A stretch of 64,000 bases of DNA from a candidate division FCPU426 bacterium. Lineage in GTDB: Bacteria; Oederibacteriota; Muellerivitia; Muellerivitales; Muellerivitaceae. Positions 1 through 64,000 of the stretch are shown one piece after another. The notes below the pieces were generated by a model. The model was not told the DNA's origin. It worked only from the letters and a program-made list of their open reading frames with translations, and searched no databases. How positions within the stretch are numbered: the first letter of the stretch is position 1; each line of letters starts with the position of its first letter. A program made the position numbers and the translations under genes. Location: the NCBI GenBank assembly GCA_963830915.1, contig CAWHOE010000034.1, forward strand, positions 11,839-75,838. Reading direction: 5' to 3'.

Positions 1-702
1 GGGGCGGTCCTCATCAACGAAGGCTCCAAAGAGGAATCCCTTTCCGATGGGTTGAAGAATCCGGCCAAACTGGCCCCCAAAGTCGTGGTCCCTCCCGACC
101 AGGCCCTCATTAGCGATTTCGAGGATGGTTCGGTCCATATGAATCCCAAACTTTACGGGGCGAAGGCGGGGATGTGGACCGCGACGACTTATAGCGGCAC
201 CGTGAACACGCCCCTGGTGGTCCCTGGCGGGGCCAATGGAACCGCGATGGCTCTCCACGTTTCTGGCACCCTGATCAACAAGGGCGACAATACCTACCCC
301 TCTTTCGTTCTGTCGGGCAAGTTCAAGTCCAGGGGTTTTTTCGACGCCAGCCCCTTTCAAGGCATCCGCTTTTACTATAAATGTCCTGCCGACGACCAGG
401 CCACCAGCCATCGGTTCAGCGTTCCCATCGCCGCGACCGTTCCTACCTCCAACGGCGGGACTTGCACGGACGGATGTTTCAATCATTTCGGGACGGACCT
501 TCCGGCGGCCGCCGATTGGATCAAGAAAGACCTGGCTTTCGCCGATCTGAAGAGGGGATCGGGCTGGGGTTCGCCCGTCGCACCCCCTGATTTTACCGAT
601 CATTTGAAGGAGATCATCGATGTGGAGTGGGTGGACGGAAGCGGCAATAACGCGGGAAGCTACAAGATCGATTACTGGGTGGATGAGGTTGAGTTTTATT
701 GA
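1..702 (+). CDS. CBM11/CIA30-like carbohydrate-binding domain protein, 5'-truncated by the window edge
   Basis: Frame is open from base 1. Motifs LISDFEDG, GANGTAMALHVSG, DASPFQGIRFYYK and C-terminal IDYWVDEVEFY are typical of CBM11/CIA30 beta-sandwich domains. Confidence 0.7.
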   Translation, partial: GAVLINEGSKEESLSDGLKNPAKLAPKVVVPPDQALISDFEDGSVHMNPKLYGAKAGMWTATTYSGTVNTPLVVPGGANGTAMALHVSGTLINKGDNTYPSFVLSGKFKSRGFFDASPFQGIRFYYKCPADDQATSHRFSVPIAATVPTSNGGTCTDGCFNHFGTDLPAAADWIKKDLAFADLKRGSGWGSPVAPPDFTDHLKEIIDVEWVDGSGNNAGSYKIDYWVDEVEFY

Positions 703-772
703 GAGCTTCAAAAAATCTCACCTCAGAGACACGGTGAAAAGCATTGTTTTTTAAAAAAGTTAAATTAAGCAC

Positions 773-3427
773 ATGAAAGTGAAAATGAGCCGACTTCTTA
801 AATTTTTTTTCCTGGGAATTTTTTTTCTCGGGGGTCTCAACGGCCTGCGCGCCTTTCCCTTGGAAAACGTCACCTCCGATAACGAACTTTACCAAAGGGT
901 GAAAAAACTGGGCGACGCCGGACTTCTGGACTCCCAGGACAAAGCCGTGCTCGACCAGGGTTTGGTCGTCACCCGTTTGGAATTGGCCCTTTACACTGAA
1001 AAAGCCCAGTCCCGATTGGATCAAGCCTCTTCCGCGCCGACATCCATCTCCGTACCCGCGGTCATGACGCCGGCTCAGGCTCCCGCCGTTCAAGCCCCAA
1101 ACGAGCCAAGCGAAGGAAGTTCCGCTGATCTGTCCATTGTTCCCGAGGCCCCGGTTCCTGTCCTGAAAGAGACCCGCCCATCCATGGGCGCAGGAGTTTC
1201 CCAGGCCCCTGTTTCGGTTTATAGCGGTCCCTATCTTTCACCTGACGTTTCCCCGACGGTAAAAAAAGAAATCGTGGCGTTGCGCAAGGAATTCCGGTTG
1301 GAGACCCAATACCTCAGGACCCGCTTGAGCCTGGATGACAAACGGGTCAAGGAGCAGGAGGCCGAACTGGACCATTTAAATACGGTCCAGGACGATGTGG
1401 AATCGGCCGCCCGCAAGTCCAATAAATCCGGCGGTTCACCCCATCTGATTTATGAAACCGACGTCCGGGTGGAGGACCTCCAGATCTCGGGTCCCCTGGC
1501 GACCATGAACGCCATGAAACTGAAAAACGAGATGAACTTGGGGTTTTGGGCGGACCTGGGCGGGAAGGGATCCATCAACCTGGGACTCGAAGGTTTGATC
1601 TACGATTCGAACGCCTCCGCCGGTCCCGCTTCCATCTATCTAAACAGTCCCTCCATCAATTATGAGTTCGACGGGATGCTGGGCAAATGGAATAGCACGG
1701 TGGCGGTGGAGTATTACTCCAGCGATACGGACCTGGGAGACTTCACCCGCGGGGCCTCCACCGCGAACCAGCGGTTTGAGGACCCTTTCGACATCAAGAA
1801 GTATTCAGGCGATAAGAACCAGAAGAACTGGGACGATTACATCACCAACCTCAGTTATGTCCCCAGCTACGCCTCCTGGATAAACTCCAACAACTCTCAA
1901 CAGGTTTTCGACGGGTTGTACATGATCGGGACCCAATTGCCCCTGCTCAGTAAGGACGCGAAGGCCACCTTCCTGGTGGGCCGGGTGGACAGGACGGCGT
2001 CACAAAAATGGGAGGAAGCCCTGAAATATTCCCAGCCCTGGTTCGACGGCCATTTGCAGACCGGTATCTCAACGGAATGGGTCAATGAAAACTATGGCGT
2101 GGTGCCCGATTCCCCGACCACCTTGACCCCGGTCATGGACCAGAAAACATACGCGGCGGATATCGGGATCGATCTGAAACCAGTATTTTTGGATATCGAG
2201 GGCGGATATTCGCATTTTTACACTGGTTTGTGGACGCCCAGTGGCGGTCCGGCGACCCTGGCGGCGGGAGGGGTTTCCCTCACGAATGGAACCATCAACC
2301 CCCAGGCGTTGGAAGCTCCCGCGGGACAAGCCTCCGTGAATATCTATCCCCTGACCCTTTATTACACGGCCATCAGCGACACCTTTATCAATACCCAAAG
2401 TAAGGTCATTTTAGCCGGTTTTAATAAGGCCCAATATGGTTACGCGGTGCCCGGCGCCGCTCCTTACCCGGACAACCAATACGGCTTCATTGGGATGGTG
2501 GATGACCTGATCAGCGACCGCTACGGTTGGCGGGCCAATTTGGGATGGAAGGGGCGTCAGGAAAACTGGATGAAGGATTGGCCAAGTTTCCTGGACGATA
2601 TCGTGGTGAATCTGGACCTGGCCCAAAAGACCGAATACCGAGTGATCCCCGATGAGTTGGGCTATAACGTGGTGGAGGCCTACGATTTGATCACGGCTTA
2701 TTACCCCGAAGATTTGGGACTTTGGGGTTCGGCTTGGGGCGGATACAGCGGGGTCAACCCGGTGGGGAAGGCCTACGTTCAGGATATCGAAGACGCTCGT
2801 AAGGTCGGAAACGCCACCGGCAATGAGGACATTTTTGTCGCCACTGGAGCCACCCAGCGCGTTCCCTTCATCCTGCCCGTCTATGCCTCTCCCGGGGTCA
2901 TCGCGACCAAGGTTTCCGGGGGTGTTACGACGAATCTTTACACCCCGTTAGATCATCTCAAGACCTTCAACTACATCACCCTCACTACCAAGTTCCAATT
3001 CAACAAGATGTTAGGAATGAGTCGGCCCTTTTATGGGGACTTTTTTTTCACCGACCACCAAGTTTCAGGGGACACGACAACGACTACCTTATCCAACTTG
3101 CCCGATCCCAATCGTCCCGGACAGACCCTTGGACACATCCCCAGCCTTTTTGACCAGACCGTTTACGACACTTCCTTCTTGTACCAGCTTTTCCCCTTCC
3201 TGAATGTGATGGCCGATTATGGAATTGAGCTTTGGAAATCCAATTACACCTGGCCTTTGGTGGATTACCGCACCGATTCCTTGGGGGCAGGTTTGGCTTA
3301 TGACATTCCCTGGGGAGGCTCGAAACTGGAAGTTCGTTATAAACATCTGACCTTCCAGGACGCTTATGTCCCCGCCAGCAACTACCAGGCGGACCAGGTT
3401 TACACCTATTTCTTGATGCAGTTTTAA
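773..3427 (+). CDS. Putative outer-membrane protein: signal peptide, SLH-like domain, coiled coil, beta-barrel (paralog 1)
   Basis: 884 aa. Signal peptide, SLH-like ENVTSDNELYQRVKKLGDAGLL...TRLELA, heptad-rich linker, amphipathic strands, terminal Phe (YTYFLMQF). Confidence 0.65.
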   Translation: MKVKMSRLLKFFFLGIFFLGGLNGLRAFPLENVTSDNELYQRVKKLGDAGLLDSQDKAVLDQGLVVTRLELALYTEKAQSRLDQASSAPTSISVPAVMTPAQAPAVQAPNEPSEGSSADLSIVPEAPVPVLKETRPSMGAGVSQAPVSVYSGPYLSPDVSPTVKKEIVALRKEFRLETQYLRTRLSLDDKRVKEQEAELDHLNTVQDDVESAARKSNKSGGSPHLIYETDVRVEDLQISGPLATMNAMKLKNEMNLGFWADLGGKGSINLGLEGLIYDSNASAGPASIYLNSPSINYEFDGMLGKWNSTVAVEYYSSDTDLGDFTRGASTANQRFEDPFDIKKYSGDKNQKNWDDYITNLSYVPSYASWINSNNSQQVFDGLYMIGTQLPLLSKDAKATFLVGRVDRTASQKWEEALKYSQPWFDGHLQTGISTEWVNENYGVVPDSPTTLTPVMDQKTYAADIGIDLKPVFLDIEGGYSHFYTGLWTPSGGPATLAAGGVSLTNGTINPQALEAPAGQASVNIYPLTLYYTAISDTFINTQSKVILAGFNKAQYGYAVPGAAPYPDNQYGFIGMVDDLISDRYGWRANLGWKGRQENWMKDWPSFLDDIVVNLDLAQKTEYRVIPDELGYNVVEAYDLITAYYPEDLGLWGSAWGGYSGVNPVGKAYVQDIEDARKVGNATGNEDIFVATGATQRVPFILPVYASPGVIATKVSGGVTTNLYTPLDHLKTFNYITLTTKFQFNKMLGMSRPFYGDFFFTDHQVSGDTTTTTLSNLPDPNRPGQTLGHIPSLFDQTVYDTSFLYQLFPFLNVMADYGIELWKSNYTWPLVDYRTDSLGAGLAYDIPWGGSKLEVRYKHLTFQDAYVPASNYQADQVYTYFLMQF

Positions 3428-3433
3428 AAAAAG

Positions 3434-5668
3434 ATGAGAACGAATGGGCAAAAGGGTGAACGTGTGAAAGTGACCGAAAACCAAAAAAGAAATGATCGAA
3501 CGGCCTTTTTGATCTTGGGAATGTTCCTGGCCATGGCCTTGCCGGTTTTTGCCGAACACGGTTCCTTGGCCTCGTTCCAAAGGGATGGCTGGATCGACAC
3601 GGACCTGGAGACCTTGGCCCAGGCGGGTTGGGTCACGAAACCTGAAAACCCCGTGGGGGAATTGACCAACCTGGAAGTGGCCCAGCTGATCGCCCAGGCC
3701 GCCAAGAAGGTGAATGACTTGCCGCCTTCCGCCACCCCCGGCTCTTCGTCGGCGGGAAAGAGCCTGGCGGTTTTATTGGATGAATTCAATTGGGAACTTT
3801 CTGTCATGGACGTGGAAGTGGAACAACTGGAGGACCGCCTTCGCAACTCGGAAGAACTCAGTGAAAGGTTCTCAGCCCTCCAAGAAAAGGATCTGGCTCG
3901 CACAGGTACCCTGCTTTCGGGTTATTCCAGGAGCTATTTCAACCTCTTCCGGGGCTTCGGTGCCAACGCCATCTATCCCGCCATGGACTACAACGCCGTT
4001 ATGTTCGCGGACCTGAAATTCAAAAGTGTTCCCGTGCCCTTCGTCCTTTTCGACGCCGACCTTCGCATCTACCGGACCATCGGCTTCGTTTTTGGCGAGC
4101 CCCTCAATCCCGATTACAATCTGCGATGGCTGTCCCTGAACAACGTCAATGACGTGGCCACCTTGACCGCGGGTGATTTTTACCGCCGCTACACACCCCT
4201 GACCCTTTGGAATTCCGAGATCCCTGTTTACACCCTGATAGAGCCGACCTCCTATTACCGCGCCCGAAAGGATGTGGAGGAAATGGTCTATATGGACCAT
4301 GGGCCCGATTGGCATATGAGGGGTTTACAGGCCGCCTCGGACCAGGCGGTACTGGATAATCCGGTGGTCAGTTCATTCCACCTGCAGGCCATGGCCGGGG
4401 AGTTGAGTACCGCGTCTCTTTTCGCTTTTGGGAACAATTACGCGGGGGCCGAAGGATCCATGGGTTTCTTCGGCGACAAGCTGGAAATCAAGGGGGCCGG
4501 ATTACAACTTTGGAACGATACGGGCACGGCCGATCTGGCCTATAACCCCGCCATCCCCTCCACCTTCGCCCGGCAATATCAAGTGGGAAGCCTTTCTGTC
4601 AGCGGAAACCTTCCCCTTCGAAAAGGGGTGAGCCTGACCGGGTCGGCGGAATACGCCGAAAGCCGATATCAAGACGATTCCAACAACGCTGGAAGCGTCT
4701 ATACGGATTGGGCTTTCTTGGGCAACGGATCCCTGGACGTGGAGGGCGCCCATGTGACGGCGAAGTATCTCTCCAACGGGCCGGATTTTTTCTCGCCGGG
4801 AGCCCAAACCAACCGATACTCCCCCATCGCGGGCGCGGCTGGTTCGGGTTACCTGAACGGCAACCAAAATCTGGACGATGCCCTTAATGGTTACTTGAAC
4901 GGTTATGTTTTCCAAAACGTGACCCGGCCCGCGTTCGCCCCTTATGACCGTATGGCGGAAAACGCGCTGCCTTATGGGGACGCGACCCCTAATCGAGAGG
5001 GTTTTGTGTTCGGGTTCTCAGCGAACATGGGAAAAGGAGGATGGGTCAAGCCCCAGGCTTCATATATGAATATGAACGAGATACAGCCAGATTACATATG
5101 GACTGGGAGCGGGACAGGGACCGTACTGCCGGTGGATAGCGACGCCCGCCAAACCAACACCAGGGCCTTCGAGGGGTACGAAGGCGCCCTTTCGGTCGAC
5201 TGGGCCAAGGGTTTGGAAGGTTTACCCCCGACCTGTGACCTGGCATTCGATTACAAGCACCAAACGACCAACCTGGGTTTGGGTACGCCCCTTTTCAGCG
5301 TGGATACCTTCATCGTCTGCGCGGACGCGGGCCCATTTCCCCAGATCCCCTTGTTGGAAGGATTGACTCTTTCCGGCGCCTTTAAGTTAGCTCAATCCAG
5401 CGGGAATGAATATACGTTGATAAACACCGGCCAGCCGCCGACTTTGGCCAGCTATTCCTCCATTGTTGATAATTCCCAACTGGGAAATTATCACGACCAA
5501 GCCTTGAACATTACCCTTGCCTCTTTCGCCTTTGGCTTCAAATGCCCCTTGAGCCCCACCTTCGATATCCATGGGGATTGGTTTTACAATCAGTATACCT
5601 GGAACGATGTTCCCGGATTTGACCGGCGCGAACAGATATGGAGGTTGACCTATGACGTCAGCTTCTAA
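3434..5668 (+). CDS. Putative outer-membrane protein, SLH-like/coiled-coil/beta-barrel (paralog 2)
   Basis: 744 aa. GWIDTDLETLAQAGWV...LTNLEVA, coiled coil VEQLEDRLRNSEELSERF, terminal LTYDVSF. Shares GDFxxxYTPLTLWN and PYGxATPNRxG with paralog 3. Confidence 0.65.
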   Translation: MRTNGQKGERVKVTENQKRNDRTAFLILGMFLAMALPVFAEHGSLASFQRDGWIDTDLETLAQAGWVTKPENPVGELTNLEVAQLIAQAAKKVNDLPPSATPGSSSAGKSLAVLLDEFNWELSVMDVEVEQLEDRLRNSEELSERFSALQEKDLARTGTLLSGYSRSYFNLFRGFGANAIYPAMDYNAVMFADLKFKSVPVPFVLFDADLRIYRTIGFVFGEPLNPDYNLRWLSLNNVNDVATLTAGDFYRRYTPLTLWNSEIPVYTLIEPTSYYRARKDVEEMVYMDHGPDWHMRGLQAASDQAVLDNPVVSSFHLQAMAGELSTASLFAFGNNYAGAEGSMGFFGDKLEIKGAGLQLWNDTGTADLAYNPAIPSTFARQYQVGSLSVSGNLPLRKGVSLTGSAEYAESRYQDDSNNAGSVYTDWAFLGNGSLDVEGAHVTAKYLSNGPDFFSPGAQTNRYSPIAGAAGSGYLNGNQNLDDALNGYLNGYVFQNVTRPAFAPYDRMAENALPYGDATPNREGFVFGFSANMGKGGWVKPQASYMNMNEIQPDYIWTGSGTGTVLPVDSDARQTNTRAFEGYEGALSVDWAKGLEGLPPTCDLAFDYKHQTTNLGLGTPLFSVDTFIVCADAGPFPQIPLLEGLTLSGAFKLAQSSGNEYTLINTGQPPTLASYSSIVDNSQLGNYHDQALNITLASFAFGFKCPLSPTFDIHGDWFYNQYTWNDVPGFDRREQIWRLTYDVSF

Positions 5669-8048
5669 AATTCCCGGGGTCAGGGAACACCGCTTGGAGC
5701 GAACCGCCTATTGGAAACTCATGGCCCGAGGGGTTTTGTTTTTTGCCCTTTTTACCCTGAATGGTTTGGCCGTCGTCGGCGCGACGACGGGAGACGCTTT
5801 GTTCTCGGTGGTGCCGGCGGATGACCCGGTTTATGGGCAGCTTCGGCAATTGATCGACGCCCGGCTTTTATCCCCGGGTGAAATGGCCCCTCCTTTAACC
5901 CGCTTCGATGTTGCCCGGGATATCCTGAAAGCGCGGGCCCGCTACGATGAAATAGTGGTGGCGGACGCACATTCTCCTGTCGTGAGTTCGGCCGACGCGG
6001 CTCCATCATCCCGGACCTCCCCTTCCGTGATCTATAAAACCGGGGTGATCCTGCATAACCTGGAAGAAACCTACCAGTACGAATTGGGCAAGTTGAATGA
6101 AAGCGTTAAGGCTTTAGGCGATTCTTTGAATGACATGGAGAACCAGGAATACGCCCTGCGTAAAAGGCTGAAGGGGATCGACCAATACCCGACCATTGCC
6201 ATCCATGGATTGGGAAGGGCCTTTGGTTTTACCCAGCAATATTCGGGGGATTATTCAAACGCTTATTTTCCCAATCCGGGAATGAGGATGACCTATGGTT
6301 ATCTGGACCTGGAGCCCGAGGCAATCGTCACGAAAGAGATCAAATTCAGCGGCATCATCCGCGCCGAAACGAATTTTTCGGCCAATCCTTTCAACGCCCC
6401 TTCCCATTCTTCCTTGAATGGTGAATTTATACAGGATTCCCCTTTCAGCGTTTCTACCAGCAGCAACTTCGTCCTGAGCCTCCGACGCTTGTCCCTGGAT
6501 TTCAATCCGCCTTGGCTTTCGGCAACTTTAGGCGATTTCGAGGAAGCGTACACCCCCCTGACCCTTTGGAACCGCGACAGCCTGGACTTGAAATACGTCC
6601 CCGAAATGTGGGCAAGGCAGGACGCGACCTTGAAATACGAGAGCTTTTTTGACCAGGAACCCAATTGGCCTTTCCGGGGTTTGAAGGTGGGAACCCATAT
6701 CCTCTGGCCCGACTCCGATTGGGCGGACCAACTGAAAGTCTCCAGTTTTATCCATATGATCCGTAATGGGTTTGATGATACGGGTAATTTCGGAGGATGG
6801 TATTTTGGCCCGGATCAATTCACGGATTGGTTAGCAGCCGGAACGGCGTCCTTCAAGACTAAAAAATGGTACGGCGATGGAATATCTTTTCAAGCGCAAT
6901 TGGATACCTACGGAACCATACTGGATGAACCCCTGTATACCGATGCCCCCGGGTCTTCCTACAGTCCCACCAATCCTTCTACTTGGGCCCATCAATACCT
7001 GACGGGCAGCGTCAAACCGGATTTCAAAATGGACTTCGGGAATGGGACCTCTGTTGGAATAGAGGGAGAATACGCTTATACCAGCTACCAGGACGATAAA
7101 CTCGACCCCAATAGGGTCATCACCGATTACGCGTTGATGGGCGGTCCCTATCTACAATTGGGCGATTCCAGTGTTTCTTTCGTCTATTTGAATGTGGGCC
7201 CTTATTATTACAACCCATTGGCCCAAACTCGGCAGGACGCCGTCACCGATCTTTCCAGCATGGCGAAATATATTCCCTCCGCTGAACAATGGCAGGCGCC
7301 TTTGCGGGGCCAGGACTTCCTCACCAATGTTCCCCGGCCAGGACAGATATACGGTTTCTACGATCGGACCCAAGACAATACATTCCCTTATGGATTGGCG
7401 ACCCCCAACCGACAGGGGATCGGGCTTGAGTTAAATATTAAGGCCCTGGAGCACCAAACGTTGAAGGTGCTGGGGGCGGCCTATCTAGTCCAGGAGATCA
7501 CCGGGGAGATGGCTTTGCCCCCGGCTGTGACAACCTTAGTGCCGGTGGAGGTCAACTCGGGAGCGGCTCCGGTGCGCAATTTCACCTACGTCAATATCGG
7601 CCCCAGCTTCAACCTTGGACCGTCCCTGGGTTGGGACCGGGTTTTGGAGATCGGGAGCAACTTCCGCTATGAACAAACCTCCAGTTCCCTGGGAACATTG
7701 ACCAGCCTTTGGGCGATCGGGGGAGTGCGGGTCGAGATCCTCCCGGTGTGGGAAATGTCCGCGGCCTTTAGCGATAGACAGGCGAATGGAACGGAATATG
7801 GTTACGGCGGATCCCTTTACGCCAGGTACACCTATCTTTATGACGGATCGGACGTGGGAGCCTACAAATCGGTCCAGATCAATGGGACGGTCCAGAGCCT
7901 CCGATGGTCCACATCCTTTAAGGTGAATCGGAACTCAAGCCTCTCCTTGGATTACAGTTGGACTTTTGGAAACATGCTTCCCTCGGGACAAACACAGGGG
8001 ACGCTCAACAACCAATTTGGGGAGATAAGCTATGAAGTCCTGTTTTAG
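5652..8048 (+). CDS. Putative outer-membrane protein, SLH-like/coiled-coil/beta-barrel (paralog 3)
   Basis: 798 aa. FSVVPADDPVYGQLRQL...LTRFDVA, coiled coil, terminal ISYEVLF. Overlaps the stop of paralog 2. Confidence 0.65.
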   Translation: MTSASKIPGVREHRLERTAYWKLMARGVLFFALFTLNGLAVVGATTGDALFSVVPADDPVYGQLRQLIDARLLSPGEMAPPLTRFDVARDILKARARYDEIVVADAHSPVVSSADAAPSSRTSPSVIYKTGVILHNLEETYQYELGKLNESVKALGDSLNDMENQEYALRKRLKGIDQYPTIAIHGLGRAFGFTQQYSGDYSNAYFPNPGMRMTYGYLDLEPEAIVTKEIKFSGIIRAETNFSANPFNAPSHSSLNGEFIQDSPFSVSTSSNFVLSLRRLSLDFNPPWLSATLGDFEEAYTPLTLWNRDSLDLKYVPEMWARQDATLKYESFFDQEPNWPFRGLKVGTHILWPDSDWADQLKVSSFIHMIRNGFDDTGNFGGWYFGPDQFTDWLAAGTASFKTKKWYGDGISFQAQLDTYGTILDEPLYTDAPGSSYSPTNPSTWAHQYLTGSVKPDFKMDFGNGTSVGIEGEYAYTSYQDDKLDPNRVITDYALMGGPYLQLGDSSVSFVYLNVGPYYYNPLAQTRQDAVTDLSSMAKYIPSAEQWQAPLRGQDFLTNVPRPGQIYGFYDRTQDNTFPYGLATPNRQGIGLELNIKALEHQTLKVLGAAYLVQEITGEMALPPAVTTLVPVEVNSGAAPVRNFTYVNIGPSFNLGPSLGWDRVLEIGSNFRYEQTSSSLGTLTSLWAIGGVRVEILPVWEMSAAFSDRQANGTEYGYGGSLYARYTYLYDGSDVGAYKSVQINGTVQSLRWSTSFKVNRNSSLSLDYSWTFGNMLPSGQTQGTLNNQFGEISYEVLF

Positions 8049-8122
8049 CCGGGGAACTGCCGGGAGCGTTCCAATGATGATTTCGGCGGTATGATTTATA
8101 AGGTGGGATTCAGGAGGAAGTC

Positions 8123-8839
8123 GTGAGGAAAGATAATTTTCTAATACCGGGCTTGGCCTTGCTGGTTATTGTTCTATTGTTTAGCTGGGCCAACGGCTGT
8201 TCTCAAAGAACTCCTTCCGCGGCCACGATGGAATATCACGCGCCCTGCCCGGATACGCTACTCGCAGGATTTGAGACGGCTCCCGTGACCAGTGTGAGCG
8301 GCAGCGTTACCACCATATCTTACGTACCGGACGCGGGAGTGACATTGAATGATCCTTCGAATGGGGTTACCTACACCTCTATCCTGACCCGATCCCCCTA
8401 TTACGTGACCCAGGGACTTTACTCATTGGATGTGGATATCCTCACTCCTGTTTCTTTCAACCAAAACATCATGATCATGACCTTTGCCAAACCACTCACC
8501 CTTACCAATACGATCCAAGTGATTATGGATGTCACGGTGGATCCATCCGTGGTCAATGGGGCGGGATATCACACCCTTTTATTCGTGGCGGATGATGGAT
8601 CACCCACAGAGAATAAGTATTTTCAGTTTATCAGCGGGGATTACCCGACCATAAACGCCGGGTCGCAAAGTATTGTTTGGAACATCAATTTTTCGGCGGG
8701 AACCATAAACCCGAATGAGGGAATGACCAAATGGACCTTCGTGTATAACAATAACGCCACCGGAAACTCGAACGGAATACCTAACGGCACCGGGAATATC
8801 TATATGGATAATTTGCGTCTTGTCCCTAATTGCCCCTGA
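8123..8839 (+). CDS. Lipoprotein with carbohydrate-binding-module-like domain
   Basis: SD AGGAGG before GTG. Lipobox WANG-C. LLAGFET, VTQGLYSL and GNIYMDNLRL resemble CBM beta-sandwich motifs. Confidence 0.6.
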   Translation: MRKDNFLIPGLALLVIVLLFSWANGCSQRTPSAATMEYHAPCPDTLLAGFETAPVTSVSGSVTTISYVPDAGVTLNDPSNGVTYTSILTRSPYYVTQGLYSLDVDILTPVSFNQNIMIMTFAKPLTLTNTIQVIMDVTVDPSVVNGAGYHTLLFVADDGSPTENKYFQFISGDYPTINAGSQSIVWNINFSAGTINPNEGMTKWTFVYNNNATGNSNGIPNGTGNIYMDNLRLVPNCP

Positions 8840-9027
8840 TCATTGAGCTATCTGAGCCATCCCAAGGTTTTTGACCCAAGCCCAGGCCTTTCTTTTCTTC
8901 AACAAAATTTGTAAACCATAAGATATTCACTGTCAAAACGCCAAGAACGGATTGGTGTGGATTTTGGAAAAATTCGGAAGATTATTTTGACTTGCCTATA
9001 AAGGTACCTTCCTCCAGCGATTTTTCT

Positions 9028-9069
9028 TTGTCTTAACCCGTTTAAAGAGTAATAATTGAACCGGTTACA
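9028..9069 (+). promoter_or_regulatory. Sigma70-like promoter overlapped by a LacI-type operator upstream of the LacI gene
   Basis: TTGTCT (9028-9033), 17 nt spacer, AATAAT (9051-9056), immediately followed by TGAACCGGTTACA with palindromic core AACCGGTT. Confidence 0.6.
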
Positions 9070-9144
9070 TTAATTCCCTGAAAGTTTCAGGCCGCCGACC
9101 TCCAAAATTCCTGATTTATATATTTATTTTCTTAAGGAGAAGCC

Positions 9145-10134
9145 ATGGGAGTGACGATTCAGCAGATCGCCGAAAATACCGGAGTTTCCAAGGCGACCGT
9201 CTCGCGGGTATTGAACGGACTCGCCGTAAAATACGAGACCGAGCAAAAAGTTAAAGCCATGATGGAAAAGATGCATTACCGGCCCAACCGGTTTGCGCGC
9301 GGTTTGGCGGCTTCCCATAAGACCGGCTTCCTAGGTGTTGTCACCCCCTCTTTGAACCTTTTTGTGGCCGCGGTTATCGCGGGAATGGAGGAGGAAGCCA
9401 GGCGCCACGGCAAGCTTTTGACCCTCGCGACCTTGCCCGTCGGGACCATCGAGGAACGTGAGATCGTTCATACACTGACCGAACCGCCGGTTGTGGACGG
9501 CCTTTTGTTTTTCCTGCCCTCTCCCCAGATGGAAGGACTGATCCGGAGTTTAAACCAGCGCAAGTTTCCCATGGTGGTCGCCGGTGAAAAACGTTTCGAA
9601 TATCTCATGCCCACGATAGCTCTGGACAATCTCAACGGCGGAAAACAGGCGACCGAATACCTGATCCAAAAAGGGCATAAAAGGATTGGTTTTATAGGGG
9701 GCCGGATGGACATGAGCGATTCAGCGGATCGGGAGGAAGGCTACCGGCTGGCTTTGAAGGAATCCGGGATCACCGTTGAGGAAAGCTTGATCCAACCGGG
9801 GGATTACACTATTCCGTCTGGCATTCAAGCGGCCGCCAAATTTCTGGAAATGAGGAATCCCCCGACAGCTGTATTCGCCGCCAACGATGGGATGGCCATC
9901 GGCGTATTGAAGGCCCTGCAAAACCGAAAAAAAGAAGGCGCATTCGCTGTCGTGGGATTTGACGATATCGAAATGGCTTCCTACGTGACCCCCGCGTTGA
10001 CCACCGTGGGATATGACCCGCATGAATTAGGAAAGCAGGCTGTGCACAAACTCATGAGGCTGGTTCTAGGTGAGGAAAAGATCCGCTCCACCCTGCAGAT
10101 CAAGACCCATTTGATCGTTCGCGATTCCGCTTAA
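9145..10134 (+). CDS. LacI-family transcriptional regulator
   Basis: HTH VTIQQIAENTGVSKATVSRVLN, hinge YRPNRFARGL, sugar-binding domain with VVGFDDI and PALTTV. Confidence 0.95.
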   Translation: MGVTIQQIAENTGVSKATVSRVLNGLAVKYETEQKVKAMMEKMHYRPNRFARGLAASHKTGFLGVVTPSLNLFVAAVIAGMEEEARRHGKLLTLATLPVGTIEEREIVHTLTEPPVVDGLLFFLPSPQMEGLIRSLNQRKFPMVVAGEKRFEYLMPTIALDNLNGGKQATEYLIQKGHKRIGFIGGRMDMSDSADREEGYRLALKESGITVEESLIQPGDYTIPSGIQAAAKFLEMRNPPTAVFAANDGMAIGVLKALQNRKKEGAFAVVGFDDIEMASYVTPALTTVGYDPHELGKQAVHKLMRLVLGEEKIRSTLQIKTHLIVRDSA

Positions 10135-10139
10135 ATTCC

Positions 10140-11048
10140 TTAGACCCAAAGATCTTCCGGATAAACCCCTTCTGAAACCAATCGTCTGATAGAAACCTCA
10201 GCCTGTTTGCGGTCCTCTGGGTAAGTGAGCCCGAACCAGGAATCGGATGTGGGGAGGATTTTCACTTCGGCTCGTTTTTGGGCGATCAACAGATCGATGG
10301 CTTTAGGGATCAGGAACTCGGAGTTTTCCGTATCGCCTTGTTCGCGAAGGAAATTCCCCAACAAATCACCGAATTGGCGGAAGACCGCAGGGGTAAGCCC
10401 CCAGATATTCATGGAAACCAACTCATCTACTCTCAGTGGATGGCCCATTCCTTTCTCGTCCAGGTATTCCGCCCCGCCTCGTGTTTTACGTACCTTGATC
10501 CGCTCCACGATTTTCTTAAGATTCCCATCGTAATCCGCCTCGCAAAGGGCCCGGGAGACATGACCGTGCTCGGAAAGGGTGTTGGCGAGTGGGAAACCCA
10601 CCATGGCATAGGAGGTGCTTTCGAGGGTGGAAAGGGAAGTGAGGTGATCGGCCATGACCTGGAAGGTTTGTCGGCCATAAAAATCATCGGCGTTGAGTAC
10701 CGCGAATGGTTCCTGGACCACTTCGCGGGCGGAGTAGATAGCGTGACCCGTTCCCCAGGGCTTTTGCCTTGTCGGCGGAGCGAGAAAACCATCGGGTAGA
10801 TCCGTTAGCTCCTGATGGGCATAACCGATGGGGGTGCGGGCTTCCCATTTATCGCCGACGGCCTTTCGAAAGTCCGATTCCATCTGGCGGCGAATGATGA
10901 AAACGACCTTTCCAAAACCGGCGCGCAGGGAATCGTAAATAGAATAATCCAGAAGGGTGGCTCCGCCCGGGCCGACACTTTGCATCTGTTTGAGCCCGCC
11001 GAAACGGCTTCCCATACCGGCGGCCATGATCAATAAGGTAGGTTTCAT
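10140..11048 (-). CDS. Sugar-phosphate nucleotidyltransferase
   Basis: MAAGMGSRFGGLKQ, KPWGTGHA and NADDFYG motifs of the NTP_transferase family. Overlaps the galK stop. Confidence 0.85.
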   Translation of the reverse strand: MKPTLLIMAAGMGSRFGGLKQMQSVGPGGATLLDYSIYDSLRAGFGKVVFIIRRQMESDFRKAVGDKWEARTPIGYAHQELTDLPDGFLAPPTRQKPWGTGHAIYSAREVVQEPFAVLNADDFYGRQTFQVMADHLTSLSTLESTSYAMVGFPLANTLSEHGHVSRALCEADYDGNLKKIVERIKVRKTRGGAEYLDEKGMGHPLRVDELVSMNIWGLTPAVFRQFGDLLGNFLREQGDTENSEFLIPKAIDLLIAQKRAEVKILPTSDSWFGLTYPEDRKQAEVSIRRLVSEGVYPEDLWV

Positions 11049-12220
11049 GTTTCTCGACCCGAGTAAAATTTTGCCCCGGGGGCCGCATTAAAGACATAAC
11101 TCGCCAGGTTCAACCCGGTTTTCGATTTGTAGTCCGCCCCGGCCTGCTGACGAAAACTCTCGACGCCGTTTTCCTCGATCAGATTGACCGTACAACCCCC
11201 AAACCCCGCGCCTGTCATGCGGGCGCCATAAACCGACTTGTTCTTCCGGGCCAGTTCCACCAGCAGGTCCAGCTCCCGGCAGCTGACCTCGTAGTCATCC
11301 CGGAGGGATTCATGGGATCGGGCCATCAGTGTTCCAGCGCTGACCAGATCATTTTTTTCCAGGGCCCGCACCATATCTAAGACCCGTTGGTTTTCCGATA
11401 CCACGTGCCGACAACGTTTGAGGATGTTTTCGGGTAGAAGTTCACGATGCCGTTCGAGATCCGCCATCGAAAGGTCCCTCAGTGTGTTGACCTGAGGCAG
11501 GGCGTGGCTGAGAAGGCGAACGCCCTCCTCGCATTCCTGTCGCCTTTGATTATAGGCTGATTGGGACAAGGCGCGTTTGACGCCCGTATTGCAAACGACA
11601 ATATTCACCTCCGGATGAATGGGGAACCACTCGAACGAGAGGTTCCGGCAGTCGATCATCAAGGCATTGTTTTCTCTTCCGAGAAAGGAAGCAAAGGGGT
11701 CCATGATCCCACAGTTGACCCCGACGAATTGGTTTTCCGCCGTTTGGGCCGCCTTGATCAAGTCCAAATCGGCCCAAATAAGACCGCTGATTTTTTCCAG
11801 AAAGACCGCCGAGGCAACTTCGAGGGCCGCGGAAGAACTTAATCCAGCACCCTGGGGTAAGTCGCCCTTTAATACGGCCTGACAGCCATGGAATTTACCG
11901 CCCGCATTAAGGTATTGGGCCAAAACACCCTTGAAGTAATCTGCCCATGGATGGGAGGGATCTTTAAAAAGCTTTCCGGTCTCGAATTCCACCCTGTCCT
12001 GGTAATCGGCTGAATAAAGCAAGATCTTTCCATCTGCCCGGGCTTGTCCGCAAAAATAAACACCACGGTTTACGGCCATAGGCAGGACATAACCTGCGTT
12101 GTAATCCGTGTGTTCGCCGATCAGGTTTACCCGGCCCGGGCCCCAGGATTCCACCGAGGGGGAATCCTCAAATAGTGAGGCGTAGATTTCTTTAGTTCGC
12201 TGGATGAGTTGCTTATCCAT
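11045..12220 (-). CDS. galK: Galactokinase
   Basis: PGRVNLIGEHTDYN, PQGAGLSSSAA and GARMTGAGFGGC signatures. Confidence 0.93.
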   Translation of the reverse strand: MDKQLIQRTKEIYASLFEDSPSVESWGPGRVNLIGEHTDYNAGYVLPMAVNRGVYFCGQARADGKILLYSADYQDRVEFETGKLFKDPSHPWADYFKGVLAQYLNAGGKFHGCQAVLKGDLPQGAGLSSSAALEVASAVFLEKISGLIWADLDLIKAAQTAENQFVGVNCGIMDPFASFLGRENNALMIDCRNLSFEWFPIHPEVNIVVCNTGVKRALSQSAYNQRRQECEEGVRLLSHALPQVNTLRDLSMADLERHRELLPENILKRCRHVVSENQRVLDMVRALEKNDLVSAGTLMARSHESLRDDYEVSCRELDLLVELARKNKSVYGARMTGAGFGGCTVNLIEENGVESFRQQAGADYKSKTGLNLASYVFNAAPGAKFYSGRET

Positions 12221-12712
12221 TTTTGAACCTTTTTTGAACTTCTAAAGGAAGTTTCATAATGACTACTGAAGTGAAAGTCTATTTATACAGGAAATGATGG
12301 TCGAAGGGAGATGACAAAATGAACCTGGGTGACCCGATAGGCGCTTAAGGTTACGCCTTCTGAAGGGGATAGGGAAGGGGCTGAAGTGGATGCCGCAAGA
12401 GCCGGGGAGGGAAACCTAAAAGCAAATTGGAATGCTTGAATTACCTTTGCGCCTACGCTATTCACAAAGGCTATCCCTTCCTTTCGTCATTGAATCCAAA
12501 GCCAAGGCCTCCGAGGTTATAATGCCGGTTTTGGGCAGAAGATCGATGCTGTTTCGGGGAGTATGACCTGGTGAATTGGTATGGGCCTAGGGGAGGCTCC
12601 ACAAAAAGTTTAAATTTTGATAGACAGGAATAAGACACTCGAGGAAAATCAGTCACCCATTAAGGAAAGCTGGTTGGGCAAAAACATTTGCCGCAAACGG
12701 TTTTCTGTGGTT

Positions 12713-12787
12713 CTTGGCGTAAGCATGGAGATCGAGCTGTTTTTAGGAAACGGCAGATCGCCGGTTCGATTCCGATCGCCAGTTCCA
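12713..12787 (+). pseudogene. Degenerate tRNA, probably a former tRNA-Thr(TGT)
   Basis: Retains a T-arm (GGTTCGATTCC), acceptor strands TTGGCG/CGCCAG with TCCA end, and an anticodon stem CTGTT/AACGG. D-arm is disrupted. Sits in the thrU position just before tRNA-Tyr. Confidence 0.6.
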
Positions 12788-12799
12788 CTAATCATCGAT

Positions 12800-12886
12800 G
12801 GACAGGTGCCCGAGTGGTCAATGGGAGCAGACTGTAAATCTGCCGGCCGACGGCCTTCGAAGGTTCGAATCCTTCCCTGTCCACCA
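12800..12886 (+). tRNA. tRNA-Tyr(GTA)
   Basis: GGACAGG/CCTGTCC acceptor stem, GCAGA-CTGTAAA-TCTGC anticodon arm, long variable arm, CCA end. Confidence 0.97.
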
Positions 12887-13029
12887 TTTTTTTATATAAG
12901 CGAAAGTTCCGAAAGCTGACTTCTTTGATCCCCAACACTGGCAACCCCCGTGTTGACCACGCCTTCTTTTAATGACTGCCACACCAGCGGGAACAAGACC
13001 GGCCGGAAAATCTTTAAAAGGAGTTGTCC

Positions 13030-14601
13030 ATGTACGACCTGTTCTTGAAGACCGCCCGCGAGATATACGAAGAAGCCAAGAAGCAGAATCGTCTCCATTA
13101 CAATCCCGATTATGACACCCTAAAGAAGTGGTTTTCCGAAGAGCCGGATATCCGCAAGACCCGTTATGGAAGTCTGGAAGTGGACACCGAGCCCACCTCG
13201 CGCCTGGCACGGTTCACCAAGAACAACATTGACGATAAGTTCGGACCGGACGAGGAAGCCTTCCTCGTCAAGGCCAAGCAGATCCTCTCCAAGGAAGAGT
13301 TGATCGCGTTCGACGTGATCGTGGGCGACGGGAGCGAGAACATCTCGGCCCGGATGGTGGTGCCCAAGAAGCACGCCCATGTCTGCTACGGCGGGACCAA
13401 GCTTTTCAAGCCCGGGGCAGTCTCCGACCCGACCTATTGGATCCTTTTCTTCGTGGACGAGGAGTTCGAGAAGAACAAGACCCGCAAGCAGCCGGATAAA
13501 AAGGTCATGCTGCGCAACGCCTATTCCCCTGAGGGGAAGATGGTAAAGTTCGTCAATAACAGCAACTATATCGGCGAGTGGAAAAAAGGTATCTTCGCTG
13601 GCGAGGATTACCGGGTGAAGCTCAAGAACGACGCTATTTTCCTCCATGCTGGATGCCGAATGGACTATCTGGAGAACGTCCACGGCGACTTCAAGACCAC
13701 CTCATCCCTCTTCGCGGCCTTGAGCGCCAATGGCAAGACATCCCTGACCTGCAAGGTGCTGGCGAAAAAGGGTAAGGAAAAATCCTGGCTCATCCAGGAT
13801 GACGGAGGGACACTCCGGAAGGACGGCAGTTTCCGCGGGTTCGAGGGAGGCGGCGTGTTCGTCAAGACCGAGCGGCTGAACCCCAGCGACCAGATCGAGA
13901 CCTATTACGGGGCCTTGAGGCCCAACACCTATCTGGAGAACCTGTACGTGGAGGCGGACGGCGAGATAGACTTCTACAATATCGAGCGCACCTCCAATGG
14001 CCGGGCCGTGATCGAACGGCGCGATTTCATGCACTCCAGTTCCGATATCAACGTGGAGAAAGTGGATAACCTGTTCCTGATCACGAGGGGTTCCATCATT
14101 CCCGCTGTCTGCAAGTTATCCGCCGAGCAGGCGGCAGCTTTCATGATCCTGGGGCAGTCCATGGAATCCTCGGCCGGGGATCCTACCCGCGCCGGACAGT
14201 TAAAGAACGAGTTCTTCTACGATCCCTTCATCGCGGGCGATAAGTCGGCTCACGCCAATCTCTTTTATGAGATATTGAAAGCGAACCCTCATATCAAGTG
14301 CTACCTGATCAACACCGGAGGGGTGGGCGAAGGCGAGAATTACCATGATATTTCCCTCAAGGACACCATGGGGATCCTGGATTCCCTGGTCCGCGGAGGG
14401 TTGGAAGACTGGGAAGAGTCGATCGGAACGGGCTTGATGGTTCCCAGAGCCGTCCGGACCGTGGATGACATCCTCATGCACCCCCGGAAGCTTTATTCCG
14501 CCGGGGAATTCGAGGAAAGACAAAAGGCCCTTGACACCCATCGTGCCCAGTACCTGGAGCAATTCAAGGGACTAGATAAAAGGGTCGCCTCGGTATTCTG
14601 A
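13030..14601 (+). CDS. Phosphoenolpyruvate carboxykinase (ATP)-like protein
   Basis: NYIGEWKKG, FLHAGC, variant P-loop LSANGKTS, IQDDG, FEGGGVFVKT, SNGRAV and YLINTG motifs. Confidence 0.8.
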   Translation: MYDLFLKTAREIYEEAKKQNRLHYNPDYDTLKKWFSEEPDIRKTRYGSLEVDTEPTSRLARFTKNNIDDKFGPDEEAFLVKAKQILSKEELIAFDVIVGDGSENISARMVVPKKHAHVCYGGTKLFKPGAVSDPTYWILFFVDEEFEKNKTRKQPDKKVMLRNAYSPEGKMVKFVNNSNYIGEWKKGIFAGEDYRVKLKNDAIFLHAGCRMDYLENVHGDFKTTSSLFAALSANGKTSLTCKVLAKKGKEKSWLIQDDGGTLRKDGSFRGFEGGGVFVKTERLNPSDQIETYYGALRPNTYLENLYVEADGEIDFYNIERTSNGRAVIERRDFMHSSSDINVEKVDNLFLITRGSIIPAVCKLSAEQAAAFMILGQSMESSAGDPTRAGQLKNEFFYDPFIAGDKSAHANLFYEILKANPHIKCYLINTGGVGEGENYHDISLKDTMGILDSLVRGGLEDWEESIGTGLMVPRAVRTVDDILMHPRKLYSAGEFEERQKALDTHRAQYLEQFKGLDKRVASVF

Positions 14602-14725
14602 CCGTTGGACGGGCCATTCCCGCCCGGAGTTGAGTTGAAAATGCATGCCCACCCGGTCAGGATTTGAGCCTGGCCGGTCGTGGACCTTTACTTTTTAATT
14701 TGGGTTGGGATAAAGTGGGAAAGTC

Positions 14726-14800
14726 GCGGGAGTAATTCAGTGGTAGAATGCCACCCTTCCAAGGTGGACGTCGCCGGTTCGAATCCGGTCTCCCGCTCCA
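14726..14800 (+). tRNA. tRNA-Gly(TCC)
   Basis: GCGGGAG/CTCCCGC acceptor stem, CCACC-CTTCCAA-GGTGG anticodon arm, CCA end. Confidence 0.97.
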
Positions 14801-14867
14801 TTTTTTACCTTTTGAATGGTTGTTTGACCGTCACCCCTCACTTCAATCCAATAGGCAAGGAAGCGAA

Positions 14868-16670
14868 ATGCTCAGGGATAAAGAGATCATTTTAGACGAC
14901 GCCATACCCGGTAACCCAAACCCGGTCATGGAGATGAACGAATTCATGGACGACCGGGTCCTGTTGTACGGACATCCCGGCCTCTGCCGGAACTGTGACG
15001 AGTTGTTATCCAGCGACGGATTCAAAATGGTCCTGGAACACTTTCTTCAAAAACTGATCAAGCAAGATTCCCCTATTTTGAGCTGCGTCAAGGATTACAA
15101 ACAAAAAGACGGTTACGATTCGAAAAAACTGGCAGGGTTCCTCAAGAACCTGCTGGATCCCAAGACCTTCGAGAAGGCCCTGGCCGATGTGGATCGCGTG
15201 GTCCTGAAGGATTTCCTGGAGGAGCTCTATAACTATTGGAGAAAAAGGGAGCGCTTCGTCATATTCGACAGGGACGCACAGGACGGCGGCATCAATCTGG
15301 GTGAATACCACCAAAAATTCATCTTGGCCAACGAGCAGTTCAAGTTCTTGGTCTTGAACACCTACCGCCGGATCTGCGCGCATGTGATGGGAGACTGGTT
15401 CAAGGTCTACCGCCAGGTGTCGGCGGGCGTGGAAATGGGCCTGCTGGCCGAGAAGATCGATTGGAACCATCCTTCGGAAAGCTATCAAAAGCTCAAGAAC
15501 ATCCCGTTCATCCGTCTTTCCCTCATCTATCCCCCTCTTATCTATTACACCAAGAGCAACAAGAGGAAAGGGAAGTTCAACCCCCTACCGAATAACCCGG
15601 TGGAGACCATTCAGTTGGATCCTTCCCGCTGGCTTTGTTACCCGGCGAAGATCGGCGAATTGATCATTTTCATCTATTTTCATAAAGACTTCATTTCTCA
15701 CGCGGCCGCCCTTTCCAATCTGTTTGAACCGGCGAATGCGCAAGATATCGCCAACCGGAAACCGGATGGCGTTATGTTGTTCGGGGTGGATCCGGCCTTG
15801 ATGAATAACCAGTTGGTCGGTTATTTCGAGGACACCCAGAATAAATTGGTGGTGGGAGCGGTTTCCTACAAACTTCCCGAGGTGGATTATTTTGGTTATT
15901 TCAAAAAGACAGCTCTAACAGTCCATAACATCATCATGATCGAAAAAGGCAACCTGCCTATCCATGGGGCCATGGCGAAGATCGACCTGAAATCGGGCAA
16001 GAGTGCCCATGTGGTCATCATGGGTGATTCAGGCACGGGGAAATCCGAGTCCCTGGAAGCTTTTCGGGTGCTGGCGGACCAATACATCCGCCGATTGACG
16101 GTCGTTTTTGACGACATGGGATGCTTGAGCGTCAATAAAGAAGGGCAAGTCGTGGGATTGGGGACGGAGATCGGCGCCTTTGTCAGGTTGGACGACCTGC
16201 GACCCGGTTACCCTTATACGGAGATCGATCGGTCGGTGTTCATGAACCCCCATTTGGCCAACGCCCGTGTTGTAATGCCGATCACCGAATACCGCCATGT
16301 AGTCATGGGTTATCCGGTGGATATGTTCCTGTACGCCAACAATTACGATAACGTGGACGAGGACCATCCGGCATTGGAGATCATGACCGACGCCATCGAG
16401 ATAGACGAGGTTTTTTCCAGCGGAGCCCGTTTGGCCAAGGGAACCACCGACGAGAAAGGCCTGGTGCATACCTATTTCGCCAATCCTTTCGGGGCGGCCC
16501 AAAAGAAAAAAAAGAACCAGGCCCTGGCCGAGGAATTCATCGACCGGCTGCTCAAGAGCGGCAAAAAAGTGGGCCAATTGCGGACCCGCTTGGGGATCAA
16601 CGGTTTCGAGACAAAAGGGCCGGAAGAGGCAGCCCAGGCACTTTTCGATTACATTTCCAAGAACCTGTAG
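14868..16670 (+). CDS. Second, divergent PEP carboxykinase-like protein (PEPCK/HprK P-loop superfamily)
   Basis: YFGYFKK, PIHGAM, P-loop GDSGTGKSE, VFDDMG, GTEIGAFVRLDD and FANPFG. ATG at 14868 chosen because the longer ORF overlaps tRNA-Gly. Confidence 0.7.
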   Translation: MLRDKEIILDDAIPGNPNPVMEMNEFMDDRVLLYGHPGLCRNCDELLSSDGFKMVLEHFLQKLIKQDSPILSCVKDYKQKDGYDSKKLAGFLKNLLDPKTFEKALADVDRVVLKDFLEELYNYWRKRERFVIFDRDAQDGGINLGEYHQKFILANEQFKFLVLNTYRRICAHVMGDWFKVYRQVSAGVEMGLLAEKIDWNHPSESYQKLKNIPFIRLSLIYPPLIYYTKSNKRKGKFNPLPNNPVETIQLDPSRWLCYPAKIGELIIFIYFHKDFISHAAALSNLFEPANAQDIANRKPDGVMLFGVDPALMNNQLVGYFEDTQNKLVVGAVSYKLPEVDYFGYFKKTALTVHNIIMIEKGNLPIHGAMAKIDLKSGKSAHVVIMGDSGTGKSESLEAFRVLADQYIRRLTVVFDDMGCLSVNKEGQVVGLGTEIGAFVRLDDLRPGYPYTEIDRSVFMNPHLANARVVMPITEYRHVVMGYPVDMFLYANNYDNVDEDHPALEIMTDAIEIDEVFSSGARLAKGTTDEKGLVHTYFANPFGAAQKKKKNQALAEEFIDRLLKSGKKVGQLRTRLGINGFETKGPEEAAQALFDYISKNL

Positions 16671-16763
16671 TTATACAGAATCTATTCATCCGAAGTTGAG
16701 GGTCAGGGTTGATCCTTTGCGATTCCGGCTTGGATGGATCATTATTTTTTGAAGGAGTCCCCC

Positions 16764-18173
16764 ATGAGCTTTCGAATCGAGCATGATTCCATCGGCGAGT
16801 TGAAAGTACCTGACGAGGCCTTGTGGGGCGTCCAGACCCAGAGAGCGGTCGAGAATTTTCCGGTCAGCGGGATCAAACCGCACAAGGTTTTCGTCCAGGC
16901 CACGGTCCATATCAAGAAGGCGGCCGCTCGTTTCCACGGTAGTGTGGGCTGGCTGGACAAGAAAAAGGTCGCGGCGATCGTCAAGGCTTCCGACGAGATC
17001 CTGGAAAAGGATAAGTGGCTCGACCAGTTCGTGGTGGACGTTTATCAGGCCGGCGCGGGAACCAGCCACAACATGAATACCAATGAGGTGTTGGCCAACC
17101 GAGCCATCGAACTATTGGGAGGCAAACGAGGGGATTATAAGTTGGTCCATCCCAACGATCACGTAAACATGGGCCAATCCACCAATGACGTCATCCCAAC
17201 CGCCATCAGGGTATCAGGTTCATTGTTGATCCGGGAACTTCTGCCGGTTTTGGAGAAACTCTCGAAAACCTTTATGGCCAAGGGAAAAGAATTCAAGGCG
17301 GTTTTCAAATCCGGCCGGACCCATCTGCAGGACGCGGCTCCTGTGACCCTGGGCCAGGAATTCACAGCTTATGGGGAGTCACTACGCCGGCATCATGGCA
17401 GGATCCTGGCGGCGTCCCGCGACCTGGAAGAACTGGGGATCGGGGGTTCAGCTGTCGGCTCGGGATTGAACACCCACGCCAAGTACCCGGTTGCTATGGC
17501 CAAATTGTTATCCGAACAAACGGGTTTGAAGTTCAAACCCCATCCCGACCTTTTTGAGGCGATGCAGAGTTTGGCTCCGGCTGTGAGCGTTTCTAATTCC
17601 TTGCGCAATTTGGCATTGGACCTGATCCGTATCGCCAACGACTTCAGGCTCATGACCAGCGGACCCACCACGGGGTTTGGGGAGATACTGCTTCCGGTGA
17701 TGCAGCCAGGTTCCTCCATCATGCCGGGAAAGGTGAACCCAGTTATGGCGGAGTGTCTGGATATGGTCTGCTTCCAAGTGCTGGGATACGACACCACCGT
17801 GGCTTTCGCGGCCCAGGCCGGGCAGTTGGAACTGAACGTCATGATGCCGGTCATTGCTTATAACCTCAACCAATCCCTCATCCTCATGACCCAAATGCTT
17901 CGGGTATTTGATGAAAAATGCGTCCGAGGTATCAAGGCCGACAAAGAACGATGCATGGATTTCGCTCAGAAAAGCGTCTCTATCGCCACCGCTTTGAATC
18001 CGGTTATCGGGTATGAAAAAGCGGCGGAAGTGGTCAAGACGGCTCTGAAAGAAGGGAAAACCATCAAGCAAGTGGTCCTTGAAAAGAAGCTTTTGACCGA
18101 GGAGAAATACAATCATGTTGTCCGGCTCGAGAAACTGGTGGACCCCAACGGTAGAGGCCAAGGAAGCAAATAA
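16764..18173 (+). CDS. Class II fumarate hydratase / aspartate ammonia-lyase family
   Basis: GSSIMPGKVNP signature plus GRTHLQDA, QSTNDVIPT and GQLELNV. Confidence 0.9.
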   Translation: MSFRIEHDSIGELKVPDEALWGVQTQRAVENFPVSGIKPHKVFVQATVHIKKAAARFHGSVGWLDKKKVAAIVKASDEILEKDKWLDQFVVDVYQAGAGTSHNMNTNEVLANRAIELLGGKRGDYKLVHPNDHVNMGQSTNDVIPTAIRVSGSLLIRELLPVLEKLSKTFMAKGKEFKAVFKSGRTHLQDAAPVTLGQEFTAYGESLRRHHGRILAASRDLEELGIGGSAVGSGLNTHAKYPVAMAKLLSEQTGLKFKPHPDLFEAMQSLAPAVSVSNSLRNLALDLIRIANDFRLMTSGPTTGFGEILLPVMQPGSSIMPGKVNPVMAECLDMVCFQVLGYDTTVAFAAQAGQLELNVMMPVIAYNLNQSLILMTQMLRVFDEKCVRGIKADKERCMDFAQKSVSIATALNPVIGYEKAAEVVKTALKEGKTIKQVVLEKKLLTEEKYNHVVRLEKLVDPNGRGQGSK

Positions 18174-18246
18174 ACCAAATGATATGAATTCGGTGTTTTG
18201 AAGCTTCTGCTCCCGGTGAAAAGGGCCTTTTTTAAGCCATTTCTCC

Positions 18247-18274
18247 TTGACAGGGGGGGTTCGGCCCGTAAAAT
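18247..18274 (+). promoter_or_regulatory. Sigma70 promoter for the tRNA-Thr/tuf unit
   Basis: TTGACA, 16 nt spacer, TAAAAT, about 20 nt before tRNA-Thr. Confidence 0.6.
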
Positions 18275-18295
18275 ACCTACTCTTGCTTCATCCCC

Positions 18296-18371
<76 letters not shown>

Positions 18372-18419
18372 TGTTGTTATGACCGTGGCTTTTTTTAAAT
18401 TATTTTGGAGGAAAAGGCG

Positions 18420-19610
18420 ATGTCTAAAGAAAAATTCGTAAGATCCAAGATGCACGTGAATATCGGAACGATCGGACACGTGGACCACGGCAAGACGACG
18501 CTGACGGCGGCGATCACGACAGTGCTGTCGAAGAAGGGATTGGCGACAGCGAAGGGATACGCGGATATCGACAACGCCCCGGAAGAGAGGGAGCGTGGTG
18601 TGACGATCAATACGTCACACGTGGAGTACCAGACGGAAAAGCGTCATTATGCGCACGTGGACTGCCCAGGCCACGCGGACTATATCAAGAACATGGTCAC
18701 GGGAGCGGCCCAGATGGACGGAGCGATCCTGGTGGTCTCGGCGGCGGATGGACCGATGCCCCAGACCCGGGAGCATATCCTGTTGGCCCGTCAAGTCGGC
18801 GTTCCTTTCATCGTGGTGTTCCTGAACAAGTGTGACATGGTGGATGACGCGGAATTGCTGGAATTGGTCGAGGTCGAGGTAAGGGATCTGCTGACCAAGT
18901 ACGGCTTCCCAGGTGACAAGACGCCGGTGGTGAAGGGTTCGGCCACGAAGGCGTTGGATGGGGATACGGGAGATTTGGGAGAGAAGGCCATCCTGCAGTT
19001 GATGGAAGCGGTGGACAGCTATATACCCGATCCAAAGCGAGATGTGGATAAAGACTTCTTGATGGCGGTGGAGGACGTATTCCTGATCACGGGCCGCGGT
19101 ACGGTGGCGACAGGCCGTGTGGAACGTGGCAAGGTGAAGGTGGGAGACACGGTGGAGATCGTCGGGATCAAGCCGACGCGAGAGACGGTGGTGACGGGCG
19201 TGGAAATGTTCCGGAAACTGCTGGATGACGCGCAGGCGGGGGACAACATCGGAGCCCTGTTGCGGGGTGTTGAGAAGAAAGACATCGAGCGCGGGCAAGT
19301 ATTGGCGAAGCCGAAGTCGATCACGCCGCATAAGAAGTTCAAGGGAGAAGTGTACGTGTTGACGAAAGAAGAGGGAGGACGGCACACGCCGTTCTTCAAC
19401 GGATACAAGCCGCAGTTCTTCTTCCGTACGACGGACGTAACGGGATCGGTGAAGTTGCCGGACGGAGTGGAGATGTGCATGCCCGGGGACAACATCACGA
19501 TGGATATCGAGTTGATCGTGCCGGTGGCGATGGAGAAGGAATTGAGATTCGCCATCCGGGAAGGCGGCCACACGGTGGGCGCTGGCGTCGTCACACAGAT
19601 AGTCGAATAA
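18420..19610 (+). CDS. tuf: Elongation factor Tu
   Basis: [21 protein letters not shown] and GGRHTPFF motifs. Confidence 0.99.
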
Positions 19611-19635
19611 CAGCTCATTTAAGGAACGAAGCCTC

Positions 19636-19785
19636 ATGCGCGAACAAATAACGCTGGCCTGCTCTGACTGCAAGCGCCGCAATTACAACAAAACCCGTGA
19701 TAAGCGGAAAACCCCTGAAAAGATCGAGGTCAAGAAATATTGCAGGTGGTGCCGCAAGCATACGTTGCACAAGGAAACAAAATAG
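19636..19785 (+). CDS. rpmG: 50S ribosomal protein L33 (zinc-binding form), below the ORF-track cutoff
   Basis: Manual translation MREQITLACSDCKRRNYNKTRDKRKTPEKIEVKKYCRWCRKHTLHKETK. Confidence 0.97.
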   Translation: MREQITLACSDCKRRNYNKTRDKRKTPEKIEVKKYCRWCRKHTLHKETK

Positions 19786-19821
19786 CGGAAGGCCCGCCGG
19801 GAGATCCGGCGGGTTTCCAAT

Positions 19822-19897
19822 AGGGCAGTAGCTCTAATGGTAGAGCGGCGGTCTCCAAAACCGCGCGTTGCAGGTTCGAATCCTGCCTGCCCTGCCA
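19822..19897 (+). tRNA. tRNA-Trp(CCA)
   Basis: AGGGCAG/CTGCCCT acceptor stem, GCGGT-CTCCAAA-ACCGC anticodon arm. Canonical position before secE. Confidence 0.97.
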
Positions 19898-19927
19898 TCC
19901 AGATGAAGAACAGTACGAAGGGTGAAA

Positions 19928-20113
19928 ATGATTCAGCAATTAAGGGAATTTTTTATAGAAGCCAGGGCGGAGTTCCGGAAGATATCCTGGCCCACGCGGG
20001 AAGATATCAAGGGATCGACCGGGGTGGTTTGTGTCACCATTTTTTTCATCATGGTACTGCTGGCGACCTACGATCTCATCATCAGCAGCCTATTTAAGCT
20101 GATCATCAAATAA
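19928..20113 (+). CDS. secE: Preprotein translocase subunit SecE
   Basis: EFRKISWPTRE motif plus one TM helix, between tRNA-Trp and nusG. Confidence 0.93.
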   Translation: MIQQLREFFIEARAEFRKISWPTREDIKGSTGVVCVTIFFIMVLLATYDLIISSLFKLIIK

Positions 20114-20130
20114 AGAGAGGTTCGGTTCGA

Positions 20131-20661
20131 ATGTCAAAGCGCTGGTACGTCATCAATACCTATTCGGGATACGAAGCTAAGGTTAAGACCAACCTTGAGA
20201 ACCGTATCAAAAGTATGAAGATGGAGGACAAGATCTTCCAGATCCTGATTCCCTCCGAGGAGGTGACCGAGACGCGCGGCGGCAAGAAGCGGATCGCAAA
20301 CAAGAAATTCTTCCCCGGCTATATCCTGGTGGAAATGGACATGGACGAGAACTCCTGGTCGGTAGTTCGCAATACACCCAAGGTAACCAGCTTCGTGGGT
20401 TCGGGCAACAAGCCGATTCCACTGCCGGATGAGGAAGTCACCGCCATCTTGGAACATATCGGGAAGCGCCGGGAACGACGAGCTTTGAAGAGCCAATTCG
20501 AGAAGGGGGATCTGGTCAAGGTGATGGATGGACCATTCTCCAATTTCTCCGGATCGGTCGAGGAGATCAACCCGGAGCGCGAGCGCGTCAAGGTCATGGT
20601 TACGATCTTCGGACGTCAGACCCCTGTTGAACTGGAATTCCACCAGATCGAAAAGGAATAG
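20131..20661 (+). CDS. nusG: Transcription elongation factor NusG
   Basis: WYVINTYSGYE, FFPGYILV, KOW domain, IFGRQTPVEL. Confidence 0.98.
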   Translation: MSKRWYVINTYSGYEAKVKTNLENRIKSMKMEDKIFQILIPSEEVTETRGGKKRIANKKFFPGYILVEMDMDENSWSVVRNTPKVTSFVGSGNKPIPLPDEEVTAILEHIGKRRERRALKSQFEKGDLVKVMDGPFSNFSGSVEEINPERERVKVMVTIFGRQTPVELEFHQIEKE

Positions 20662-20712
20662 AAGAACAATCCCCCGCGTCAAGGCGCGGGTAGAAAGTAG
20701 AAGGAAAGTTTC

Positions 20713-21139
20713 ATGGCAAAAGAATTATCAGCAATGGTCAAACTCCAGATCCCGGCGGGGAAGGCCAATCCGGCCCCTCCTGTTGGACCGGCCCTGGGGC
20801 AGCACGGCGTCAATATCATGGAGTTCTGCAAGCAATTCAACGCGGCGACCCAGAAACAGGATGGCCTGATCATACCGGTGGTCATCTCCATTTATAAGGA
20901 TCGGTCGTTCACATTCATTACCAAAACCCCTCCGGCTTCGGTGTTGCTATTGAAGGCCGCGGGTTTGGCCAAAGGATTCGGCCGTTCCCAACAAGACAAA
21001 GGTCGGCAAAGTGACCGCCAAACAGGTGGAGGAGATCGCCAAGACCAAGATGCCTGATCTCAACGCTCAGAAATTGGATTCCGCCGTCCGGATGGTCGAA
21101 GGAACGGCTCGCAGTATGGGGATCGAAGTTCAAAAGTAA
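20713..21139 (+). CDS. rplK: 50S ribosomal protein L11, with an apparent +1 indel at about 20977
   Basis: N-terminus [13 protein letters not shown]. Removing one T in GGATTCGGCC restores [12 protein letters not shown]...[12 protein letters not shown], giving 141 aa. Confidence 0.93.
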
Positions 21140-21200
21140 GGAAGTCAAGCGATCGGACCTTGGTGTTGAGCCTGGGAATGGCCGCTAAAAAAGAATGACT

Positions 21201-21239
21201 GTGGGAGCTTCGCCATTAGAGGCGGGGCGTTTGGACCAC
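21201..21239 (+). promoter_or_regulatory. Putative L1-binding leader between rplK and rplA
   Basis: GTGGGAG...hairpin...GACCAC directly before the rplA SD, resembling L1 autoregulatory sites. Confidence 0.55.
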
Positions 21240-21250
21240 GGGAGGAAAAC

Positions 21251-21964
21251 ATGAAGAAAGCTAGCAAGAGAGTCCGGAAGAACAACGAATTGGTTGACCG
21301 CACCAAGATCTATCCCCTGGCCGAAGCTGTCAGCGTACTGAAAAAGGCGGCCCCCGCCAAGTTCAACGAAACCGTCGAATTACACATTAAATTAGGGGTC
21401 GACCCCAAAAAGGCAGACCAACAAGTACGTGGAACGGTTTCTTTGCCTAATGGCACTGGTAAGACCCTAAGGGTCGCCGTCCTTGCCAAAGGCGAGAAGG
21501 TGAAGGAAGCGGAAGCAGCAGGGGCGGATATCGCCGGTGATTCCGAATTGGTCGAAAAGATAGCGGCCGGTTTCCTGGACTTCGACATCCTGGTGGCGAC
21601 ACCCGATATCATGCGCGAAACGGGTAAATTAGGTAAAGTGCTGGGACCCAAGGGGTTGATGCCCAATCCGAAGGCCGGAACGGTCACCCAAGACGTGGCC
21701 CGGGCGGTCAAGGAAATCAAAGCTGGTAAGATCGAATACCGCGTGGATGACCAAGGTATCTGCCATACGGGGATCGGTAAGATCCAGTTCGGCGAGCCCC
21801 AGATCGTCGAGAACGCCCAGACCCTCATCAAGACACTGGTTTCGGTCAAGCCCGCGTCCGCCAAGGGAACCTATCTGATTTCGGCTTATCTGACCTCAAG
21901 CATGGGTCCTGGAATAAAGGTGGACACTACCGAGTTCACGAAGAGCACGGCGAAGAATCTATAA
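21251..21964 (+). CDS. rplA: 50S ribosomal protein L1
   Basis: [23 protein letters not shown] and TSSMGPGI. Confidence 0.98.
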
Positions 21965-22160
21965 GAGCTGGTGACATCCCCGGTCTTGAGAGGTTTGGGG
22001 TATTTAAGATGCGGAATCGATGGACCCTTTCGACCTTTACGATCGAATGGGTAGCGGACCGAAGAGTGGGCTGATTCCATCCTTCGGTTCGTCAGTTCGA
22101 TCCTTGAGGGGATCGAAAACCGTGTTTGGGGGAAGGGAAGTTTACTCCCCTCGATCGCGG

Positions 22161-22237
22161 GGATCTCGAAAACAGCGGGCGGCCTTCAGCTTTCTTTGTC
22201 GGCTGAAAGCCTTAATGAATGCCTGCCGAGACGATCC
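22161..22237 (+). promoter_or_regulatory. L10 leader RNA
   Basis: CTCGAAAACAGCGGGC...CTTAA...GCCTGCCGAG matches the L10 leader pattern upstream of rplJ. Confidence 0.7.
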
Positions 22238-22260
22238 GGAAGATCAAGGATATACCAATA

Positions 22261-22295
22261 CCCTTCATCCGGTCGTTTCGGGTGAGGGGTTTTTT
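22261..22295 (+). terminator. Intrinsic terminator/attenuator in the rplJ leader
   Basis: CCCTTCATCCGG-loop-TCGGGTGAGGGG followed by TTTTTT. Confidence 0.6.
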
Positions 22296-22350
22296 ATTTC
22301 AATCCCCCAACCCCATATTCGAAATTTATTCCGAAAAGGCGGTGATTTTT

Positions 22351-22893
22351 TTGACAGGAGAGAAAAGAGAACCAAGACCAGAGAAGGTCGAGGAAGTGAA
22401 GGAACTGATGGATAAGGTCCAATCAGCCAAGTCGGCGGTGATCACCGGGTATACCGGTTTGACGGTGGAGGAGGTCACCCAACTTAGGGCGCAGCTATTC
22501 CACGCGAAGGTCGAGTACCACGTGGTGAAGAACAACCTGGCCCGCTTGGCCTTGAACAAATCCAACATTACCGTTCTGGATGATCTGCTGGTGGGTCCGA
22601 CCGCCATCGCTTTAGCGATGGGGGACGCGATCGCCCCGGCCAGGGTCCTTTCCAAATTCGCCAAGGAGCATGAGAAGCTGACCTTGCGCGGAGGATGGAT
22701 GGACGGCCGTAAGATCACGGTTCAGGACATCAAGGCCCTGGCTAATCTGCCGAGCCGCGAGGTGCTGCTGGCGAAGATGCTGGGCAGCATGATGTCGCCC
22801 GTGTCCGGTATCGTCCAGGTTTTGGCTGGACCCATGCGCAAGCTGGTTTATGTCTTGAGCGCCGTCAAGGACGCCAAGGCCAAAGCCGCTTGA
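22351..22893 (+). CDS. rplJ: 50S ribosomal protein L10
   Basis: YTGLTVEEVTQLR, VVKNNLARLA and LPSREVLLA. TTG start after AAGGCGGTGA. Confidence 0.95.
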   Translation: MTGEKREPRPEKVEEVKELMDKVQSAKSAVITGYTGLTVEEVTQLRAQLFHAKVEYHVVKNNLARLALNKSNITVLDDLLVGPTAIALAMGDAIAPARVLSKFAKEHEKLTLRGGWMDGRKITVQDIKALANLPSREVLLAKMLGSMMSPVSGIVQVLAGPMRKLVYVLSAVKDAKAKAA

Positions 22894-22960
22894 TCTATTC
22901 ACCCTGCCCAGGACCCTCAAGGGACCGGGCGTAATTTAAAATTAACGGAGGAAGTTGAAA

Positions 22961-23338
22961 ATGCCTACTTTAACAAAGGATGAGTTGATCACCGCCATCG
23001 AATCGATGAGCGTTCTAGAATTGAGCGAGCTGGTCAAGGCCCTCGAGACCAAGTTCGGCGTCTCGGCCGCCGCTCCTGTCGCGGTCGCTGCCGCCGGAGC
23101 CGGAGCCGCAGCCGCTGCCGAGGAAAAGACCGCTTTTGACGTTATCCTCAAAGCCGCTGGCGCCAATAAGATCGGCGTCATCAAGGTCGTCCGGGAAGTG
23201 ACTGGATTGGGCCTGAAAGAAGCCAAGGATCTGGTCGATGGAGCCCCTAAGTCCGTGAAGTCGGGTGTTTCCAAGGCCGAGGCTGACGGTATCGTCGCCA
23301 AGTTCAAGGAAAGCGGCGCCGAACTCGAGGTCAAGTAA
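22961..23338 (+). CDS. rplL: 50S ribosomal protein L7/L12
   Basis: Ala-rich hinge, [18 protein letters not shown] and [11 protein letters not shown]. Confidence 0.98.
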
Positions 23339-23352
23339 CCACTTTGTTTTCG

Positions 23353-23389
23353 GGCCCCGTTTCCCTTTGGGAGACGGGGCCTTTTTTTT
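23353..23389 (+). terminator. Rho-independent terminator after rplL
   Basis: GGCCCCGTTTCCC-TTT-GGGAGACGGGGCC followed by T8. Confidence 0.9.
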
Positions 23390-23440
23390 ATCAATAACCC
23401 CTTGAAAGGTGATAATTTAAATCACTTTTTGGAGGCGAAC

Positions 23441-24103
23441 TTGAAGCGCGACAAAGGACTGTTCATTTCTTTCGAGGGCACGGAAGGCGCGGGTAAATCG
23501 ACCCAGCAGAAATATTTTTGTGTCTATTTGAAAGACCGCGGTATTCCGTACCTTTTCACCCGCGAGCCGGGCGGGACTTCCTTCGGGAATCTTGTTCGAA
23601 AGAACCTCTTGAACCCCAACCTTACCATCGTTCCCAAGGCCGAGTTGTTCCTGTTCCTGGCCGACCGGGCCCAGCATGTGGAAGAAACCATCCGACCAGC
23701 CCTGGAAAGGGGCCAGATCGTTGTTTGCGATCGTTATATCGACTCGACCCTGGCCTACCAGGGCGGAGGACGTGGGATGAATTGGGGATTCCTGGAAAAA
23801 CTCAATGATCTCAGCACGGACTCCCTTAAACCCGATCTGACCCTGGTCTTCGATCTGCCGGTCCACGAGGGTTTTAAACGCAAATATCGCAACACCCGTA
23901 ATTGGGCCGGGGACCGCATTGAGAAGGAAAAAAGGGATTTCCACCAGCGGGTCCGACAGTCGTTCCATAAGATCGCCAAAGCGGAGCCCCGACGGGTCCA
24001 AATGATCGATTCCAGCAAGAGCAAGGAAGAAGTGAAAAAAGAGATGTTCAAAGTCATCAAAGCTTCTTTATCAGCTGGATGGCGCCGAAAGATATTCGCT
24101 TAA
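23441..24103 (+). CDS. tmk: Thymidylate kinase
   Basis: FEGTEGAGKST, TREPGG and CDRYIDST. TTG start after GGAGG. Confidence 0.95.
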   Translation: MKRDKGLFISFEGTEGAGKSTQQKYFCVYLKDRGIPYLFTREPGGTSFGNLVRKNLLNPNLTIVPKAELFLFLADRAQHVEETIRPALERGQIVVCDRYIDSTLAYQGGGRGMNWGFLEKLNDLSTDSLKPDLTLVFDLPVHEGFKRKYRNTRNWAGDRIEKEKRDFHQRVRQSFHKIAKAEPRRVQMIDSSKSKEEVKKEMFKVIKASLSAGWRRKIFA

Positions 24104-24116
24104 CGATCGAAAGAGG

Positions 24117-25199
24117 TTGGCTTTGCCCGATTTCATCATTCCCAGACTGGAAAAGTTGGATTCCCAACCGGAAGTACAAAAACTACTTTTGGGGATCAAG
24201 GATTATCCAGGTGTGCAGACCTTTCTTTGGACTGGCCCGGAAGGAACCGGCAAAAGAACCTATGCCCTAGCCTGGGTGAGGAGCCTTTTTTGCAAGGAAG
24301 GACTCGATTGCCCTGGTTGCGCGACCTGCAAACAGGTCCTGAACAAGACCCATTCAGATCTATTTTGGGTTCATCGAGAGCATTTTTGGGCGGAAGACGA
24401 TAAGGAAAAGAGCAAGACCGAGACAACGGTCAAGGTGATCCGTCGTTTGACCGATAAATTGAACCAAGCTCCCCTTTCTGCGCCTTATAAAGTGGCCATC
24501 GTCCCTGCCGCCGACGAAATGAATGAGGAAGCCCAAAATATTTTTTTGAAGACCTTGGAGGAACCTCCTTCCAATACCTTTGTCGTCCTTTTGGCCGAAA
24601 AATCAGGGAATTTCATATCGACCGTTCTATCTCGGTGCCGGCCCATAAGATTCCCTCAGGTTCCCTTTCATCGGGTTGAAGAAATTTTGGTCAAGGACCA
24701 AGGGTGGACAAGGGAAGACGCGAAAAAAGCATCCCTGGAATGCCGTGGGAACATCACTTTGGCCCTTCGTGCGGCCGACCCGGTTTGGATGGATTTTCGA
24801 CAAAAGGTCCAGGAAGATTGGGATAGGGGTCTCGGTGGAAACGAAGAGGACTGGCTGATGCTTGCCAACGAGTACGATCAATGGGAGCCGGACATCCTGG
24901 ATGACAGGGAAAGAACAGCGACCCAGCGAAAATCGCTGGTTCTTCAGGAGGCTTTTTCGGTCGTCGTTGGGCTTTGGGAAAGAAGGTTGTTGGGGGAGGC
25001 CCCGATTCCAGAGCGTCTGAAGGGTTTTCCGCCGATTGACGTACTGAAAAGCGTCCAGAGACATCAGGACCTGGCGAACGAAACAACATTATCCCTGAAA
25101 ATGGTCATGGACCATCTGTTCATGGAACTTAGGGATGGCCTCAAGCGTGGCGGGTTAGCCCATCATTCGGTGGGTGAAAGCGCCGTCCAAATCATTTAA
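24117..25199 (+). CDS. holB: DNA polymerase III delta' subunit
   Basis: GPEGTGK, Zn module, AQNIFLKTLEEPP and TVLSRC. Follows tmk. Confidence 0.88.
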   Translation: MALPDFIIPRLEKLDSQPEVQKLLLGIKDYPGVQTFLWTGPEGTGKRTYALAWVRSLFCKEGLDCPGCATCKQVLNKTHSDLFWVHREHFWAEDDKEKSKTETTVKVIRRLTDKLNQAPLSAPYKVAIVPAADEMNEEAQNIFLKTLEEPPSNTFVVLLAEKSGNFISTVLSRCRPIRFPQVPFHRVEEILVKDQGWTREDAKKASLECRGNITLALRAADPVWMDFRQKVQEDWDRGLGGNEEDWLMLANEYDQWEPDILDDRERTATQRKSLVLQEAFSVVVGLWERRLLGEAPIPERLKGFPPIDVLKSVQRHQDLANETTLSLKMVMDHLFMELRDGLKRGGLAHHSVGESAVQII

Positions 25200-25210
25200 C
25201 GGAGAAGCGA

Positions 25211-26785
25211 ATGTCGGAAATGAAGAAGACTTTTTATGTGACCACCCCAATTTATTATGTGAATGACGTGCCCCATATCGGACACGCTTATTGCACGGTG
25301 GGCGCTGATGCCATGGCCCGTTTCAAACGGATGGATGGTTATGAGGTTTGGTTCTTGACCGGGACCGATGAACATGGCCAAAAAATCGAGAAAACCGCCA
25401 AAGAACAAGGCATCACGCCCAAGGAACTGGCGGACCGAGTGGTGGAAAGGTTCAAGGAAGCCTGGAAAAAGCTGGGGATTTCGAATGATGATTTCATCCG
25501 CACCACCGAGGAGAGGCATAAGGCCCCGGCGAGGGAATTCTTCAAAAGGGTCCTGGACAAGGGATACATCTATCAAGGGGAATATGAGGGATGGTATTGC
25601 CTTCCAGACGAGAAGTTTCTCCTTGATTCGGAAGTTGTGGATGGGAAATGTCCCGATTGCGGAAGGACTGTGGAACGTATCAAGGAACATAATTATTTTT
25701 TCGCCATGTCCAAGTTCCAAAAACAGTTGGAAAAGCACTTGGATGAGAATCCGGATTTCATCCAGCCCGATACCCGCAAGAACGAGTTGGTGAATAATTT
25801 CATCAAACCGGGTTTGGCGGACGTTTCCATTACCCGTAACAGTGTTCAATGGGGCATTCCCGCGCCAGTCCCTGAAAAAACGGTGCTATACGTATGGTTC
25901 GACGCCCTATTGAACTATATCACCGCCCTTGGTTGGCCTAACGGGGAAATGTACAAGAAGTTCTGGAAAGGCGAAGGGGTGGAACGACACGAGACTATCA
26001 ACCTGATCGGGAAGGACATCCTTCGTTTCCATGCCACCATCTGGCCTACCATGCTCATGGCCGCCGGAGAGCCACTCCCTCAGCGTGTTTTTGGCACTGG
26101 TTATATCAATAAGGATGGGAAGAAAATGTCCAAGAGCTTGGGGAATGTGGTGGACCCTTTCGACCTGGTGGAGAAATTCGGCCCCGATGCCCTTCGTTAT
26201 TATCTCTTGCGGGAGATCCCTTTTGGTCTGGACGGTAACTATACGGACGCTGCCTTTGAATTGCGGTTCAATGGTGATCTGGCCAATGACCTGGGGAATC
26301 TGGTCCATCGAAGTTTGACCATGTTGGAGAAATATTTCAACGGTACCATACCCCAATCGGGTCCAGAGGGTAATTTAGAGGCTGAGTTAAGGTCGATTGC
26401 CATTTCCTACGCCCCCCAAGCCCGTCAAACCATGGTGACCTTCGATTTCCCCACGACCCTATCCTCGGCCTGGGACTTAGTGAAAAGGGCAAATAAATAC
26501 ATCGAGGAATCGGCTCCTTGGAAGGTGGCCAAGGAAGGCGAAGCAGGGAAGGAAAAACTGGCGACTATCATGTTTTCCCTGATGGAATCTCTCCGAGTGA
26601 CGGCTATCGCCATCGCCCCCTTCATGCCTTTCACGGCTTCAGCCATCTGGAAACAACTGGGTTACTCGGATGACGTTCACCACCATTCGCTCCAGGAAAC
26701 CGAGAGTTGGGGGAAGATACTAGTCGGGCAGAAAATCGCCAAGGGACAACCTCTTTTCCCTCGCATCGAGAAAGAAAAGAAATAA
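25211..26785 (+). CDS. metG: Methionine-tRNA ligase (short form)
   Basis: HIGH, KMSKS, YVWFDAL and GKDILRFH. No C-terminal tRNA-binding domain. Confidence 0.97.
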   Translation: MSEMKKTFYVTTPIYYVNDVPHIGHAYCTVGADAMARFKRMDGYEVWFLTGTDEHGQKIEKTAKEQGITPKELADRVVERFKEAWKKLGISNDDFIRTTEERHKAPAREFFKRVLDKGYIYQGEYEGWYCLPDEKFLLDSEVVDGKCPDCGRTVERIKEHNYFFAMSKFQKQLEKHLDENPDFIQPDTRKNELVNNFIKPGLADVSITRNSVQWGIPAPVPEKTVLYVWFDALLNYITALGWPNGEMYKKFWKGEGVERHETINLIGKDILRFHATIWPTMLMAAGEPLPQRVFGTGYINKDGKKMSKSLGNVVDPFDLVEKFGPDALRYYLLREIPFGLDGNYTDAAFELRFNGDLANDLGNLVHRSLTMLEKYFNGTIPQSGPEGNLEAELRSIAISYAPQARQTMVTFDFPTTLSSAWDLVKRANKYIEESAPWKVAKEGEAGKEKLATIMFSLMESLRVTAIAIAPFMPFTASAIWKQLGYSDDVHHHSLQETESWGKILVGQKIAKGQPLFPRIEKEKK

Positions 26786-27553
26786 ATGGCCGGACTCATC
26801 GACACGCACTGTCACTTGGATGACGAAAGACTGGTCGGAGAAGAAAAGGATATTCTCCAAAGGTGCCGGGAGGCGGGAGTGGGAATCTGTGTCACGATCG
26901 GCACGGACGAAATCACGTCAAAGGCGGCAGCCGTCCTGGCTTCCCGCCATCCTGGGATAATTTACCACACGGTAGGCGCCCATCCCAATGACGCTGACCG
27001 ATTCACGGAAGTGGAGTTGTCTGAAATAGAAGGTTTGGCCCGAGAAACCCGCCCAATAGCTATCGGCGAGGTGGGACTGGATTATTTCCATTCCGCCGAC
27101 CGGATCAAGCAAAAAGTCCTTTTTGCCCGAATGATCCGGTTGGCCCATCAAATCTCTTTGCCCCTAGTGATCCATGATCGGGACGCTCACGAAGATATCT
27201 ACCAACAACTCAAAATGGAAGCTTCGGGAATGAAGATCCTAATGCATTGCTATTCGGCTGGAACAGCCTTTGTGGAAAGATTCCTTGATATGGGTTGTTA
27301 TTTTTCCGTCGCGGGTCCGGTCACCTTCAAGAATGGGCAAGATGTGAGGGATGCCGTGAAACTCATCCCCTTGGATAGGATCGTAGTCGAGACGGATGCC
27401 CCTTATTTAGCTCCCCATCCTAATCGGGGAAAACGCAATGAGCCGTCCTTTGTGAAATTCACCGCGGAAAAGGTGGCTGAGGTCAAAGGAATCCCTTTCT
27501 CAGAACTGGCTGAAGTGACTACAAACAACGCCAAGAAATTCTTCGGGATATAA
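26786..27553 (+). CDS. tatD: TatD-family hydrolase
   Basis: DTHCHL, GEVGLDY, IHDRDA and ETDAPYL. Confidence 0.93.
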   Translation: MAGLIDTHCHLDDERLVGEEKDILQRCREAGVGICVTIGTDEITSKAAAVLASRHPGIIYHTVGAHPNDADRFTEVELSEIEGLARETRPIAIGEVGLDYFHSADRIKQKVLFARMIRLAHQISLPLVIHDRDAHEDIYQQLKMEASGMKILMHCYSAGTAFVERFLDMGCYFSVAGPVTFKNGQDVRDAVKLIPLDRIVVETDAPYLAPHPNRGKRNEPSFVKFTAEKVAEVKGIPFSELAEVTTNNAKKFFGI

Positions 27554-27642
27554 CTTTTTTGATGTTTTGACCCTCGCTTACGGCTCGAAAAAATGTCGAG
27601 GTTCGGTCCGTTCCTTTTATGATATTAAGCAGGAGATTGAAT

Positions 27643-27786
27643 ATGTTGGATGAACCACTGGAAGAACGGAATATTAGCAAGCCAAGCAAACTTAGAAACG
27701 TCTTGTTCTTGATCGTCATGGTGTTATTAACGGCTTTGTTCTTATTCCTTCTCTACTTAGCTCTCATGAATCGAATAAAAGAATAG
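27643..27786 (+). CDS. 47-aa single-pass membrane protein, not in the ORF track
   Basis: SD AGGAG at 27631. Translation MLDEPLEERNISKPSKLRNVLFLIVMVLLTALFLFLLYLALMNRIKE. Confidence 0.6.
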   Translation: MLDEPLEERNISKPSKLRNVLFLIVMVLLTALFLFLLYLALMNRIKE

Positions 27787-27920
27787 GATTTTCGATCCGC
27801 CATAAAGCCGGTTCTTTAAGGCTCAAAGCGGGTTTTGCGTTCTTTTCCGTACCCTACTATTGGCTTTAAAGCCCTTCTGAGTAAAATAACCCCTCCATTC
27901 CATCCTGAAAGGCTGGTCCC

Positions 27921-28946
27921 ATGATCCGTGAAGCATTGGTCAAACTGTCCCAAAAACAGCAGCTTTCCGAAAAGGAAGCTTATGACTGCATGATCGAGAT
28001 ACTGGAAGGCACGGCTCTTCCGACCCAAGTAGCCGCTTATCTGGCCTTTTTGAACCTGGAATTCGAGACATCTGATGAGGTCGTCGGCAGTGTCAAGGCC
28101 ATGAGGGAAAAGATGGTGCGCCTTAACGCCGAAGGTTTGGAAGCCATCGATGTTTGCGGGACCGGTGGGGACCAAAAAGGGACATTCAACATCTCCACCA
28201 CCGCTTCGCTGGTCCTTGCCGGCGGGGGAGTGAAGGTCGCTAAGCATGGTAATCGGGCGGCATCCAGCAAATGCGGGAGCGCCGAAGTCCTGGAAGCCCT
28301 AGGAGTCAAGATCGACCCGACTGTCCCGGTCCTGGAGAGGTGCCTAAGGGAAGCGGGAACGGCGTTCCTTTTCGCGCCCCATTTCCATCCCGCGATGAAG
28401 AACGTCGCTTCCATCCGAAAAGAGCTTGGATTCCGCACCATCTTCAACGTATTGGGACCCATGAGCAATCCCGCCTCGGTCAAAAGGCAGGTCATCGGGG
28501 TCTATGATCCCCAAAGGGCCCGCTTGATGGCGGAAGCCTTGATACAGTCGGGGACCCAAAGAGTGGTTACGCTGCACAGCAAGGACGGATTGGACGAGGT
28601 ATCCTGCGCTGACGAAACCTTTCTTTGGGAATACCGGGTGGATCAAGGCAAGGGGACCAGCCGGGTTTCGGAAGTCATCCGACCTGAATATTTCGGGTTC
28701 AAACGCAGATCTCTGGAAGAAATCAAAGGCTTGGACGCGGTCACGAACGCCAAGATCATTATGGAAGTCCTGGAAGGGGCAAAAGGTCCTTACCGGGAGG
28801 CGGTAGTCATGAACGCGGCGGTCGGCTTTTACGTAGCGGATAAGTGTCCCCAGATATTGGACGGAAGAGCTCTAGCCGAGGAATCCATCGACTCGGGAAA
28901 GGCTTTGAGGGCCTTGAAAAAACTGCAAGAAGTGTCCTGTTCATGA
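27921..28946 (+). CDS. trpD: Anthranilate phosphoribosyltransferase
   Basis: DVCGTGGD, FNISTT, KHGNRAASS and RTIFNVLGP. Confidence 0.97.
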   Translation: MIREALVKLSQKQQLSEKEAYDCMIEILEGTALPTQVAAYLAFLNLEFETSDEVVGSVKAMREKMVRLNAEGLEAIDVCGTGGDQKGTFNISTTASLVLAGGGVKVAKHGNRAASSKCGSAEVLEALGVKIDPTVPVLERCLREAGTAFLFAPHFHPAMKNVASIRKELGFRTIFNVLGPMSNPASVKRQVIGVYDPQRARLMAEALIQSGTQRVVTLHSKDGLDEVSCADETFLWEYRVDQGKGTSRVSEVIRPEYFGFKRRSLEEIKGLDAVTNAKIIMEVLEGAKGPYREAVVMNAAVGFYVADKCPQILDGRALAEESIDSGKALRALKKLQEVSCS

Positions 28947-29728
28947 GCATCCTTGAGAAGATCGCCGAAACCAAACGGGAGGAAGTCGCCCGACTGAAAA
29001 GGGAAAGAGGATTGGTTTCCCTCAGATCTGGAGCGCTTTCCCAAATCCCGGCCATGGATTTTCGGAAGGCTATCTTTCGGCCAGGAAAACTATCCTTGAT
29101 CGGGGAGATCAAGAAAGCCAGCCCGTCAAAAGGGGTGTTGCGGGAGGATTTCCAGGTCGAATTCCTGGCCCGAACTTATGCCAAGGCCGGAGCCAATGCC
29201 CTTTCCATTCTGACCGATGTTACCTATTTCCAAGGCGCGCTTGCCAACCTGCCGAAGGGGAAAACTTCCTCGGGTTTGCCTGTGCTTCGTAAGGATTTCC
29301 TGATCGATGAACATCAGGTATATGAAGCTCGAGAGGCGGGGGCGGACGCCGTTCTTTTGATCGTGGGTTTGCTTTCCTTGGCCCAATTGAAAGATCTGCA
29401 AGCTCTGGCAAACCAGTTGGGAATGACTTCATTGGTCGAGATCCATGATCCGATGGAACTGGAAACGGCCATGAAAGCCAAAGTTTTCCTTCTGGGGATT
29501 AACAATCGAAATTTGAATGATTTCAAAGTCACACTTCAAACCTCGCTGGACCTGATGAAAGGTTTGCCCAAGGACCTGCCGGTGGTCAGTGAGAGCGGCA
29601 TTTTTACCCGGGCTGACGCCGTGAAATTGCGTGAAAATGGTGCTTCCGCCATATTGGTCGGCGAGGCATTCATGACATCTCCCGATATTGAAGCGGCTGT
29701 AAGGGCGCTTCTCCCCGAGGACCGTTGA
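28943..29728 (+). CDS. trpC: Indole-3-glycerol phosphate synthase
   Basis: EIKKASPSKG, LRKDF, GINNRNL and VSESGI. Confidence 0.96.
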   Translation: MSILEKIAETKREEVARLKRERGLVSLRSGALSQIPAMDFRKAIFRPGKLSLIGEIKKASPSKGVLREDFQVEFLARTYAKAGANALSILTDVTYFQGALANLPKGKTSSGLPVLRKDFLIDEHQVYEAREAGADAVLLIVGLLSLAQLKDLQALANQLGMTSLVEIHDPMELETAMKAKVFLLGINNRNLNDFKVTLQTSLDLMKGLPKDLPVVSESGIFTRADAVKLRENGASAILVGEAFMTSPDIEAAVRALLPEDR

Positions 29729-30352
29729 ATGTTCCGGATCAAGATCTGCGGAGTGACCCGCCCTCAGGATATTCGTTGGATCGCAAAATGCGGTGCCGAC
29801 GCTATCGGGTTTCAGATGTCCCTTGGCCCCAGAAAATTGTCACCAGCGCAAGCGAGACGGTTGGTCAAACAGGTACCGCCCCTATTGACACCAGTAGGTG
29901 TTTTTGTCAATGAAACCCTTTCACAGGTGAAAAAGTTGATCAAATATTGCGGTTTCCAAGCGGCGCAATTGCACGGGGAAGAGAGTTCGGTTTTTTGTGA
30001 GGGATTGGATCTGCCTGTCATCAAAGCGATCCGAATGAAAGGGCCTGGCTCGGCTAATGGATATAAGGGCTTTCGGGTTGCGGCCTTTTTGCTCGATACC
30101 TATAATGAAAAGATGCGTGGCGGCACCGGCGAAAGGTTCCAAGCTGGATGGGCCCGCAGGGCTGCCCGGATCCTTCCGGCGCCTGTCTTGTTGGCGGGTG
30201 GGTTGAACCCTCAAAATGTCCAAAAGGCCATTTCGACCTCTAAGGCCTTCGGCGTGGATGTATCCAGCGGTGTGGAAAGCCGGCCGGGCATAAAAGATCC
30301 TAGGAAAGTTTCCCTTTTTATCAGCAAGGCGCGAAAAACATTCGTCATTTGA
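29729..30352 (+). CDS. trpF: Phosphoribosylanthranilate isomerase
   Basis: KICGVT, QLHGEE, LAGGLNP and DVSSGVE. Confidence 0.96.
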   Translation: MFRIKICGVTRPQDIRWIAKCGADAIGFQMSLGPRKLSPAQARRLVKQVPPLLTPVGVFVNETLSQVKKLIKYCGFQAAQLHGEESSVFCEGLDLPVIKAIRMKGPGSANGYKGFRVAAFLLDTYNEKMRGGTGERFQAGWARRAARILPAPVLLAGGLNPQNVQKAISTSKAFGVDVSSGVESRPGIKDPRKVSLFISKARKTFVI

Positions 30353-30372
30353 AAGGAAGTTAACCCGGACAC

Positions 30373-30963
30373 ATGGCCGACCAAAAGTCGTTGATCATTA
30401 AACTAGCCCATATTTATTACCACACGGGCAGCTGGGATAAAGCCATCCTCGAATACGAGAAAATCATTGGCATGGATCCCAACGATTACAATGTCCATGT
30501 GACTTTGGGCGAACTGTACTTAAAAAAGGGTGATCTGGAAAGGGCGTACAAGGAGTTCGAATTATCGGCCAATGGTTATATGAAGGATAAGAACACTAAA
30601 AAAGCGGCAGGCGCTTTTCGAGAGATGGCCAACCTGATCCAAAAAATGATCGAGCCCCAGGACATTGAACAGGCCGTTCGGATGTACAAGGAAATATTGG
30701 AAAAGTTGCCGGAATCGATCGAGACCTTGACCCATTTGCGGGACCTGTATTTAAGGCATAATCAGATCGAGGACGCCTTGAACTGTACCCTTCACCTGGG
30801 GGATATGTTCAATCAAATGGATTATGTCGATAAAGCCGAGAATGAGTATTTGAAAGCCTGCGCCATGGATCCAGGAAATGAAGAGGCTAAGGTGAAATTG
30901 GAGAAACTGAAAATGGAAATCGCCCAACAATCGAAAAAAACCACGGATGGAACGGGGAATTAA
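30373..30963 (+). CDS. Tetratricopeptide-repeat protein
   Basis: Repeated TPR helices such as [16 protein letters not shown] and [10 protein letters not shown]. Confidence 0.85.
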
Positions 30964-32171
30964 TGACTCCCTTACCGGATAAAAATGGATATTTCGGGCC
31001 CTATGGGGGCCAGTATGTGCCGGAAACCCTGATGGTTGCCCTGGATGAATTGACACGAGCATACGGAAAGGCGAAAAAGAACCGGGAGTTCCAGGCCGAA
31101 TATCATCGATACCTGACAGAATATGACGGACGTCCAACCCCGCTAACCTTCGCCGCCCGACTGACCGACAAGTTGAAGGGCGCGAGGATCTACCTGAAAA
31201 GGGAGGATCTGAATCACACAGGGGCCCATAAGATCAATAATTGTTTGGGGCAGATCCTGTTGGCGAAAAAGATGGGCAAAAAGCGCATCATCGCAGAAAC
31301 GGGAGCGGGGCAACATGGGGTCGCTACAGCGACTGTATGCGCTCTTTTTGGGATCCAATGTGAAGTTTATATGGGCGAGGAGGATGTTCGACGGCAAGCG
31401 TTGAATGTATTTCGGATGAGGCTTCTAGGTGCCCAGGTCCACCCGGTGACGGCCGGGACCAAGACCCTCAAAGACGCGATGAGCGAGGCTATCCGTGATT
31501 GGGTCACCAATGTCCAGACTACCTATTATCTGATCGGCTCCACTGCCGGTCCCCATCCTTATCCCATGCTGGTACGTGATTTTCAGAAGATCGTCGGCCA
31601 GGAAACCCGGCGCCAGATATTGAAGGCCGAAGGACGACTCCCGGACGCCTTGGTCGCCTGTGTGAATGGGGGATCCAACGCCATCGGCTTGTTCTACCCA
31701 TTCATCAAGGATAAAAAGGTGCGCATGGTCGGGGTGGAAGCGGCAGGGGATGGAGTGAAGACCAAGCGGCACGCGGCGACCATGATGAAAGGGAAACCCG
31801 GTATTCTCCATGGAAGCTACAGTTATGTACTTCAAAGCCCGGATGGTCAGATCGCCGATACCCATTCCATCTCGGCGGGTTTGGATTATCCCGGGATCGG
31901 GCCGGAACACGCGTGGCTTAAGGATAGCGGTAGGGCTGAATATGTCTCCGCAACCGACGAACAGGCGTTGGAAGCCTTTCAGGCTTTGGCGAGATTCGAG
32001 GGTATCCTCCCCGCATTGGAAAGCGCTCACGCTGTCTATCAGGCCATGAAAATGGCCCCGAGGATGTCTAAAAACAAGATCTTGGTCGTGAACCTGTCGG
32101 GCCGGGGAGACAAGGATGTCAACACGGTACTGGAAAGACTGGGGTCAAAACTCATGAGCGTGAAGCCATGA
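30963..32171 (+). CDS. trpB: Tryptophan synthase beta chain
   Basis: [28 protein letters not shown] and NLSGRGDKD. Confidence 0.98.
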
Positions 32172-32977
32172 GTCAAAAACTTCATCGAGTTTTCCAAATG
32201 GCGAGAAAGGATCGCCAGTGCCTGTTCCTGCCCTATATCTGCCTAGGTTATCCGGATTATGGTTCCTCCCTTTTATCCGCCAAGGCCGCTTTAAGGGCTG
32301 GAGCGGCGGCTTTGGAGGTCGGCATCCCCTTTTCAGATCCCATCGCCGATGGGCCGACTTTGCAAGAAGCAACCAAGATATCCTTGGATCAAGGCACCAG
32401 GCTTTCGGATGTTTTCCATTTCATCAAGGATCTAAGAAAAGACGGGTTCATCCAGCCTTTGCTGGTCATGAGCTACATGAACTTGATCGAGCAAATGGGC
32501 TGGAAAAATTTCGCGGTTGAATTATCCAAGGTGGGAGGGGATGGGGCCATCGTTCCAGACTTGCCTTTGCAGCAGTTCGACAAGGTCAAGCCGTTTTTAA
32601 AAGAGAAAGACCTATCCTTAATTCCTTTTGTCGCGCCAACTTCCAACCCGGATCGGATGAAAATGGCCGATGCCCAAGGCGCTCCTTTTTTGTATTATGT
32701 ATCGGTGACCGGAGTGACGGGCGCTAGAAAAGAACTTCCTGCGCAGCTATTTTCCACTTTGAAAAGGATGAAAATCCGTCTGAAAACGCCAATGGTTGTT
32801 GGTTTTGGGATATCCACCCCAGAGCAGGCTGCCAAGGTAGGAAATTCCGCTGATGGTGTGATCATCGCCAGCGCCTTGATCCAGGTCATCTCCAAGACAA
32901 AACGAGGCATGATAGGGATGGCAGTCGAAAAGTTCTGCGGAAAAGTAGTGAAAGCTTTAAAAAGTAGAAATCATTAA
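32168..32977 (+). CDS. trpA: Tryptophan synthase alpha chain
   Basis: [21 protein letters not shown] and VGFGIS. Confidence 0.97.
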
Positions 32978-33012
32978 CGAGAAGATAAGAACAAGGCTTT
33001 AAGGAGTCCCCA

Positions 33013-33855
33013 TTGGTCTGGTACAAAAAAGTGAAAAAAATGATCCACAAGGTCACGGATAAACGGTCCGTCCGGGTGCCGGAGGGGCTCTACGCAAAAT
33101 GCGTTGGATGTTCGGCCATCCTTTACAACAAGGAGTTGGACAAGAACCAGAAAGTCTGCCCCAGGTGCGGTTATCATTACCAGATCTCGGCGCTGGAAAG
33201 GCTTTACCTCACCATCGATTCTGGGACTTTCAAGGAATACGACGAGAACATCAGCTCGCTGAACCCGCTGGAATTTCCTGAATACGAGAACAAGATCAAA
33301 AGAGGCCAGGAAAAGACAAGGATGATCGACGCTGTCGTTACGGGTCTGGGTAAGATCGACGGGCAACCCGCCTCGATCGCCATCACCGATTTCCAATTCA
33401 TGGGTGGGAGTATGGGCAGTGTGGTGGGTGAAAAGATCACCAGGGCGGTGGAAAGGGCTATCCAAGAAAAATTGGGGATGGTCATTATCTCTGCTTCCGG
33501 CGGCGGTGCCAGGATGCAGGAGGGAATTCTGTCCTTGATGCAGATGGCCAAGATATCGGCCGCTTTGGCCAGGCTGGGCGAAGCCCGACTCCCCTATTTC
33601 TCGGTCCTGACCGATCCGACAGCGGGTGGCGTGGCCGCTTCTTTTGGCATGTTGGGGGATGTCAATATCGCCGAGCCGGGAGCTATGATCGGCTTCGCCG
33701 GTCCACGGGTCATCGAACAGACCATCCGTCAAAAACTGCCGAAGGGATTCCAGCGTTCCGAGTTCCTCCTGGACCATGGGTTTGTGGATGTCATCGTTCC
33801 CCGGACCGAACTGAAAGCCACCCTCGGAAAGTACCTTAAATTCTTCAGACTGTGA
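33013..33855 (+). CDS. accD: Acetyl-CoA carboxylase carboxyltransferase beta subunit
   Basis: Zn finger, FMGGSMG, SGGGARMQEG and GFQRSEFL. Confidence 0.97.
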   Translation: MVWYKKVKKMIHKVTDKRSVRVPEGLYAKCVGCSAILYNKELDKNQKVCPRCGYHYQISALERLYLTIDSGTFKEYDENISSLNPLEFPEYENKIKRGQEKTRMIDAVVTGLGKIDGQPASIAITDFQFMGGSMGSVVGEKITRAVERAIQEKLGMVIISASGGGARMQEGILSLMQMAKISAALARLGEARLPYFSVLTDPTAGGVAASFGMLGDVNIAEPGAMIGFAGPRVIEQTIRQKLPKGFQRSEFLLDHGFVDVIVPRTELKATLGKYLKFFRL

Positions 33856-35147
33856 CCCATCCCCGCTCGCTGGAATCTCTGGAACGCCTGGGTTGGCGTT
33901 TCGGGTTGGAAACCATCCGGGCGTTATTGTCCGAACTGGGTGATCCACATCTTTCCCTGAAATGTGCGCACGTGGCTGGTTCCAATGGAAAAGGGTCCAC
34001 CTGCGCTTTTATGGCATCTTACCTGCGTCAATGCGGATTCCAAGTAGGTCTCTATACATCACCCCATCTTTCGAATATCAGGGAACGGTTCCGAATAAAC
34101 GGAGCTTGGATCGATGAAATAGAATTCGATAATTATTCCAAAAAAATATTGAAGGCCTGCGAGAAGGTCCGAAAAAGGCTCGGCCATGATCCTACTCATT
34201 TTGAGGCTTTAACGGCCCTGGCTTTTTTATGGTTCCGGGACAAGAAGGTGGAATGGGCAGTTGTGGAGGTGGGATTGGGGGGAAGGCTGGACGCTACCAA
34301 CGTGATCGAAAATCCAGATCTATCCTTGATCACGCCTATCGGCTTGGAACACCAAGAAATCTTAGGCAAAAAGATAAGTAAGATCGCTTGGGAAAAGGCC
34401 GGGATTCTTAAAGAAGGGATTCCGGCCGCGACTATCCAATATAACTCCACGGCTTTAAACGCTATCCGGAAAGTGGCGAAGGATAGGGCTGTCCATCTTT
34501 GGGTTGGAGGATTGGACTTTCTATATACCCGCCAACGTAATGGGTTTCATTGGGAAGGGCCTGGGCTAAGTAGATTATTTACTTTTCCCCATCGATCGGA
34601 TTTCCAGATCATGAACGCATCTTTGGCTATCGCTGGGATACAGATCCTTCAACAAAATGGGATGAAGGGCAAACCAGAACAAATACAAAGATCAATGACC
34701 GGAATGAAGTGGCCGGGCCGATTGGAAGTCCTCCGGAAAAAACCACTGATCTTATTGGATGGCGCGCATAATCCAGACGCGGCAAGGGTTTTGGTGTCTT
34801 TTCTTAGAAAAGAATATCCCCGAAAAAAATGGATCGTTTTGAATGGGTTCCTTAAAGACAAAGATTATGAAACTTGTGCCAAGATCCTATCCCCGTTGAC
34901 AACTCTTTCCTTAGTGACTGAACCACCCAGTGACCGGACGGAAAAGGGGGAAAAAGTTTTCCGCGCTTGGGAAAGGGAAAGGGTTTCCAGCTTGCTTGTC
35001 CGGGATTGGGAAAAGGCTTTGGCCATTGGATTGATCAAATCGGGAGTTTCGTCGAACCCATTTCCTCTTTTGATCACTGGGTCGTTATATCTGGGAGGGG
35101 CCTGCCGAAAACGATTGATCGGTTATAAAGGGTTGGAAAGAATATAG
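33852..35147 (+). CDS. folC: Folylpolyglutamate synthase/dihydrofolate synthase
   Basis: VAGSNGKGS, YTSPHL, EVGLGGRLDATN and LDGAHN. Confidence 0.96.
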   Translation: MTHPRSLESLERLGWRFGLETIRALLSELGDPHLSLKCAHVAGSNGKGSTCAFMASYLRQCGFQVGLYTSPHLSNIRERFRINGAWIDEIEFDNYSKKILKACEKVRKRLGHDPTHFEALTALAFLWFRDKKVEWAVVEVGLGGRLDATNVIENPDLSLITPIGLEHQEILGKKISKIAWEKAGILKEGIPAATIQYNSTALNAIRKVAKDRAVHLWVGGLDFLYTRQRNGFHWEGPGLSRLFTFPHRSDFQIMNASLAIAGIQILQQNGMKGKPEQIQRSMTGMKWPGRLEVLRKKPLILLDGAHNPDAARVLVSFLRKEYPRKKWIVLNGFLKDKDYETCAKILSPLTTLSLVTEPPSDRTEKGEKVFRAWERERVSSLLVRDWEKALAIGLIKSGVSSNPFPLLITGSLYLGGACRKRLIGYKGLERI

Positions 35148-35154
35148 ACTTTTT

Positions 35155-36339
35155 TTAATGGCTGTCTAAAAGATTTGGCTTTATTAAGGCCCAAAAATTC
35201 AATTGAAGTCCTAACAAGAAAAATTGGACATTCATGAACTGATGGCTGAACGTGTATTCGGTCAATCCCCAGACTAAAACGGAGGAAAAAACGCATAAAA
35301 AGATCCAGTTCAAACCCTCCAATTCGATCAGAGTTTCTTGGCGGCTCAAGGCAGTTTTGTAGTAACTGAATATCCAGAATAAATAGGCTATCAAACCTAT
35401 CCAACCGTTTTGAACAAGGACCTGGAGAAAATTGTTGTGAAGGTGGGGAACGGTCGGTTCATATAGATTCAGAGCCATCAATCGATAGCGGGGGAAAACA
35501 TCCGAAATGTTTCCTTGGCCAATTCCCCAGGGATGGTCTTTGATGATCTTCATGCCAGAAAGCCATATCAGAAGCCTGGGTTGACTGGAGTTGGCGATTT
35601 GGTGGTTGTCGTCGTATGAGATATTCAAGTCGGTGATACTTTTAACCCTGTTTTGCAATGAGGTCGGCATCATGAAAAAGGCCGACGCGATCAAGATGGC
35701 CGCTGCCAATAGCCATTTGCGATTGTAACGCCAGGAAAAAAGGAAAAAACCGGCGAAAGCCCCGATCCAAGCTCCCCTCGTTTGGGTAAGAACAAGGGCC
35801 GAGAGGATGAGTATGAAGCTGGCCCAAAGCCAAATGTTTTTGGGCGAGTTTTTCAAGAACCAGATCGTCAATAGTAATCCCGCCATCAACAACCCGCCGA
35901 AGACCATTTTGTCCCCCGAAAATGAATCGATCCGATTCTCGTGGAGGAAGAAATACTTTCCAATACCGTAAATGGAACAAATGGCGGTACCGAAGATGAA
36001 GATTAAAAGCAACTTTCTGATTTCTTGCTCACCGAGAGCCATAGCTCCCAGAGGGAAGATCATTAAGAAGGTTAGATATTTATGGACAGTATGAAAACTA
36101 TTGGCGGGATCCACTCCTACTACCGCCCCAAGGAAAAAAGTGGACAAAAAAAGCAGCGTGGCAAAAGGAAATAGTCCTTTAGGCCAATTGACCGGTTCCT
36201 TGGAACGGAAACGTAGATAAAAAAAGATCAAAACAGCCACCCAAATCAAGTTCTGCAATGAAATCGAGGCAACCGCGGTGGCAGAAAATGCGGATAGGCA
36301 CCACAGAAGGTAACGATTATTTGTTGCCGATGTTTCCAT
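35155..36339 (-). CDS. O-antigen ligase family (WaaL/Wzy_C) membrane protein
   Basis: Polytopic. TQTRGAW, RLLIW, HPWGIG and HLHNNFLQ. Confidence 0.85.
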   Translation of the reverse strand: METSATNNRYLLWCLSAFSATAVASISLQNLIWVAVLIFFYLRFRSKEPVNWPKGLFPFATLLFLSTFFLGAVVGVDPANSFHTVHKYLTFLMIFPLGAMALGEQEIRKLLLIFIFGTAICSIYGIGKYFFLHENRIDSFSGDKMVFGGLLMAGLLLTIWFLKNSPKNIWLWASFILILSALVLTQTRGAWIGAFAGFFLFSWRYNRKWLLAAAILIASAFFMMPTSLQNRVKSITDLNISYDDNHQIANSSQPRLLIWLSGMKIIKDHPWGIGQGNISDVFPRYRLMALNLYEPTVPHLHNNFLQVLVQNGWIGLIAYLFWIFSYYKTALSRQETLIELEGLNWIFLCVFSSVLVWGLTEYTFSHQFMNVQFFLLGLQLNFWALIKPNLLDSH

Positions 36340-36417
36340 GAATCGGAATTATAAGGCTCTTTCCCTAATGGAGGAACCATTCCTCGTGAAAAACCATTGT
36401 TATCGGCAGGTTGTTCG

Positions 36418-36446
36418 TTGACAGGGTCTATCCTGGATGTTTTAAT
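36418..36446 (+). promoter_or_regulatory. Sigma70 promoter upstream of the ABC ATPase gene
   Basis: TTGACA, 17 nt spacer, TTTAAT. Confidence 0.6.
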
Positions 36447-36556
36447 AACGTTGGTTTTTCGGTCTTCCGGCGGAAAAAAGAGCCGGTGGACAATTTGGCT
36501 CTGAAACTTTCCCGTGAAATGTCGGGGTGTTTCGGTCCCTATAGCGGAGGAATGGA

Positions 36557-37660
36557 ATGGCAAAAGTCGTCCTCAAGAACGTCAACAAGGTCTATGGAAA
36601 TAATGTTGTCGCGGTCAATAACGTTAATATCGAGATCGCCGACAAGGAATTTCTGGTCTTGGTCGGACCCTCGGGTTGTGGTAAATCCACCACTCTTCGT
36701 ATGGTGGCTGGATTGGAAGAGCTCTCGGGCGGCGAGATCCGCATCGATGATACCCTGGTCAATGATGTCCCTCCCAAAGATAGGGATATCGCCATGGTCT
36801 TCCAGAATTACGCTCTTTATCCACACATGACCGTGTTCGAGAACATGGCATTCGGTCTAAAACTCCGCAAATACCCTAAAGAAGAGATCAAACAGCGGGT
36901 CTATGAGGCGGCCAACATCCTGGGTATCCAGGAATTGCTGAATCGCCGTCCCAAGGAACTGTCTGGCGGTCAGCGCCAACGCGTGGCGGTCGGTCGAGCC
37001 ATCGTCCGCAAACCGAAAGTGTTCCTGTTCGACGAGCCCCTTTCTAACCTGGACGCCAAATTGCGTGTACAGATGAGGGCTGAGATCTCCAAGCTCCATA
37101 CCCGCCTTCAGGCGACCATGATCTATGTGACCCACGATCAGTTGGAAGCCATGACCATGGGCGACCGGATCGCGGTCATGAAGGACGGCTATGTCCAACA
37201 GATCGCCGATCCTATCACCCTCTATGAGAAGCCCCTCAACAAGTTCGTCGCTGGTTTCATTGGGACTCCCGCCATGAACTTCATGGAAGGTTCGCTCAAC
37301 AAAAAGCGTACAGGGATCTATTTCAACGAGGAGAACTTCGAGATCCGTCTGCCGGACCAGTTCTCTGCTCAAGTGGAAGGCCATGTGGGTCGGGAAGTCA
37401 TTTTGGGGATACGGCCCGAGGACATCCATGACAAGATGGACGCGGCCAACGCTTCCCCTGATAACACCATCAGCGCCACAGTCGAGATCATCGAGCCGCT
37501 GGGCGCCGAAGCCTATCTTTATCTGACGACCGGAAAGAGCCCCTTCATCGCGAGGGTTTCCAGCCACGATCAGATCGAGATCAACCAGGATATCGAATTG
37601 GTCTTCAATATGCAGAAGGCCCATATCTTCGATAAAGAAACGGAAAAGTGCCTAACCTAA
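36557..37660 (+). CDS. MalK/MsmX/UgpC-type sugar ABC transporter ATPase (stand-alone)
   Basis: GPSGCGKST, VFQNYALYPH, LSGGQRQR, DEPLSNLD and a C-terminal TOBE domain. Confidence 0.95.
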   Translation: MAKVVLKNVNKVYGNNVVAVNNVNIEIADKEFLVLVGPSGCGKSTTLRMVAGLEELSGGEIRIDDTLVNDVPPKDRDIAMVFQNYALYPHMTVFENMAFGLKLRKYPKEEIKQRVYEAANILGIQELLNRRPKELSGGQRQRVAVGRAIVRKPKVFLFDEPLSNLDAKLRVQMRAEISKLHTRLQATMIYVTHDQLEAMTMGDRIAVMKDGYVQQIADPITLYEKPLNKFVAGFIGTPAMNFMEGSLNKKRTGIYFNEENFEIRLPDQFSAQVEGHVGREVILGIRPEDIHDKMDAANASPDNTISATVEIIEPLGAEAYLYLTTGKSPFIARVSSHDQIEINQDIELVFNMQKAHIFDKETEKCLT

Positions 37661-37699
37661 GGTATTGATCCGACGCTGTTCGAAAAATATGAAGTCACT

Positions 37700-37729
37700 A
37701 AAACCGGGGCGAAAAACGTCCCGGTTTTT
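37700..37729. terminator. Intrinsic terminator after the ABC ATPase gene
   Basis: AAAACCGGGGCG-AAAAA-CGTCCCGGTTTTT hairpin. Confidence 0.75.
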
Positions 37730-37780
37730 AAGTTTCTGGTAAGATTACTTACGTTTGTAACATCCCGATAAGGAGAACCA

Positions 37781-39085
37781 ATGCGAATCGCCGTCGTTGG
37801 AACGGGCTATGTCGGACTGGTGACCGGGTCCTGTTTCGCCGATCTGGGAAATATCGTGACCTGTGTCGATGTGGACAAGAAGAAAATACAGGATCTAAAA
37901 AAAGGGATCGTCCCTATATTCGAGCCGGGCCTGGAAGAGGTTGTCCGGCGCAACAAAAACCAGCGTCTTCTTTTTACTACGGACCTAGCCAAGGCGGTTC
38001 AAGAAGCGGATTTCATTTTCATTGCCGTCAGTACCCCTCCCGGCAAGGGCGGGGAAGCGGATATTTCCAATGTGAAAGCGGTCGCCCGAGGGATCGCCAA
38101 GTCCATTAATGGTTATAAGATCATCATCAATAAAAGCACGGTTCCCATCGGCATGGGGGATGTGGTGACCCAGATCATCAAACAGAATGGGCCTGAGGAT
38201 GTTTCTTTCGATGTAGTCTCCAATCCCGAGTTCCTTAGGGAAGGCTCCGCGGTGATGGACCTGATGAAGCCTGAACGTGTTGTGATCGGCGCCACCCGCC
38301 GGTCAGCCGCTCAGAAAGTCGCTGAGATCTACAAACCGCTCCATTGCCCGATCCTTATCACCGATTTGAAAAGCGCCGAGATGATCAAATACGCCTCGAA
38401 CGCTTTCCTGGCCACAAAAATATCCTTCGTCAACGAGATATCCAATCTTTGCGATAAGGTCGGGGCTGATATCCAGCAAGTGACCAAAGGGATGAGTTAT
38501 GACACGAGGATCGGTAACCAATTCTTGAACGCGGGACTGGGTTTTGGCGGAAGCTGTTTCCCCAAGGATGTATCGGCACTGGTCGATATCGGTAAAAAAA
38601 ATGGATATCCCTTCCGTATCCTGCCCCAAGTTTTGGCCATCAATCATTTCCAGCGTTTGGCCTACGTGGCAAAAGTCCGGAAAGTTCTGGGGCCAATAAA
38701 AGGCAAGACTTTGGCTGTCTGGGGATTATCTTTCAAACCCAATACGGACGACCTACGGGAAGCCCCTTCCCTGACGATTCTTCCTTTTTTGTCCGCTGCG
38801 GGTGCCAAGGTCAGGGCTTATGACCCTGTTACGAACGAAAAGGCTAAGGAAATTTTCAAGAAGGTTAAATTCTTTAGCTCTCCTTATGAGACGGCTCGGG
38901 GAGCGGACGCGGTCTTGGTTTTGACAGAATGGAATGAGTTCAAACAGGTGGATTTCCAGAAGTTGAAAATGCTGATGAAAAGGCCTGTCCTGATCGACGG
39001 ACGCAACATGTATGAACCACAGGAAATGGTTGAAAAGGGATTCGCCTATACTGGTATGGGACGGGGAGAAGTCCTGAATTTTTGA
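37781..39085 (+). CDS. ugd: UDP-glucose 6-dehydrogenase
   Basis: GTGYVG, NPEFLREG, GFGGSCFPKD and FKPNTDDLRE. Confidence 0.93.
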   Translation: MRIAVVGTGYVGLVTGSCFADLGNIVTCVDVDKKKIQDLKKGIVPIFEPGLEEVVRRNKNQRLLFTTDLAKAVQEADFIFIAVSTPPGKGGEADISNVKAVARGIAKSINGYKIIINKSTVPIGMGDVVTQIIKQNGPEDVSFDVVSNPEFLREGSAVMDLMKPERVVIGATRRSAAQKVAEIYKPLHCPILITDLKSAEMIKYASNAFLATKISFVNEISNLCDKVGADIQQVTKGMSYDTRIGNQFLNAGLGFGGSCFPKDVSALVDIGKKNGYPFRILPQVLAINHFQRLAYVAKVRKVLGPIKGKTLAVWGLSFKPNTDDLREAPSLTILPFLSAAGAKVRAYDPVTNEKAKEIFKKVKFFSSPYETARGADAVLVLTEWNEFKQVDFQKLKMLMKRPVLIDGRNMYEPQEMVEKGFAYTGMGRGEVLNF

Positions 39086-39120
39086 TGAGCCCGTTGAACT
39101 TAATCAAGGAGCTATCCTAA

Positions 39121-39990
39121 GTGAGAATAGTTTTGTTGGGTTCCGCCGGAATGCTGGGATCGAAATTTTCCGAAATCCTTGCTCAAAGAAAAGATCAAAT
39201 TCTGGCCCCTTCACTTCAGGAATTGGACCTTTCCGAACCGCTTGCCATCGAGGAATATTTCAAGAAGAACGACTTTGACGTGGTGGTCAACTGCGCGGCC
39301 TATACTGCTGTCGATGCCTGCGAGGAACCTTCCCAATATTCCATCGCCCTGAACGTCAATGGCGCGGCTCCGGGGTGGTTGGCCCGCTTCTGCAAAAAAA
39401 CGAAACGAATGTTGGTGCATTATTCTACCGACTATGTGTTCGACGGTGAAAAAGAAGGTTTTTACCTTGAGGCCGACAATCCCAACCCGTTGAACGCTTA
39501 TGGTCGAACTAAATGGCAGGGTGAACGTCTGGTCCAGACAGAGAACCCTTTTTATTACTTGATCCGCACCTCATGGCTCTACGGGCCTCATGGAAGGAAT
39601 TTCGTGAAGACCATCGTTAACGTCTTGAAAACCAAGCCCAAGGCCGAGGTGGTTTCGGACCAGGTGGGACGGCCAACTTACACAGGAGATCTAGTCCGTT
39701 TTACCCTGGAACTCCTTGAAAAAAAAGCCGAACAGGGGCTCTACCATTACGCTAATGAAGGCACGGCTTCCTGGTGCGATTTCGCCAGAGAAATCCAGGC
39801 TCAAACCGGATTGGAAAACTGCAAGGTGGTTCCATCGTTGACCGAAAATGTGTTTAGACCCGCCAAACGCCCGGCCAATTCCAGGCTTGATCTCAGTAAA
39901 TCCTCTGCGGCCGTCGGCCACCCTTCGCGTCCCTGGCAGGAAGCTTTGGGCGAATATTTGACCAAGGAATTGCCGAATGAAACGACCTGA
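39121..39990 (+). CDS. rfbD: dTDP-4-dehydrorhamnose reductase
   Basis: GSAGMLG, NCAAYTAVD, STDYVFDG and YGRTK. Confidence 0.93.
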   Translation: MRIVLLGSAGMLGSKFSEILAQRKDQILAPSLQELDLSEPLAIEEYFKKNDFDVVVNCAAYTAVDACEEPSQYSIALNVNGAAPGWLARFCKKTKRMLVHYSTDYVFDGEKEGFYLEADNPNPLNAYGRTKWQGERLVQTENPFYYLIRTSWLYGPHGRNFVKTIVNVLKTKPKAEVVSDQVGRPTYTGDLVRFTLELLEKKAEQGLYHYANEGTASWCDFAREIQAQTGLENCKVVPSLTENVFRPAKRPANSRLDLSKSSAAVGHPSRPWQEALGEYLTKELPNETT

Positions 39991-40717
39991 ACTGACCGTT
40001 GTCATCCCGGTTTACAATGAGGAAAATCGAATCGGCCCTACCCTTGAGGAATCCTTGCATTATTTGAAAACCAAAAAGATTTCCGCCGAGATCCTGATCG
40101 TGGACGATGGGTCGAAGGATCGAACCCGAGCGGTTGTGGAAAAAATAGAAAAACGCGCAAAGGGATGGATCGTTATTCATTTCCTTGAACATGGCGTCAA
40201 TAAGGGTAAAGGGGCCGCGGTCCGTACCGGGGCTTTAGCCGCCAAGGGGGAAGTAATCCTATTCATGGACGCTGACAACGCTACTCCCCTCTCGGAATAT
40301 GAGAAATTCAAGCCAGTCCTCAAATCCGGGGTCGAGGTGGTGATCGGAAGCCGAGCCGTGGATCGATCCCAGGTCAAGATCCCCCAACCGATCTATCGTC
40401 AAGCCTTGGGGAGGGTGGCGAATCTTCTCATTCAAATACTGGTCGTCTGGGGTATTTGGGATACTCAATGTGGTTTCAAGGCTTTTTCCCGAAAGGCGGC
40501 TAGCCGAATATTCCCTCTTCAGACCATTCACCGTTTCGGTTTCGATTTTGAACTGCTTTTTATCGCCCATCGCCTTGGATTTACCATCAAAGAAATTTCC
40601 GTTCAGTGGTTCAACTCACCCTATTCAAAGGTCAAATTGGGGGATTATTTACACACTTTGATCGAATTATTCACGATCCGGGTGAATGCCCTGAAGGGTC
40701 TTTACGACCGGAAATAG
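39977..40717 (+). CDS. GT2 polyprenyl-phosphate glycosyltransferase (ALG5/DPM-like)
   Basis: VDDGSKD, NKGKGAAV, FMDAD, DTQCGFK and FGFDFE. Confidence 0.88.
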   Translation: MKRPELTVVIPVYNEENRIGPTLEESLHYLKTKKISAEILIVDDGSKDRTRAVVEKIEKRAKGWIVIHFLEHGVNKGKGAAVRTGALAAKGEVILFMDADNATPLSEYEKFKPVLKSGVEVVIGSRAVDRSQVKIPQPIYRQALGRVANLLIQILVVWGIWDTQCGFKAFSRKAASRIFPLQTIHRFGFDFELLFIAHRLGFTIKEISVQWFNSPYSKVKLGDYLHTLIELFTIRVNALKGLYDRK

Positions 40718-40891
40718 GGACTCGGTTTTTTTAAACCCGGAAGAATCAGAAGAAAAAACGATATGTTTTCCGAATCCACCTTTGTTCTCTTCGAAAATAA
40801 ATTCATCCTCAACGGGAACGCTTTTATTTCAACCGGTGGAGAAGAATGTTAATGCTCCAAAGGTTTATATCCATGGAAAGATGAGGGCTTC

Positions 40892-42340
40892 ATGAGTCCG
40901 ATTGAAGGCCGAGCCCGAAGGGTTATTCATAATACTTTCCTTCTTTTTGGCTCTGAGAAGGCCGCCCAATTATTTTCATTGTTGGTTTTCATGTTTCTGA
41001 CCCGGCGATGGGATGTGGCCACCTATGGGCAATACGCTCTCATCAAGAATTGGGTGGCCATATTCGCGACTTTTAGTGACCTTGGTTTGAACGCCCTGAC
41101 CATTAGGGAAGTGGCCCATCGCCGGAGTTTAGCGGGGTTTTATCTCCGGAACGTCATGGGAATAAGGTCACTTTTCTCCATGGCGCTGTTGGGCTTGTTG
41201 GGTTTGGTTGGGATACTTTTCCACTATGAATCGCTGATCAAAGTCGGTTTGGTGATCATGGGCACGAGGATTGTATTGGATTGTATTTCGGGTGGTTATG
41301 TCTATTTGCTTCAAGCGCATGAACGGATGGGAGTCCATGGTTTGATTGTGGTCCTTTCCAGTGTGATCCGTTTATTGGGGATCGTTCTCGTAGTTTGGCT
41401 AGGAGGCGGCATATGGGGGGCTTGCGCGATTTGGGTTTTGGCCAGTGCCTTTTCGCTTTCCGCTCTTTCTTTCATTGGGATACGAAGCAAATGGGTGCCT
41501 GATTTTTCCAAATGGAAATGGGATGAAGTGGGGAAGGTCCTTCGTTTAGCCCTTCCTTTGGCGACCTTTTGGTCCCTTCAGATGCTTTATTTCCGGGTGG
41601 ATACGGTCATCCTGAAAAGCCTCAAGGGCAATGAAGCGGTCGGTTTATATGACGCTGCCTACACGTTTTTAAATAGTATTTTGTCTTTGTCCCAATTATT
41701 CGGACTTTCCACCTTGCCCGTCTTTTCCTCGGCGCAAGATAAGAAATCGGATTTTGGAAGATTGGCGATCCGTTCGATCAAACTACTTTTATTCTTGGGG
41801 ATCCCGATCACGGTGGGAGGTGTCTTATTGGCAAGACCATTGATCGTCCTGTTTTCGGGACAGAAATACCTGCCAGCCAGTCCTTTCTTCGTTGTTTTGA
41901 TCCTTTCAACTGTCCCATTTTTCATTTCGAACATCTATATCAATGTTTTGACCGTGAAAAACCCAAAAATGTTGAATCTTCTATATTTCACCCTTTTTGT
42001 AATGAATATCGCCTTCAATTTTCTGCTCATCCCGACCTGGGGAGCGACGGGCGCGGCTTGGGCCACCGTTTTCTGCGAATGGATCGGCTTAGGATGGGGG
42101 CTTTGGATGATGCGAGAATACATTCTAGGCGCGCCTAAACAGGGTTTTGTTCAATCGGTTTTTGTATCTTTGGCGGCCGCAGGCATAATGGGTCTTGCCA
42201 TTAACCTGGATCCCCGGCTTTACTGGCTAGTTTTGGGACCGGTGATCTACGGAGTGGGGATGTATCTTTTCAAAGGATTGGATCGACAAGACATGGCAAG
42301 CCTGTGGTCCGCATTAAAGATATACGGGAAAAGGGATTGA
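40892..42340 (+). CDS. Wzx-type flippase 1
   Basis: Polytopic. DLGL, YFRVDTVIL, VGLYDAA and NFLLIPTWGATGAAWAT. Confidence 0.88.
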   Translation: MSPIEGRARRVIHNTFLLFGSEKAAQLFSLLVFMFLTRRWDVATYGQYALIKNWVAIFATFSDLGLNALTIREVAHRRSLAGFYLRNVMGIRSLFSMALLGLLGLVGILFHYESLIKVGLVIMGTRIVLDCISGGYVYLLQAHERMGVHGLIVVLSSVIRLLGIVLVVWLGGGIWGACAIWVLASAFSLSALSFIGIRSKWVPDFSKWKWDEVGKVLRLALPLATFWSLQMLYFRVDTVILKSLKGNEAVGLYDAAYTFLNSILSLSQLFGLSTLPVFSSAQDKKSDFGRLAIRSIKLLLFLGIPITVGGVLLARPLIVLFSGQKYLPASPFFVVLILSTVPFFISNIYINVLTVKNPKMLNLLYFTLFVMNIAFNFLLIPTWGATGAAWATVFCEWIGLGWGLWMMREYILGAPKQGFVQSVFVSLAAAGIMGLAINLDPRLYWLVLGPVIYGVGMYLFKGLDRQDMASLWSALKIYGKRD

Positions 42341-43674
42341 TCAAGAACGACCTCAATTACTACTGGGAAAAATATTTTTCCCACCGCAAACACCTGCTGA
42401 ATCGGGCTGGAATTATGGCTGGTGCCCGCATTATTGGGTTGGGTCTTGGTTTTTTCGGCTCGGTTTGGGCAGCCCGTTGTCTGGGTCCCCATAACTTTGG
42501 GATTTCTGGGATGGTACTAGGGGTCGTTGTCCAGGCTTCCCTGGTCCTGGGTTTGATGAACGATACGGTTTTGATCAGAGAATTTAAAAATGCCCCGGAT
42601 ATCGAGTCCAAAACCCGGTTGGTTAAAGTGTCGATGGGTTTTCGTTTAATAGCTTGTCTGATCATCTCACTGGTGGCAGTTTTTCTTTTGGTCTTTCACC
42701 TTCTTCCTTACGACTACCATTTTGCCGGTTGGCTGTTTTTGCCGATCATGATTCTGACCGGTTTTCAACCGCTCTGGGTATTCCAAGCGGCTGAAAGACA
42801 ACACTTCCAATCCCTTATCGCGGTGATCCAACCGTTATTGATGGCCATACTTTACTTTGGGTTTTTCAAACCGGGGATGTCGGCAGGAGCGGATCTGGCT
42901 GTTAAAACAGCCATCCTGTCGATCATGATTTGGATCTATTGGGGGGCCCTTTTCCGCTGGTTGCCTCTTAATGGGAAATGGTTCGATAAGGGGTATTGGG
43001 AAATGGTGAAATCACTGATAGCGCGATCCCGATGGATGTTCGCAGTGGGGTTGGCTATCAATGTTTATGCCAATCTGGACTTGCCTTTAGTGGGCTGGCT
43101 CTATTCATTGGATGAATTGGGGAAATACCGAACCGCCGTTTCAATCATGGGTTCCGCTCAGTACATTTTTGATATCGTGCCAAACATCCTCTACCCGAGG
43201 TTCTTGGAATGGAAAAAAATGGGAGAAGAAGTGTTGTGGAGGCGACAGGTAAAACTGGCATGGGTCTTTTCCGGTCTGGGGGCGGTGGGCACGATCCTAG
43301 CTTTTCTCATCATGCCGACAGTTTATCCCTTCGTGTTTACGCCGGCCTTTTCCAGGGCGGCTATTCCTTGTGTTATCCTGCTCGGCTCGAGATGCCTGAT
43401 CATGGTAACGACCATTTTATACATGGGATTAGTGACCGACCCTCGGTATGACAAAAAAGTATTTCTTATTACCCTTTTGACCGCGGTCCTGTCCTTGACA
43501 TCCAATTTGATCTTCATCCCTAAATTTGGTATGTACGCCGCAGCCGTCACCAATGTGGCCAGTGAAGTTCTCGTTCTCTCGTTGTGTGTCGTTGTAGGTT
43601 TGAAAAAGATCGCCGCGTCCCGAACCGAGGCGGCGCGATTATCTGAATTTCTGACCGGCGGAAATGAGAAATAA
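42337..43674 (+). CDS. Wzx-type flippase 2
   Basis: ARCLGPHNFG, LGKYRTA and NLIFIPKFGMYAAA. Confidence 0.82.
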   Translation: MIKNDLNYYWEKYFSHRKHLLNRAGIMAGARIIGLGLGFFGSVWAARCLGPHNFGISGMVLGVVVQASLVLGLMNDTVLIREFKNAPDIESKTRLVKVSMGFRLIACLIISLVAVFLLVFHLLPYDYHFAGWLFLPIMILTGFQPLWVFQAAERQHFQSLIAVIQPLLMAILYFGFFKPGMSAGADLAVKTAILSIMIWIYWGALFRWLPLNGKWFDKGYWEMVKSLIARSRWMFAVGLAINVYANLDLPLVGWLYSLDELGKYRTAVSIMGSAQYIFDIVPNILYPRFLEWKKMGEEVLWRRQVKLAWVFSGLGAVGTILAFLIMPTVYPFVFTPAFSRAAIPCVILLGSRCLIMVTTILYMGLVTDPRYDKKVFLITLLTAVLSLTSNLIFIPKFGMYAAAVTNVASEVLVLSLCVVVGLKKIAASRTEAARLSEFLTGGNEK

Positions 43675-43789
43675 ATACCAAAAGGTTAAAGGTTTGTTTG
43701 GCATCCCTGCAGACTGTTCTTGTGACTTCATGTTTTTCAAGCGAATATCTCCTGTTCTGAACCCGCTAACTTGTGGAGGTTGAGAATGC

Positions 43790-44260
43790 CTGATGGTTGG
43801 TGAGTACCTTAGCGGTGAGTTTTGCTCTGAATCGGTTGATGAACATATACTATGCCATTCAATTGACCTCGGGTTGGACCAAACGGATTTATTTTATAAA
43901 TTTATTTTCGGCTTTTATCCACGTGCTTTTGATCATCCTGCTTACTCAATTGTACGGTGCTGTCGGCACAGCTAGTGTTTGGGTTTTGGTAATTACTGGA
44001 TATATTTTGATCGCAATGCCCATCGTGCTTAAGCGTTTGTAAAAAAAGAAACGAGGATATGATATATTCAAGATGCTATTGGGCTTCTAGCTGGACCTTT
44101 GGTGGTGGTATTGGCTGCCTATTTTCTTAACCCCGTGAACCAATTCGGATCTTTTTGGAAATTGTTTACTTTTGGCACAATATGGACCATGGCTACGCTC
44201 TCAGCTGTTTTTTGTCCCAGATACTTTGGAATATGGGCCTTCGTTACATCAGAAAACAAA
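43790..44260 (+). pseudogene. Remnant C-terminal part of a Wzx flippase
   Basis: LNRLMNIYYAIQLTSGWTK and YGAVGTASVW resemble Wzx C-termini. No N-terminus, interrupted by stops. Confidence 0.55.
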
Positions 44261-44272
44261 AAGGAGGTTTGA

Positions 44273-45541
44273 ATGGCTGATTTAAAAACTCCTACGGGTG
44301 CTACCCAAGCTGAAAAATCCACGTCGAGACCCTTTTTTTCCATAATTATTCCCACCGTGAATCGGCCCGATTTCTTGGAGGCTACACTTAAATCGGCTCT
44401 CTGGCAGACCTTTAAGAATTACGAAGTAATTGTATCCGACAGTTCTGACAACGATGAGACGCAAAAGAGGATCCGGAAAATTATCCAGAAAGAAGCAGAT
44501 TCGTCGCGGCTTCGCTGTATTCGGCCCGGTAGATGGATGAATATGCCCGATCATTTGGAATTCGCCTCCGGTTATGCTACAGGCACCTATGTTCTTTTTA
44601 TGACGCATCGCCGCGTGATGAGACCAGGTGCGCTGGAATATTTATTTTCCAAAATCAAAACCGCGCCTCCCGGAATTGGATTGGTTAGCTGGTATGATCA
44701 TGGGGCTATTCGGATTTATCAGGAATAGTGAATGGCGGGCCCTTTTCGGGGGAAACCAAACTGATTCAGTCCAAGGAATTGGTGAAGGATTTCGCCACCT
44801 TTGAGCAATGGAAGGAAGGCGGATATTGGGCTCAACAGCTTCCGCATACCTTTAATAGCTGCTATCTTTCCAACTTGGGGGAGGAGGTTCGTAAAGACTA
44901 TAACCGAATATTTTTTCCCCGTGTCACCTGATTTTATGGCGGGTTTTTTAATGTTGGCTCATACTCCGGAAGTCCTCTATCTCGATAGCCCGCTTTATTT
45001 ACAGCATTCAGGTAAATTTGTAGGAAACGGTACCGTTAGTTTCGTAGAGGGGGTCGAAAAATTTACTAGCACTTTTCCGGAAATCGATCCTTTCGAGGGT
45101 GTGCCCATTCGTTTAAACACCTTATTTAACACCTTGGCCCGTGATATTTTGAGGGCCAAGGAAATGGTTGGGAATAAGTATTCGGACATCCAGCCCAATT
45201 GGGTGGGCTATTATGTGAGCAATTATTTGGAGATCATGGATAAAGAACAAGTGGGATCGGGAATGGATATTTTGAACCTTTATTCCCTTTGGGAAGAAGG
45301 TGTGACCCGTCTTTCGGCGGAGCAACAGCTCCAGGTTCGGGAGATTCTCAAGGGGTTCCAAAAGCGCAGGGCTTCTTTTATCCTTCTTCGTAGACTGGTG
45401 CGGAAAATGGGCTTGGCACCCTATTACTCCATCGTCATTGGTAAAATCCGTAACCTCCGTCATCGGATCACCGGGAAGCCTGTTTATTCCTCTGTTTTTG
45501 AGGCCGCCATCGACACTGATAACTTATCGCCGAAGTCATAA
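44273..45541 (+). pseudogene. GT2 glycosyltransferase split by two frameshifts (about 44705 and 44915)
   Basis: FSIIIPTVNR and EVIVSDS. Three consecutive ORF pieces join at G and T/C homopolymers. Confidence 0.65.
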
Positions 45542-45609
45542 AGGATTTTGATAAATTAAACGAGACATTAAACCCCAATGAAATCCTTGAAAAAATCATT
45601 GAACGGATG

Positions 45610-45880
45610 ATGACTTCCGAAAAAATCTTTAAGCTTTTTTGATTTTCCTTCCCTTTTGTCGGTCTTTTTCCATGACCCCCGTATTTGGATGCCAAGGACA
45701 AGATTGGGCATGAGCCCCACTATCTGGTCATCATCAACAGCCTTTTAATGGATGAGGACCTGGACTACAAAACGATTACGATTCCGGTCGGGAAGGCACC
45801 TGGAAGGCGGGAAAAAGCGCATTGGGGAGTCCTTGGACTTACAAACGGAGCTGTTGGCCCGGGGTTAACAGGTTATTAGC
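45610..45880 (+). pseudogene. Fragment of a GT-C-like membrane protein gene
   Basis: GHEPHYLVIINSLLMDEDLD resembles the GDEPHY..SL..D.DLD motif of uncharacterised GT-C-type proteins. Flanked by stops and frameshifts. Confidence 0.4.
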
Positions 45881-46154
45881 TCCAAAGTCTATCGGGACAC
45901 GAATAAATGGAAGGAAGAAGCCCATGGCGTTTGCCTCGGGCTTTTTTATCCTATTTTAAACAGGCATTTACGCAGGTTTATTTGCATAATGAAAAACCGG
46001 CTGGAGAATATTTCCAATATAATTCGTCTACGCTCAATTAGCTGATTTTGAGAAAAAGTTACTCATTGAAAAAGTGGGCGTTTTTTTGGTTTGAATAGAG
46101 TAAAAAATCAGCACTAATAAATAATCTTTAGAAACAGCAGGAATTGGACGGAAT

Positions 46155-47327
46155 GTGGTGTTAAAAAATCGTAATAAATTAAAACAAGATCCTGATAGAT
46201 CCTACTTTTTCAAATCACCTATCAAGACCCAGTTTATACGTTTCGTTGACACGATGGGTTCCTTCTTTTTCCATGAAAAAAATGCGCCTATTGTCTGGCG
46301 GGATATTAAAAGAATAGCCGTCCTGCGTTTAGACCACCTAGGGGATGTACTATTAGCTTTGCCGTTTTTGGAAGCCTTGAGAATGTCTTTGCCTCAGCTG
46401 GATATCGATCTATACGCCGGTCCTTGGGCCGAAGAACTGATCCGACTAGCGGGATTTAAAATAGGCTTCAAGGTTTTTAACGCCCCGTGGTTCGACCGAG
46501 CCAATCTACATCCCTGGTCTTTGAAGGGAATTCAATCCTTAAGCCGAAAGTTAGCTATGGGGCGGTATGACGCGGTCATCGATTTAAGAGGGGATTTTCG
46601 TCAGATCATCGCCATGAAATGTTCCGGGATCCCCATTCGGATCGGACAAATAAGAACCGGCGGTGGATTTTTATTGACCCATCCGTTGGTCTATCGGAAA
46701 GGTTTACATGAGATTGACAGGAACCTGGAAATTTTGTCTCAACTGGGTTTGAGCCCTTCAATAAACAGTGTCTCGCCTAAGATTATCCCAGCCGATGATA
46801 ACTGTAAGTCCGATAAACAGATACGAAGAACGCTTTCTATAACAAAACCAGTCATAGCACTGCATTGTACTTGTTTGGCCAGCGCTAAACGCTGGGGAGA
46901 AGAAAAATGGCGCCAACTGGCGGAATCACTCCCGGATAATGTGGATATAGTGGTGTTGGGTTCGAAAAATGAACAGAAAGATGCGGAAAAGATTTTCAAC
47001 GGCTGTCAAAGGAAGGTTGTATTTGCTATAGGTTTATTTTCCTTAGGAGATTTGGCCGCTTTTTTAAAGGCATGTAAACTTTTCATCGGGGTTGATTCAG
47101 CCCCTGCCCATATTGCCGCATCCGTAGGGACGCCGGTGATTTCCCTATTTTCGGGTACCAATGAATCCAGCCAATGGAGCCCGCGTGGTCCGAAGGTCAT
47201 GGTCCTTCAAAAAAAAACATCTTGTTCACCTTGTGAACTAATGGTTTGTCCCATCGCTAATGAGTGTATGAATCAAATTATTGTGGAAGAGGTATTAAAG
47301 GGTTCGGATCGCTATCTGCGGAATTAA
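46155..47327 (+). CDS. GT9 heptosyltransferase-family glycosyltransferase
   Basis: RLDHLGDVLL, AKRW and GVDSAPAHIAASVGTP. Confidence 0.9.
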   Translation: MVLKNRNKLKQDPDRSYFFKSPIKTQFIRFVDTMGSFFFHEKNAPIVWRDIKRIAVLRLDHLGDVLLALPFLEALRMSLPQLDIDLYAGPWAEELIRLAGFKIGFKVFNAPWFDRANLHPWSLKGIQSLSRKLAMGRYDAVIDLRGDFRQIIAMKCSGIPIRIGQIRTGGGFLLTHPLVYRKGLHEIDRNLEILSQLGLSPSINSVSPKIIPADDNCKSDKQIRRTLSITKPVIALHCTCLASAKRWGEEKWRQLAESLPDNVDIVVLGSKNEQKDAEKIFNGCQRKVVFAIGLFSLGDLAAFLKACKLFIGVDSAPAHIAASVGTPVISLFSGTNESSQWSPRGPKVMVLQKKTSCSPCELMVCPIANECMNQIIVEEVLKGSDRYLRN

Positions 47328-47407
47328 ATGATCGTTACGAAGACGCAAATAATATAAGGCCGTTCAGTGTTCTTTGATGTCATTGAGGATCCATTTCTTA
47401 AATAAGA

Positions 47408-48589
47408 TCAAATCCCAGCTAATGTTTTTACGAATTCTTCCTCGGATACAGGCCGATAATTACTTGTTTTGGAGTCCAATTCACTGAATTCTCGATAGGT
47501 ATTTTCCAAGGCCCGGGTGAGTGATGATAAGGAGTTATTCTCGAAAAAAACGGTCTTATTGTATTGGGCCCCGGCCCATCCCAACCAACCGTAATTCGTG
47601 GAAAGGATGACCTTGCCAAGAATGGCGGTTTTCGCGAAAAAAGCCGATGTCCCAACATGACTGCGATATGGAAGGCATACCACATCCATTTGATCCATCA
47701 AATGGATTAGCTCATCGTTCTTCAAATACCCATTGAAAACCTGGAATCGATCCCCCAAAACACTTTCGGCTTGTTTGAATTTTTCAAGCAGTGCAGGGTC
47801 GAAGAAGTGTCCGGCATAGATCAATCTCGCGTCGGAAGGAAGATCGGCCTTAAGAAACGCGTCGATCAAGAAATCCGGTCCTTTTCGATCGCCTGAACGG
47901 GCCCCTCCAGGGAAACCGAAACAAACCCCTTTTTTACGGTCGGCGGAGGGTTGAGCCGGTCTTTGGTTGAGATAATCGCCCATTGAGTAAAGGGGTTCAG
48001 GACAAACCGTCAGAGAAATTCCGAATTTATCTTTAACCCTTTTGATCGCCCATTGGTCTAGATAAGTGGCTTCCACAGGAGCCCGCGATTTCAGCCAAAA
48101 AGAAATACGGTCCTTCAGATGAGCGAGAACATTCCGTCCGGGGTAAGCGACGCCCAGATAAAGGAGACAGCTATGGATCTTCAAACGACCTGGGGTCCAG
48201 CCCAAAAGACTGGCAATGCCGAGCGTTTTAACCAAAGCATCCGCAGTACTCACTATTAGGGCATGGATTTGACGTTTTTTCAGTTCTTTCTCGATTGCCC
48301 TGAATCGGGTCCAAAGGGCTAGTGATTTTTCTTCACTGAAATTATCACCGACAACCATTGTGGTGAATCGGCCCTCTAATGGTTTCAAATGAACTTGGTA
48401 TTCTTCGGAACGAAATGTCGATTGGGTAGAAATGAAAAGAAGCGGTTTTTTTGTCTTTTCGTAAATATGGCGAATGAGTATTTCGACAAAAGCCAAAGTG
48501 TGCCCCGCGTGATTATCTTCCCAAACAGCTATCTCTGGATTGGTTTGGTTCATGGTTCCCTCGGTTATTTCTTTGTTTTCATTATGCAT
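47408..48589 (-). CDS. GT-B fold (GT4-like) glycosyltransferase
   Basis: GHTLAFV, RKGPDFLIDAF and DVVCLPY. Confidence 0.7.
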   Translation of the reverse strand: MHNENKEITEGTMNQTNPEIAVWEDNHAGHTLAFVEILIRHIYEKTKKPLLFISTQSTFRSEEYQVHLKPLEGRFTTMVVGDNFSEEKSLALWTRFRAIEKELKKRQIHALIVSTADALVKTLGIASLLGWTPGRLKIHSCLLYLGVAYPGRNVLAHLKDRISFWLKSRAPVEATYLDQWAIKRVKDKFGISLTVCPEPLYSMGDYLNQRPAQPSADRKKGVCFGFPGGARSGDRKGPDFLIDAFLKADLPSDARLIYAGHFFDPALLEKFKQAESVLGDRFQVFNGYLKNDELIHLMDQMDVVCLPYRSHVGTSAFFAKTAILGKVILSTNYGWLGWAGAQYNKTVFFENNSLSSLTRALENTYREFSELDSKTSNYRPVSEEEFVKTLAGI

Positions 48590-48681
48590 CTCGATGGTTT
48601 TGCATTGTTACATACTATCGAAATTTAGTTGAAGTTCGCTTGGAAAAAATCTTATAGGTGTATCTGTCGAATGTTCCGCCC

Positions 48682-49815
48682 TTATCCCAATTTACTCAAA
48701 CCTAAATAGAGCCCATGGATTTGTTCAGCGATGATTTGGTTAGAATATAGACGCAGGACTTGTTTTCGACCCCCGAGTCCCGTTTTTTTCCTGAACTTAA
48801 CCGATTGGGCCAAAGTCATTATTTTTTTGGATAAATCCTCAACATCCCCTTCTTTAAAAATAAAACCTGCCTTTCCGATAACTTCTGGAATGGCGCCAGA
48901 GTCTGAGCCAATCACTGGCACTCCGCAAGCCTGGGCTTCAATGATCACCCTGCCGAATTGTTCTTTCCAGGTGGGTGTGGTTAGGGAGGGAAGGACCATG
49001 ACATCCATGCAATTGAGATAATCGGGCACTTGGGACTGATCCATGGCGGCCACCCATCGGATTTTGTCAGCAAGACCCAATCGAACCGCTTTCTGTTCCA
49101 AATCAGCCCTCAGTGGTCCATTTCCAACGATCAATAGTTTGGCTTTCGAGTTCTTCAACAGGGCGAAGGCTTCAAGGAGGTGTTGGACGCCTTTTTCAGG
49201 CACTAAACGGCCCAAATAGCCGATGGTGAAAGGCCCGAGTTCTAATTCTTTCTTTAGATTGGAAACGTTCTTTTTCCGAAACATCTTGGGATTGACCCCG
49301 TATTGGGGAATCACCGATATCGCGGCCTTGGGATAAGCGGCTTTCTCCAGAAGTTGACCTGCCTCCAGGTCGCCTGCGATGGCGTGGTCAGCGGTCTCCA
49401 AAACATAACGTCGGATCGATTGGTGGGGAAACCCGAATTTTTCCAAAAGATTTTCCCAAGTGAAGAAGACGAGGCGGGCATTCCACTTGCGGGCGGCCCG
49501 AGCCGCTTGCCAAGCGGTCAGACTATAAGGTTCTTCCTCAACGTGGATGATGTCTGGTTTTATTTGTCCCACATGTTTTGAAAAAGACGGGTAGAAATGC
49601 CGCTTGATACGGCCTTCAAAAAATACTGGCGCGGAAATGATCCTGAACCCTTCTTTCTCAGGTGATTGGTCGAATGTTCGAATTCTTTTTCCCGCTTCGT
49701 ACCAAAATTCGGGAAGTAAAAGGGTTATTTCGACATCCTTTTTTTGGGAAAGAAGACGCAATTTTTCCCGATAATTGGGAACGACTGAACTGTGAGAAAC
49801 GAAAAATATTTTCAT
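48682..49815 (-). CDS. GT4 glycosyltransferase
   Basis: GRLVPEKG and WKEQFGRVIIEAQACG. Confidence 0.9.
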   Translation of the reverse strand: MKIFFVSHSSVVPNYREKLRLLSQKKDVEITLLLPEFWYEAGKRIRTFDQSPEKEGFRIISAPVFFEGRIKRHFYPSFSKHVGQIKPDIIHVEEEPYSLTAWQAARAARKWNARLVFFTWENLLEKFGFPHQSIRRYVLETADHAIAGDLEAGQLLEKAAYPKAAISVIPQYGVNPKMFRKKNVSNLKKELELGPFTIGYLGRLVPEKGVQHLLEAFALLKNSKAKLLIVGNGPLRADLEQKAVRLGLADKIRWVAAMDQSQVPDYLNCMDVMVLPSLTTPTWKEQFGRVIIEAQACGVPVIGSDSGAIPEVIGKAGFIFKEGDVEDLSKKIMTLAQSVKFRKKTGLGGRKQVLRLYSNQIIAEQIHGLYLGLSKLG

Positions 49816-49923
49816 GGAATCGCATTATATCTTGGTTTTGCGGAAGGCTAGCCGGATATTTACCGATATACTATCCTCTATAGGTTGATCGAAATACAGC
49901 AAGGGATCCTTAAAGGATGACCC

Positions 49924-51003
49924 GTGAAAATTGCCGTTGATGTCAGGATGATGTGGGCCTCTGGCATTGGTTCCTATATCCGGAATTTAGTGTCACGGAT
50001 CATCGTTCGATACCCTGATATCAAATTCTACCTGTTGGGAAATCCAGCTGAAATGGACCGATGGGAGGGTTTCAAGAAACCCAATGTTCAACGGATCAAG
50101 ACTTCCTCTCCCATCTTTTCCTTTTCCGAACAATGGGAAATCGCCCGAAAGATCCCTTTGGATTCAGCGCTTTTCTGGTCGCCGAATTACAATTTTCCTG
50201 TCCTGTACAAGGGGAAGCTTCTGGTGACGGTCCATGATGTGTTCCATCTGGCCAATCCCCAATTCGTTTCCGGCCCTCATCGAAGGTTCTACGCGAAGTT
50301 TATGTTCAAGAAATTGGTCGATCGGTCGGATGAGATCCTTTGTGTGTCCCAATTCACCAAGAAGGAACTATTGCGATTGGCGGGTGGGAAGGCCGATAAA
50401 ATGAATGTGATCCATAATGGCGTTGACCCGTCCTGGTTCAAGGTCGCAAAAAAGGAAAGGCCCCATCCCAAGCCTTATTTATTGTTTGTCGGGAATGTGA
50501 AACCTCACAAGAATCTGGGCCGTTTATTGCAGGCATTCGCCTTGTTGAAGGATAGGATCCCCCATGATCTGATCCTGATCGGTAAAAAAGAGGGTTTTAT
50601 TACAGGGGACAGGGAAGTGATAAACCAGGCAGAAAGGTTTGGGAAAAGAGTTCGTTTCACTGGTGTATTAGAGGACGAGCAGCTTCATCAATTCTATGCT
50701 TGCGCCGATCTACTTGTTTTCCCCTCCCTTTATGAGGGTTTTGGTCTACCACCTTTGGAAGCCATGGCGAGTGGAACGCCAGTCGCCTGTTCGAATACCG
50801 CTTCTTTGCCGGAAGTCTGCGGAGACGCGTCCATTTATTTCGATCCATATCGACCTGAAGATATGGCCGAAAAAATTGAAAAAGTACTAACGGATAAGAC
50901 TCTTAGGAAAGATTTGATGAAAAAAGGTTTGGAACATGCCCACCGATTCGACTGGGAAAACACGGTAGCCGAAACCGCCAGGATTTTGGAGCGCATGTTT
51001 TAA
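49924..51003 (+). CDS. GT4 glycosyltransferase (mannosyltransferase-like)
   Basis: GNVKPHKN and PSLYEGFGLPPLEAMASG. Confidence 0.9.
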   Translation: MKIAVDVRMMWASGIGSYIRNLVSRIIVRYPDIKFYLLGNPAEMDRWEGFKKPNVQRIKTSSPIFSFSEQWEIARKIPLDSALFWSPNYNFPVLYKGKLLVTVHDVFHLANPQFVSGPHRRFYAKFMFKKLVDRSDEILCVSQFTKKELLRLAGGKADKMNVIHNGVDPSWFKVAKKERPHPKPYLLFVGNVKPHKNLGRLLQAFALLKDRIPHDLILIGKKEGFITGDREVINQAERFGKRVRFTGVLEDEQLHQFYACADLLVFPSLYEGFGLPPLEAMASGTPVACSNTASLPEVCGDASIYFDPYRPEDMAEKIEKVLTDKTLRKDLMKKGLEHAHRFDWENTVAETARILERMF

Positions 51004-51034
51004 GTTGGGAGTGGGAAAAATAAGATGTGGAAGA

Positions 51035-52393
51035 TCAAAGTTTTGACTGAACAGTCCCTCCTGTCGATGGCAAGTTCGATCCTGTTTCCCCTGATTTCAA
51101 CAAGAGCCTTATCGATAGGAAAAAGATAAGCCAATAATCCAACCGGGGGAATGTCTGGCTTAAAAGGAATTGGATCGAAAAATGTATGAGCCAGGCAAGA
51201 AAGACGATCGTTTTCAGATCGGCGTCGGGACTTTTTTTCCAAGCGGTCGTCATATTGGAAAGAACAGCGAATAGGAAAGCCAATACTCCCAAGGTGCCCG
51301 ACTCCAAACCAATTTCGGTCCATGTCACCATTGAAAATTGACTCAGGCCCTGGCTGTTATTGGGACCGACCTGAGGGGTTACGCCGTTTCCCAAGACCGG
51401 ATGTTGCATCCAAAGCGCGAAGCTTTCCTTGGCGTTGGATAATCGATCCCCTTCACTGGAACCTTTTTGATGGATACGTGCCGTTGAATCCACTCCGATC
51501 GGACCCGAAATGAATTGCAAGTAACGGCGCGCCTGGGGAGAGATACAAAATAAACCCATGAAAAGGACGGCGATCAATATCGTCCTGACGGTGACGCGCC
51601 ATAAAGGGTTGAATCTCCGCCGCACCACAAGGAATAAGATCATCAAGGTCAAAAAAACAAATTCCGAAATGATGCCTGTGCGAGAACTGGTGATAATTAC
51701 CGAGCTGACCACGAGGGCCGGGATCCACCCGGATCGATTCAATGGGCGGCGGATATCGGATGAAAATAGGCAGAGGAAAGCGAAGGTCAAGGCGCATCCG
51801 GCGTAAGAGGGTTCGAAATAGAATGCGTTAGGTCGGTAGGTTTGGAAGCCCATAAATCGCCAGGACTCCTGGGCGAAACCAATGGGAATGGAAAAGAAAG
51901 AGACCGCGCCCGGCATGCCTGGACCCAGATCTTGGAAGGAGGTGAAAGACCCGAAAAAATACAGCGCGACGGCTTCCAACCATATGAATCCCGCTATCAA
52001 GACGATCCCCCACTCGAAACCCCGCTCCAGGGATTCTTCTCCCCGTTTATCCAAGCAAATCACCGCGGCCAAGATAATATTGAACAATCCCCATCCCCAT
52101 TTGATGGTGGTAGGGAAAGGCGTGGCTGAGCTAAGGGCGGCGATCTCATAGATCGTGAAAAAGGGTATCCAGGGGATCAAAATACTCAAATGGGTTTGCG
52201 CCTGTGGTGATCGGTCCTTAATTTGATTGAAAAGACGCAAAATGATGGGCAGGGCGGCGAGTAAAAGAAGGGCCTGTCCGAAACGAAAGTTGAAGCCATG
52301 GATCCTTATCGCGAAGACCACATCCGCGCTGGAAAGAAAAAAGAGCAAGGCGAAGAACAGAGCCTCTAATGTCTTTCGGTTTTGCCCGAACAT
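51035..52393 (-). CDS. Wzy polymerase / O-antigen ligase-like membrane protein
   Basis: Polytopic. RPNAFYFEPS, TSSRTG and HPVLGNG. Confidence 0.75.
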   Translation of the reverse strand: MFGQNRKTLEALFFALLFFLSSADVVFAIRIHGFNFRFGQALLLLAALPIILRLFNQIKDRSPQAQTHLSILIPWIPFFTIYEIAALSSATPFPTTIKWGWGLFNIILAAVICLDKRGEESLERGFEWGIVLIAGFIWLEAVALYFFGSFTSFQDLGPGMPGAVSFFSIPIGFAQESWRFMGFQTYRPNAFYFEPSYAGCALTFAFLCLFSSDIRRPLNRSGWIPALVVSSVIITSSRTGIISEFVFLTLMILFLVVRRRFNPLWRVTVRTILIAVLFMGLFCISPQARRYLQFISGPIGVDSTARIHQKGSSEGDRLSNAKESFALWMQHPVLGNGVTPQVGPNNSQGLSQFSMVTWTEIGLESGTLGVLAFLFAVLSNMTTAWKKSPDADLKTIVFLAWLIHFSIQFLLSQTFPRLDYWLIFFLSIRLLLKSGETGSNLPSTGGTVQSKL

Positions 52394-52593
52394 TCGTGTT
52401 TACCTTTAATGAAATGAGATTCTTGAAGGGTGAGAACGCCCTTATACTACCAAACAATTTCGGTCTTCAATATTTTTAATAGCAAGTTTCAGGGCTGTTT
52501 AACATGAAGTGATAAAATGAATTCCTATTTGAATCGCTGGATCGATCCTTAGTCTTTTTGCGGTATAAAACAATCACGCTTTGATCGGAATCT

Positions 52594-53811
52594 ATGAGGC
52601 TGGCGCTAGTCAATAACTACCTTTATTACCGGGGCGGCGCGGAAAAAGTGTTCCGTGACCAAAAGGAACTCTTCCAGGAAAAGGGTCACGATGTTTTCCT
52701 TTTCAGCCAAAATCATATCGATAATTTGCCCGATGAAAATCAAAGTTGGTTCCCCCGGTGGAGCGACCCGAAAAAAGCCGGATTCATTACCGGTTTGCCT
52801 AGATTGTTGAAATTCATTTACTCCCACGGGAATCGGAAGATTTTCAGGAGGTTTCTACAAAGGTTCCAACCCGATCTGGTCCACGCGCATAATCTTTATG
52901 GGGGACTAACGATGGCGGTCATTGACGCGGCGGCGGAACTGGATATCCCGGTGGTCATGACTTTGCATGATTATAAAATGATCAGTCCTTCTCCCAACCT
53001 TCTTTCCGGTATCGAGCCCTGTCGGGAATGCCTGGTTCGCCCAGGCGCCTTGAATTGCGTGTGGAAGAAATGCCATCGGGGAAATTTTAAAAGCACCCTG
53101 GCTTATTATTGCGAAACTTGGTTCAATCGGAGGTTTAAAAAATACCATAAGGTTAAAACCTTCATCGTTCCTAGCCAGTACATGAAAAATACCATTACCA
53201 CCGCGGGGGTTGACCCAAATGTTGTGAAAGTGGTGCCAAACGCCATCCCTCTCGGACCGCCACCCGCCTTCAATGAGAAAGGTGGTTATTATTTTTACGC
53301 GGGTAGAATGTCGGATGAAAAAGGAGTTCGGCCTTTGCTGGAGGCCTTCGAGAATTTTTCCGGCCATTTGATCTTGGCTGGGGATGGTCCTCAAATGGAG
53401 AATTATAAAAAGATAGCGAAGGGGAAAAATAACATCCAGTTCGTCGGGCAACTGGACCAAACCCGTATGGATGAACATTACCGTCGCTGTACGGCGGTCG
53501 TCATCCCCTCCCTATGGTCGGAAACATCATCCATGACAGCCCTTCAGGCCATGGCCAACGGTAAACCGGTAGTGGCCAGCCGGGTAGGGGCACTTGCGGA
53601 AATCGTAGAGGATGGAGTCACAGGGTTTCTTTTCGAGCCTGGGAACGTAAAGCAATTAACCGGATTGCTTAAGGATTTGGATTCTCACAAAGCTTTGGCC
53701 GAGCGAATGGGCGAAAACGCCCGCGTGGAAACGGAAAAGAAATACTCGCAAGAACGACAATATGAAACGTTGATGGGGATCTACGAGATGGTATTAAGAA
53801 AGGGAAATTAA
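52594..53811 (+). CDS. GT4 glycosyltransferase
   Basis: GGAEKV, VHAHN, TLHDYK, GRMSDEKG and AMANGKPVVAS. Confidence 0.9.
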   Translation: MRLALVNNYLYYRGGAEKVFRDQKELFQEKGHDVFLFSQNHIDNLPDENQSWFPRWSDPKKAGFITGLPRLLKFIYSHGNRKIFRRFLQRFQPDLVHAHNLYGGLTMAVIDAAAELDIPVVMTLHDYKMISPSPNLLSGIEPCRECLVRPGALNCVWKKCHRGNFKSTLAYYCETWFNRRFKKYHKVKTFIVPSQYMKNTITTAGVDPNVVKVVPNAIPLGPPPAFNEKGGYYFYAGRMSDEKGVRPLLEAFENFSGHLILAGDGPQMENYKKIAKGKNNIQFVGQLDQTRMDEHYRRCTAVVIPSLWSETSSMTALQAMANGKPVVASRVGALAEIVEDGVTGFLFEPGNVKQLTGLLKDLDSHKALAERMGENARVETEKKYSQERQYETLMGIYEMVLRKGN

Positions 53812-53812
53812 G

Positions 53813-55051
53813 GTGCGTATCCTTCTATTGGGAAATATTGGCTTTTTTAACCACAAGGATTTCGGTTTGGGCGGGATTGAGACGACCCTTCAGGCTTTGC
53901 GAAAATACTTAACCGCAGCCGGACATGAGGTCAAGATCGTCCATGTCGGGTTGGTGCCGGAGTCCTTCGAGAAAGAAGTGAACCCAGACCCCGACGTCCT
54001 ATTTTTAAAAAAGCTCAATCCGATCAAGAAAATATGGCCGACTTTGTATATTAAAAAAGAACTCAGGGAGATCATAAAAAATAACCGTCCTGACGTGGTT
54101 TGGTGCCGAAATATCCAGTTGGGATTGGCGGTGGAAAAATTAGTGGATTGCCCGATCTTCCATATTTTTCCCGAGTTGATCAGGATCGTCTATTTGTGGG
54201 ATTTTTCGAAAGATAATATCCAGCCGACAACAAGGAGAAGCCTCAAGGGGTCGATCTTGGAGTTTTATAAATGGATCAGGCGTTTACCCCGACACTTATT
54301 TGAAAAACAGCAAGAAAGAAATGTGATCAAGAAATTCGGCTTGGTAGTATTCAGCGAGAAAATGCGGGAACAAATCCAAAAAACATATGGGATTTCCCCG
54401 GAAGCCGTTCACGTGATCCATCCCGGAGTTGACGAGAATAAATTCAACAAGGAAAGAGGGCGGGAACAATTCGGGGTCATTGAGAAAAAATATGGACTGC
54501 GGGAAGACCAAAAATTCATATTGTTCGTTGGTCGTCTGGTGGTCGGCAAGAATATCCCGCTCTTATTACGGGCCATGGCCCTGACACAAGGGGAGAAACG
54601 GTTGGTGATCGTGGGGGATGGACCCCTTCGGGATAAATTGGAAACTTATGTTCGAGAGATCGGAATGTCGACCCGGGTGCTGTTTGTGGGCCGACAGGAC
54701 GAGTTGCTCGCCGGGTTTTATGCCATGGCCAGGGTTTTCGTCAATCCCTGTTTGAACGAGCCGTTTGGCCATGTGTTAATTGAGTCGTTATTTTGCGGCA
54801 CGCCTGTTATAGGCATCCGATCGAATGGGTCCAAAACGGTGACGGCCATTGATGAAGTGACGGATGGGGGAAAATTTGGAAGGCAAGTGGATGCCAATCC
54901 GGAGGCCATGGCCAAGGCGATCGACGAGATGATCTCTTTAAAAGATGAGGATTATAGGGCCATGTCGGAAAAAGGGATCGAGTCCGTACGAAACCGTTAT
55001 AACTGGCCTAAATTCATCGAGCGAATGATGAACTTGCCGGCGCGGCCATGA
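53813..55051 (+). CDS. GT4 glycosyltransferase
   Basis: GGIET, VGRLVVGKN and EPFGHVLIES. Confidence 0.88.
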   Translation: MRILLLGNIGFFNHKDFGLGGIETTLQALRKYLTAAGHEVKIVHVGLVPESFEKEVNPDPDVLFLKKLNPIKKIWPTLYIKKELREIIKNNRPDVVWCRNIQLGLAVEKLVDCPIFHIFPELIRIVYLWDFSKDNIQPTTRRSLKGSILEFYKWIRRLPRHLFEKQQERNVIKKFGLVVFSEKMREQIQKTYGISPEAVHVIHPGVDENKFNKERGREQFGVIEKKYGLREDQKFILFVGRLVVGKNIPLLLRAMALTQGEKRLVIVGDGPLRDKLETYVREIGMSTRVLFVGRQDELLAGFYAMARVFVNPCLNEPFGHVLIESLFCGTPVIGIRSNGSKTVTAIDEVTDGGKFGRQVDANPEAMAKAIDEMISLKDEDYRAMSEKGIESVRNRYNWPKFIERMMNLPARP

Positions 55052-55920
55052 CTATTTCAGTCATTCTGCCCGCTTACAACTGCGAGGATTGTGTTGAGCG
55101 CGCCATCGAAAGCGTCCTCGTTCAGGATGTTCCCGGGCTGGAATTCCTGATCCTGGATGACGGTTCCATCGATGGAACCTCTCGGATCATCCGAAAATAT
55201 CGAAAATGGGCCCGAACTATAAGGCACAAAAACCGGGGTTTAAGCGCTACCCGCAATCGGGGCGTGGGGATGGCCCGCCATGATTACTTGGCTTTCATCG
55301 ATTCCGACGATGAGTGGCTACCTGGAAAACTGAAGCATCAAATGGAGTTATTCCGGCGTTATCCCGAAGTGGCGCTCACCACGACCGGGTCGCGGTTTCA
55401 CACGAAAGAGGGCAGGCTCACCCGGATCGAGCAAAGGGAATTCCACGGCAAGATGATCCCCCAATTGGCCAAGGGTGACTACATCAATACCTCCAGCGTG
55501 ATGGTCAAACGGGACGCGCTTCGGTTCTTCAAAAAACCTTTCCCCGAAAGTATCCGCTACGCTGAGGATTATGTTCTTTGGGTGCGTTTGGCGCTGCGTC
55601 ATGAGTTCCACGCCAGTTCGGAGATCCTGGTCGAAACAAGGGCCAGTTCTCATGAGGATTTCCTGAGAAAGTACGACGAGAAAGATATGAGGATAGCCTA
55701 TGGATTGATCCTGAAAGCGGTCGAGGGTCATTGTGGGAAAAGGGAAATAAAGCGGTTCCGCTCCCGTCTTCATTTCGAGTTGGCTTCCTTGCATGCCAGG
55801 AGAAAAGAATTGGGGGGAATGCTGGCGGAAATATTCACGGGTCTTTCTGAAAACCCATGGGATCTCAGCAATTCGTCTTGGTGCGTAAAAAACCTCATGA
55901 GATATTTCAACTTTTTATGA
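55048..55920 (+). CDS. GT2 glycosyltransferase
   Basis: SVILPAYN, DDGSIDGT and FIDSDDEW. Confidence 0.9.
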   Translation: MTISVILPAYNCEDCVERAIESVLVQDVPGLEFLILDDGSIDGTSRIIRKYRKWARTIRHKNRGLSATRNRGVGMARHDYLAFIDSDDEWLPGKLKHQMELFRRYPEVALTTTGSRFHTKEGRLTRIEQREFHGKMIPQLAKGDYINTSSVMVKRDALRFFKKPFPESIRYAEDYVLWVRLALRHEFHASSEILVETRASSHEDFLRKYDEKDMRIAYGLILKAVEGHCGKREIKRFRSRLHFELASLHARRKELGGMLAEIFTGLSENPWDLSNSSWCVKNLMRYFNFL

Positions 55921-57212
55921 AAAACAAAAACTCGAAGGGAAATAACACAGGGATCTGGAGATGGATGGGGTCGGACTTTTTTCAAAAAGTCGCCCTGATC
56001 ACCACGAATCGCGGATTGGTGATGTTCCTGGGGTTCGTGATATCCATCATCCTGGTGCGGGTGTTAGGCCCGGAAGGAAGGGGTTTATACGTCACGGCCA
56101 TGTCGACGGCCCAAATAGGGATCCTGTTGGGAAATTTGGGGCTCCAAGTACCTCACACCCTATTGATTTCACGGAATAAGAACACTTTGGGAAATTTGAC
56201 CGCGAATAGTGTCGTGACCGGGATTGTGATCGGCGGCGGCGGAGCCGCGGTGGTGGGGGCTTTTTTCCTATTATTCCCTTCGATCCCTCCGGTTCATGGA
56301 TGGTTGCTGGGGTTAAGTCTGACTTGGATCCCTTTCGGTGTCCTTTATTTCCTTTTGTTCAATTTGTTGATCGGGATCGATAACGTCAAGGGATGCGTCA
56401 AGATCGAATTGAGTTCGAAGACCCTCCAAATCTTAACGGTATCTTTATTGGCTTTTCTATTCACCCCGCGCGTCGAGGTGTTTTTCGCCGTCGCCCTGAC
56501 ATTGGTGGTTGTGAGCTGTATTTGGCAGCTTTTCGAACTTCGAAAGGATTTCCAAGGTCGCTTTTCACCCTCGTACAATATTTTCAAAAAAAACCTTTCC
56601 CTGGGTTTGAAGTTCTACTTTGCGAACATCCTTTCCTTTCTTTTGATCAGGATCGATTGCCTGATCGTGAAATATATGTTAGGCGCTGAGCAAACGGGAT
56701 ATTACTCGGTCGCCGCGAGTCTTGCCGATATCATCCCAATGGTCCCGAGCATGGTCGGGCTTATATTATTTCCGAAACTCTCCTCTTTGACCGATAAAGG
56801 AGAGAGGTGGAAGCTGGCACGCAAATCCCTATGGATCACTGGTCTGTTTCTGCTCCCTTGCGTATTTCTCGCGTGGTTCTTGGCAGGACCGGCCATTGGG
56901 ATGGTTTATGGTATTCGTTTTCTTCCTTCCGTCGACGCTTTCCGGATTTTGATACCCGGGATCTATTTCATGGCACTCCAAATGGTGGCGGTCCAATTTT
57001 TGAAAAGTGAGGGGTATCCTTGGGAATTAGTTTTAAGTTGGGGAGCGGCGGTTTTGTTGAATGTCCTGCTGAACCTTTGGCTGGTCCCTTGTTATGGGAT
57101 CGTGGGGGCATCCCTTAGTTCCACCCTCTGTTATGTCCTTATCTTTTTTCTCACGCTTTTCATCATTCGGAATAGAGTGTCCGCTGATTTTTCGGAAAGG
57201 TTCGCTTCGTAA
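55917..57212 (+). CDS. Wzx-type flippase 3
   Basis: RVLGPEGRG, RID, TGYYSVA and LVPCYGIVGASLSS. Confidence 0.88.
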   Translation: MKNKNSKGNNTGIWRWMGSDFFQKVALITTNRGLVMFLGFVISIILVRVLGPEGRGLYVTAMSTAQIGILLGNLGLQVPHTLLISRNKNTLGNLTANSVVTGIVIGGGGAAVVGAFFLLFPSIPPVHGWLLGLSLTWIPFGVLYFLLFNLLIGIDNVKGCVKIELSSKTLQILTVSLLAFLFTPRVEVFFAVALTLVVVSCIWQLFELRKDFQGRFSPSYNIFKKNLSLGLKFYFANILSFLLIRIDCLIVKYMLGAEQTGYYSVAASLADIIPMVPSMVGLILFPKLSSLTDKGERWKLARKSLWITGLFLLPCVFLAWFLAGPAIGMVYGIRFLPSVDAFRILIPGIYFMALQMVAVQFLKSEGYPWELVLSWGAAVLLNVLLNLWLVPCYGIVGASLSSTLCYVLIFFLTLFIIRNRVSADFSERFAS

Positions 57213-57233
57213 TCAAAGATTTAAGGGGAAATC

Positions 57234-58208
57234 ATGCCGACAAAACCAATTATTTCCGTCGTGATCGAGACAGGTACCCGAGCCCTGACCGATTCCATAT
57301 CCGTGGAAGAATCAGTCGGTCGACATCTGGAGGAGATCCGAAAATTTTCGAAGGGTCCGGAAGTGGAGGTCCTGTTTGTGGGGGCGCAACTCCCCCCGAA
57401 CTCCTTGATGCAAAAAAACTGTCGATGTCTGAGTCTGCCCCAGGTGGGTTATTACGGATGGAAAAACGCCGGCGCGAAAGCCGCCCGGGGGAAGTACATC
57501 GCCTTTTGGGACAGTGATTGTCGGCCTGGCAAGGGTTACCTTAAAAAAGCGGTGGAAACCCTTGAAAAGAACCGGAGGCTTTGGGGAGTGACCGGTATAA
57601 GCCAATATGACGGTGATACTTATCTTACCCGGCTCAATACGGTTTTAAGTTTCGGTTATCTTTACCAGGACGAGGATTTCACTACCGGCCACGCGGCCCT
57701 GTCCCACAATGTGGTGATCCGTAAGAGTAAGCTTCCCCAGGAGCCATTTGGACCATACTCTTACCGCGTGGGAGGCGATTTTCATCTTACTCGCATGGCC
57801 GCCCGAGCGGGTCATCCCTTGAAATTGGTCCGGGAAATGCGGATATTTCATGAGGACCCCTCTTTTTCCCTGAGCGCCTTGTTGGAACGGCATTTGCGGG
57901 GAATATTCGAACCCCAATTGTTCAAGCCCCAGGGTTCGAGATTGGAGGTCATGGCTTTGGCTTTTCGCGGAGTAGCGGGGATGACCAAGGGTTGGATCGT
58001 GAAGGTCTTCACTTACGGAAAGAGGATGGAGTTTGGAACCTTCGACGCCATTCTTTCACTTCCCGTACTGATGGTTTATTCCCTCTTGGATCTGTTCGTT
58101 GTCATGGTAATGGTATTGTACCAACCGCTTTTGGATAAGCTGATCACGCACCATATCGGGTCCAAACCCGGAACCCCAAGCCCCTCCCCAAAGCTGGACC
58201 CCATCTGA
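57234..58208 (+). CDS. GT2 glycosyltransferase
   Basis: KNAGAKAARGKYIAFWDSDC. Confidence 0.8.
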   Translation: MPTKPIISVVIETGTRALTDSISVEESVGRHLEEIRKFSKGPEVEVLFVGAQLPPNSLMQKNCRCLSLPQVGYYGWKNAGAKAARGKYIAFWDSDCRPGKGYLKKAVETLEKNRRLWGVTGISQYDGDTYLTRLNTVLSFGYLYQDEDFTTGHAALSHNVVIRKSKLPQEPFGPYSYRVGGDFHLTRMAARAGHPLKLVREMRIFHEDPSFSLSALLERHLRGIFEPQLFKPQGSRLEVMALAFRGVAGMTKGWIVKVFTYGKRMEFGTFDAILSLPVLMVYSLLDLFVVMVMVLYQPLLDKLITHHIGSKPGTPSPSPKLDPI

Positions 58209-58512
58209 ATGGGATGATTAGGTGTGTATTCTTTCCAGACCCGATGAACCGCTTGAAAAATGGAAAGTTTATTCGCTGGTCCAATGGATCATGGAAAATC
58301 GTCTTGACAGAAAGACCCGACGGTCCCTATTCCTGCCCCTGCTGACGGCTAACCGATAACCTTTATTTTGCTTTTGAAGGTAGTTGCCATTATGTCCGAA
58401 TGAAAATCAGGGGGAGAGTTATTAGTTCACTTAATAACTTCAAAACCAATGTGGCTAAAGTATACTAATGGTCATTGAGACGTAGAATGTCAGCCACTCC
58501 AGGGAGCATCGA

Positions 58513-59657
58513 GTGATCATCGGGGTCGACGGAACTTGTTTCAGGGGGAGAGGACCGGCGCGGGATGGTATTTGACCCGCTTGCTGGAGGCCATGTCCCA
58601 TATCCTGGAAGAGGACAGGGTCTATGTCTGGATGAACAATCCCACGGCGGAAGAAAAAACCAGGGTGTCCGAGAACCGTTTCATCTCCCTCAGCGTGACC
58701 CATTATCCCTGGGCGGCGCTCAAACTCACCTGGAATACCCTGGGGACGCCTTCCATCGAGAATTTGATCGGCAGACCCGCGGATGTTTATTTTTACCCGA
58801 ATTTCTTAACGGTCCCCCAAAAACAGGGAAAAAAAGTCATTTTCATCCACGACCTGACCTTCATCACCAACCCGGACATGGTCCAACAGGATACCCTTAA
58901 AAATCTCGAGAACAATATGGGGAAACAAGGGGAAAAAGCCGACCTGATCCTGACCTGTTCGGAGTACAACCGTCAGGAAATATTGAAATATTTCCAGAGC
59001 CTGCCTGAATCCAAGATCAGGGTTGTGCCCCATGGGCTGAATCATGAATTCAGATTGCCCGCTCCCGCCGAGAAGATCCGGAGCGTCAAGGAACAATACC
59101 GTCTGCCCCATCCCTATTTCCTTTTTGTGGGGACCCTGGAGCCACGAAAGAATCTCCTGCGGTTGGTGCACGCTTTCCTGATCTTCAAGCAAAAGACCAA
59201 GTCGGACCATCAGTTGGTCCTGGCTGGCCCGAAGGGTTGGATCGGGGACGATTTCATGGATTTCATCCTGGCCCCGCAAATGGTGGATAAGGTCCGCTGG
59301 CTGGATTATGTACAGGCCGAGGACTTGCCGGCCCTTTATACCGGGGCGGACGCGTTTTTATTCCCGTCCTTGAAAGAGGGATTCGGGATGCCGCTCTTGG
59401 AAGCGATGGGTTGCGGAGTGCCGGTCCTTTGTTCCAACGCGACGGCCATACCGGAAGTCGTCGGGGACGCCGCCTGGATGATCGATCCCAACAACGTGGG
59501 GGAGTGGGCCTCGGCCATGGAACGGGTGGTGAAGGAGCCGGCGTTCGCGGGAGTCCTCCGGGAAAAAGGAAGGACCCGGATATCCCTTTTCCAAATGGAT
59601 AACACCGCCAAGCAGACTTTGGCCGCCCTTAAGTTGGCTTATCAAGCCCATGGCTAA
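58513..59657 (+). CDS. GT4 glycosyltransferase, apparent 1-nt deletion at about 58533
   Basis: GTG at 58513 gives VIIGVDG, which joins LFQGERTGAGWY with one added base. Also GTLEPRKN and EGFGMPLLEAM. Confidence 0.85.
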
Positions 59658-60852
59658 AAAAAAGAAGCCCAGAGCCACGCCAAAAAAAAGGCGGAAGCAG
59701 ACAAAAACCCTTACCCCGCCACTGTCCCGTTCCAAGACTTTTCCCCTGCTCCAACCTCCGCCGCCTTCCGCTTTCTCGCCCCAGGGGCCTGACCGAAAAG
59801 AACAACTCGCCAACGCCATGAGGGATCCCAAGGTTTCCGTGGTGATCGTCAATCATAACGGGGCCGACGCTCTTTGGAATTGTCTTTTCGCCCTGAAAAC
59901 CCAGACCTTCCGCCCTGATGAGATCATCCTAGTGGATAACGCCTCCACGGACGGAAGCGTTCCTTTCGTCCGTCAGAATTACCCCCAGGTCGATATCCTG
60001 GAGTGCCAGGAGAATTTCGGATACGCCATGGGCTGCAATCTGGGGGCCAAGTGCGCCACAGGGGATGTGATCGCCCTGCTGAACAATGATACGGTCGTCA
60101 CGCCCGAATGGTTGGGACGCATGGTACAAACGCTGAAAGATGGCTGGCCGGAAGTCGGGGCCGTCGCTTCCGAAGTCAAACCGCTCCAGGAAACACAGGG
60201 ATCAACCCAGGAAAACAACAATGTCCTCAATTTCCTCGGCCGACCGGCCCGTGGTTTTATGGAAAGGGAAGAGCAGGTCTTTTATCCCGAGGGCTGCGCC
60301 CTGGCTTATGTCCGTTTGTTGGCTCCGGAAGGACCCTTCGATGACGATTATTTCCTTTACCACGAGGATATCTACCTGGGTTGGAAACTCAGGTTGGGCG
60401 GCCTGCAGGTCATCAAGGCGTTGGACGCCAAGGTCTTTCATCAAGGAGGAGGAACGATGGCGGGCTTCCCTGGTTGGAGGGCTGTTTATTACGACCACCG
60501 GAATCGATGGTTGAACCTATCCTTGTTCCTGGAACGTGGGAATTTGATTAAGATTTTCCCCTGGGCCGCGATGGAATTGGCCGCGCTTCTGGTACGGGGA
60601 CTTTTCACCTCGCCCGAGTTATTTCTCGGGGTATCGGCGGGATTTATCTGGATCCTAACCAGGGCAGGAGCGATCGCGAGAAAAAGGTCAGTCCTTCAAG
60701 AACGGCGGAAGATCGAGGACCAGGAGATCATGTGTTATATCAGCGGGAGAGTGGTACGGGATGGGGCTTGGTTCTCGAGGTTCCTTAATTTCGTCTCATT
60801 GACCTATTGCCGGGTCGTGGGATTGCCTGTCATGGAGTTTTCCAGGGATTGA
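59650..60852 (+). CDS. GT2 glycosyltransferase (WbbL-like) with Lys/Pro-rich N-terminal extension
   Basis: VDNASTDGS, NFGYAMGCN, LLNND and YHEDI. Confidence 0.88.
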   Translation: MAKKKKPRATPKKRRKQTKTLTPPLSRSKTFPLLQPPPPSAFSPQGPDRKEQLANAMRDPKVSVVIVNHNGADALWNCLFALKTQTFRPDEIILVDNASTDGSVPFVRQNYPQVDILECQENFGYAMGCNLGAKCATGDVIALLNNDTVVTPEWLGRMVQTLKDGWPEVGAVASEVKPLQETQGSTQENNNVLNFLGRPARGFMEREEQVFYPEGCALAYVRLLAPEGPFDDDYFLYHEDIYLGWKLRLGGLQVIKALDAKVFHQGGGTMAGFPGWRAVYYDHRNRWLNLSLFLERGNLIKIFPWAAMELAALLVRGLFTSPELFLGVSAGFIWILTRAGAIARKRSVLQERRKIEDQEIMCYISGRVVRDGAWFSRFLNFVSLTYCRVVGLPVMEFSRD

Positions 60853-60942
60853 TATGTCGACACCCAAAAATCCTTGGTAAAAGGCGTTTTTGAGAGTAAA
60901 CTTTTGGCCTTCAGACAGTCGTCAATCCGGAGGAGTGGAACC

Positions 60943-61278
60943 TTGTCCAAGATCGCTAAGAGAAACTCTTCATTCATCGATGATCCCCAACGCTGTGAGA
61001 TCTGCTCGACCTCCCTGACGCTCTATCCTAAGGATTTCATCCCCTGTCCTTGCTGCAAAAGGACCATCTGCCGCCAGTGCTGGGGGGAAAGCTGGACCAA
61101 TAAATCCTTTCCGTCCGAGAAATGCGCCCACTTGAACGAGAACGAGGGACTTTCGTCCGGAATGATGGCCCAACGCGGCCAGGAGTTCGGTTGGGATTGG
61201 TATAAGATCGCCTTTGCCGGGGTCCTGATCCTTCTGGCCATCGGCATCCTGATCTTTTTGACCGGTCTATTCACGTAA
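60943..61278 (+). CDS. Small zinc-finger (RING-like) protein with C-terminal TM helix
   Basis: CEIC...FIPCPCCKRTICRQCW...CAH followed by a hydrophobic tail. TTG after SD AGGAG. Confidence 0.7.
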   Translation: MSKIAKRNSSFIDDPQRCEICSTSLTLYPKDFIPCPCCKRTICRQCWGESWTNKSFPSEKCAHLNENEGLSSGMMAQRGQEFGWDWYKIAFAGVLILLAIGILIFLTGLFT

Positions 61279-61341
61279 AACATCGATTTCCCCGGCCATG
61301 ACCGTAAGCTTCCTTTGTAAATCCTTCTAGAAGAGGTCTCC

Positions 61342-62446
61342 TTGAGGATCGCCATTGTCCATGATTGGATGACCGGGATGAGGGGCGGGGAGAAGGTCCT
61401 GATGGCCCTGCTGGAATTGTTCCCCGACGCCGACCTGTTCACCCTGGTCTACGATCCTGAAAAAATGGATCCCGCCATCCAAAATAGAAAGATCACCACC
61501 TCTTATTTGCAGAGACTGCCTTACGCGAAAACCCGCTATCAATATTACCTCCCTCTTTTTTGGGAGTTCACCAAGGGTTTCGACCTTTCCGGTTATGACC
61601 TGATCGTATCCTCCAGTTCGGCCTGCGCCAAGTGGGTGAGGAACCCGGATAACAAACTCCATGTTTGTTACTGCCATACTCCCATGCGTTATATCTGGGA
61701 CCAGTTCAACGATTATTTCGGCAGCGGTTTCAACCCGCTGGTGCGGGCGGTCCGCCCGTATTTGCCGGCCTTATCTTCAATGGTGCGACCTGAAATCCAA
61801 CGAGGGCGTCACCCACTTCATCGCCAATTCCACCGAGGTCCAGGGCAGGATCAAGCGGATCTACGGCCGGGAATCGGAAGTCATCCATCCGCCGGTGGAC
61901 GTGGATCGATTCAAGATGAACTGGGTGGAAGGGGATTACTTCCTGGTCCTTTCCGCCCTGGTGCCCTATAAAAAGGTCGATCTGGCGGTCAAGGTCTGTA
62001 CCAAACGCAAATGGCCCCTTGTGGTGGTGGGGAAGGGCGGCGAGGAAAAAAGGCTCCGGAAAATGGCGGGCCCCTGGGTCAATTTCAAGGGCTGGGCGCC
62101 GGAAGAGGATATCCCCAAGTATTTTTCCCATGCCAAGGCCCTGCTTTTCCCCGGTCGGGAGGATTTTGGGATCGTTCCCGTGGAAGCCCTCGCATCTGGT
62201 TGTCCAGTCATCGCTTTTAGCGAAGGCGGGGTGAAGGACACACTGGAGGACGGGGTGACGGGTGTGTTATTCAATGAACAAACCGAGGAATCGTTGGAGA
62301 AAGCGATGGAAAGATTCCTGACCCTCAAATTCGATCCAGAAGTCCTCAACAAGAGAGCCCAGGCCTTTTCCAGGGCCCGATTCCTGTTCAAGACCCAGGT
62401 TTATTTTCGCAGGGTTTTTGGCATAAAACCGATAGGAGAAGAATAG
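61342..62446 (+). CDS. GT4 glycosyltransferase, apparent +1 indel at about 61752
   Basis: HDWMTGMRGGEKV and CHTPMRYIW in one frame, PYKKVDL and EDFGIVPVEA in the next. Confidence 0.85.
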
Positions 62447-62586
62447 TCCACAGTCGACAGCTGACAGTCGACAGAAGGCAGACAACAGACTACAAACGAC
62501 AGTCGACAGAAGGCAGACAACAGACTACAAACGACAGTCGACAGACAAAAGACAACAGCTACCAGAACACAGCGGACAGATCGCAG
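62447..62586 (+). repeat. Array of 20 heptamers, consensus NNNACAG, with an internal 35-bp duplication
   Basis: tccacag tcgacag ctgacag [tcgacag aaggcag acaacag actacaa acgacag]x2 tcgacag ... atcgcag. Confidence 0.95.
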
Positions 62587-62596
62587 AGGGTTCAAA

Positions 62597-62953
62597 ATGG
62601 CATCAGATCATGAAAAGTTGCTCGTTTGGCAAAAAGCGATGGAACTTGTCACAGAGATTTACGAAATCAGTCAAAAATTCCCAAAAGAAGAAATGTATGG
62701 TCTGACCAGCCAGATGAGGCGATCGGCGATCTCTGTGCCTAGCAATATCGCCGAAGGGAAAGGCCGGCACACGAATCCAGACTTCTCCCATTTTTTGATA
62801 AACGCCAGGGGTTCTTTGCTGGAACTTGAAACCCAAGTCCAAATCGCTGGTAATTTAGGGTTTATTAAGAAAACAAAGGTCGATGAATTAAAAGAGAAAA
62901 CAACGGAAATTGGTAAAATGCTCAATGGATTGATCAAGGCTCTCGAACAATAA
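62597..62953 (+). CDS. Four-helix bundle protein (23S rRNA IVP / TIGR02436 / Avd-like)
   Basis: LLVWQKAMEL, FPKEEMYGLTSQMRRSAISVPSNIAEG, ARGSLLELETQ and MLNGLI. Confidence 0.95.
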   Translation: MASDHEKLLVWQKAMELVTEIYEISQKFPKEEMYGLTSQMRRSAISVPSNIAEGKGRHTNPDFSHFLINARGSLLELETQVQIAGNLGFIKKTKVDELKEKTTEIGKMLNGLIKALEQ

Positions 62954-62965
62954 TCCTTGGGTTGG

Positions 62966-63105
62966 CTGTCGGTTGCCGTCTGCCTTCTGTCGACTGTGAG
63001 CTGTCGTCTGTCAGCTGTTGTTTATTGTCTGCCGACTATCATCCGTTGGCTGTGAAGTGTTATTCATTAGCTGTCGACCGTCGACTGTGAGCTGTCAGCT
63101 ATCCT
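62966..63105 (+). repeat. Array of 20 heptamers, consensus CTGTNNN, inverted relative to the upstream array
   Basis: ctgtcgg ttgccgt ctgcctt ctgtcga ctgtgag ... ctgtcag ctatcct. 62978-62997 is the exact reverse complement of 62464-62483. Confidence 0.95.
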
Positions 63106-63117
63106 TTGGGAGGTTCC

Positions 63118-64000
63118 GTGAGAATCCGTTTTCCATCCATATTTTCAGCCGCTAGTTTTTGCCTGGACGGCATTCTGGTGGCTTGTTCTTTTCTCCTGGC
63201 CAACTGGATCAGGTTCAACTCGGGATTATTGAAGGTAGGGGCCAGCGCTCATTACCCCCATTACCGTTCTTTCCTCCTGTTTTTCATCATCATCCATTTG
63301 ATCGTTTTCAAATATGTCGGTCTATACCGGAAACGGAGGGGGATTGGGGTGATGAGCTCTCCAAGGTCATCCAGGCGGTTTTCATTTCCTCCATCCTTAT
63401 CGCCGCTTCCACTTTCTTGATCCAGTTTTTCGCCTTTTCCCGGTTGGTCATTGGCCTCTCGGCGGTGTTGGTGGCGGTCACGGTTTGGCTTGAAAGAATC
63501 CTATTACGACGGGCCCAGATCAATCTGCGCCGTCGAGGTGTGGGGATCACCAGGATCTTGGTGGTGGGGACAGGGGAATCGGCTCAAGTCCTTCTTCAAA
63601 GGCTTCGACAAAACCCAGGGATGGGTTATAGGGTCATCGGTATCGTCTCCGAGGGTAAATCCACCGGTGAGGTCGAAGGCATCAAGATCGTTGGAACATT
63701 GTCCAAATTCACCCAACTCCTACATAAGTATGACCCGGATGAGATCATATTCGCCCTTCCTTCGGTCGCTCACGCGAAGCTTATCCCGATGTTGGTAACG
63801 CTCCAGGATACCCGTGTGAAATATAAGATCGTGTCCGACCTTTTCGGGCTCATCACCAACCCCCTGGAAAATGACGTGCTGTTGGATATCCCGATATTCG
63901 AAATGAAAGAAGCGCCCTTGAGCGCCTGGCATAACCGGGCGATGAAGAGGGTTTTCGACTTCCTGTTTTCGCTCATTGGACTTTTGATCCTTTCGCCCCT
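63118..64000 (+). CDS. Undecaprenyl-phosphate priming sugar transferase (WcaJ/WbaP type), 1-nt deletion at about 63345, 3'-truncated by the window edge
   Basis: SD GGGAGG plus GTG. N-terminal TMs, then ILVVGTGE, GYRVIG, DEIIFALP and AMKRVFDFLFS after the frame change. Confidence 0.88.

Follow-up and report, generated by a model that had tools for sequence, protein, structure and literature searches.

PF05635/TIGR02436 is a large family of four-helix-bundle (FHB) proteins of unknown function, with members located in rRNA, in cas operons, and in housekeeping operons. Described elements with which genes of this family may be compared include REPtrons, in which a RAYT transposase gene is flanked by inverted REPs, with REPs also dispersed genome-wide. 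Included as well are the Correia/nemis elements of Neisseria, which are hairpin repeats that are present in mRNAs and are cut by RNase III. Heptamer repeats are familiar too, e.g., as the STRRs of heterocystous cyanobacteria.

An intervening sequence (IVS) of 23S rRNA can itself carry a gene of this family. The Coxiella 23S IVS, as presented in PMC4990558, thus contains an S23p ORF along with two to three GACAGAT heptamers in its 5' arm, the copy number of which varies between strains, and RNase III has been shown experimentally to cut this IVS at the first repeat. The same source describes XCC0516 (2GSC) as a homopentameric toroid. Heptamer arrays have otherwise repeatedly been described as abundant, horizontally patchy, and unexplained (PMC4692102; PMC4679880), as seen with the orphan heptamer GGGAATC of Xanthomonas, for which 70 convergent pairs were counted (PMC4692102), and with the TAACTGA arrays of Beggiatoaceae, Cyanobacteria, and Bacteroidetes (PMC4679880). 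MacGregor writes that 'no mechanism is evident', and the texts of both papers leave S23p or four-helix-bundle genes unmentioned. For the FHB family in general, the Coxiella case is the only link to heptamer arrays that was found in the literature, as searched outside of the curated TIGR02436/PF05635 descriptions.

The window, that is, the whole 64,000-nt stretch of DNA which was analysed, displays gene and arrays in combination. Twenty xxxRCAG heptamers (62447-62586) are followed by an FHB gene (62597-62953) and then by twenty CTGYxxx heptamers (62966-63105). The upstream host gene (61342-62446, + strand), as recognised from ORF calls and a Pfam Glycos_transf_1 match (2.8e-28, on 61661-62443), is a GT4-type glycosyltransferase gene, the stop codon of which abuts the first heptamer. 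In this assembly it consists of two overlapping frames, 61342-61971 and 61661-62446, and its orthologs in relatives are single frames of 370-390 aa. The downstream host gene (63106-64000, + strand), which continues beyond the end of the window, is of a polyprenyl-phosphate sugar transferase type, with ORF calls and Pfam PF13727 (5.7e-18) delimiting a CoA_binding_3 N-terminal part. Near 63344-63350 this assembly has a frameshift in it, and contigs of all four metagenome runs compared have extra letters there. What we call here the cassette, i.e., the gene together with its two arms, lies in sense orientation between these two co-directional genes of a glycosyltransferase operon and not in helix 25 or 45 of 23S rRNA. 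Rfam searches found no family above chance and no rRNA match over 62200-63400, nor any family at four other array-bearing loci of this genome. The space between the 5' array and the FHB start codon is too small for a private promoter, and a promoter scan returned one weak site (62418-62447) which was not above shuffles.

The original prediction had been of 20 plus 20 heptamers surrounding a 118-aa gene. The arrays are indeed present, though degenerate, with the proposed NNNACAG fitting only 13 of the 20 upstream units, and their periodicity runs slightly further than had been stated. Based on the sequence itself, Tandem Repeats Finder, an inverted-arm search, and co-folding, the 5' arm extends over 62447-62590 and the 3' arm, which begins 6-12 nt past the FHB stop codon, over 62959-63107 (both + strand). 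Seven-nucleotide frames counted from 62447 end in CAG in 17 of 20 units and in ACAG in 13, as compared with a background for CAG-ending frames of 0.012 (window positions 1-62000). Frames counted from 62966 start with CTG in 12 of 20 units and with CTGT in 10. Units of the 5' arm include TCGACAG, CTGACAG, AAGGCAG, and ACAACAG, and in composition the arm is rich in A (0.42) and poor in T (0.07). Tandem Repeats Finder reports a period of 7 at 62450-62558 (15.6 copies), a perfect 35-nt, i.e., five-heptamer unit in 2.4 copies at 62463-62545 (+ strand; score 166, 100% identity), and a period of 14 within the 3' arm at 62987-63018. As inverted arms the two are complementary over 71 nt at 72% and 56 nt at 79%. 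The 20 nt of 62464-62483 recur at 62499-62518 and have their exact reverse complement at 62978-62997, and with this the perfect inverted match that had been predicted is borne out, as is the position of the 118-aa ORF. Runs of at least four xxx[AGT]CAG units number 25 in the whole genome versus 0 in a block-shuffled genome; a chance origin of the arrays is excluded.

The FHB gene (62597-62953, + strand), as identified by ORF calls and profile searches, is intact. Where the 5' arm borders on the gene there is a GAGGG (62585-62589, + strand), 7 nt short of the ATG, which judging from sequence only is a candidate ribosome-binding site. The protein matches PF05635, '23S rRNA intervening sequence protein', at 145.4 bits (cut-off 33.8), TIGR02436 at 140.1 bits (cut-off 24) over profile positions 1-108 of 109, and NF008911 at 148.1 bits (cut-off 137). 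Among structures it matches PDB 2GSC (XCC0516; 5e-30), which was deposited with 5 chains, and a single-sequence search returned 24,786 related clusters at 50% identity. The helix-2 motif of the family, GxxRxxxSxxxNxxE as given in PMC3936711, is present as R42, S46, N50, and E53, with Q39 replacing the first-position G; Q39, R42, N50, E53, and E76 are invariant across 23 relatives. With dN/dS ratios of approximately 0.08-0.11 versus three orthologs, the gene is, on this comparison of sequences, under purifying selection. A PADLOC search with the protein gave no defence-system match.

The stable cross-array duplex that had been anticipated is predicted. Folding of 676 nt yields an MFE of -227.8 (z = -5.4), with array-array pairing forming the outer stem (62452-62590 with 62960-63103), such that, as in an IVS, terminal inverted repeats are predicted to enclose the whole of the element in one stem. 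The arms co-fold at -128.6 kcal/mol versus -84.9 +/- 5.6 when the downstream arm is shuffled (100 shuffles). The antisense arms nonetheless co-fold better than the sense arms (-138.2 vs -128.6), and a strand-of-transcription test, based on G.U versus A.C mismatches in aligned arms, gave no RNA-specific signal. That is, among 375 non-Watson-Crick positions there were 87 sense-strand G.U and 85 A.C, a near equality that fits neutral or DNA-level maintenance rather than selection on a sense RNA stem.

Similar flanks are found around homologous genes. We compared 80 homologous loci from many phyla, a set that is biased towards the window's own clade since it was found using a 6-sequence alignment. 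Carriers include Thiobacillus denitrificans RG (L068), Flavobacterium saccharophilum DSM 1811 (L107), Aquimarina atlantica (L133), and Fodinibius halophilus (L126), and Bacteroides thetaiotaomicron has members of the family as well. A Fourier analysis of 220-nt flanks for power at period 7 proved to be insensitive, with even the window scoring low, because phase slips break coherence; lag-7 segment scores were used instead. The mean best lag-7 tandem score is 9.7 upstream and 11.4 downstream of these genes versus 3.7 in 1228 control windows, and scores of at least 12 occur in 20 of 80 upstream and 28 of 80 downstream flanks versus 16 of 1228 controls. Arm-to-arm complementarity of at least 18 is seen at 34 of 78 loci versus 0 of 303 shifted controls. 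The arms of one locus, furthermore, match each other and not the arms of other loci, as complementarity of at least 16 is reached by 47 of 72 within-locus pairs versus 20 of 600 cross-locus pairs. Of 87 loci that have paired arms, 52 show a period of 7, 15 of 8, and 2 of 9, with the remaining 18 lacking a clear tandem structure or period; the median arm is 4.7 units long and the commonest is 5. Of 69 5' arms, 29 have AGT at a fixed phase and 0 have ACT so placed. At 54 of 70 loci the genes on both sides run in the same direction as the FHB gene, and at 3 both are opposed.

The unit, in turn, goes with the protein. Paralogs within G043, G032, and G037 each have a different repeat unit, GTTAGGA being one of the unit types found with paralogs, and the unit follows the clade of the protein from one genome or site to another, with arm similarity climbing with protein identity even across sites (0.36 at 60-80% identity vs 0.20 below 45%). 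Other FHB cassette sites lie between purine, pyridoxal, carbamoyl-phosphate, or ABC-transporter genes, and FHB genes are reported within cas operons as well (PMC3936711). None of 20 homologous loci tested for an rRNA location had one, Rfam giving two tRNAs only. Convergent tandem-array flanks, which the original prediction had named as a test for homologs, are a hallmark of the FHB family, with a period of 7, sometimes 8 or 9, and across many phyla; the cassette type is a widespread one, and the window locus is a copy of it that is unusually expanded.

Gene and arms, moreover, evolve as one unit: at orthologous sites the two are either both present, both missing, or both decayed. The 24 GT4 loci within the family include 5 with FHB gene and arrays, approximately 13 empty spacers without arrays, and 3 remnants, and L150 is a sixth filled site. 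The empty-site alleles that had been looked for between GT4 and sugar transferase genes thus do exist in relatives, along with decayed versions. Because the empty alleles are without arrays, the arrays were not there beforehand awaiting a gene. The six orthologous filled copies, at 59-79% identity for the FHB protein and 67-71% for the neighbouring GT4, look from these sequences to have been vertically inherited. Filled and empty sites are from different genera, with junctions too diverged to align, and as a result no target-site duplication is definable. At a finer scale, the 35-nt copy at 62463-62497 is missing from contigs of two other metagenome runs, X1 (a 28-kb contig) and X2, where the junction 62462->62498 skips those 35 nt. 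Array length consequently varies between populations, and arms change in length by whole repeat blocks. Samples in which this organism occurs are from peat, soil, or wetland. One contig of a further run, X4, joins 62428 to 63125 via 139 other letters, with only 28 nt on one side, which hints at a cassette-less allele.

Arrays of the same kind exist without the gene. The xxxRCAG array clusters of this genome number 25 and are spread over 17 contigs; one cluster contains the FHB gene, and approximately 24 are gene-less. As these are intergenic tandem 7-nt units that are dispersed and of variable length, they are what is otherwise described as dispersed heptamer SSRs. With gene-less arrays at so many sites, the arrays represent a dispersed repeat family, of which the cassette is one site, rather than a private feature of the gene. 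Amplification differs from lineage to lineage. Within one genus, a carrier (G029) has 33 xxxRCAG arrays versus 1 each in two congeners with empty sites and no FHB gene (G021, G010), and 19 GTNAGNA arrays are present in G016 versus 1-3 in four other carriers. G025, G018, and G002 have 58, 20, and 11 xxxRCAG arrays, respectively, and a window-type FHB gene was not found in these three; a rule by which xxxRCAG-rich genomes hold an xxxRCAG-flanked FHB gene fails with them. The original prediction had counted arrays occurring independently of the gene family as evidence against itself, and such arrays, at about 24 sites here as well as in relatives lacking a cognate gene, are what was found. Its interpretation overall is thus partly supported, with the predicted duplex, the flanks of homologs, and the empty alleles in its favour and the gene-less arrays against it.

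The reading that we prefer is of an IVS-type cassette, selfish or regulatory, which resides in mRNA instead of rRNA, the stem of which is cut by RNase III and the protein of which binds the repeats; we consider this reading as a whole to be evenly poised between right and wrong. The cassette would have no promoter of its own and would be transcribed within the operon RNA, where its arms would pair to form a long, bulged duplex of approximately 140 nt. RNase III, which is double-strand-specific, probably cuts that arm-arm stem, by analogy with the 23S rRNA IVSs of the same gene family. Once the stem was cut, the FHB message would be set free, and the cistrons on either side would no longer be coupled. 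The FHB protein probably also binds its own repeats, as a putative ligand. A role as multivalent sites to which the protein binds would, as we propose, explain why the arms consist of tandem arrays and are not simply inverted repeats. Relatives of the FHB protein are homopentamers, and a typical arm has about 5 units.

From a broader perspective, PF05635 proteins may be sequence-specific binders of tandem repeats with units of 7-9 nt, acting as pentameric rings which each take up about 5 units, and as such may represent the missing partner of the heptamer families. This generalisation is tentative and, on balance, doubtful. A pentameric ring would read about 5 units in a manner that may be likened to TRAP reading spaced triplets, with STRR, TAACTGA, GGGAATC, and xxxRCAG as proposed partners and with each paralog matched to its own unit. 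The gene would reside inside a convergent pair of its own sites, with those sites multiplying, gene-less, to dozens in some lineages. The outcome would be a selfish system of the REPtron kind or else a post-transcriptional regulon that is based on a new protein-repeat code. In line with such binding are the one unit type per paralog along with the tracking of protein clade by unit, the commonest arm length of 5 units along with a local indel that is a 5-unit block, the fixed-phase AGT of 5' arms that has no ACT counterpart, and the many arrays of the one carrier versus single arrays in its two non-carrier congeners.

The cassette might alternatively be a DNA-level mobile element, REPtron-like or else resembling an autonomous element with its MITEs, with the arrays as inward-oriented ends. 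The FHB protein or a recruited host enzyme would then copy, move, or maintain the repeats, and the arrays that have no gene would be non-autonomous copies, increasing in number by bursts; this is compatible with RNA processing as well. Array pairs within 150 nt of each other are convergent in 7 of 7 cases in G000, and likewise in 7 of 7 in Thiobacillus denitrificans RG, where the control pattern reads the same backwards and is uninformative. Such convergence fits with mobility, as do the one gene-bearing versus approximately 24 gene-less sites of this genome, the lineage-specific amplification in G029 and G016, the equality of G.U and A.C (as expected of DNA-level homogenisation), and the similar protein-plus-arms cassettes at different sites. 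A gene between inverted copies of a repeat which also is dispersed gene-less is, that is, found both here and in relatives, though an element-encoded transposase or recombinase is not, the FHB gene being the sole ORF of the cassette and matching, within Pfam, only PF05635 and bAvd. Profile searches recognise no nuclease, recombinase, or transposase fold in this 118-aa all-helical bundle. With in addition no definable target-site duplication, GT4-site copies that look vertically inherited, and array-rich genomes that are without a cognate gene (G025, G018, G002), we view a mobile element as rather unlikely.

Another possibility would be to view the arrays as ordinary host repeats, i.e., as slippage-prone heptamer microsatellites or REP-like hairpins which stabilise or punctuate operon mRNAs, with the FHB gene a passenger or preferential inserter. 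Gene-less heptamer arrays are common in this genome and elsewhere, orphan families are on record (Xanthomonas GGGAATC, PMC4692102; TAACTGA, PMC4679880), and octamer hairpins exist in this genome too without a matching FHB gene. The array-free empty alleles of the GT4 site nevertheless speak against this idea, as do paralogs that differ in unit within one genome, which is unexpected of a host-wide repeat, a unit that tracks protein clade across genomes and sites, and an association which holds across phyla despite very different repeat sequences. This explanation we take to be distinctly improbable.

A contingency (phase-variation) switch, in which heptamer copy number tunes the sugar transferase and hence exopolysaccharide, would make use of the 35-nt difference between populations and of arrays that are immediately upstream of the sugar transferase start. 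As an identical architecture surrounds FHB genes at unrelated sites, including the reported cas operons (PMC3936711), that architecture belongs to the cassette rather than to this particular operon. The promoter scan, furthermore, found no promoter-like spacing element in the arrays, and such a switch is very improbable. Scarcely credible is an orphan Avd, the accessory protein of diversity-generating retroelements: Avd and XCC0516 (2GSC) do have a four-helix-bundle fold homologous to that of the FHB protein and weak similarity to Avd is seen (PF22296 bAvd, 48.7 bits; PHROG 'Avd protein of DGR', 4.9e-15; NF033474, 4.2e-11), but the PF05635 score is three times higher, and membership was rejected given an NF033474 score (43.1 bits) below the cut-off of 80 and no PF00078 reverse transcriptase, the partner of Avd, in this 89.9% complete genome. 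Nor are tandem-array flanks known for Avd.

The shared layout ties the FHB family to those heptamer repeats that in bacterial genomes have long lacked an explanation. If family and arrays belong together, then both problems are open to simple experiments, and cassettes and gene-less arrays alike would be features that cut or structure operon transcripts. The convergent-array signature can serve also as a practical annotation marker for cassettes and for their decayed remnants.

Among described systems, Correia/nemis elements resemble the cassette in being inverted-repeat elements whose transcription is shared with the genes around them and which form long stems in the operon RNA (as would be so here), but those have no ORF and no tandem periodicity. 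With REPtrons there is in common a gene between inverted repeat copies, the repeat's presence at many gene-less intergenic sites, and lineage-specific amplification, whereas here the protein is a helical bundle instead of a Y1/HUH transposase, the repeats are tandem 7-9-mers instead of single palindromes, and mobility is hypothetical. ORF-bearing 23S rRNA IVSs (Leptospira, Coxiella, others) provide the comparison which had been made in the original prediction, and it is a comparison that stands: the protein is of the same family, PF05635 'S23p', the ORF occupies the loop of a terminal-inverted-repeat stem, sense within the host transcript (here as predicted), and the GACAGAT heptamers described for Coxiella (PMC4990558) are close to the xxxACAG units. 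Differences are that the cassette is between protein-coding genes rather than in rRNA, that it has tandem arrays of 140 nt as its arms where the IVS has a 28-bp stem, and that RNase III cleavage, shown there, is here probable. Orphan heptamer families, lastly, are similar in consisting of intergenic tandem 7-nt units, usually of 2-6 copies, that are dispersed and length-variable (PMC4692102; PMC4679880), and Xanthomonas GGGAATC is similar also in often forming convergent pairs with the G-rich arm first (PMC4692102). Those accounts name no associated protein, whereas here a specific gene family resides inside of the pairs.

The gene between both arrays (62597-62953, 118 aa) encodes a full-length member of the four-helix-bundle (FHB) family TIGR02436/PF05635 (140.1 bits versus a cut-off of 24, and 145.4 bits versus a cut-off of 33.8), with XCC0516 as a homolog (PDB 2GSC, 5e-30, five chains). 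It is the sole family member in G000, i.e., the window's genome, and as dN/dS is 0.08-0.11 relative to three orthologs, with dS saturated, the protein is under constraint. Its neighbors, a GT4 glycosyltransferase gene upstream and a polyprenyl-phosphate sugar transferase gene downstream, belong to a row of glycosyltransferase genes, every one of which is on the + strand. Approximately 7 nt separate the end of the upstream array from the FHB ATG, which leaves space for GAGGG, a putative ribosome-binding site, and none for a promoter. The GT4 gene is split in the window into two overlapping frames (61661-61971), and is a single frame of 370-390 aa in relatives, while at 63344-63350, where the sugar transferase shifts frame, contigs of all four metagenome runs compared carry extra letters; for both breaks, assembly indels look likelier than pseudogenes.

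That mirror-image heptamers box this gene, as the original prediction described, is borne out. CAG ends 17 of 20 units and ACAG 13 of 20 in 7-nt frames from 62447 (elsewhere in the window, CAG-ending frames have a background of 0.012), and CTG begins 12 of 20 units and CTGT 10 of 20 in frames from 62966. Tandem Repeats Finder reports period 7 over 62450-62558 (15.6 copies) and, at 62463-62545, a perfect 35-nt unit, i.e., five heptamers, in 2.4 copies. Two copies of one 20-mer, at 62464-62483 and 62499-62518, indeed lie in the upstream array, and 62978-62997 is their perfect reverse complement. The cross-array duplex that had been proposed is also predicted: The fold computed for a 676-nt stretch, at -227.8 kcal/mol (z = -5.4 versus 20 shuffles), has an outer stem joining both arrays, and the arms alone co-fold, again as a prediction, at -128.6 versus -84.9 +/- 5.6 with shuffled partners.

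The FHB gene and its arms (62447-62590, xxxRCAG, and 62959-63107, CTGYxxx) are one unit. In the window's family, the GT4 gene is present in 24 of 30 genomes, followed by the sugar transferase in 22 of these 24 loci, with an FHB gene in between at 5; L150, in the relative G005, adds a sixth filled site. Empty sites, which the original prediction had proposed to look for, exist: By eye, as with all empty or decayed readings here, the spacer at approximately 13 loci is plain, 70-140 nt long, and free of heptamers, two (L049 and L044) retain a few heptamers, L049 along with a decayed 5' end of the FHB ORF, and one (L050) retains a solitary three-unit array. Arms at filled sites are xxxRCAG in 5 of 6, and of GGTTGCC type in G008. 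Identity to the window at these sites is 59-79% for FHB, comparable to the 67-71% of the adjoining GT4, which fits an old vertical residence along with repeated loss. Just after the GT4 stop, L032 (G002:C52) has neither cassette nor plain spacer but instead a repeat-rich insert with CCCTCACCC / GAGGGAGAGGG palindromic blocks, then an unrelated gene; L156 (G027:C29) is a window-clade FHB gene with its 5' part masked (N).

The locus was compared as well with metagenome contigs from four runs, each of a different study. One 35-nt block (62463-62497) is exactly absent from a 28-kb contig of run X1 and from a contig of run X2. In a contig of run X4, 62428 is joined to 63125, with 139 other letters replacing the 696-nt cassette and one side of the joint being only 28 nt, which hints that a close relative has an allele without the cassette.

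The window holds the most expanded example seen of a cassette class that is spread across phyla. The FHB family was found in 37 of 60 sampled genomes of the window's phylum, and at most of 28 FHB loci with flanks printed there are short inverted tandem arrays, the unit differing between site types. A broader set, the best 80 of 593 confirmed matches, which therefore leans to the window's clade, includes Acidobacteriota, Bacteroidota, Desulfobacterota, Planctomycetota, Firmicutes, Chloroflexota, CPR, and others, and the layout is a hallmark of the family. For these best 80, the best lag-7 scores average 9.7 in upstream and 11.4 in downstream flanks, versus a mean of 3.7 over 1228 control windows taken at these loci, and scores of at least 12 are seen with 20/80 upstream and 28/80 downstream flanks versus 16/1228 controls. 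Period 8 is likewise enriched (7/80 and 8/80 versus 1/1228), and other periods are not, among these same 80 loci and 1228 windows. Still with the best 80 of 593, flank-to-flank complementarity of at least 18 is found at 34 of 78 loci (two with short flanks left out) versus 0/303 same-geometry controls, and arm pairing of at least 16 in 47 of 72 (excluding eight whose gene calls were broken or whose flanks were short) versus 20/600 random cross-locus pairs.

Pooling the best 80 of 593 with loci from relatives, the period in 87 paired-arm loci is 7 in 52, 8 in 15, 9 in 2, and unclear in 18, with a median of 4.7 and most commonly 5 units per arm. Medians are 47 nt from the end of the paired arm to the FHB start codon and 4.5 nt from the stop codon to the start of the paired arm. 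Paired-arm length has a median of 31.5 nt and a maximum of 105 nt, and the window's arms, at 140 nt, are therefore the longest seen. Among L179 (G043:C31), L015, L077, and L063, period 9 (GTTTAGAAN) is seen in some cassettes, and others contain arrays that are nested or doubled and show both orientations on one side of the gene, suggestive of inversions or of arrays within arrays.

Further FHB subfamilies sit in conserved spacers elsewhere, and across genera each of them keeps a unit of its own: AAAAGGT-like between hldD and purC, GAATTWT upstream of pdxA, AGTTTTA between livG and livF, and GTTAGGA upstream of carA, with the GTTAGGA and GAATTWT types held also by additional, unrelated sites. 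Within each of three genomes, the paralogs compared all differ in unit (nine in G043, eight in G032, three in G037). Arm similarity grows with protein identity, including among pairs without a detectable shared neighbor, where its mean is 0.36 at 60-80% identity versus 0.20 below 45%, though same-site pairs may be under-detected.

The arrays also occur without the gene. The arms of the window belong to a dispersed repeat family, with xxxRCAG arrays recurring at gene-less sites in G000 and its relatives. Runs of at least four xxx[AGT]CAG units number 25 in G000, versus 0 in a shuffled genome, and form 25 clusters on 17 contigs. Seven clusters, the cassette included, have opposite arms no more than 150 nt apart, all seven convergent with the RCAG arm first; the remainder are one-sided. 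The clearest gene-less pair, C71:6081-6290 (xxxRCAG / CTGYxxx), has arms of ~85 nt and ~120 nt about a ~30-nt loop, and its + strand neighbors are an ABC-2-type permease-like ORF on one side and a pcm-like ORF on the other. None of six small ORFs adjoining G000 arrays is FHB. Two intergenic convergent octamer pairs are found as well, C1:21355-21467 (CACCAAGG / CCTTGGTG) and C27:106755-106890 (CACAGAGA / TCTCTGTG), with no matching FHB gene found in this 90%-complete genome. An element of ~50 nt with a small palindrome, without a match in Rfam, is shared by C8:47617-47680 and C47:69650-69735, abutting an xxxRCAG array at both in opposite orientations; together with a second array on C47 (65969-66073), it encloses 3.7 kb in which all ORFs are small.

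Family-wide counts are descriptive, as kin are not independent: Four-unit RCAG matches number 42 in G000, 33 in G029, 23 in G004, 29 in G020, 34 in G005, 58 in G025, and 20 in G018, versus 0 or 1 in 16 of 30 genomes, with controls near zero. Eight of nine genomes without an FHB match have at most one array, the exception being G028 (84% complete), and G029, a carrier in genus g11, has 33, versus 1 each in its congeners G021 and G010, which have empty sites and no FHB. A strict one-to-one rule is contradicted by G025, G018, and G002, in which no window-type FHB was found despite many xxxRCAG arrays. Other units burst as well: GTNAGNA arrays (19 in G016 versus 1-3 in four other carriers), xAGTxxx arrays in an Acidobacteriaceae genome (93 versus 13 control) and an Anaerolineae genome (187 versus 5), and octamer arrays in Flavobacterium sp. 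SUN046 (325 versus 5). Thiobacillus denitrificans RG has GAGAGxx arrays at ~15 sites, with 7 convergent pairs and 0 divergent, its control being void because that pattern is symmetric.

An 'IVS-like element in an mRNA' is the best available frame but too narrow, as the class spans phyla and the arms are dispersed repeats. The reading given about an even chance is co-transcription with stem cleavage, the protein binding its own repeats. Of 70 loci, 54 have the cassette in sense between co-directional genes and 3 have it in antisense (neighbors called by a longest-frame heuristic); as a convergent pair is identical from either strand, this bias belongs to the gene, and suggests that FHB depends on host transcription. 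The strong predicted stem counts for an RNA level, as does, by analogy, the homologous Coxiella IVS, in which, according to PMC4990558, the 5' arm contains GACAGAT heptamers and RNase III cleaves at the first of them. Counting against a selected sense-RNA stem are the non-Watson-Crick positions of aligned arms, 87 G.U versus 85 A.C, and the antisense arms of the window, predicted to co-fold at -138.2. A chiefly DNA-level system, i.e., one resembling a REPtron, in which inverted dispersed repeats flank a transposase gene, is the less probable, somewhat doubtful alternative, and could coexist with the first. G exceeds C in 51 of 56 5' arms (the reverse in 4), and AGT stands at fixed phase in 29 of 69, ACT in 0; convergent pairs being strand-symmetric, this chirality means that the motif always points inward, which suits oriented binding sites no less than RNA. 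Passenger, switch, and DGR readings share the remaining probability, with DGR opposed by an Avd match (NF033474, 43.1) under its cut-off of 80 and by no reverse transcriptase having been found in G000 (89.9% complete).

No statement of tandem-repeat arms bracketing FHB genes generally was found in the main texts of openly available full-text literature. FHB genes within cas operons have been noted, with repeats unmentioned in the excerpted portion of that source (PMC3936711). Orphan heptamer families are described from Xanthomonas and Nostoc (PMC4692102) and from Beggiatoaceae, Cyanobacteria, and Bacteroidetes (PMC4679880), neither text naming the FHB family. The one-sided, 270-nt xxxRCAG array at C16:22240-22506 of G000, ending 28 nt ahead of where an outer-membrane beta-barrel protein gene begins, resembles in its placement the TAACTGA arrays of Beggiatoaceae, which are reported just upstream of start codons.
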